From NCBI RefSeq assembly GCF_046119375.1, contig NW_027362772.1:306156001-306208087 (forward strand): a stretch of 52,087 nucleotides of DNA. The letters are read 5' to 3'. Under the pieces are notes generated by a model. That model did no database searches and was not told the DNA's origin. It saw only the letters and a list, made by a program, of their open reading frames with translations. This DNA is from Phyllobates terribilis. Taxonomy: Eukaryota. Of the stretch, positions 1-52,087 are shown one piece after another (the stretch's first letter is position 1; the number at the start of each line of letters is the position of its first letter). A program made the position numbers and the translations under genes.

Positions 1-237
1 GATGCGTCTGCTTTGCCGCTGCTGCGCCTGCTACTGATGCGTCTGCTTTGCCGCTGCTGCGCCTGCTACTGATGCGTCTGCTTTGCCGCTGCTGCGCCTG
101 CTACTGATGCGTCTGCTTTGCCGCTGCTGCGCCTGCTACTGATGCGTCTGCTTTGCCGCTGCTGCGCCTGCTACTGATGCGTCTGCTTTGCCGCTGCTGC
201 GCCTGCTACTGATGCGTCTGCTTTGCCGCTGCTGCTG
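1..237. repeat. 35-bp minisatellite, ~6.7 copies, truncated by window edge
   Basis: Unit GATGCGTCTGCTTTGCCGCTGCTGCGCCTGCTACT starts at 1, 36, 71, 106, 141, 176, 211. Confidence 0.97.
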
Positions 238-3011
238 CCGTGGTTCGGTTTCTCCATGTAATGTTGGGGAGGGCTGGAGCATGAATGCTCTTACCGCAGT
301 CCACTCTCATTTTCAAATGAGGCGTCCCGCACAGCCTTCTCTCTGCCTCCACTGGAAGCGAAGATATCACTTTCGGTTCAGGTCACTCGGCACACTATTC
401 ATCAGGACACGTCATCTTGTGGCACGTCCAGTCCACTTCACTCGGCACGCTCATCATCATCGTGGGCTGTATGCATAACTGAGCTGGCTCGGAGGACCAA
501 AACCCTCTACTGCCAGTTCCCCTTCACTTGGCGCGCTCATCGTCAGGATGCACCATCTTGTGGCGTGCTGTGCACAGACCCAAGCAGGCATGACGGACAG
601 AGATCATCCTGGAGCCTCCGCCGCTCGCCTACAGCACCAGCATTCAAGCCCTGTGGTGACGCCTCCGGGACCCAGCACACTGGTGCCACGGCCAGGTAAA
701 CCGCTCTTCCAGCCACTGGGTCAGGCCTGGGACCTTCTATCATCTTGAGGTCTCCCAAGGTCTCAAAACCAAACTGATTTAGGGGAGAGGTGCCGGCCTT
801 TTATTTCAGTGGGTTTACTGTACTGGATGAGCGGATCCTCGCTCAGGTTGTGCTGTCTTGGGTGAAGGGAAAACGCTTATTCCCGGGGATGTAATTATGG
901 AGGTAGCAGGTGTGAGAACGTCTCTGGTGGAAGCAGCAGCCGGTGTCCCCCCGGGAGGGCGCTCTGCGGAGAAGGATGACGGATGCAGCAGAGCCCACAC
1001 CGCGCACTGGAGAAAATACGCAGCATGTGGGGATACAAACACAGTGACACCGGGCAGCCGGCCGCAGGCAGACCTTCCAATATGCCACAGACCCCCAGGA
1101 GCAAAACAACCATGAAATAATTTATAACAAACCACAGAGAGAACTTTTTTTTTAAGTAACTTTTCTTTTTAGAACTTGTGGTTTTTGTTGTTTTTTGCAC
1201 TAAATTCCTCAAAATCGTGCAAGCGGCTTGTGAATTTTGCAGCATATCAAAAATTACCTTTTTCTTTAACAAAGGGCGGCGTGATCGGGGCGGGCAGCAT
1301 ACGGGCCATGGTGGCTCTGCGTCTCTGTGGTGGTCTGTGGGGCTATGATCCTAGAGATCTCCTTTTAGGGGCCCTATGAGTAAATCTATTGCACCATCGA
1401 CCAGATGCAAATTCCGCCTGCGACATTTGCATGGGATTACATGACACTTTGGTGCAGAGAGCATCCGGCAGGAACAGATCACAGGTCACAGCGATAATGG
1501 GGGGGGGGGGGTGACAGGAAGGGTCATAGGACAGAGGACAGGCAGCCTCTCCCCCATACAAGGACCCAGCCCAGCACAAAATCCAACCTCCACCACAAGG
1601 GGTTAAACAAGACAATATCATCTAATATCGGAGGACTGGAGGGCTCATCCATGATACAGGAGCATGTGTCATCCAAAACAACCAATCAATTCCTGATTAC
1701 AAGATCTCTGATTGCGGTCAGTCAAGAAGCACTTTTCTGCTTACAGTCCTGATTTAGTCTTGCTCACAGCTGAGGGTTTGGTACAATTGTATCCAGTCCG
1801 GACAATTCTCTGCCACATAATCCATTTGGGTTCATAGAACATATAAACCCTCATTCAAGACATACAGTACACTGGTCACCGGACTGCCGCCAGTGAGGTC
1901 ACCGGACTGCCGCCAGTGAGGTCACATTAGATTACATGTTTTCATGCAGTGTAACAGCCGCTAATCAGGGGAATAAATTGGGAATGACCGAACTGCCGGA
2001 TCCATTCTGCTCTGTAGGTCTCTGTTTACACATCGGCATAAACACAAAATGTGCAGGGAAAGAGGACACTGATTTCTGCACAGGTGGGCGGCGGGGCAGG
2101 AAATCTCACGCTGCAAATCTCCACAATGCAGACAAAAAGCCGTACGGAAATGATCCCGCCAGTCCTGTTCGTGTCAGCGGTGATTGGATGGATTGATATT
2201 AGTTTTAACAAGAATCTTCGCATCTGGGGAGGAGCTGAATTCAGGTGACCGGAGCGGGCGCTCCTCGCTCAATATGTCACTAACAACAGAGAGGACGCGC
2301 CCACCACCTGACAAGACGAAGGGCGCCTACCAGAGTGGAGTCTTCTGTCCCCGATGCACTGAGCAGCAAGCACGGCATTACTACAACTGTAACAAACCCT
2401 CAGCTGTGAGAAATACACGTTCTGCACAGGTTTTTCATATATTGACATTCACTGACAGCAAGCAACAATCCAAAACACATCAGTGGAGCAGGTTGTCATG
2501 ACGACAGTGACCATTTAAAAGGAGCAGTTCAGATTTGGCAACCTAAATTCCTAAATTGTGGGGGATTAACCGTATAGCTCCAGATGATTGGTGGGGGGTC
2601 CTGTCTATAGTCTACACGCCGTCCTATCACTAAGAACCTCAGCTCCGCAAAGAAAGTTACGGGGACAAAAGGAGGAATTTTTTTTTTTTTTTTTATAAAT
2701 TAAAAAAAATAAAAATGCCCCCCCCCCCCACCTTTAAAACCCCACAAGTTTGGTGTCGCCGTAGTCGCCCTGACCTGGAGAATCCGAGTCATTATCACCG
2801 CACAATTTCCAGAAAAGGAGGGAAAAAAAAACAACTAAAACACACTGGTCATGAAGGGGTTAAAGCCTCCTGCGACCCCCATAACTGCCTGTGGGGAGAC
2901 TGATGATGGGGGTTGTTGCTGTCACTGCCCGGAGCCTGTGGGGAGACTGATGATGGGGGTTGTTGCTGTCACTGCCCGGAGCACAACCCCCAGCAGAGGC
3001 AGCCGTGTTAC

Positions 3012-3082
3012 CTGAGGACCACGAAGGCCGCCAGGAGCAGCAGGCACAGGACGCCCAGCCGCCGGCGCTGCTCCCGCCTCAT
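3012..3082 (-). CDS. GLB1L2: Probable first coding exon of beta-galactosidase-1-like protein 2 (GH35 family); remaining exons lie left of the window
   Basis: ATG at 3082 gives MRREQRRRLGVLCLLLLAAFVVL(R), then AG|GTAAC donor at 3012/3011. Basic N-terminus plus hydrophobic anchor resembles human GLB1L2 RRRPARTLGLLLLVVLGFLVLR. Same strand as and downstream of ACAD8, as in human. No catalytic exon in the window. Confidence 0.62.
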
Positions 3083-3116
3083 CTCTCCGCCACCGCCACC
3101 GCCGCCGAAAACCGCC

Positions 3117-3480
3117 ACTTCCGGGTCACCATGGCAACTCCAAGCGGACCTCTCACAACAGTTGCTGATTGGATACATCAGTCCGTCCCCCTCGAAGCAA
3201 AGCGAAAGGTGTGATTGGCTGTTCTGATGAAAGCGCCGCTTTGATTGGTTGAAAGGATGTATGTGGCCTGCAGCTGTCATTGTCAATAAAGGACTTTGTG
3301 CCAAGTGTTATAAATGCCGCGGCCGGTGGCGGAGAGGAGCAGCCTCACCCTGCAGCTGCCGGCGCCCTGTCACTAGACTATACCACCAATCCGTCAATCA
3401 GCCAATCACAGCGCAGCTTACATCTTTCAAGAGCAGAATACGAAATGCAAGCTGCGCTGTGATTGGTCGCTATGGGCAAC
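3117..3480 (-). promoter_or_regulatory. Putative GLB1L2 proximal promoter (ETS, RFX X-box, CCAAT cluster)
   Basis: ACTTCCGG 3117-3124; GTCACCATGGCAAC 3125-3138; ATTGG/CCAAT at 3168, 3214, 3244, 3386, 3402, 3462; GTCGCTATGGGCAAC 3466-3480. GC-rich and directly upstream of the ATG. Motif matches only. Confidence 0.6.
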
Positions 3481-5925
3481 AAGGACCATTTTTATTTTAG
3501 ACATTTTCTAATCTAAATCTCCAAAGGGGGTAAAGACCCCGAAAACAGCAGGCGGGGAGGTCTCCCATAATACGAACCCCTAATAATGTGACAAACGGAC
3601 ATTTTTGTTTTAGTTTTACACTTCCGTTTTTCTTCCAAGACCTTTATCCTTTTCCGGTCTCCGTTGCCGTATGCGCCTGGTTCGTTGTTGTTATGAATGA
3701 CGCCGTTCATTTTACCACATAATATAGTGAAAAACGGAAGGAAAAAATCTCAGTTCGGCAGAATGGTGAAAAAAATCACCCCTCCGCCTTCGTCTTTTGG
3801 GTTTTATTTTTACGCTGTTCATTTGACAGCAAAACTGCGCCGCCGCCGCGATTCTCCAGGGCAGGACGATTCCGGCGATACCCAACATGGAGCTTATTCT
3901 TTATGTCAGTGATGAAAAAACTCAAATATTCCAAAAATAAACTTGTTTTTTTTCGCCATTTTCCGACACCCGTAAAGTTTTTATTCCCCCCCCCACACAC
4001 ACACACCCCCCGTGGACGGTGTGAGGGCCGTGTTATGGCGCGGCAAGCTGCCGTTTTTCTTCTCTTTACGTCTTTTACCGCACGAGTTAACGAATGTTAT
4101 AATTTGATTAACATCCGCAAAAGTCCCTCTATGTTTTTTTAGTATCTTTACTAAAGGGGGGATTAACATTTTTACTTTTATTTATATTTTTAGACACATT
4201 TTTGTTGCCCTTTATTTTTATTTTAATAATCCTGTCATATTACAGTCCATCAATAATTGCTTACTTTTTTATTTTATATTTTTAGACTTTTTTTTTATTT
4301 ATTATTTTAATTAATCCTGTGATAGTACAGTAGAGCAATAAGAAATTCTTTATTTTGTTTTGACAATTTTTTTTTCTCTTTTAATAATCCTGTGATATTA
4401 CAGTCTAGCGATAAGAAATTGATTACTTTATTTTATATTTTTAGACACTTTTTCCCCTTTATTATTTTAACAATCCTGTGGTATTACAGTCCAGAGAGAA
4501 ATTGCTTACATCTTTATTTTATATTTTTTAGACATTTTTTCCCTTTATTATTATTTTAATAATCCTGTGATATTATTCTTGCGATAAGAAATTGCTTACT
4601 TTATTTTATATTTTGACTTTTTTTTCTCATTATTTTAAGAATACTGTGATATTACAGTCTAGCAATAAGAAATTGCTTCTTTATTTTCTATTTTTAGAGA
4701 CTTTTTTTCCCCTTTATTATTATTATTATTATTTTAACAATCCTGTGGTATTACAGTCCAGCGAGAAATTGCTTACATCTTCATTTTATATTTTTAGACA
4801 TATTTTCTCTTCATTATTATTTTAATAATCCTGTGATATTAGTCTCGCGATAAGAAATTGCTTACTTTATTTTATATTTTGACTTTTTTTTCTCATTATT
4901 TTAAGAATACTATGATATTACAGTCTAGCAATAAGAAATAGCTTCTTTATTTTATATTTTTAGAGACTTTTTTTCCGCTTTATTATTATTATTATTTTAA
5001 CAATCCTGTGGTATTACAGTCCAGCGAGAAATTGCTTACATCTTTATTTTATATTTTTCGACATTTTTTCCCTTTATTATTATTTTAATAATCCTGTGAT
5101 ATTAGTGTTGCGATAAGAAATTGCTTACTTTATTTTATATTTTGACTTTTTTTCCCATTATTTTAATAATCCTGTGATATTACAGTCTAGTGATAAGAAA
5201 TTGCTTCTTTATTTTATATTTTTAGAATTTTTTTTTCCCCTTTATTATTATTATTTTAACAGTCCTGTGGTATTACAGTCCAGCGAGAAGAAATTGATTA
5301 CATCTTTATTTTATATTTTTAGCCTTTTTTCTTTATTATTTTAATAATCATGTGATATTACAGTCCAGCGATAAGAAATTGATTACTTTATTTTATATTT
5401 TGACTTTTTTTCCCATTATTTTAATAATCCTGTGATATTACAGTCTAGTGATAGGAAATTGCTTCTTTATTTTATATTTTTAGAAACTTTTTTCCCCTTT
5501 ATTATTATTATTTTAACAATCCTGTGGTATTACAGTCCAGCGAGAAGAAATTGCTTACATCTTTATTTTATATTTTTAGACTTTTTTTCTTTATTATTTT
5601 AATAATCCTGTGATATTACAGTCCAGTGATAAGAAACTGCTATATGGCTAAAATCACAGTATCCTATGAAGGACAGGGCAGCCATAAGGACTTTTAGTAG
5701 GCCCCCAGCCACCATAGCAAGCCAATAGCACGCCATGATTGCATCGCAGGGGCTGAGCAACGGATGCATGAAATAACCCGCCTTAAATGCCGCAGTCAGA
5801 GACCGACTGTGGAATTTAAAGGGGTTAACTCCAATCGCTACTATTAGTGGCTAATATTGGATGTATAGCATCTCCTGAGCCCGTGCCGTACACAGGCACC
5901 CGACCAGTACATCCAAGGGTTAATT
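3480..5925. mobile_element. Possible degenerate non-autonomous DNA element with an internal expanded array
   Basis: Right end CCAAGGGTTAA resembles TTAA-target element ends. Internal sequence resembles anuran non-autonomous repeats from recall only. Left terminus not identifiable. Confidence 0.3.
4200..5640. repeat. AT-rich ~85-bp tandem array (~17 units) with 3-monomer higher-order period of ~260 bp
   Basis: Core AATCCTGTG(A/G)TATTACAGTC recurs near 4228, 4313, 4386, 4472, 4563, 4641, 4740, 4828, 4908, 5003, 5091, 5169, 5261, 5347, 5428, 5519, 5605. Confidence 0.92.
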
Positions 5926-6667
5926 TAAAAAAATGGAGTAATGTGCAGCAAAACAGTTCCAGCGTAAAGTTCTTTGTTTGATGCTTTTATTTTCAGACCC
6001 TGACGACCTGTGCAGGCTTTTTATTTTTTCATGTATTCAGAGCCAAAATCCACTTGAAAACAACCCTATTTTTTGCAATTGGAAATCTGTGAAGCCAGGA
6101 TGATTGTTCCAGATCCTTCTGTATGAGCACATGAAGACTTGCTCCGCTGGACAATCCGTGCACGGACCCTCGACCACTCGCAGGAGACACTTGAGGGTCA
6201 CGGAGAATGGTGCAGATTATGATGCAATTATACGTAAGAGTTTTCCAACCTACGAAAGTCCGCCAGAATAAACCCGCCAGGTGCAGGTACCCAGCTTTCC
6301 ATGGATCCAGAGGGGCATCTGCTGCCCGCTGCGTCACAGGACTGCAGCCATTATATTCCTCAGCGGTGGGCAGGAATGTAAAGGGTTAACCCTAAGGTAC
6401 GCAGCAGGCACAGTACACAGACGGCAGTGCCAGCTCCAGTCTCAGATGCCGGCATGTGCCAGGAAAACAAGTGACACCGGTTTCCAGAGACCAAGATCAC
6501 CGAGGGAAAACCACCAGAGCGCAGAAGATCAGATAGCAAGAAGAGGAGAAATGCTGAGACATGGCGCGCGGCAGCGGCGTCTGGTATATCTGATATACTG
6601 CCTAGCGGAAGGAGGGAAGTTTCCAAATGTCGACGCTTCAGACTCCAGCGCTCGATGTTTTCATCTA

Positions 6668-8295
6668 CAGTGGGTACGAAAAGTATTCAGACCCCTTTAC
6701 ATTCTTTACTCTTTGTTTCATTGCAGCCATTTGGTAAATTCTAAAAAGTTCTTTTTTTCTCTGATTAAAGTCCACTCTGCACCCCATCTTGACTGAGAAA
6801 AACAGAAATGTAGACATTTTTGCAAATTAAAAAAGAAAAACTGAAATATCACATGGTCATAAGTATTCAGACCCTTTGCTCAGTATTGAGTAGCAGCCCC
6901 CTTTTGAGCTAGTACAGCCATGAGTCTTCTTGGGAATGATGCAACAAGTTTTTCACACCTGGATTTGGGGATCCTCTGTTGTTCTTCCTTGCAGATCCTC
7001 TCCAGTTCCCTCAGGTTGGATGGTGAACGTTGGTGGACAGCCATTTTCAGGTCTCTCCAGAGATGCTCAATTGGGTTGAGGTCAGGGCTCTGGCTGGGCC
7101 AGTCAAGAATGGTCACAGAGTTGTTCTGAAGCCACTCCTTTGTTATTTTAGCTGTCTGCTTAGGGTCATTGTCTTGTTGGAAGGTGAACCTTCAGCCAAG
7201 TCTGAGGTCCAGAGCACTCTGGAAGAGGTTTTCATCCAGGATATCTCTGTACTTGGCCTCATTTATGTTTCCTTCAATTGAAACCAGTCGTCCTGTCCCT
7301 GCAGCTGAAAAACATCCCCATAGCATGATGCTGCCACCACCATGTTTCACTGTTGGGATTGTATTGGGCAGGTGATGAGCAGTGCCTGGTTTTCTCCACA
7401 CATACCGCTTAGAATTATCACCAAAAAGTTCTATCTTCGTCTCATCAGACCAGAGAATCTTATTTCTCATAGTCTGGGAGTCCTTCATGTGTTTTTGAGC
7501 AAACTCTATGCGGGCTTTCATGTGTCTTGCACTGAGGAGAGGCTTCCTTCGGGCCACTCTGCCATAAAGGCCTGACTGGTGGAGGGCTGCAGTGATAGTT
7601 GACTTTGTGGAACTTTCTCCCATCTCCCTACTGCATCTCTGGAGATCAGCCACAGTGATCTTGGGGATCTTCTTTACCTCTCTCACCAAGGCTCTTCTCC
7701 CACGATTGCTCAGTTTGGCTGGACGGCCAGGTCTAGGAAGACTTCTGGTGGTCCCAAACTTCTTCCATTTAAGGATTATGGAGGCCACTGTGCTCTTAGG
7801 AACCTTGAGTAATGCAGAAATTCTTTTGTAACCTTGGCCAGATCTGTGCCTTGCCACAATTCTGTCTCTGAGCTCCTTGGGCAGTTCCTATGAGCTCATG
7901 ATTCACATTTGGTCTGACATGCACTGTGAGCTGTGAGGTCTTATATAGACAGGTGTGCGCCTTTCCAAATCAAGTCCTATCAGTTTAATTAAACACAGCT
8001 GGACTCCAATGAAGGAGTAGAACCATCTCAAGGAGGATCACAAGGAAATGGACAGCATGTGACTTAAATATGAGTGTCTGAGCAAAGGGTCTGAATACTT
8101 ATGACCAGGAGATATTTCAGTTTTTGTTTTTTAATAAATTTGGAAAAATTTCTACATTTCTGGATTTTTTCAGTCAAGATGGGAACAGAGTGGACTTTAA
8201 TGAGAAAAAATGAACTTTTTAGAATTTACCAAATGGCTGCAATGAGACAAAGAGTGAAAAAGGTAAAGGGGTCTGAGTACTTTTTGTACCCACTG
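6668..8295 (-). mobile_element. Full-length Tc1-family transposon, long IR/DR-type TIRs, DD34E
   Basis: TA at 6666-67 and 8296-97. ~215-bp TIRs (6668-~6882, ~8080-8295) start CAGTGGGTAC and each carries outer and inner AAGTATTCAGACCC direct repeats. Length 1628 bp. Confidence 0.96.
6880..7899 (-). pseudogene. Tc1 transposase, 340 codons, two nonsense codons, no frameshift
   Basis: ATG 7899: MSS*ELPKELRDRIVARHRSGQGYK...WSDETK...[14 protein letters not shown]...SPDLNPIE. Track ORFs 7192-7857 and 6880-7116 are in the same frame; 34 residues between D and E. Confidence 0.93.
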
Positions 8296-8540
8296 TACAT
8301 TCTGCTGCAGATAAAACAATATAATGTATAATGCATCCGCAGTCCACAACCTGCAGCAGATCCGGCTCTATGTGAGCGCGATACAACACCCATATCTCAC
8401 CCAAACACAAGGGGTCAGCACCGCTCCGAGAGACAGCTCCGCAGGGAATAGTAGTGCTGTATGCGTATTAATGAGCAGGGAAACTGATACACACCCGATA
8501 ATCCTCTATACAGTATATAAGATCTGCCTCTACTGGAGGA

Positions 8541-8707
8541 GTCACTGACATACATCACTTATCCTGTATTATACTCCAGAGCTGCACTCACTATTCTGCT
8601 GGTGCAGTCACTCTGTACATACATTATATTACTGATCCTGAGTTACATCCTGTATTATACTCCAGAGCTGCACTCACTATTCTGCTGGTGCGCTCACTGT
8701 GCACATA
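8541..8707. repeat. ~2 copies of the 86-bp repeat, inverted relative to the 13946-17555 array
   Basis: ATCCTGTATTATACTCCAGAGCTGCACTCACTATTCTGCTGGTGCAGTCAC is the reverse complement of the large-array unit. Confidence 0.93.
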
Positions 8708-10335
8708 CAGTACAGACCAAAAGTTTGGACACAGCTTCTCATTTAAAGATTTTTCTGTATTTTCATGACTATGAAAATTGTACATTCACACTGAAGGCAT
8801 CAAAACTATGAATTACCACATGTGGAATTATATACTTAACAAAAAAGTGTGAAACAACTGAAAATATGTCTTATATTCTAGGTTCTTCAAAGTAGCCACC
8901 TTTTGCTTTGATGACTGCTTTGCACACTCTTGGCATTCTCTTGATGAGCTTCAAGAGGTAGTCACCGGAAATGGTCTTCCAACAATCTTGAAGGAGTTCC
9001 CAGAGATGCTTAGCACTTGTTGGCCCTTTTGCCTTCACTCTGCGGTCCAGCTCACCCCAAACCATCTCGATTGGGTTCAGGTCTGGTGACTGTGGAGGCC
9101 AGGTCATCTGGCGTAGCACCCCATCACTCTCCTTCTTGGTCAAATAGCCCTTACACAGCCTGGAGGTGTTTGGGGTCATTGTCCTGTTGAAAAATAAATG
9201 ATGGTCCAATTAAAAGCAAACCGGATGGAATAGCATGCCGCTGCAAGATGCTGTGGTAGCCATGCTGGTTCAGTATGCCTTCAATTTTCATTAAAACCCC
9301 AACAGTGTCACCAGCAAAGCCCCCCCACACCATCACACCTCCTCCTCCATGCTTCACGGTGGGAACCAGGCATGTAGAGTCCATCCGTTCACCTTTTCTG
9401 CGTCTCACAAAGACACGGTGGTTGGAACCAAAGATCTCAAATTTGGACTCATCAGACCAAAGCACAGATTTCCACTGGTCTAATGTCCATTCCTTGTGTT
9501 CTTTAGCCCAAACAAGTCTCTTCTGCTTGTTGCCTGTCCTTAGCAGTGGTTTCCTAGCAGCTATTTTACCATGAAGGCCTGCTGCACAAAGTCTCCTCTT
9601 AACAGTTGTTGAAGAGATGTGTCTGCTGCTAGAACTCTGTGTGGCATTGACCTGGTCTCTAATCTGAGCTGCTGTTAACCTGCGATTTCTGAGGCTGGTG
9701 ACTCGGATAAACTTATCCTCAGAAGCAGAGGTGACTCTTGGTCTTCCTTTCCTGGGTCGGTCCTCATGTGAGCCAGTTTCTTTGTAGCGCTTGATGGTTT
9801 TTCCAACTGCACTTGGGGACACTTTCAAAGTTTTCCCAATTTTTCGGACTGACTGACCTTCATTTCTTAAAGTAATGATGGCCACTCGTTTTTCTTTACT
9901 TAGCTGCTTTTTTCTTGCCATAATACACATTCTAACAGTCTATTCAGTAGGACTATCAGCTGTGTATCCAACAGACTTCTGCACAACACAACTGATGGTC
10001 CCAACCCCATTTATAAGGCAAGAAATGCCACTTATTAAACCTGACAGGGCACACCTGTGAAGTGAAGACCATTTCCGGTGACTACCTCTTGAAGCTCATC
10101 AAGAGAATGCCAAGAGTGTGCAAAGCAGTCATCAAAGCAAAAGGTGGCTACTTTGAAGAACCTAGAATATAAGACATATTTTCAGTTGTTTCACACTTTT
10201 TTGTTAAGTATATAATTCCACATGTGTTAATTCATAGTTTTGATGTCTTCAGTGTGAATGTACAATTTTCATAGTCATGAAAATACAGAAAAATCTTTAA
10301 ATGAGAAGGTGTGTCCAAACTTTTGGTCTGTATTG
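8708..10335 (-). mobile_element. Full-length Tc1-family DD38E (Intruder-type) transposon, ~272-bp TIRs
   Basis: TA at 8706-07 and 10336-37. TIRs 8708-8979 and 10064-10335 start CA(G/A)TACAGACCAAAAGTTTGGACAC. Length 1628 bp. Confidence 0.95.
8871..9921 (-). pseudogene. DD38E transposase with 2-bp frameshift after QQDNDPKH
   Basis: [16 protein letters not shown]...WSDESK...FQQDNDPKH / TSRLCKGYL...SPDLNPIE. Rejoined frame gives 38 residues between D and E. Confidence 0.92.
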
Positions 10336-10589
10336 TACACTGCTCAAAAAATAAAGGGAACACTGAAATAACACCTCCTAGATCTGAATGAATGAAATCT
10401 TCTCATTGAATACTTTGTTCTGTATAAAGTTGAATGTGCTGACAACAAAATCACACAAAAATCATCAATGGAAATCACATTTATTAACCAATGGAGGCCT
10501 GGATTTGGAGTCACCCCCAAAATTAAAGTGCAAAAACACACTACAGGCTGATCCAACTTTGATGTAATGTCCTTAAAACAAGTCACAAT

Positions 10590-12009
10590 CAGGCTGAGTA
10601 TTGTGTGTGGCCTCCACGTGCCTGTATGACCTCCCTACAACGCCTGGGCATGCTCCTGATGAGGCTGAGTATTGTGTGTGGCCTCCACGTGCCTGTATGA
10701 CCTCCCTACAACGCCTGGGCATGCTCCTGATGAGGCTGAGTATTGTGTGTGGCCTCCACGTGCCTGTATGTCCTCCCTACAACGCCTGGCCATGCTCCTG
10801 ATGAGGCTGAGTATTGTGTGTGGCCTCCACGTGCCTGTATGACCTCCCTACAACGCCTGGCCATGCTCCTGATGAGTCTCAGTATTGTGTGTGGCCTCCA
10901 CGTGCCTGTATGACCCCCCTACAACGCCTGGGCATGCTCCTGATGAGGCTGAATATTGTGTGTGGCCTCCACGTGCCTGTATGACCTCCCTACAACGCCT
11001 GGGCATGCTCCTGATGAGGCTGAGTATTGTGTGTGGCCTCCACGTTCCTGTATGACCTCCCTACAATGCCTGGGAATGCTCTTGATGAGGCTGAGTATTG
11101 TGTGTGGCCTCCACGTGCCTGTATGACCTCCCTACAACAACTGGGCATGCTCCTGATGAGGCTCAGTATTGTGTGTGGCCTCCACGTGCCTGTATGACCT
11201 CCCTACAACGCCTGGGCATGCTCCTGATGAGGCTCAGTATTGTGTGTGGCCTCCACGTGCCTGTATGACCTCCCTACAACGCCTGGGCATGCTCCTGATG
11301 AGGCTGAGTATTGTGTGTGGCCTCCACGTGCCTGTATGACCTCCCTACAACGCCTGGGCATGCTCCTGATGAGGCTGAGTATTGTGTGTGGCCTCCACGT
11401 GCCTGTATGACCTCCCTACAACGCCTGGGCATGCTCCTGATGAGGCTCAGTATTGTGTGTGGCCTCCACGTGCCTGTATGACCTCCCTACAACGCCTGGG
11501 CATGCTCCTGATGAGTCTCAGTATTGTGTGTGGCCTCCACGTGCCTGTATGACCCCCCTACAACGCCTGGGCATGCTCCTGATGACTCTCAGTATTGTGT
11601 GTGGCCTCCACGTGCCTCTATGACCTCCCTACAACGCCTGGGCATGCTCCTGATGAGGCTGAGTATTGTGTGTGGCCTCCACGTGCCTGTATGACCTCCC
11701 TACAACGCCTGGGCATGCTCCTGATGAGGCTGAGTATTGTGTGTGGCCTCCACGTTCCTGTATGACCTCCCTACAATGCCTGGGAATGCTCCTGATGAGG
11801 CTGAGTATTGTGTGTGGCCTCCACGTGCCTGTATGACCTCCCTACAACGCCTGGGCATGCTCCTGATGAGGCTGAGTATTGTGTGTGGCCTCCACGTGCC
11901 TGTATGACCTCCCTACACCGCCTGGGCATGCTCCTGATGAGGCTGAGTATTGTGTGTGGCCTCCAATTGCCTGTATGACCTCCCTACAACGCCTGGGCAT
12001 GCTCCTGAT
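10590..12009. repeat. 20 x 71-bp tandem array derived from the 3' end of the Tc1 transposase CDS
   Basis: Unit GAGGCTGAGTATTGTGTGTGGCCTCCACGTGCCTGTATGACCTCCCTACAACGCCTGGGCATGCTCCTGAT. Minus strand reads IRSMPRRCREVIQARGGHTQY. Confidence 0.97.
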
Positions 12010-12959
12010 GAGGTTGCAGATGGTCTCCTGTGGGATCTCCTCCCAGACCTGGACTAAAGCATCCGCCAACTCCTGGACAGTCTGTGGTGCAACGTGACGT
12101 TGGTGGATGGAGCAAGACACGATGTCCCAGATGTGCTCAATCGGATTCAGGTCTGGGGAACGGGCGGCCAGTCCATAGCTTCAATGCCTTCATCTTGCAG
12201 GAACTGCTGACACACTCCAGCCACATGAGGTCTGGCATTGTCCTGCATTAGGAGGAGCCCAGGGCCAACCGCACCAGCATATGGTCTCACAAGGGGTCTG
12301 AGGATCTCATCTCGGTACCTAATGACAGTCAGGCTACCTCTAGCGAGCACATGGAGGGCTGTGCAGCCCTCCAAAGAAATGCCACCCCACACCATTACTG
12401 ACCCACTGCCAAACCGGTCATGGTGAAGGATGTTGCAGGCAGCAGATCGCTCTCCACGGCGTCTCCAGACTCTGTCTCGTCTGTCACATGTGCTCAGTGT
12501 GAACCTGCTTTCATCTGTGAAGAGCACAGGGCGCCAGTGGCCACTTTGCCAATCCTGGTGTTCTGGGGCAAATGCCAAGCGTCCTGCACGGTGTTGGGCT
12601 GTGAGCACAACCCCCATCTGTGGACGTCGGGTCCTCATACCACCCTCATGGAGTCGGTTTCTAACTGTTTGTGCAGATACATGCACATTTGTGGCCTGCT
12701 GGAGGTCATTTTGCAGGGCTCTGGCAGTGCTCCTCCTTGCACAAAGGCGGAGGTAACGGTCCTGCTGCTGGGTTGTTGCCATCCTACAGCCCCCTTCACG
12801 TCTCCTGGTGTACTGGCCTGTCTCCTGGTAGCGCCTCCAACCTCTGGACACTACGCTGACAGACACAGCAAACCTTCTTGCCACAGCTCGCATTGATGTG
12901 CCATCCTGGATGAGCTGCACTACCTGAGCAACTTCTGTGGGTTGTAGAGTCCGTCTCAT
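11944..12959 (-). pseudogene. Tc1 DD34E transposase, 1-bp frameshift before the catalytic E, stop changed to TCA
   Basis: [20 protein letters not shown]...FTDESRF...MQDNARPH...DWP / [11 protein letters not shown]...GGHTQY. Confidence 0.9.
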
Positions 12960-13452
12960 GCTACCATGAGTGTGAAAGCACAACCAACATTCAAAAGTGA
13001 CCAAAACATCAGCCAGAAAGCATTGGTACTGAGATGTGGTCTGTGGTCCCCACCTGCAGAACCACTCCTTTATTGAGGGTGTCTTGATAATTGCCAATAA
13101 TTTCCATCTATTGTCTATTCCATTTGCACAACAGCAGGTGAGATTGATTGTCAATCAGTGTTGCTTCCTCAGTGGACGGTTTGATTCCACAGAAGTTTCA
13201 TTTACTCGGAGTTGTATTCTGTTCCCTGTATTTTTTTCAGCAGGGTATATACAGCAGACATGGAGGTCTACTTTGTGTTTGTTACATTCACAGAATATAA
13301 ATATAATTCAGACAGCAGAACAGAAATCAATCAGTAGAGAAGTCCGTAGTCTGCGGTGGCTCCAGGTTGCTGCTCCTCAGGACGGTGCAGGCAGCAGAGG
13401 TGAAGGAGCGCTGCTCTGCAGCAGTAATGAGGCTCATGTGATGATGGAGATT

Positions 13453-13505
13453 TCATCCCTGTAATATGTTTCTGGCCACGATCATCCTCATCACCTCGTT
13501 GGTTC
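13453..13505 (-). CDS. ACAD8: ACAD8 exon 11
   Basis: (G)[16 protein letters not shown]; acceptor CAG. Confidence 0.95.
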
Positions 13506-16500
13506 CTGGTCCCGGAAACAAAACATTTATTATGGTCTCCTCCTCGTCCTGAGCTTGTAGGAAAGAACATTTGTAAGTGCGAAGATATTATCTACAGAAG
13601 TTACAGGCCCGAAGCCTGAGGCTGCACTACTGCGACATGTAGACAACACATCCTGCTAAGATTTGTCCGGAGCAGCGCTCTCCGGATCTATGGCTGCGTC
13701 CTGAGGTAAGTAGTGACATCACTGCACCTCACGTGATGTCATCAGGTTGCCGCAGTAGTGCAGTTCATTACAGTATGTGCACTGCAAAACTCACCCTCCA
13801 GGATCTGATGGACGCGGATATCCCGAACAAACTGCTGAACGGCGTAATCCTTCAGGTATCCGTAACCTCCGTGCATCTGCAGAGCCTGATTACACACCTG
13901 CAGACAGAAAAGCATCAGACGGCAATGCAACCAACAGAACACTGAGCGCAGCTCTGGAGGAGAATACAGGATATAACTCAGGATCAGTAATGTAATGTAT
14001 GTACACAGTGACTGCACCAGCAGAATAGTGATTGCAGCTCTGGAGTATAATACAGGATATAACTCAGGATCAGTAATGTAATGTATGTACACAGTGACTG
14101 AACCAGCAGAATAGTGAGTGCAGCTCTGGAGTATAATACAGAATGTAACTCAGGATCAGTAATGTAATGTATGTACACAGTGACTGCACCAGCAGAATAG
14201 TGAATGCAGCTCTGGAGGATAATACAGGATGTAACTCAGGATCAGTAATGTATGTACACAGTGACTGGACCAGCAGAATAGTGAGTGCAGCTCTGGAGGA
14301 TAATACAGGAGGTAACTCAGGATCAGTAATGTATGTACACAGTGACTGGACCAGCAGAATAGTGAGTGCAGCTCTGGAGGATAATACAGGAGGTAACTCA
14401 GGATCAGTAATGTAATGTATGTACACAGTGACTGAACCAGCAGAATAGTGAGTGCAGCTCTGGAGTATAATACAGGAGGTAACTCAGGATCAGTAATGTA
14501 ATGCATGTACACGGTGACTGCACCAGCAGAATAGTGAATGCCGCTCTGGAGTATAATACAGGATGTAACTCAGGATCAGTAATGTAATGTATGCACACAG
14601 TGACTGCACCAGCATAATAGTGAGTGCAGCTCTGGGGTATAATACAGGATGTAACTCAGGATCAGTAATGTAATGTATGTACACAGTGACTGCACCAGCA
14701 GAATAGTGAGTGCAGCTCTGGAGTATAATACAGGAGGTAACTCAGGATCAGTAATGTAATGTATGTACACAGTGACTGCACCAGCAGAATAGTGAGTGCA
14801 GCTCTGGGGTATAATACAGGAGGTAACTCAGGATCAGTAATGTAATGTATGTACACAGTGACTGCACCAGCAGAATAGTGAGTGCAGCTCTGGAGTATAA
14901 TACAGGAGGTAACTCAGGATCAGTAATGTAATGTACACAGTGACTGCACCAGCAGAATAGTGAGTGCAGCTCTGGAGTATAATACAGGATGTAACTCAGG
15001 ATCAGTAATGTAATGTATGTACACAGTGACTGCACCAGCAGAATAGTGAGTGCAGCTCTGGAGTATAATACAGGAGGTAACTCAGGATCAGTAATGTAAT
15101 GTATGTACACAGTGACTGCACCAGCAGAATAGTGAGTGCAGCTCTGGGGTATAATACAGGAGGTAACTCAGGATCAGTAATGTAATGTATGTACACAGTG
15201 ACTGCACCAGCAGAATAGTGAGTGCAGCTCTGGAGTATAATACAGGAGGTAACTCAGGATCAGTAATGTAATGTATGTACACAGTGACTGCACCAGCAGA
15301 ATAGTGAGTGCAGCTCTGGAGCATAATACAGGAGGTAACTCAGGATCAGTAATGTAATGTATGTACACAGTGACTGCACCAGCAGAATAGTGAGTGCAGC
15401 TCTGGAGTATAATACAGGATGTAACTCAGGATCAGTAATGTAATGTATGTACACAGTGACTGCACCAGCAGAATAGTGAGTGCAGCTCTGGAGTATAATA
15501 CAGGATGTAACTCCGGATCAGTAATGTAATGTATGTACACAGTGACTGCACCAACAGAATAGTGAGTGGAGCTCTGGAGTATAATACAGGAGGTAACTCA
15601 GGATCAGTAATGTAATGTATGTACACAGTGACTGCACCAGCAGAATAGTGAGTGCAGCTCTGGAGTATAATACAGGAGGTAACTCAGGATCAGTAATGTA
15701 ATGTATGAACACAGTGACTGCACCAACAGAATAGTGAGTGGAGCTCTGGAGTATAATACAGGAGGTAACTCAGGATCAGTAATGTAATGTATGTACACAG
15801 TGACTGCACCAGCAGAATAGTGAGTGGAGCTCTGGAGTATAATACAGGAGGTAACTCAGGATCAGTAATGTAATGTATGTACACAGTGACTGCACCAGCA
15901 GAATAGTGAGTGCAGCTCTGGAGTATAATACAGGAGGTAACTCAGGATCAGTAATGTAATGTATGTACACAGTGACTGCACCAACAGAATAGTGAGTGGA
16001 GCTCTGGAGTATAATACAGGAGGTAACTCAGGATCAGTAATGTAATGTATGTACACAGTGACTGCACCAGCAGAATAGTGAGTGCAGCTCTGGAGTATAA
16101 TACAGGATGTAACTCAGGATCAGTAATGTAATGTATGTACACAGTGACTGCACCAGCAGAATAGTGATTGCAGCTCTGGAGTATAATACAGGATGTAACT
16201 CAGGATCAGTAATGTAATGTATGTACACAGTGACTGCACCAGCAGAATAGTGATTGCAGCTCTGGAGTATAATACAGGAGGTAACTCAGGATCAGTAATG
16301 TAATGTATGTACACAGTGACTGCACCAGAATAGTGAGTGCAGCTCTGGAGTATAATACAGGATGTAACTCAGGATAAGTAATTTATGTACACAGTGACTG
16401 CACCAGCAGAATAGTGAGTGCAGCTCTGGAGTATAATACAGGAGGTAACTCAGGATCAGTAATGTAATGTATGTACACAGTGACTGCACCAGAATAGTGA

Positions 16501-19500
16501 GTGCAGCTCTGGAGTATAATACAGGATGTAACTCAGGATCAGTAATGTAATGTATGTACACAGTGACTGCACCAGCAGAATAGTGAGTGCAGCTCTGGAG
16601 TATAATACAGGATGTAACTCAGGATCAGTAATGTAATGTATGTGCACAGTAACTGCACCAGCAGAATATTGAGTGCAGCTCTGGAGTATAATACAGGAGG
16701 TAACTCAGGATCAGTAATGTAATGTATGTACACAGTGACTGCACCAGCAGAATAGTGAGTGCAGCTCTGGAGTATAATACAGGAGGTAACTCAGGATCAG
16801 TAATGTATGTACACAGTGACTGCACCAGCAGAATAGTGAGTGCAGCTCTGGAGTATAATACAGGATGTAACTCAGGATCAGTAATGTAATGTATGTACAC
16901 AGTGACTGCACCAGCAGAATAGTGAGTGCAGCTCTGGGGTATAATACAGGAGGTAACTCAGGATCAGTAATGTAATGTATGTACACAGTGACTGCACCAG
17001 CAGAATAGTGAGTGCAGCTCTGGAGTATAGTATAGGATGTAACTCAGGATCAGTAATGTAATGTATGTACACAGTGACTGCACCAGCAGAATAGTGAGTG
17101 CAGCTCTGGAGTATAGTATAGGATGTAACTCAGGATCAGTAATGTAATGTATGTACACAGTGACTGCACCAGCAGAACAGTGAGTGCCGCTCTGGAGTAT
17201 AATACAGGATGTAACTCAGGATCAGTAATGTAATGTATGTACACAGTGACTGCACCAGCAGAATAGTGAGTGCAGCTCTGGAGAATAATACAGAATGTAG
17301 CTCAGGATCAGTAATGTAATGTGTGTACACAGTGACTGCACCAGCAGAATAGTGAGTGCAGCTCTGGAGTATAATACAGGAGGTAACTCAGGATCAGTAA
17401 TGTAATGTATGTACACAGTGACTGCACCAGCAGAATAGTGAGTGCAGCTCTGGAGTATAATACAGGATGTAACTCAAGATCAGTAATGTAATGTATGTAC
17501 ACAGTGACTGCACCAGCAGAATAGTGAGTGCAGCTCTGGAGGATAATACAGGATGTGAGTTAATCATAAAGCAGATGAAGACCATACCAGATGGTCTGGG
17601 CGCTGGTGAGTTTTATAACATTTCTGGGTGTATTTTTACGGTTTTACAGTTTCTTATGTCGCTCACCTTAAAACATTCGTCAGTAGCGTACAATTTGGCC
17701 ATAGCGCAGAGCGTTGCGGCGTCTCTGTGCTCCTCCTGCAGAGCTTGCGCTGCATGGCGTACGATCAGCCGCGCAGTAACCAGCTGCGTCGCCATCTCCG
17801 CCAATCTGAATTGTAGATACTGAGGGAAACAAACGACGCACAATGAAACCCGAGAATGACGATGATTTCTGCCGGTAACCGGTAAACGCAGTGACGTTAC
17901 CTGATTATTAGCGAGCGGCTCCCCGAACTGCTTCCGCACAGAAAGGTGATCGCGGGACAGTAAGACCGAGGCGTGGGCCGCACCCAGCGAGCACGAGGCT
18001 GAGGAGCACATGACTGCAGTGAGTCCACGAATAGAGGCGAAGCCACGGATGACCCGAGCAGTCCACCTGACCGCCCACTACAAGGAGGATGGCAGGGAAG
18101 GAGGGAGGAGAGGACGGAAGGGGTAGGGAGGGAGGGGAGGAGAGGACGGAAGGGGCAGGGAGGGAGGGGAGGGGAGGAGAGGACGGAAGGGGAGGAGAGG
18201 ACGGAAGGGGAGGAGAGGATGGAAGGGGAGGAGAGGACGGAAGGGGAGGAGAGGATGGAAGGGGAGGAGAGGACGGAAGGGGAGGAGAGGAGAGGACGGA
18301 AGGGGAGGAGAGGACAGAAGGGGAGGAGAGGACGGAAGGGGAGGAGAGGACGGAAGGGGAGGAGAGGACGGAAGGGGAGGAGAGGACGGAAGGGGAGGAG
18401 AGGACGGAAGGGGAGGAGATGACGGAAGGGGAGGAGAGGACGGAAGGGGAGGAGAGGACGGAAGGGGCAGGGAAGGAGGGGAGGAGAGGACGGAAGGGGT
18501 AGGGAGGGAGGGGAGGAGATGACGGAAGGGGCAGGGAGGGAGAGGAGGAGAGGACGGAAGGGGAGGAGAGGACAGAAGGGGAGGAGAGGACGGAAGGGGA
18601 GGAGAGGACGGAAGGGGAGGAGAGGACGGAAGGGGAGGAGAGGACGGAAGGGGAGGAGAGGACGGAAGGGGAGGAGAGGACGGAAGGGGAGGAGAGGACG
18701 GAAGGGGAGGAGAGGACGGAAGGGGAGGAGAGGACGGAAGGGGAGGAGAGGACGGAAGGGGAGGAGAGGACGGAAGGGGAGGAGAGGACGGAAGGGGAGG
18801 AGAGGACGGAAGGGGAGGAGAGGACGGAAGGGGCAGGGAGGGAGGGGAGGAGAGGACGGAAGGGGCAGGGAGGGAGGGGAGGAGAGGACGGAAGGGGCAG
18901 GGAAAGGGGACGGAAGGGGCAAGGAAGGAGGGAAGAGGGGACGGAAGGGGCAAGGAAGGAGGGAAGAGGGGACGTAAGGGGCAAGGAAGGAGGGAAGAGG
19001 GGACGTAAGGGGCAAGGAAGGAGGGGAGGAGAGGACGTAAGGGGCAAGGAAGGAGGGGAGGAGAGGACGTAAGGGGCAGGGAGGGAGGGGAGGAGAGGAC
19101 GTAAGGGGCAGGGAAGGAGGGGAGGAGAGGACGTAAGGGGCAGGGAAGGAGGGGAGGAGAGGACGGAAGGGGCAGGGAAGGAGGGGAGGAGAGGACGGAA
19201 GGGGCAGGGAAGGAGGGGAGGAGAGGACGGAAGGGGCAGGGAAGGAGGGGAGGAGAGGACGGAAGGGGCAGGGAAGGAGGGGAGGAGAGGACGGAAGGGG
19301 CAGGGAAGGAGGGGAGGAGAGGACGGAAGGGGCAGGGAAGGAGGGGAGGAGAGGACGGAAGGGGCAGGGAAGGAGGGGAGGAGAGGACGGAAGGGGCAGG
19401 GAAGGAGGGGAGGAGAGGACGGAAGGGGCAGGGAAGGAGGGGAGGAGAGGACGGAAGGGGCAGGGAAGGAGGGGAGGAGAGGACGGAAGGGGCAGGGAAG

Positions 19501-22500
19501 GAGGGGAGGAGAGGACGGAAGGGGCAGGGAAGGAGGGGAGGAGAGGACGGAAGGGGCAGGGAAGGAGGGGAGGAGAGGACGGAAGGGGCAGGGAAGGAGG
19601 GGAGGAGAGGACGGAAGGGGCAGGGAAGGAGGGGAGGAGAGGACGGAAGGGGCAGGGAAGGAGGGGAGGAGAGGACGGAAGGGGCAGGGAAGGAGGGGAG
19701 GAGAGGACGGAAGGGGCAGGGAAGGAGGGGAGGAGAGGACGGAAGGGGCAGGGAAGGAGGGGAGGAGAGGACGGAAGGGGCAGGGAAGGAGGGGAGGAGA
19801 GGACGGAAGGGGCAGGGAAGGAGGGGAGGAGAGGACGGAAGGGGCAGGGAAGGAGGGGAGGAGAGGACGGAAGGGGCAGGGAAGGAGGGGAGGAGAGGAC
19901 GGAAGGGGCAGGGAAGGAGGGGAGGAGAGGACGGAAGGGGCAGGGAAGGAGGGGAGGAGAGGACGGAAGGAGCAGGGAAGGAGGGGAGGAGAGGACGGAA
20001 GGGGCAGGGAAGGAGGGGAGGAGAGGACGGAAGGGGCAGGGAAGGAGGGGAGGAGAGGACGGAAGGGGCAGGCAAGGAGGGGAGGAGAGGACGGAAGGGG
20101 CAGGCAAGGAGGGGAGGAGAGGACGGAAGGGGCAGGCAAGGAGGGGAGGAGAGGACGGAAGGGGCAGGGAAAAAGGGGAGGAGAGGACGGAAGGGGCAGG
20201 CAAGGAGGGGAGGAGAGGACGGAAGGGGCAGGCAAGGAGGGGAGGAGAGGACGGAAGGGGCAGGCAAGGAGGGGAGGAGAGGACGGAAGGGGCAGGGAAG
20301 GAGGGGAGGAGAGGACGGAAGGGGCAGGGAAGGAGGGGAGGAGAGGACGGAAGGGGCAGGGAAGGAGGGGAGGAGAGGACGGAAGGGGCAGGTAAGGAGG
20401 GGAGTAGAGGACGGAAGGGGCAGGGAAGGAGGGGAGGAGATGACGGAAGGGGCAGGGAAGGAGGGGAGGAGAGGACGGAAGGGGCAGGGAAGGAGGGGAG
20501 GAGAGGACGGAAGGGGCAGGGAAGGAGGGGAGGAGAGGACGGAAGGGGCAGGGAAGGAGGGGAGGAGAGGACGGAAGGGGCAGGGAAGGAGGGGAGGAGA
20601 GGACGGAAGGGGCAGGGAAGGAGGGGAGGAGAGGACGGAAGGGGCAGGGAAGGAGGGGAGGAGAGGACGGAAGGGGCAGGGAAGGAGGGGAGGAGAGGAC
20701 GGAAGGGGCAGGGAAGGAGGGGAGGAGAGGACGGAAGGGGCAGGGAAGGAGGGGAGGAGAGGACGGAAGGGGCAGGGAAGGAGGGGACGGAAGGAGCAGG
20801 GAAGGAGGGAGGAGGGGACGGAAGGGGCAGGGAAGGAGGGAGGAGGGGACGGAAGGGGCAGGGAAGGAGGGAGAAGGGGACGGAAGGGGCAGGGAAAGAG
20901 GGAGGAGAGGACGGAAGGGGCAGGGAAGAGGAGACGGAAGGGGCAAAGAAGGAGGGAAGAGGGGACGGAAGGAGGGAAGAGGGGACGGAAGGGGCAAGGA
21001 AGGAGGGAGGACGGAAGGGGCAGGGAAGGAGGGAGGACGGAAGGGGCAGGGAAGGAGGGAGGACGGAAGGGGCAGGGAAGGAGGGAGGACGGAAGGGGCA
21101 GGGAAGGAGGGAGGAGGGGACGGAAGGGGCAGGGAAGGAGGGAGGAGGGGACGGAAGGGGCAAGGAAGGAGGGAGGACGGAAGGGGCAGGGAAGGAGGGA
21201 GGACGGAAGGGGCAGGGAAGGAGGGAGGACGGAAGGGGCAGGGAAGGAGGGAGGAGGGGACGGAAGGGGCAGGGAAGGAGGGAGGAGGGGACGGAAGGGG
21301 CAGGGAAGGAGGGAGGAGGGGACGGAAGGGGCAGGGAAGGAGGGAGGAGGGGACGGAAGGGGCAGGGAAGGAGGGAGGAGGGGACGGAAGGGGCAGGGAA
21401 GGAGGGAGGAGGGGACGGAAGGGGCAGGGAAGGAGGGAGGAGGGGACGGAAGGGGCAGGGAAGGAGGGAGGAGGGGACGGAAGGGGCAGGGAAGGAGGGA
21501 GGAGGGGACGGAAGGGGCAGGGAAGGAGGGAGGAGGGGACGGAAGGGGCAGGGAAGGAGGGAGGAGGGGACGGAAGGGGCAGGGAAGGAGGGAGGGGACG
21601 GAAGGGGCAGGGAAGGAGGGAGGGGACGGAAGGGGCAGGGAAGGAGGGAGGAGGGGACGGAAGGGGCAGGGAAGGAGGGAGGAGGGGACGGAAGGGGCAG
21701 GGAGGGAGGGAGGAGGGGACGGAAGGGGCAGAGAAGGAGGGAGGAGGGGACGGAAGGGGCAGGGAAGGAGGGAGGAGGGGACGGAAGGGGCAAAGAAAGA
21801 GGGAGGAGGAGACGGAAGGGGCAAAGAAAGAGGGAGGAGGAGACGGAAGGGGCAAAGAAGGAGGGAGGAGGGGACGGAAGGGGCAGGGAAGGAGGGAGGA
21901 GGGGACGGAAGGGGTAGGGAAGGAGGGAGGAGGGGACGGAAGGGGCAGGGAAAGAGGGAGGAGAGGACGGAAGGGGCAAGGAAGGAGGGAAGAGGGGACG
22001 GAAGGGGCAAGGAAGGAGGGAAGGGAGGACGGAAGGGACAGGGGAGGAGGGGACGGAAGGGGTAGGGAAGGAGGGAGGAGGGGACGGAAGGGGCAGGGAA
22101 AGAGGGAGGAGAGGACGGAAGGGGCAAGGAAGGAGGGAAGAGAGGACGGAAGGGGCAGGGGAGGAGGGAGGAGGGGACGGAAGGGGCAAGGAAGGAGGGA
22201 GGAGGGGACGGAAGGGGCAAGGAAGGAGGGGACGGAAGGAGCAAGGAAGGAGGGAGGAGGGAAAGGAAGGGGCAGCGAAGGAGGGAGGAGGGGAAGGAGG
22301 GAGGAGGGGATGGAGGGGGAAAGGAGGGGACGGAAGGGGCGAGGAGGGGACGGAAGGGGCAGGGAAGGAGAGAGGAGGGGACGGAAGGGGCAGAGAAGGA
22401 GAGAGGAGGGGACGGAAGGGGCAGAGAAGGAGGGAGGAGGGGACGGAAGGGGAAGGGAAGGAGGGTAGAGAGGACGGAAGGGTCATTGAAGGAGAGAGGA

Positions 22501-33624: not shown

Positions 33625-34082
33625 TGCAGCGGTTGCAGCGTCGCCCCCTCTGGCCGCCGTGCACCGTTTGCTGCGTCGCCCCCTCTGGCCGCCGTGCATC
33701 GGTTGCAGCGTCGCCCCCTCTGGCCGCCGTGCAGAAGTTGCAGCGTCTCCCTCTCTGGCCGCCGTGCAGCGGTTGCAGCGTCTCCCTCTCTGGCCGCCGT
33801 GCAGCGGTTGCAGCGTCTCCCTCTCTGGCCGCCGTGCAGCTGTTGCAGCGTCGCCCCCTCTGGCCGCCGTGCAGCTGTTGCAGCGTCGCCCCCTCTGGCC
33901 GCCGTGCAGCTGTTGCAGCGTCGCCCCCTCTGGCCGCCGTGCAGCTGTTGCAGCGTCGCCCCCTCTGGCCGCCGTGCAGCTGTTGCAGCGTCGCCCCCTC
34001 TGGCCGCCGTGCAGCTGTTGCAGCGTCGCCCCCTCTGGCCGCCGTGCAGCTGTTGCAGCGTCGCCCCCCTCTGGCCGCCGTG
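33625..34082. repeat. 35-bp minisatellite, ~13 units
   Basis: CCCTCTGGCCGCCGTGCAGCTGTTGCAGCGTCGCC; period 33841/33876. Confidence 0.96.
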
Positions 34083-34148
34083 TTATAACTGATGTCACTT
34101 TTCTCTTTGCATTTCTCATATTTTCTGATCCAGGAATCACAGTTACCG

Positions 34149-34191
34149 ATGCGTCAGAGTAAGAGGAAGCGCGCGGCGTCTCCGGCTGCAG
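34149..34191 (+). CDS. THYN1: THYN1 coding exon 1
   Basis: MRQSKRKRAASPAA(D); preceded by a pyrimidine tract and CAG acceptor at 34131-34133. Confidence 0.88.
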
Positions 34192-37100
34192 GTCAGTCGG
34201 CGTTCGGCTCCGCCATTCTCCCCTGGGCGCTGCTCCGGTCACCAGTCCGGACTACAGACAGAAGTGCCCGGGACGACATTGGCGGCTGCAGAGCCCAACA
34301 CGGCGCTGTGTTTTCTTATTGCCTTTTTGCTTTCCTCTATGGGGTCTGGAAACCATCAACAAGCAGCTGCTGATGGATCCGATTTGGGTTTTATAGTTCA
34401 TACAATTGTGCTTCTTGTACTGTAAAATCCTCACGTGGAGTGGAGCTGTTGTGACTAGATATTGGGCAGCTGGGGTCACCCGAGGGGGGCGCTCCATGAC
34501 TTATAGAGGGGTCCAGAGCAGGCGACCCCCTCGGTGGAGCCCATGGGTTGGCTTTATGACTAACAGACACCATTCACAGCACCACTACTAAACGGCAGCA
34601 GCTCGCTGATGGTTTCCAAGTTGAATCCTTATATTTTTCTTGGGCCATGTAAAGTAGAAATTAGCCAAAAAGTAAGAAAAACAGAATATTTCAGAAAAAT
34701 CTTTTATTACTGCACAGATGAAAAAGATATACGTGACCCAGGGGGCGATCCGGGGGCAAAGAAGGTTGGGAGGACTCGAAAGAAAGTGGTCGGGCCGTCC
34801 ACCTCTGCTGACAGTCAGAAGGGAGAATATCACTGCTGGCTGATGAAGTCTGAGCCAGAGAGCAGAATGGAGAAGGGCATGGACATGAAGGTCAGGGGCG
34901 GGGGAGGGGGAATTAAAGGGGGTTCAAAAAGAAACAAACAAAAAAGTCTTCGCCCATCATCTTCCAGGTAGTGATGTCACATGATGATTGCGGCCATTCA
35001 TTGTGCGGGCCCAGTAACTGTACAATAGGCTTGTAGGCCTAACCGTTTTGTGTTCACAGCTCCTCTGCAGACCTGATGTGTCTCCATGGTTACAGACCAA
35101 TCCTGTGTGTAGTTGGATCCTGCAGCATCACCCGCATCCTCCTTTGATTGTTAGGTTGAGAGTTCGAATGGATGATCAGACTACACGGGGCTTGTAGTCT
35201 GTCACCATGGAGACACATAGCTCTGCATAGGAGCTGTATGTACAAAACGGGTCACATTTTCATTTTTTTTTATGTTTTCCAGTTTGGTATAGAGGATTTG
35301 AAGGCGCAGCCGAAGCAGACGGCGAGCTGGGACGGCGTCCGGAACTACCAGGTCCGGGACGTGCGGATGAAACCGGCGGCAGAACCGGGTCCATCATTGA
35401 TTATTTTATACTTTTATCCCTCCAGGCGAGAAACTTCATGAGAGCGATGAAGATCGGGCAGGAGGCGTTCTTCTATCACAGCAACTGCAAGGAGCCCGGC
35501 ATCGCGGGAATTGTCAAGGTGGGCTGGCGGGCGGGGGGGTCTGTGAGCCGATAATGTCAGGATCATAATAACCCATCACAGAGTGGACGCCTGACCTATT
35601 ACAGCAGTAGAAACACTTTACCGTTTTATGTACACAGCTCTTATGCAAAGCTATGTGTCTGTCTGATCCCACGTCACTCCGTTCCCTCTGCCCCCTCAAG
35701 CATGTGACTGCAGGATCAGGTTATGAATAGTTGTGCATGGGGGCTGCATACACAAAACGGTATGGCTGAAAAAAAAAGACAAATTACCTTCTGTTTTTCT
35801 ATGGAGCGAGATAACGGTCGGTACCATCACGTTTTTGGATGGATGGTGACAGGAGCGAGGCACCGCAGCTCGTCACTGGTTTTCCATCATGCCTTTTTTT
35901 TTTTTTTCTCTAGGTTGTGAAGGAAGCCCACCCCGACCACACACAGTTTGATCCGAAGAATCCGCATTATGATCCCGCCAGCGATAAGGACAACCCGAAA
36001 TGGTCCATGGTGGGTGTGCACCAATATCACAGCTATTAAGGGGTTAATGGGGGTTGCACTGTGTGGCGCCACCCCTTATCGGAGGTAGTGTCTGGTATTA
36101 CAGCTCAGTCACCCCCCCCAAGCGCTCACTATTGTCAAATACACAGCGCATGCAATGATCAGTGGCGTACACTAACATCTAATAACTGGCGCTCTGACCC
36201 TATTCATTCTCTATCTAGTATATATTTGGGACATATGTCCCTGACGCGCGTTTTTTTTACGGGAATACCGGCTTTTTCTAAGGGGCCTTAGTTGCTGTGT
36301 ATTTGACAATAGTGAGCGGTGCAGGATTAGAGTGTTCACTCAGCAAGGGAGACCGCGCTTGCGGCTGACACACCTGCACGCAGTCTCTCCTGTTGACTGC
36401 AAATAAATACACAGATGCGGCTGGCGTGCTAGAGTGTCGGTGACGAGCATACCAGAGAGTAACGTCAGTATACACACGCTCCCTTCCGCTCAAGGTGTGT
36501 AACACTCTTAGCAACCTAGAGGTGAACTAAGGCCTCTTTCACACGTCCGGATATTTCCGGTACTGGAAAAACCAGTGCCGGAGACGCCCGTGTGCCGCAT
36601 CAGTATCACATGCACCGGCGCCTGGGAATCAGTGTAGTTAGCGCTCTTCCCAAGCGCTGGGTGCTGATTGCTGCCCTCATCATTGTCCCCTGCCAGTGCT
36701 GCGATCAGCGAGAGCAAGGGACAATGTTGAGAGTAGTATTCTGTGTCCTGGTGTAAAAATAATAAAATAAAAAAAAATCCTTATACTCACCTGTCCGAAG
36801 ATGAAATAAGTGTCCCACGTTGTAATCCATCAGGCCGCACACACTGAGGAGCAGAGGAGAATGACTCGCAGCAAGCAGGCTCCTGACCTGCACTGAGCTC
36901 ACTGAGTGGTGTCATGTCACTCACTGAGCTCAGCGTAGTTCAGGGGCCCGCTCACTGGAGGGTCACAGAGGGGGCAGAATACTACTGTCATCATTGTCCC
37001 TTGTTTGCGCTGATCGCAGCACTGCCAGGGGACAATGATGAGATGCCTGCAGCACCGGCGCTTGGGAACAGAGCCAACTGTACAGATTCCCAGGCGCCGG

Positions 37101-37839
37101 TACGTGTCACGCTGATGACACTCGGATTTCATCCATGTGTCAGTGTGGGATGTTTTGCGGCCTGTGCTGCAGGTAAAAAACAGACATGTCAGCGTGTTTT
37201 GCCCACGGACACACGGTCCATGGAAACGCACTGACATGTGCGAAGACCCATAGATTTTAATGGGTCTAAGTGCGTCAGTGTCTCCGGTACGTGTGGAAAC
37301 TGTCACCACTCGTACCGGAGCTACTGACGTGTGAAAGACCCTGATCCGGCGTGATCGTCTTCTGTACAGACAACCACATTATTTATCTGATCGTGTGAAC
37401 TGTACACAGGGGTGGCGCCACCTATTCAGAAAGAAGCTGACCGGGCGGTTGTCATGTCATTTCCCACAATGCACTGCTTTCTGATAAACCATAATCCGTG
37501 CCCCCCGCCCCTCACAGGTGGACGTGCAGTTCGTCCGAATGCTGAAGCGTTACATCTCTCTGGCGGAACTGAAGACCCTGCACCAAAAGCACAAGGTGGA
37601 CGGCGGCCCCCTCCGAGCCGCGGCGCTCTTCACCCGAGCGAGGCTGTCCGTGCAGCCGCTGACACCAGGTGGGTGAGAAGCCGCGGCTGTAATGTGCCCC
37701 CATTTCCTGCCTGCCGGCACTTGCGGGCTTTGGGGTACACCGTGGCTTTAAATAAATGTAGTTTTCCCTCTTTACAGAAGAGTTTGACTTTATATTGAGC
37801 CTGGAAGAGAAGACCCCGGAGCAGGACAGCGAGGACTGA
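34149..37839 (+). CDS. THYN1: Thymocyte nuclear protein 1 (EVE domain); complete, 7 coding exons, 687 nt, 228 aa
   Basis: Exons 34149-34191, 34718-34890, 35283-35351, 35426-35518, 35914-36009, 37518-37668, 37778-37839. All GT-AG. Motifs WLMKSEPESR, WDGVRNYQARNF, FFYHSNCKEPGIAG, YDP..NPKWSMVDVQF. Confidence 0.99.
34718..34890 (+). CDS. THYN1: THYN1 coding exon 2
   Basis: ...EYHCWLMKSEPESRMEKGMDMK. Confidence 0.95.
35283..35351 (+). CDS. THYN1: THYN1 coding exon 3
   Basis: FGIEDLKAQPKQTASWDGVRNYQ. Confidence 0.98.
35426..35518 (+). CDS. THYN1: THYN1 coding exon 4
   Basis: ARNFMRAMKIGQEAFFYHSNCKEPGIAGIVK. Confidence 0.98.
35914..36009 (+). CDS. THYN1: THYN1 coding exon 5
   Basis: VVKEAHPDHTQFDPKNPHYDPASDKDNPKWSM. 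Confidence 0.98.
36531..37341. mobile_element. Palindromic MITE, PIF/Harbinger-like, in a THYN1 intron
   Basis: Ends GGCCTCTTTCACACG and CGTGTGAAAGACCC; flanks TAA and TGA. Long internal inverted arms (~36615-36727 vs ~36985-37105) and a central near-palindrome at 36895-36931. Confidence 0.8.
37518..37668 (+). CDS. THYN1: THYN1 coding exon 6
   Basis: VDVQFVRMLKRYISLAELKTLHQKHKVDGGPLRAAALFTRARLSVQPLTP(E). Confidence 0.98.
37778..37839 (+). CDS. THYN1: THYN1 last coding exon
   Basis: (E)EFDFILSLEEKTPEQDSED*. Confidence 0.96.
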
Positions 37840-37910
37840 ACGACCGTCCCCCCGGCTGCTGCGGCTCTGACCACGTTCTTTGCTTTTTTTTTTCCTACTT
37901 TTTCTATAGT

Positions 37911-37916
37911 ATTAAA
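37911..37916 (+). terminator. Probable THYN1 poly(A) signal
   Basis: ATTAAA 72 nt after the stop, followed by a G/T-rich tract (GTTTGTTAGTTTTGTGGTTGTGG). Confidence 0.7.
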
Positions 37917-38894
37917 AGTTTGTTAGTTTTGTGGTTGTGGTCCATGAGTGGAGATCCCAAATGCGGGGGCTCTGTATGGAGATCTGGGGTCCCACACAGT
38001 GGCTGAATGTCCATAGCGCCATGCAGTGGCCGTTCTCTGTACTGCAGCTCAGATCACATTCAATAGTTGAGATGCAGTACCAATAACGGCCACTATGGTG
38101 TATGGAGCTGTGCTGTCCTACTCCATACACTGGGGGCCGGGCGTCAGACCCCCTTCCCTCTGCTAGTGATGCCATACTGTTCTGATTGGTCAGATTCTGC
38201 ACCGCGTTCATTATAATGAGCACAGAACGCTTGAGGACTCGGCCCAAGATCAAAGATGCTTTATTTTGTGACTTTTTATAGAGTAAGAAGCGGCCGATCC
38301 TTTCAAACGCCGCACGATAGACAAACTGCGCCCAAAAAACAAAAGTTAGAAAGTTTTATCCTCACAAGGTGCTAGAGAACAATGGCGCAAAAATGGTGCA
38401 AATCTTCAAAAAGTGATGAAGAGTCAAAAGCGAAGAAGAAGGTCCATAAAAGAAGCTCGAATGCAATACTGAATTGGGGTAATAGGGGGTTAATAGGGGG
38501 GGTGGTCTCCGCTGTTGTCAGATCCGCTGCGGACTTCAGCCACCATTGCTCCATTATCGAGCGCCGATCGGCTGCACAAATGTCGGCGCTCGTTTACCGA
38601 TGGGGACAGAATGATCGATGCAGAAGCTCGGGATCGGCGGAGACCTTTTTTTTTCAACCAGTATAAACGATCAAATCACCCGACTAACGAGCGTCAACAC
38701 CGCAGAATTTCCTAACAAAGCTCAATGGCCGATTACTGGTATAAATGCTCCATAACTTACCTGCGCTCCCACAATGCATTGCTCTCTGGTTACAGGACAT
38801 TCGCACAAATCTATCAAAGTAGAAAATGTGAGATCATAAGTGCAGGGTGAAGATGCGACCCCAGGTCTGGTGTAGTCCAGCCATTGGATGCCCT

Positions 38895-39680
38895 GGCAGC
38901 GGCCCCCTGCACAATGAGAGGCCCCTCAAGCGCCCCCCCCCTGCCAAGGAGAGACCCCTCGGCCCCAGGAGTGGCCCCCTGCACAAGGAGAGAGCCCTCG
39001 GCCCCAGGAGCGGCCCCAAGCACAAGGAGAGACCCCCTCGGCCCCAGGAGTGGCCCCCTGCAGAAGGAGAGACCCCGCGGCCCCCTGCTCAAGGAGTGGC
39101 CCCCTGCAGAAGGAGAGACCCCACGGCCCCCTGCTCAAGGAGCGGCCCCTCGGCCCCAGGAGTGGCCCCCTCCCCAAGGAGAGACCCCGCGGCCCCCTGC
39201 ACAAGGAGAGGCCCCTCTGCCCCAGGAGCGGCCCGCGGCCCCCTGCCCAAGGAGAGGCCCCTCTGCCCCAGGAGCGGCCCCCTGCCCAAGGAGAGACCCC
39301 TCGGCCCCAGGAGCGGCCCCCTGCCCAAGGAGAGACCCCTCTGCCGCAGGAGCGGCACCCTGCACAAGGAGAGACCCCGCGGCCCTCTGCCCCAGGAGCG
39401 GCCCCCTGCACAAGGAGAGGCCCCAGAAGCGGACCCCTGCCCAAGGAGAGACCCCTCGGCCCCAGGAGGGGCCCCTCGCACAAGGAGAGACCCCTCGGCC
39501 CCTAGGATCAGCCCCTTGCACAAGGAGAGACCCCTCGGCCCCAGGAGCAGCCCCCTGCAGGAGAGACCCCACGGCTCCAGGAGCAGCCCCCTGCACAAGG
39601 AGAGACCCCTCAGGAGCAGCCCCCTGCACAAGGAGCGTCCCCCTGCACAAGGAGAGACCCCACTGCCCAAGGTGCACCCC
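38895..39680. repeat. Degenerate ~39-40-bp GC-rich minisatellite between the THYN1 and VPS26B 3' ends
   Basis: CCTGCACAAGGAGAGACCCCTCGGCCCCAGGAGCGGCCC-like units, about 18-20. Confidence 0.9.
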
Positions 39681-42644
39681 TTGCAGCCAATGAGAATCCT
39701 TCTGTACAATAAGCGTTCCCATCACATAACGAGCACCCCTCTGCGCGAGGAGTGCCCTCTCCGTCCCAGAAGCCCCCCTTCGGCCAAGCAGCGGCCGCTT
39801 CACATAACGAGCACCCCTCTTTGTTCTGAGACATTGTTATATAATTTGAGACTAATAAAAACAATGTAAAATAGACATTTATAACACAATGATCCATGGG
39901 AAATAAACACTGCAGTCGGAATGGAGGTCGATTTCTGGATTGAGGGTGAACTTTAACCTCTCTGCAATGTATCCAAATGTTTTTATCATATCTGTAGTGC
40001 CGCAGCCTGGCTCCCAAGAGCTTACAATCTAATAGTGGGGTTAGAGGCACGGCCATGGGTGCAAAGTGCAATACATCAGTGCCCACCTAATAAATAGACT
40101 GCAATATACCATGTACCAGGGGCAGCGGCCGTACCCATTACAGTACCCCGGGAAAACGTGAAATACTGGGACTACATTTTTATACATCTTTTATTATTTT
40201 AACGTAAAACGAAAAATACTGATACTGCAGCCTTTAACCCTTACCTTACGTGTGGGATGGGCGTGCCAGCTGTATACTGTATACACTGGGCTTTGCTCAC
40301 TCCTCTCCCTATTTTGGTCCATTGCCGTCCTCGCAACGGATTTGATTTGTCAAAGTGAAAAGAAAATTAACGTTTTTCAGTTGAGATTTTTTTTGTAAAC
40401 ACAAATGGCAGCTACAAAAGAATACTGAGAGGTGGAGGATAAGTAAAGATGGCGGTGTTGTGGCGCGCGGAGATTGAAGTCTGTAGGATGATCGACAGTC
40501 TAATCTAATAAATACTTATATTCCACGTTTAAAAAAAATAAATAAAAATTGGAAATTCTGTGTTGATCCTCTTTTACCCCTCGTGGAAATTCATGACCAG
40601 CTGGGCGTTCCCACTGTTACTGGGCCGTGTCCCTACGTGGTCTCAGTAGAAACTTTACCCCGACTGTTATAGGAGACAAATTGTCACAATGTGTTATACC
40701 ATTTCCAGGAGGGACAACAGAGGAGCGGCACAATGGAAATCTTCTCCAGAACGGTTATTTCATGGGGATTCCAGCATTTGCTCGCGCAGACTTGTCCGGA
40801 GAGCGGCCGACCTTCATCGAGAACACAGATTAATGCCCTACTGTATAGAAAAGCGGTGGTCGCACGTTGTGGTTGCAGCGCGCAGAGGACGGCGCTGCCG
40901 GATGTCTTCTTGTCCTATAGGGAAGAGAAGCCGATACACAGACGCCCTCCACCAATGGGATGTGCAGCCAGAAGGGATGTGCCCCTTTAATTTAACCTCT
41001 TCAGTTCCTTCACACCTATAGGACGGTCATCCCGGTGCATCAGGTCGCTGGGCGGCGGCTGTGGTTTACAGTCTGGATCCGTACAGAAACCGGGGGTCTC
41101 CACATTGTACAACGTATTCTAGAATATCCCCCCCCCCCTCCCAGTTCTGGTAAAGAGGCATGTCAATCATATAAAGTAAGTGCTTTATGACAGTGGGGGT
41201 CCGATCTCTGGGACCATCACCCACCCAGAGATTAAAGGGACAGCGGTGCCAATTCAGCCAGTGATTCCCTGCACAGCGGGGCCCCAGAGATGGCACGGCT
41301 GTTCCCGGGGCCACATTGTGCACGGAAATCCATGAAGGCACCGCAGCACTGAACCGGAAAGGCTATGCTTCACTCTGGATCTGTCAGGGGTCCCATAGGT
41401 CACCACCACCCCCCACTGCCATTCACTTAAGGATATGGGATCCCCCCCTTTTAGCTTATATAAAACCAGATCATGAATGAGATACCAGCGCCGTCACACG
41501 ATGGACCAGGACTCCGGGCTCAGAACCTCCGCGAATGACACCACACCGCTGGCATACGGGCACCGGTATACGGCCAGGACGCAAATGGCAGCATAATGCA
41601 AGCGAATGGGGTGGAGATGCGACCCGCGGGGTACCACAGCCGTGACAATCAACCGTGGGACCTTGCTGCTCAAGGCGCCCACTGGTGGCCGACTATTAGC
41701 ATTACACCGCGTGATCACTGCAACCTCAATGTCCAAAACTCCAGCTCTCTGTTATCAGCCACCACAGAAGTGTCCTTTAGTTTGATGGTGTATATGCGGT
41801 GCAGACCCTCTCGGCCCCCACTCACTACTGTATGGCCCCTCCTGGATATCTCCATCCACTGGTGACTGACATCAGCCGCTCCTCGGAGATGGCCGCGGCC
41901 GTGCGGCGACTTCTGTCACGTGGCAGCAATTCTCAGACAAGTCCTGCAACCAAAAACTTTTGCGGCACTGGTCAAAACATTGCAAAAATCGCAGATAACT
42001 TCGTGCGGTGACGTCTACGGCAGATCGAGTCCGGGCGACTTGTGACCGGCGACAGAAAATCCCACAACTGAACATTTGTGACTTCCCTGCAGTCCGTCGT
42101 GTGTCGGTCCCTTTAAAGTCCAGCTACCGTACCTGCGAGGCTTCTTCCCAGCATGCATCTCCTCCTTCCTTTGTATATACTGTCTATATAACGGAGGTCC
42201 GTCCCGTGTGTCCGACTCCAGGGAGGGGGTAAAACTGAGCGACGACGCCCCCAGTGGTCAGGGCAGAGCTACACCGGTGAGGGGCGCTTGGATGGATGGG
42301 CGGGGGTCCTATACGGGCACCGATAGTCGGAGGTCAGCACTAAGTACAACCACGGGGTGAAGGGTGCGTATATGTGTGCACAGGCCGACCCTCGGGGTCT
42401 CCAGCCCCATGTGAGGGGGCATCGAGTGCGACAAGGACAAGCTGATGAGAGCATAAAAAGTATAAACACAAAGGGTTAAGGGGCGCGATCCCCTCCCTCC
42501 CCCACCCCTATATTACACAATGTCAAGTAGCAGCAAGAGGAACGGGTGGCCCGGAAAGAGGCCGCCGGCCTCGCCCTCTGCAGGCTTGAGTGTCCGGGGG
42601 GTGGACGGAGGCTCCGAGAGTCTCTGCAGTCACTAATGAGGCCG

Positions 42645-42791
42645 TCACTCGTTCTCCGGGTCTCCAGCGGCCGCTCCGCTCAGCTGAGGCCGGTTGTCGG
42701 GGTGCGTCCCCTCGAATCTCTGCGAGGCGATGGCGGCCTGGTGGGACATGCTCTTCCGCACGATGTCTCCTTTACGCCATAACACGACCTC
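42645..42791 (-). CDS. VPS26B: VPS26B last exon
   Basis: EVVLWRKGDIVRKSMSHQAAIASQRFEGTHPDNRPQLSGAAAGDPENE*. Confidence 0.97.
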   Translation of the reverse strand, partial: EVVLWRKGDIVRKSMSHQAAIASQRFEGTHPDNRPQLSGAAAGDPENE

Positions 42792-45700
42792 CTGGAGGAA
42801 AGAGGAGAGGAGAAGGATCAGTGGTATGCCGTCCGGTGCGGCCAAGGGGCAGACGTCCCGCCTAGCTGTGTATCGCCAGCACACGCCATCACATTGGGGG
42901 TCTGACCGATGCTGGGGATGGAGGCCGAGGAGCTGCAGCCCCTGCACAGTAGGGTCCCCAGAGATAGGAGCCGTGCTTGTGGAAGGCGGAGGCGATACCG
43001 GGAAATATAGTGGCGGCTGGGGACCGAGTATGGACACCCGGCCGCCACCGGCATGAGGTTGTGAAAAGCTTCCGCCTCCACGAGCCTAAAAGGCCATATT
43101 TCAAGTGCAAGCAGCTGTCAAAATTTTGGCAGTATAGTATTGCAGCCTGTGGGTGGGTGGGTGGCTGGCTGCATACTTGCGCTTGCATTCCAAGGAATGG
43201 GGTAGGGACAACTGAACGCTGCCCTGGGACAAGGACGGTGATTGTTGCAAGTCTGCAACGACAGATGCATGGCGGGAGGCATCTTCGCATGCGCCAAGGA
43301 TCACTTCTGATGGGCACACTTTTAGGCAATGACCTGGGAGTCAGAGATGCTTCCAGGGGTCTTCCCCATGCTGTTCCCATGTCTTTTCAGCACTGTATGC
43401 ATGTGTCACACAGCACATGGCCAGATAAGGTTGTAAAATGTTAAATTGACATTTCCCGGTGAATGCATTTGTCACGGTTGAAAGCAATTCAAAAGTGCAA
43501 AAACGCATCAAAAATGCTACTTGTGAACATAGCCCAAGTTGTGGACGAGTATTTTTGGTTTTGGTTATTTATTTTGCCTTATATACAAGTCTTTACCCTG
43601 GAAAGGATGTTCCTTAACATATTTCACAGGAAAATCCATTTTAGTATGTTTGTATGTTCTCCCCGTGTTTGCGTGTGTTTCCTCCTCAGTAAAAAAGCAG
43701 CCAGAGTGTCTGGGAACCTTTCCACACACTTTTCTTAGCCAGGACTGCATCTCGGCAGGGTTGGACGGTCCCACCAAAGAATCCTCTGGTGGGCCCTGGC
43801 TTCCACCTCAGGAAAGTTCATGATAGCACTAACTTTGCAGCTGCTATGGGGCTCTTGAGCGGGGGAGAAAGGTGAGCCCTCAGAATCAAATCCTCTGGTG
43901 GGCACAATGTTTTTCAATCTGAAACAGCTTCTCAGTGGGAGTTGTATTTCACCACAGCCATATTCTTTAGCTCAGTGAAAGGACTGGCATAGAGGGAAAC
44001 CGTATCTATCCTGGCTGTCATTTCTCCGTCACCAGGTTCCGCCCATTGTCACACACGACCATGCCTGGCTGTATGTTCAGTGGTGAGAGCCACAGATCAA
44101 GCTGCTGTGTTACAGCTTTCATCAACTCTGCAGCGCTGGGCGGTTTGTCAATTAAGCATGTTATCTTCAGCACAGCCTGTTGCCACTTGGCCAAGGCAGT
44201 GCTGCAGTGCTGTCAGCTTGTGACTGATGTGGTCATTTCGGAGATGGAGGAGGAGGTGCAGGAGTTGAACAATGTGATTACATTGTTGTTAAATTGGTGA
44301 CGCTGTTTTTTATACTAAAGAAAGATCCTATTGTTTTTGTTTTTTTTACGACAAATGCATTCACCGGGAAATGTAATTTTAACATTTTACAACCTTACCT
44401 GGCAATGTGGTGTGTGACACATCATCAGACACATCCTGTTTTATTTATGATGGAGGGACTCGGAAAGTCACAAAGCCTATTTTTACAGGGACATCAGACG
44501 GCCCTTACTGTTCTTAAAAGGCCAGCAGTCGGCCCTCGCTATTGTTAGAGAGCCATCAGCCGGCTATGCTTTGTTGTTCCCATTATTAACAAGTGGGTCT
44601 CCTATACTGTTATTGCGTATCCAGTGACTGCAAGGGCTGCCAAAAATTTGGACGCAACCCAATACCCCTTTGAAGAGACATAGAGGAGGGTCTCAGTAAA
44701 AAAAAATGTTCCCATTATAAAGGAGCGGGTCTCCTATAGTGGTAATGCCCATGCTGTGACTGCAAGGGCTGCCAAAATTTGGGAAAAACCCCCACTAAGA
44801 ATTTAAAGACACATAGAGCAGGGCCACAGTAACAAGGTACGACATGTTCCCATTAGAAAGGAGAGGGTCTGCTATACAGTTATAGGGTATGCAGTGAGTC
44901 CAACGGCTGACCAATTTTAGGAAAAACCCCACTAAGAATTTAAAGACACATGGAGCAGGGAAACAGTAATGACAAATTCCCATTAGGAAAGGAGAGAGTC
45001 TCCCATAGTGTTGGCCTATGCAGTGAATGCAAGAGCTGCCAAAAATTTGGAGGCACTTCAATGCCCCTTGGAAGAGACGTGGAGGAGGGCCTCATAAAAA
45101 AAATGTTCCCATTAGAAAGGAGTGGGCCTCCTATACTTGTAATGCCCATGCACTAAGTGTATGGGCTGACAAACATTTACCCCTGGGGGGTATACATGAA
45201 CATACTGTATAAAAAAAAATTTCACGGGCATCATAAACACCCTTTAAAAAAATTATATGGGTGTTGCAACACGGACCACGGTCACCCTGGTGATATGGTG
45301 GTGGAGGATGAGGAGAAGGAGGACGACAAGAGCAAATAGCCAAAATCAGGAAGCGTATACCCATGTGTGGGTGTGAAGAGGTGCATGGGAAGACACCTCC
45401 CAAGAAAAGACACTGGATTTGAGTTTATGTTACGCTGCTATCATTCGTTGGTGTTGAGAAGTCTGGCCCAATCCAGCCCTTGTTCATTTTTATAAGAGTC
45501 AGCCTGTCAGCATTTTCAGTTGACAGGCGGATGCGGTTATCAGTTATAATTCCACCAGCGGCACTAAAAACCCGCTCTGATAAAACGCTGGCGGCAGGCC
45601 AGGCCAGGACCTCCAAGGCATAGAGAGCCAATTCATTCAAGGTATCCAGCTTGGATACCCAATAATTATAAGGCACAGCGGAATCACGGAGGACGTTGGT

Positions 45701-48700
45701 ACGGTAGGCAAGGTATTCCCTCAGCATCTTCCCAAACTTTCCACTCCTTGTGAGAGTACTCCGCGCCTCAGGGCCTGTGCGATGGGAGGGTCTGAGAAAA
45801 CTCTCCCAGAACTTTGACAGTGTTTTCTGCCTCTGCTGGATTGAAGTTGTGTCTCTCTCGCCTGTACTCCTTGGTTGTCCAACGAAGTGTGCCCTCTGCC
45901 GCCAACGATTTCACATGGGAATTTCTTTAACAGTTCTGCAACAAGGGCTTTCTGGTACTGCCCCATTTTTGTAGACCTGTCCGCCTCAGGAATAAGACAT
46001 ATAAAGTTCTCCTTGTAGCGTGGGTCTAGAAGTGTCACCAACCAGTAATGACTGTCACCCAAAATTTTGAGAACGCGAGGGTCATGGGAAAGGCAGCGTA
46101 ACAAACTCGGCCATGAATGCCAGACTACTAACAGGCAAGACTTCCGTGTCCTCACCAAGAGGATGACTGACCATGCTCTCCTCCTCCTCCTCTCTGTCCT
46201 CTGGCCATCCACGCTGAACAGACGGTATGACAGCTGTGCAGGTAGTACCCTCTATAGCGCATGAAACTAGCTCCTGTTTTTCCTCCTCCTCTTCCTCATT
46301 GTCCCTCAATCCACGTTGGGATGAGATGAGGCTGGGTTGTGTGTAATCACCCTGTATGGTTCCTTGCTCCATCTCATCATGCCCCGCCTGCAATGCATCC
46401 TCTTTGATTGTGAGCAGAGAGCGTTTCAGAAGACAGAAGCGGGATGGTGACGCTAATTATGGCGTCATTGCCGCTCACCATCTTGGTGGAGTCCTCAAAG
46501 TTTTGGAGGATGGTACATATGTCTGACATCCATGTCCACTCCTGAGGTCTTATGTGTGGAGTCTGAACTGAATACCGACGGCCTTGTTGATGCTGGTACT
46601 AAACTGTCCTCTTGTGCTCACAAATCCTTCCCAACATCTGCAGTGTAGAGTTCCAACGCGTGGGGACATCACACACCAGTCTGTGAGCCGGAAAGCTGCA
46701 AATGCTGCTGAAACATGGCAAGGGCGGCGGAAGCTGTAGGTGACTTTCTAAAATGGGCACACAGGCGGCGTACTTTAACAAGAAGATCCGGCAGCTCCGG
46801 GTAGGATTTGAGAAACCGCTGAACCAAGAGGTTAAGCACATGGGCCAGGCATGGTAAGTGTGTGAGCTCGCCTCGCCTCAGGGCCGCCACCAGGTTCCGG
46901 CCATTGTCACACACGACCATGCCTGGCTGTAGGTACAGCGGTGTGAGCTCTTTCAGAGCTGTCCACAACTCTTCAGCATTGTGTGGTTTTTCACCTAAGC
47001 TTCAGCACAGCCTGTTGCCGCTTGGCCGAGGCAGTGCTTCCAGCTTGTGACTGATGTGGTCATTTCGGAGATGGAGGCTGAAGAGGAGGAGGCTGATGTG
47101 CAGGAGCTGTAGACCGTGGGGGCAACCCTGATTGACCTAGGGCCCGCAATCCTTGGCGTCGGGAGGACGTGTTCCGTCCCAAGGTCCGACTGGGTCCCGG
47201 CTTCCACTATGTTAACCTAGTGTGCCGTCAGCGAGATGTACCGTCCCTGCCCACAAGCACTTGTCCATGTGTCCGTGGTTAGGTGGACTTTATCGGTAAC
47301 TGCGTTGTTGAGAGCACGGCTAATGTTTTGGGACACGTGCTTGTGTAATGCGGAGACGGCACACCGGGAGAAAGTGTGGCAGATGGGGACCGAGTACCGA
47401 GGGACGGCCGCCGCCATCAGTTTGCGGAATGCTTCCGTCTCCACAAGCCTAAAAGGCAACATTTCGAGCGCAAGCAGTCGTGAAATGTGAGAATTTAGTA
47501 GTGTGGCCTGTGGGGCGTTGGCTGCATATTTGCGCTTGCGTTCCAAGGACTGGGGTATGGACAACTGAACGCTGCACTGGGACAAGGACATGGACGTGCT
47601 TCCTGATGCTGCTACTTGAGAGTGTGCAACGACAGGTGCAGGGCAGGAGGCGTCTTCGCATGCACCATGGATTGGCTTGCATGCACAACAGCGGAGGAAG
47701 CAATGGTGCCACCCGCAGACACTGTTCCTGGACCCTCGGGTTCGGCCCACAAAGTCGAGTGCTTTGCTGCCATGTGCCTGATCATGCTGGTGGTGGTCAG
47801 GCTGGTCGTTTTGCCACCCCTGCTGATGCTGGCCTGGCAGGTGGTGCAAATGGCCTTTTTGGGGTTATCGGCAGATTCTTTAAAAAACAACCAGACTCAG
47901 GAAGACCTAACAGTTGTACAGGCAACTTCCTTCTTGTTGGTGTTATGGGGAACGGTTGCCTGCCTTCTGTCTGTGGCCACCACACTGCTTCTTCCTGCCT
48001 GTTGGGGTGCTCTGCCTCCCTCCCCCTGTGTGCTGCTGTCCTCGCTCTGCATGTCCTCCTGCCAGGTTGGGTCAGTTACTATATCATCCACCACCTCGTC
48101 TTCCACTTCCGCACCCTGGTCCCCCTCCTGACTTTCTGGCAATTGTGTCTCATCATCGTCCACCTCTTGTGACACTTCCCCACCGTCACCTTCGTGTGAC
48201 CGTGGCTGCTCAAATATTTGGGCATCGCTACACGCGATCTCCTCTTGCCCCGCTTCAAGTGAACCGGGCGAGAGGCCCGAATGTATAAATGGAAAAGTGA
48301 ACAGCTCTTCAGAGTGTCCAAGTGTGGGATCAGTTGTGTCTGGATACTCGGCATGGTGGGAGAAAGGAGGATCAGGACTATGCGGTCCAGACTCACGGCT
48401 ACTGAGACTTGACCATGTGGAAGACAGGGTGGTGGTGGTGGCTAAGTGACTGGAAGCATTATCCGCTATCCAACCAACAACCTTTTGACACTGCTCTGGG
48501 TTCAATAGTGGTGTGCTGCGGTCCCCTAGAAATTGGGACAGGAAGGTCGGGCGAGAAGATGTGGGTGTTTGTTGTGGCACAATTTCAGCTTGCCCACAGC
48601 CTTGTCCTCGGCCTCTGCATGCCCCATTACCATCACGTCTAGTTCCCTGTCCCTTGCCCATTTTAAATGGAGGACAGTATCTTCCACGCTCACTACAAAT

Positions 48701-51321
48701 GACTGAGTTTGGAGCGAACTTATATGTGATCCGTGTGACTGAGAAAACACAGTTTTAAATAGCTGGATTTTTAGCGCTGTAATATGGAAAGGACCTGGCT
48801 GTATTCTGCAGTGCCAACAAGCAAATGGCGCAGAAAAAATGGTGTTCTCTGGATTGCTTTTTAAGCAAATAATCAGGATTAAGATCCAAAGAAAAGTATT
48901 CCTGGCCCCTGAGACCTGGGCCTTGTATAGAAATATCTAACAGCAGCAGAAGGCAGAACTGGAATGGAGCCTCTTGTGCTATATACACTGCCTGCCTGCC
49001 TATATACACTGCCTGCCTGATATCTCTGCAGATGGATTAGTCCTCAGAAGAACTGTTTGTTGAGATGGATATGTGTAATGTACGGTTTTTCTCCCTACAC
49101 TACCTAATACACGATCAAATCTTTCCCTAGCTCAGCAGCACCTCTCCCTACACTGTCTGACCCGGAGTGACTGTGACGAGCATGGCGGCGCCAGGTCTGA
49201 TATAGACCTGATGACGCTGTGCGGCCAGCCAATCACTGTAATGCCACAACCAACATGGCTGCGGCATTACAGTGAGTGGCAGGCAATCCCTGCATGTTTA
49301 TTGGCTCTCTAAAGAGCGCCAAACATGCAGGGAGGGGACCCGAGTTTCCGCCGAGCAACCCGGAAATACTCGACGAGCGCCGATCATCTTGAGCATGCTC
49401 GCTCATCGCTACTGAGAAGAGATAAATCTGCCTCGGTTCACACTTTGGTTTCTGTCCCTCGTGTGCCTGCGATGTATGAACAGCCCCTCACTCCTACCAC
49501 AGGGGGGCGCCGCTCACCTGCTGTTTGAAGTAGCGCCTCTCCTCCTCGTCGATCAGTACTAGGTTGAGGTAATAGCGCACGCTGAACTTCTTGTTGATGT
49601 CCCTCATGGTTGGGGTCAGCTCGTATCCCGCCAGGAACAGCCGGATGGGGATGGACTCACCTACAGGACGAGGAAGACGAGGCAGAAAGTCTGATCAGCC
49701 GGAGAATAAAGATGGTTGCAGGGGCCTGTGGGTATATTAGAGGTGGCAGCTGGTTTTGCACGTCACCCAGCTTTTCCAGGCTCCTGAGCTCATTACCGGT
49801 GGGCAGACGTGCAGTTCAGGAGCTTGGAAAAGCTGGGTGCCGCCTCCCACGTGTCTGTGCCACATGAGCAGCCACCCTGGTGGTCACCGGCGGGCAGGGA
49901 CGGTACCTCGCACCGGCGCTCCGTCCATGATCTCGTACTTGGCGATGGTGTCGTTCTCGTGGTAAACGTTCGGCCCGGTGCCCGTGGTCTCGCGCTTGAT
50001 TATGTCGATCTCCATGTGTTTGATCTTGATCCGCACCAAAAGGAAGTAGATTTTCCCCACGATGACGTCTTTCAGGTGATATCTGTAACAGGAGAAAACG
50101 TGGAGACGTCTGCCGTACGCTGATCGCAAAACTGAGGCTAAAACCGCTGCAGCCCATCGCCGGGGTCACACGTCTCGTATTCGGGTGGGTTTTATGTTTC
50201 CAAATTCTGCAGCATTTTACTTTTCACACAGCGGGAATCGGCAGAAAATATCCAGGGCCACCTTAGCGAGATAAACAGCGATGTGACTGTAGTGTGAATA
50301 CGGCCGGAGGGTGAAAGCTGCACCAAAAATAAGCAGCATGTGAATGGAGTCTAGGAAGTGTTACACCCGACTGATGGAGCATCGCAGCAAAACTGAGCCG
50401 AAATATTGTGAAATGTCTGAACATGGGTGAATGGCAAAACATCAGCACTACAGAAACGGGCAGGGTGGGGGGGGATAGGCGAGGCGGCCCCTGATGCGGG
50501 GGGCACTGACGCGGGGGGGTGCTGACGCGGGGGGTGGGGTACGAGGCGGCTATGCCACGTGACACCTATGATTCTGGATTATTTGGCATTTCTAAAGTTC
50601 CAATAGTCTGGAAAGTTGTGGATTAAGCCGTATGAGCGGACGTTACTCCGAGGAGGGCGAGGGGCGCAGACTTACTTGGACTTGTTGTACTCGAACTCGA
50701 TGTGCAGACAATCCTCGATCCCCACCTCCATCTTGATGGAAGAGTTCATCTCGGGGTAGGTGCTCAGCGTGTGGACCACGATATCCAGCTCCTTCCCGAC
50801 GTCATTGAGCCGGCGGCTGAGGGTGGCGCGCAGGAAGTACCTGGGCGGACGAGACGGCAGAGATGACACCGGCAGAATACACAGCACCCGCCCGCCCTGC
50901 ACCACCGGCCCCCGCTGCCATTACTGCACTCTGGATCCATCTGTATCATCAGTCCTGCGCTGACACATTGCAACAAAGTGTCAGGACTGGACAGCACAAC
51001 ACTGGGTACAACTGTACCAGACCCTCAGCTGTGAGAAGGATTGGATGGAATCAAGAATGTTCCCATTCAATGACAACAAGCTGAGATGTTGATCCAAAGT
51101 TACAGAACTTTTCTTTCTTTTTATGGACAGCCCCTTTAATTTGTGAATTCCCGGCCCCCCGTACCGTAGCTTCACGTTCTGCCCCGTGTACGACTCGTAC
51201 GGCTTCTCCACGTGAGTGAACTCAAAGTCAAAACTCTGTGATTGCGAGAGCTCCCCGGGCCGCACCAGATCCTTCACCAGCGACACAAACTCGTGGTGGT
51301 TCCCCCGGTCGTAGTACAACT
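42645..51321 (-). CDS. VPS26B: Retromer subunit VPS26B, exons 2-6 (exon 1 outside window)
   Basis: Exons 51165-51321, 50676-50840, 49907-50082, 49518-49660, 42645-42791. All GT-AG. B-paralogue sequences YYDRGNHHEFVSLVKDL and LWRKGDIVRKSMSHQAAIASQRFEG. Confidence 0.98.
42970..43300 (-). pseudogene. Extra hAT transposase fragment homologous to ~47335-47675
   Basis: SVQLSLPHSLECKRKYAASHP...VEAEAFHNLM parallels SVQLSIPQSLERKRKYAANAP...VETEAFRKLM. Confidence 0.8.
43401..44422. mobile_element. ~1-kb unit bounded by 73-bp inverted repeats, enclosing a hAT transposase fragment
   Basis: Arms 43401-43473 and 44350-44422 match at 68/73. Internal ~44020-44270 is homologous to ~46885-47095. Confidence 0.6.
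44575..45170. repeat. ~130-bp degenerate tandem repeat (5 units), probable hAT subterminal region
   Basis: TTCCCATTA..AAAGGAG.GGGTCTCCTATA recurs near 44580, 44710, 44848, 44979, 45107. Confidence 0.8.
45425..48661 (-). pseudogene. hAT transposase with multiple frameshifts and stops
   Basis: BED finger (KAICTTC...MIRHMAAKH); TTDTWTS (D 47271-73); VVCDNG (D 46905-07); CLAHVLNL; TRWNST; LLDPRYK; dimerisation domain ASVLSERVFS (E 45575-77). Confidence 0.93.
49518..49660 (-). CDS. VPS26B: VPS26B exon 5
   Basis: (G)ESIPIRLFLAGYELTPTMRDINKKFSVRYYLNLVLIDEEERRYFKQQ. Confidence 0.98.
49907..50082 (-). CDS. VPS26B: VPS26B exon 4
   Basis: (K)YHLKDVIVGKIYFLLVRIKIKHMEIDIIKRETTGTGPNVYHENDTIAKYEIMDGAPVR(G). 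Confidence 0.98.
50676..50840 (-). CDS. VPS26B: VPS26B exon 3
   Basis: (R)YFLRATLSRRLNDVGKELDIVVHTLSTYPEMNSSIKMEVGIEDCLHIEFEYNKS(K). Confidence 0.98.
51165..51321 (-). CDS. VPS26B: VPS26B exon 2
   Basis: (E)LYYDRGNHHEFVSLVKDLVRPGELSQSQSFDFEFTHVEKPYESYTGQNVKL(R). Confidence 0.98.
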
Positions 51322-51344
51322 CTGAGGAGGAAGAGGGAGAAGTG

Positions 51345-52087
51345 TGAGGGCGAGGAGGAGGAGAAAGGGGGAGGAGGAGGAGAAAGGGGGAGGAGGAGGA
51401 GAAAGGGGGAGGAGGAGGAGAAAGGGGGAGGAGGAGGAGAAAGGGGGAGGAGGAGGAGAAAGGGGGAGGAGGAGGAGAAAGGGGGAGGAGGAGGAGAAAG
51501 GGGGAGGAGGAGGAGAAAGGGGGAGGAGGAGGAGAAAGGGGAGGAGGAGGAGAAAGGGGGANNNNNNNNNNNNNNNNNNNNNNNNNNNNNNNNNNNNNNN
51601 NNNNNNNNNNNNNNNNNNNNNNNNNNNNNNNNNNNNNNNNNNNNNNNNNNNNNNNNNNNNNNNNNNNNNNNNNNNNNNNNNNNNNNNNNNNNNNNNNNNN
51701 NNNNNNNNNNNNNNNNNNNNNNNNNNNNNNNNNNNNNNNNNNNNNNNNNNNGAGAAAGGGGAGGAGGAGAAAGGGGAGGAGGAGAAAGGGGAGGAGGAGA
51801 AAGGGGAGGAGGAGAAAGGGGAGGAGGAGAAAGGGGAGGAGGAGAAAGGGGAGGAGGAGAAAGGGGAGGAGGAGAAAGGGGAGGAGGAGAAAGGGGAGGA
51901 GGAGAAAGGGGAGGAGGAGAAAGGGGAGGAGGAGAAAGGGGAGGAGGAGAAAGGGGAGGAGGAGAAAGGGGAGGAGGAGAAAGGGGAGGAGGAGAAAGGG
52001 GAGGAGGAGAAAGGGGAGGAGGAGAAAGGGGAGGAGGAGAAAGGGGAGGAGGAGAAAGGGGAGGAGGAGAAAGGGGAGGAGGAGAAA
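51345..52087. repeat. Pure GA minisatellite (19-bp unit left of the gap, 15-bp unit right), VPS26B intron 1
   Basis: GAGAAAGGGGGAGGAGGAG repeats, then GAGAAAGGGGAGGAG repeats. Confidence 0.97.
51562..51751. other. Assembly gap (190 N)
   Basis: Run of N inside the GA array. Confidence 1.

What the first reader, a model, noticed from the sequence alone, without database searches (positions are those of the whole stretch)
10590..12009. A satellite born from the last codons of a Tc1 transposase (20 x 71 bp)
Seen: the unit is the C-terminal IRSMPRRCREVIQARGGHTQY plus the stop position, amplified in place with both TIRs and TA duplications intact. Six units keep the TGA and fourteen have TCA/TTCA; the unit next to the CDS has lost the stop. 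Rare variants recur 10 units apart (11016/11726) and 9 units apart (10874/11513), implying several unequal exchanges. Inference: short CCT(C)AT microhomology at the unit ends seeded it. This is a snapshot of coding-sequence-to-satellite conversion, and the intact ends could let the array move.
Basis: partly seen in the sequence, partly recalled or inferred. Interest (0 to 1): 0.7.

Follow-up and report, generated by a model that had tools for sequence, protein, structure and literature searches.

The report
Minisatellite grown from Tc1 transposase tail
A dead Tc1 "jumping gene" in this (probably frog) genome has copied the last 71 bases of its own transposase gene 20 times head to tail; the origin is very easy to read, but it is an ordinary, probably functionless case of repeat DNA arising from a transposon.

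Summary
The array is real: 20 units of 71 bp at 10591-12010, 96% alike. On the minus strand each unit is the last 21 codons, the stop position and 5 more bases of a Tc1 transposase. Six units keep TGA and fourteen have TCA. Rare variants recur 9 and 10 units apart.

A single-unit relative from a metagenome (L003, 93% identical end to end) has the hexamer CCTCAT only twice, exactly 71 bp apart, at the two unit boundaries. So a misalignment between these short repeats made the first duplication, and unequal exchange did the rest.

The host element (10338-13245) is dead. It has a 1-bp frameshift in the transposase and a damaged 5' inverted repeat (4 changes in 27 bp, including the terminal CA, plus an 11-bp deletion). 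"Intact ends" is therefore overstated.

The scan has noted this before on other DNA of the same genome. At least four other unchecked notes describe 71-bp arrays from Tc1 transposase tails. If they hold, this is not a one-off birth but a dispersed array-bearing variant.

It is a known kind of event (transposon-derived tandem repeats) and of low to moderate interest.

The parts
10338..13245 (-). Whole Tc1-type element (2908 bp; 1559 bp if the array is collapsed to one unit). The transposase is on the minus strand.
   Evidence: The collapsed element aligns end to end with L003 at 93% identity. Pfam finds HTH_Tnp_Tc3_2 and DDE_3.
10336..10337 (.). Flanking TA at the element's 3' end. The same TA is also the right-hand target duplication of the neighbouring Tc1 (8708-10335).
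10338..10363 (+). 3' terminal inverted repeat. It matches the family consensus apart from one missing A.
10364..10590 (-). 3' untranslated part of the element between the array and the inverted repeat.
   Evidence: Aligned to L003.
10588..10593 (-). Downstream copy of the seeding hexamer. It now reads CCTGAT on the minus strand; the family has CCTCAT.
10591..12010 (-). Array of 20 units of 71 bp. Each unit is the last 21 codons, the stop position and 5 nt.
10875..11087 (.). Units 5-7, the first copy of a block that was duplicated.
   Evidence: Variants are shared with units 14, 16 and 17.
11514..11797 (.). Units 14-17, the second copy of the block, with unit 15 as an extra copy of unit 14.
12008..12013 (-). 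Upstream copy of the seeding hexamer CCTCAT (minus strand), inside codons L-I of the motif NLIRSM.
12011..12959 (-). Transposase coding sequence upstream of the array, from the start codon at 12959.
12147..12165 (-). Site of the 1-bp deletion (frameshift) between MDWP and [11 protein letters not shown].
13219..13245 (-). 5' terminal inverted repeat, damaged: 4 changes in 27 bp including the terminal CA becoming CC, and an 11-bp deletion just inside.
13246..13247 (.). Flanking TA at the element's 5' end.

Best explanation
This is a transposon-derived minisatellite with no function of its own. Shown: the unit is the last 71 bp of the gene region of a Tc1 element. That element belongs to the family shared by salmonids, other fishes and frogs. 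In the unamplified family sequence the unit is bounded by the only two CCTCAT hexamers of the element, 71 bp apart. Inferred: a misalignment between these two hexamers made the first tandem duplication, either by replication slippage or by microhomology-guided repair or exchange between sister chromatids. The two 71-bp copies then gave enough homology for unequal exchange. This added single units (14 to 15) and a block of about nine units (units 5-7 copied as 14-17), and spread the derived TCA variant to 14 units. Such a duplication is silent for the transposase, because the first unit still ends in the stop codon and the extra units only lengthen the 3' untranslated part. An active element could therefore carry it. 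Weakest step, inferred only from unchecked notes: the first duplication probably arose once in a progenitor copy, and array-bearing copies were spread by transposition. Each copy then gained or lost units where it landed. The copy here is dead and cannot move now. The core (origin, seed, unequal exchange, no function) I hold at about 0.9. The whole statement, including the inherited first duplication, I hold at about 0.55.
For: Array anatomy and variant pattern. Unit equals the transposase tail. Relatives are 85-92% identical in protein and carry one tail ending GGHTHY then a stop. L003 is 93% identical in DNA, has one unit, and has CCTCAT only at 1244 and 1315. Every array unit aligns to 77 bp of L003, which is 71 plus the 6 shared bases. 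Units 9, 10 and 13 differ from the L003 unit at one base only. There are about 16 independent changes in 1420 bp of array (about 1.1%), against 7% between the element body and L003, so the present units coalesce later than the element's decay. For the inherited step: 91 other direct-repeat pairs of 6 bp or more at spacings of 20-200 bp exist in the family sequence, so repeated independent use of this one pair would be unlikely. Unchecked notes report 71-bp arrays from Tc1 transposase tails at four or more other places in this genome. Two of these notes give whole-element sizes, 2414 and 4761 letters, that fit 1559 + n x 71. Transposon-derived tandem repeats and microhomology and unequal-exchange models are reviewed in PMC9659126 and PMC12628747.
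Against: No second copy of the array could be read here. None is in the window. The unit-junction pattern is absent from metagenome, viral and prokaryote genome collections. Array reading frames have no relatives in the protein collection. The three close relatives L001, L003 and L004 and all 120 listed proteins have a single tail. None of those collections is expected to hold this genome, so these blanks weigh little. The notes on other loci are unchecked. The unit shows no unusual hairpin that would favour slippage (z = 0.11). Both edge units carry the derived TCA, which a simple edge-conserving unequal-exchange model does not predict.
Confidence: 0.55

Rival explanations
1. One-off birth at this locus. 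A single-unit Tc1 copy inserted here, died, and then duplicated and amplified its tail in place. No other copy descends from an array-bearing ancestor. Any other 71-bp arrays in the genome are independent births at the same CCTCAT pair in a genome that makes arrays very readily.
For: Every relative that could be read has one unit. The present units are younger than the element's decay. 37% of this window is tandem arrays, so the region or genome is array-prone. The CCTCAT pair is a family feature, so births could recur.
Against: The family sequence offers 91 comparable repeat pairs, so hitting the same one at several loci is unlikely. Unchecked notes list four or more other 71-bp arrays in about 40 Mb sampled.
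Confidence: 0.38
2. Assembly artefact: the true locus has one or a few units, and the assembler inflated a short repeat.
For: Tandem arrays are error-prone in assemblies. No reads could be laid here.
Against: There are 12 distinct unit sequences, with private changes and an ordered block structure at 9-10 units. This is not what a collapsed or stuttered repeat looks like. The exact copy number could still be wrong.
Confidence: 0.03
3. A selected feature: a repeat-bearing protein tail, or a regulatory or RNA element downstream of the neighbouring acyl-CoA dehydrogenase gene.
For: The array lies about 1.4-2.9 kb downstream of the apparent last exon of that gene, on the same strand.
Against: 71 is not a multiple of 3, so the frame changes at each unit and stops recur. 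The transposase upstream is frameshifted. The unit folds no better than shuffled sequence. No relatives of the array reading frames were found.
Confidence: 0.02

Closest known systems
miDNA4 of Xenopus tropicalis (Tc1/mariner MITE with an internal tandem repeat; Scalvenzi and Pollet 2014, as described in PMC12628747 and PMC12054243)
   Same: It is a Tc1/mariner-type element of a frog that carries an internal repeat, present as one unit or as arrays of variable length. The repeat is bounded by short direct repeats of 5 bp or more, and the element disperses it.
   Different: miDNA4 is a short non-coding MITE, and its repeat is thought to have been captured. Here the host is a full-length element and the unit is its own coding tail. 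Dispersal is not shown here.
Satellites derived from transposon reading frames (LINE-1 ORF2: PROsat, Pvc20; chicken CR1 ORF2/3'UTR HinfI repeat; Table 1 of PMC9659126)
   Same: Coding sequence of a mobile element is turned into a tandem repeat.
   Different: Those come from retrotransposons and reach satellite scale. That table lists no case from a Tc1 transposase reading frame.
Tetris (Drosophila virilis foldback transposon, PMC4079207) and Xstir/Xmix of Xenopus laevis
   Same: Internal tandem repeats of a DNA transposon serve as building blocks of an emerging satellite.
   Different: There the repeats come from the inverted-repeat arms, not from the gene, and arrays also exist free of the element.
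Salmonid-type Tc1-like families shared by fishes, lamprey and frogs (de Boer et al. 2007, PMC2198921)
   Same: The host element is 85-92% identical in protein to copies in Salmo, Oncorhynchus, Hucho, Pygocentrus, Cirrhinus, Leptobrachium and Xenopus.
   Different: None of the listed relatives has the tail duplicated. I could not say which named DTSsa family it is.

Membership tests
Tc1/mariner superfamily, Tc1-like (DD34E) element | Transposase with paired-type HTH DNA-binding domains and a DDE catalytic domain | tested here: met
   HTH_Tnp_Tc3_2 scores 68 bits, above its cut-off. DDE_3 scores 26.2 and 17 bits on the two pieces, split by the frameshift. Relatives carry both domains.
Tc1/mariner superfamily, Tc1-like (DD34E) element | 34 residues between the second D and the E of the catalytic triad | tested here: met
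   Counted across the frameshift from QDNARPH to NPIEH in the two frames. The stretch is the same in intact relatives.
Tc1/mariner superfamily, Tc1-like (DD34E) element | Terminal inverted repeats and TA target duplication | tested here: met
   TA is present at both ends. Both repeats are recognisable (24/28 to each other), but the 5' one is damaged.
Autonomous or mobilisable element | Open transposase frame and both termini matching the family | tested here: not met
   There is a 1-bp deletion near 12150-12165. The 5' terminus reads CC in place of CA, has 3 more changes and an 11-bp deletion.
Transposon-derived tandem repeat (minisatellite) | Unit is collinear with a part of the element and is bounded by the element's own flanking sequence | tested here: met
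   Each unit aligns to L003 1244-1320, and both flanks continue the L003 alignment.
Satellite DNA in the usual sense | Long arrays (tens of kb or more) at many loci, free of the parent element | tested here: not met
   The array is 1.42 kb, inside one element, with no second copy in the window. Genome-wide abundance could not be tested.
Mobile array-bearing transposon variant (miDNA4-like) | The same array inside family copies at several unrelated loci, sharing derived variants | not testable with these tools
   Only unchecked notes point to other loci.

The most novel reading that the evidence does not exclude
A subfamily of this Tc1 family carries the 71-bp tail duplication as a heritable, transposase-neutral passenger and has seeded the genome with expandable minisatellites at many insertion sites. 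This would be a full-length, coding counterpart of the Xenopus miDNA4 MITE. It would show how one microhomology slip in an active transposon can multiply into hundreds of independent array nurseries.
Probability: 0.45. Interest if true: 0.45.

Novelty: new member of a known kind. Interest (0 to 1): 0.27.

Why it matters
It gives an unusually clean example of how a tandem array starts. The unamplified relative shows the exact 6-bp direct repeats that bound the unit, and the array still records its later block duplications. This illustrates accepted models and does not change them. It would matter more if the array-bearing form proves to be a dispersed, once-mobile variant. Transposition would then be shown to spread ready-made array seeds, which could help explain why this genome is so rich in minisatellites.

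Tried and rejected

A junction-specific 26-base pattern found nothing in metagenome contigs, viral contigs or prokaryote genome contigs.

Two word-based protein searches with array reading frames found nothing. Neither blank says much, because the host genome is not expected in those collections.

A search for the peptide as a word met no finding.

Hairpin-driven slippage is rejected: two units fold no better than shuffles.

I considered that TCA with a stop two codons later (the Y-S-A-stop reading of unit 1) was ancestral. This is rejected because relatives have TAC TGA.

TRF on 80 related metagenome loci showed arrays near some distant Tc1 elements, but none at the tail of a close relative.

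The large representative protein search was not used, since the protein family was not in doubt.

Full report
**Observation.** Tandem Repeats Finder reports one array at 10591-12013: period 71, 20.0 copies, 96% matches, no indels, score 2643.
- Cut in register from 10591, there are 20 units with 12 distinct sequences. Mean pairwise difference is 2.66 bases, or 3.7%.
- On the minus strand each unit reads IRSMPRRCREVIQARGGHTQY, then the stop position and five more bases.
- Units 5, 9, 10, 13, 14 and 15 have TGA at the stop position; the other fourteen have TCA.
- Unit 20, which abuts the coding sequence, has TCA.
- Units 5 and 14 are identical. Units 7 and 17 share three rare changes. Unit 15 is a near copy of unit 14.
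- So a block of roughly nine units was duplicated, and single units were added as well.

**The host element.** The array sits in a Tc1-type element at 10338-13245, with the transposase on the minus strand.
- The element is 2908 bp, or 1559 bp with the array collapsed, and TA lies on both sides.
- Pfam finds HTH_Tnp_Tc3_2 and DDE_3.
- The transposase frame is open from 12959 to a stop at 12147-12149. It resumes in another frame at [11 protein letters not shown].
- Alignment with a relative places a 1-bp deletion there.
- The 3' inverted repeat at 10338-10363 matches the family.
- The 5' inverted repeat (13219-13245) differs at 4 of 27 positions. One of these is the second base of the terminus. 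It also lacks 11 bp just inside.
- By contrast, five other ends from L001, L003 and L004 keep the consensus or nearly so.
- From general knowledge of Tc1/mariner elements, the terminal CA is needed for cleavage.

**The family.** The 270-residue N-terminal piece is 85-92% identical to Tc1 transposases of Salmo, Oncorhynchus, Hucho, Pygocentrus and Cirrhinus, and of the frogs Leptobrachium and Xenopus tropicalis.
- This is one of the salmonid-type Tc1-like families known to be shared among fishes, lamprey and frogs (PMC2198921).
- Of about 82 readable tails, 68 end in GGHTHY followed by the stop. None of the 120 listed proteins repeats the tail.

**The seed.** A metagenome contig (L003, 1577 bp) holds a single-unit copy that aligns end to end with the collapsed element at 93%.
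- In L003 the hexamer CCTCAT occurs only twice, at 1244 and 1315. These are exactly 71 bp apart and lie exactly at the two unit boundaries.
- Each array unit aligns to 77 bp of L003, which is 71 plus the six shared bases.
- L003 has TAC TGA, so TGA is ancestral and TCA is derived. Units 9, 10 and 13 differ from the L003 unit by a single base, CAC to CAA, which all 20 units share.
- In the window the upstream hexamer is intact (12008-12013). The downstream one now reads CCTGAT (10588-10593).
- The unit has no unusual secondary structure (z = 0.11). I therefore favour plain misalignment between the hexamers in replication or in repair between sister chromatids, followed by unequal exchange. These are the models reviewed in PMC9659126 and PMC12628747. 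The mechanism itself is inferred, not shown.

**Timing.** I count about 16 independent changes in the 1420 bp of array (about 1.1%). The element body differs from L003 by 7%. The present units therefore coalesce well after the element began to decay, and much of the growth to 20 units happened at this locus.

**Where was the first duplication made?** This could not be tested.
- The window holds no second family copy.
- A junction-specific pattern is absent from three public collections, and array reading frames have no relatives. None of these collections should contain this genome.
- The scan's own notes, which are unchecked, list other 71-bp arrays from Tc1 transposase tails in the same genome:
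  - s1-241609 (2414 letters, inside both inverted repeats);
  - s1-209146 (4761 letters, inside both inverted repeats);
  - s1-205071 (30 x 71 bp);
  - s1-241587 (1355 letters, 2.86 Mb from this window on the same piece).
- The two whole-element sizes fit 1559 + 12 x 71 and 1559 + 45 x 71 to within a few bases.
- The family sequence has 91 other direct-repeat pairs of 6 bp or more at spacings of 20-200 bp. Repeated independent use of this one pair is therefore unlikely.
- A tail duplication is also silent for the transposase. The first unit still ends in the stop, so an active element could carry it.
- I therefore lean (about 55:38) to a single origin in a progenitor copy, followed by dispersal. 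This rests on notes I could not check.

**Comparison and novelty.** Transposon-derived tandem repeats are a well-catalogued kind.
- The closest case is miDNA4, a Tc1/mariner MITE of Xenopus tropicalis with an internal repeat of variable copy number bounded by short direct repeats.
- Reading-frame-derived satellites are known for LINE elements. The table in that review lists none from a Tc1 transposase frame.
- This is a new member of a known kind. At 1.4 kb it is a minisatellite rather than a satellite.
- Earlier follow-ups in this genome reached the same "ordinary" verdict for 33-bp arrays from Tc1 genes.

**Verdict.** The array is an ordinary, probably functionless product of an array-prone genome, with an unusually legible origin.

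Noticed in passing
window 8706-10337: A second Tc1-type element of a different family lies at 8708-10335, with 274-bp inverted repeats that are 99% complementary, so it is young. Its transposase is on the minus strand, split into 259-aa and 112-aa frames, and the last codons lie inside the inverted repeat. Its right-hand TA (10336-7) is the same TA that flanks the studied element, so it inserted exactly into that flanking TA.
   Followed up: partly
window 13793-13900 (minus) and about 13453-13506 (minus): An exon encodes the C-terminal domain of an acyl-CoA dehydrogenase (Pfam Acyl-CoA_dh_1, E = 2.5e-10). A probable last exon ends in NILQG followed by a stop. The Tc1 element starts about 200 bp downstream of that stop, on the same strand, so it may lie in or just beyond the 3' untranslated region.
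   Followed up: partly
window 13930-17553 and 8640-8700: There is an 86-bp array of 42.5 copies, 95% alike, next to the dehydrogenase exon. One inverted copy of the same 86-bp unit lies just left of the neighbouring Tc1, so this unit belongs to a dispersed repeat family.
   Followed up: no
whole window: About 19.5 kb (37%) of the 52-kb window is tandem arrays of many unrelated units (periods 15 to 266 bp; large ones at 18138-22524, 23091-25537 and 28963-31615). Runs of N at 26919-27110 and 51562-51751 were left alone.
   Followed up: no
L061:1205-1386 and L061:1649-1848: A distant Tc1 relative on a metagenome contig is followed by two 32-bp arrays whose units are reverse complements of each other. 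This suggests that both inverted-repeat arms of a neighbouring element expanded.
   Followed up: no
L003 (contig OIWO01016899.1): A metagenome contig holds a nearly complete copy of this vertebrate Tc1 family, with perfect 27-bp termini and TA flanks but internal deletions of 54 and 2 bp. It is presumably host or environmental vertebrate DNA in the sample.
   Followed up: no
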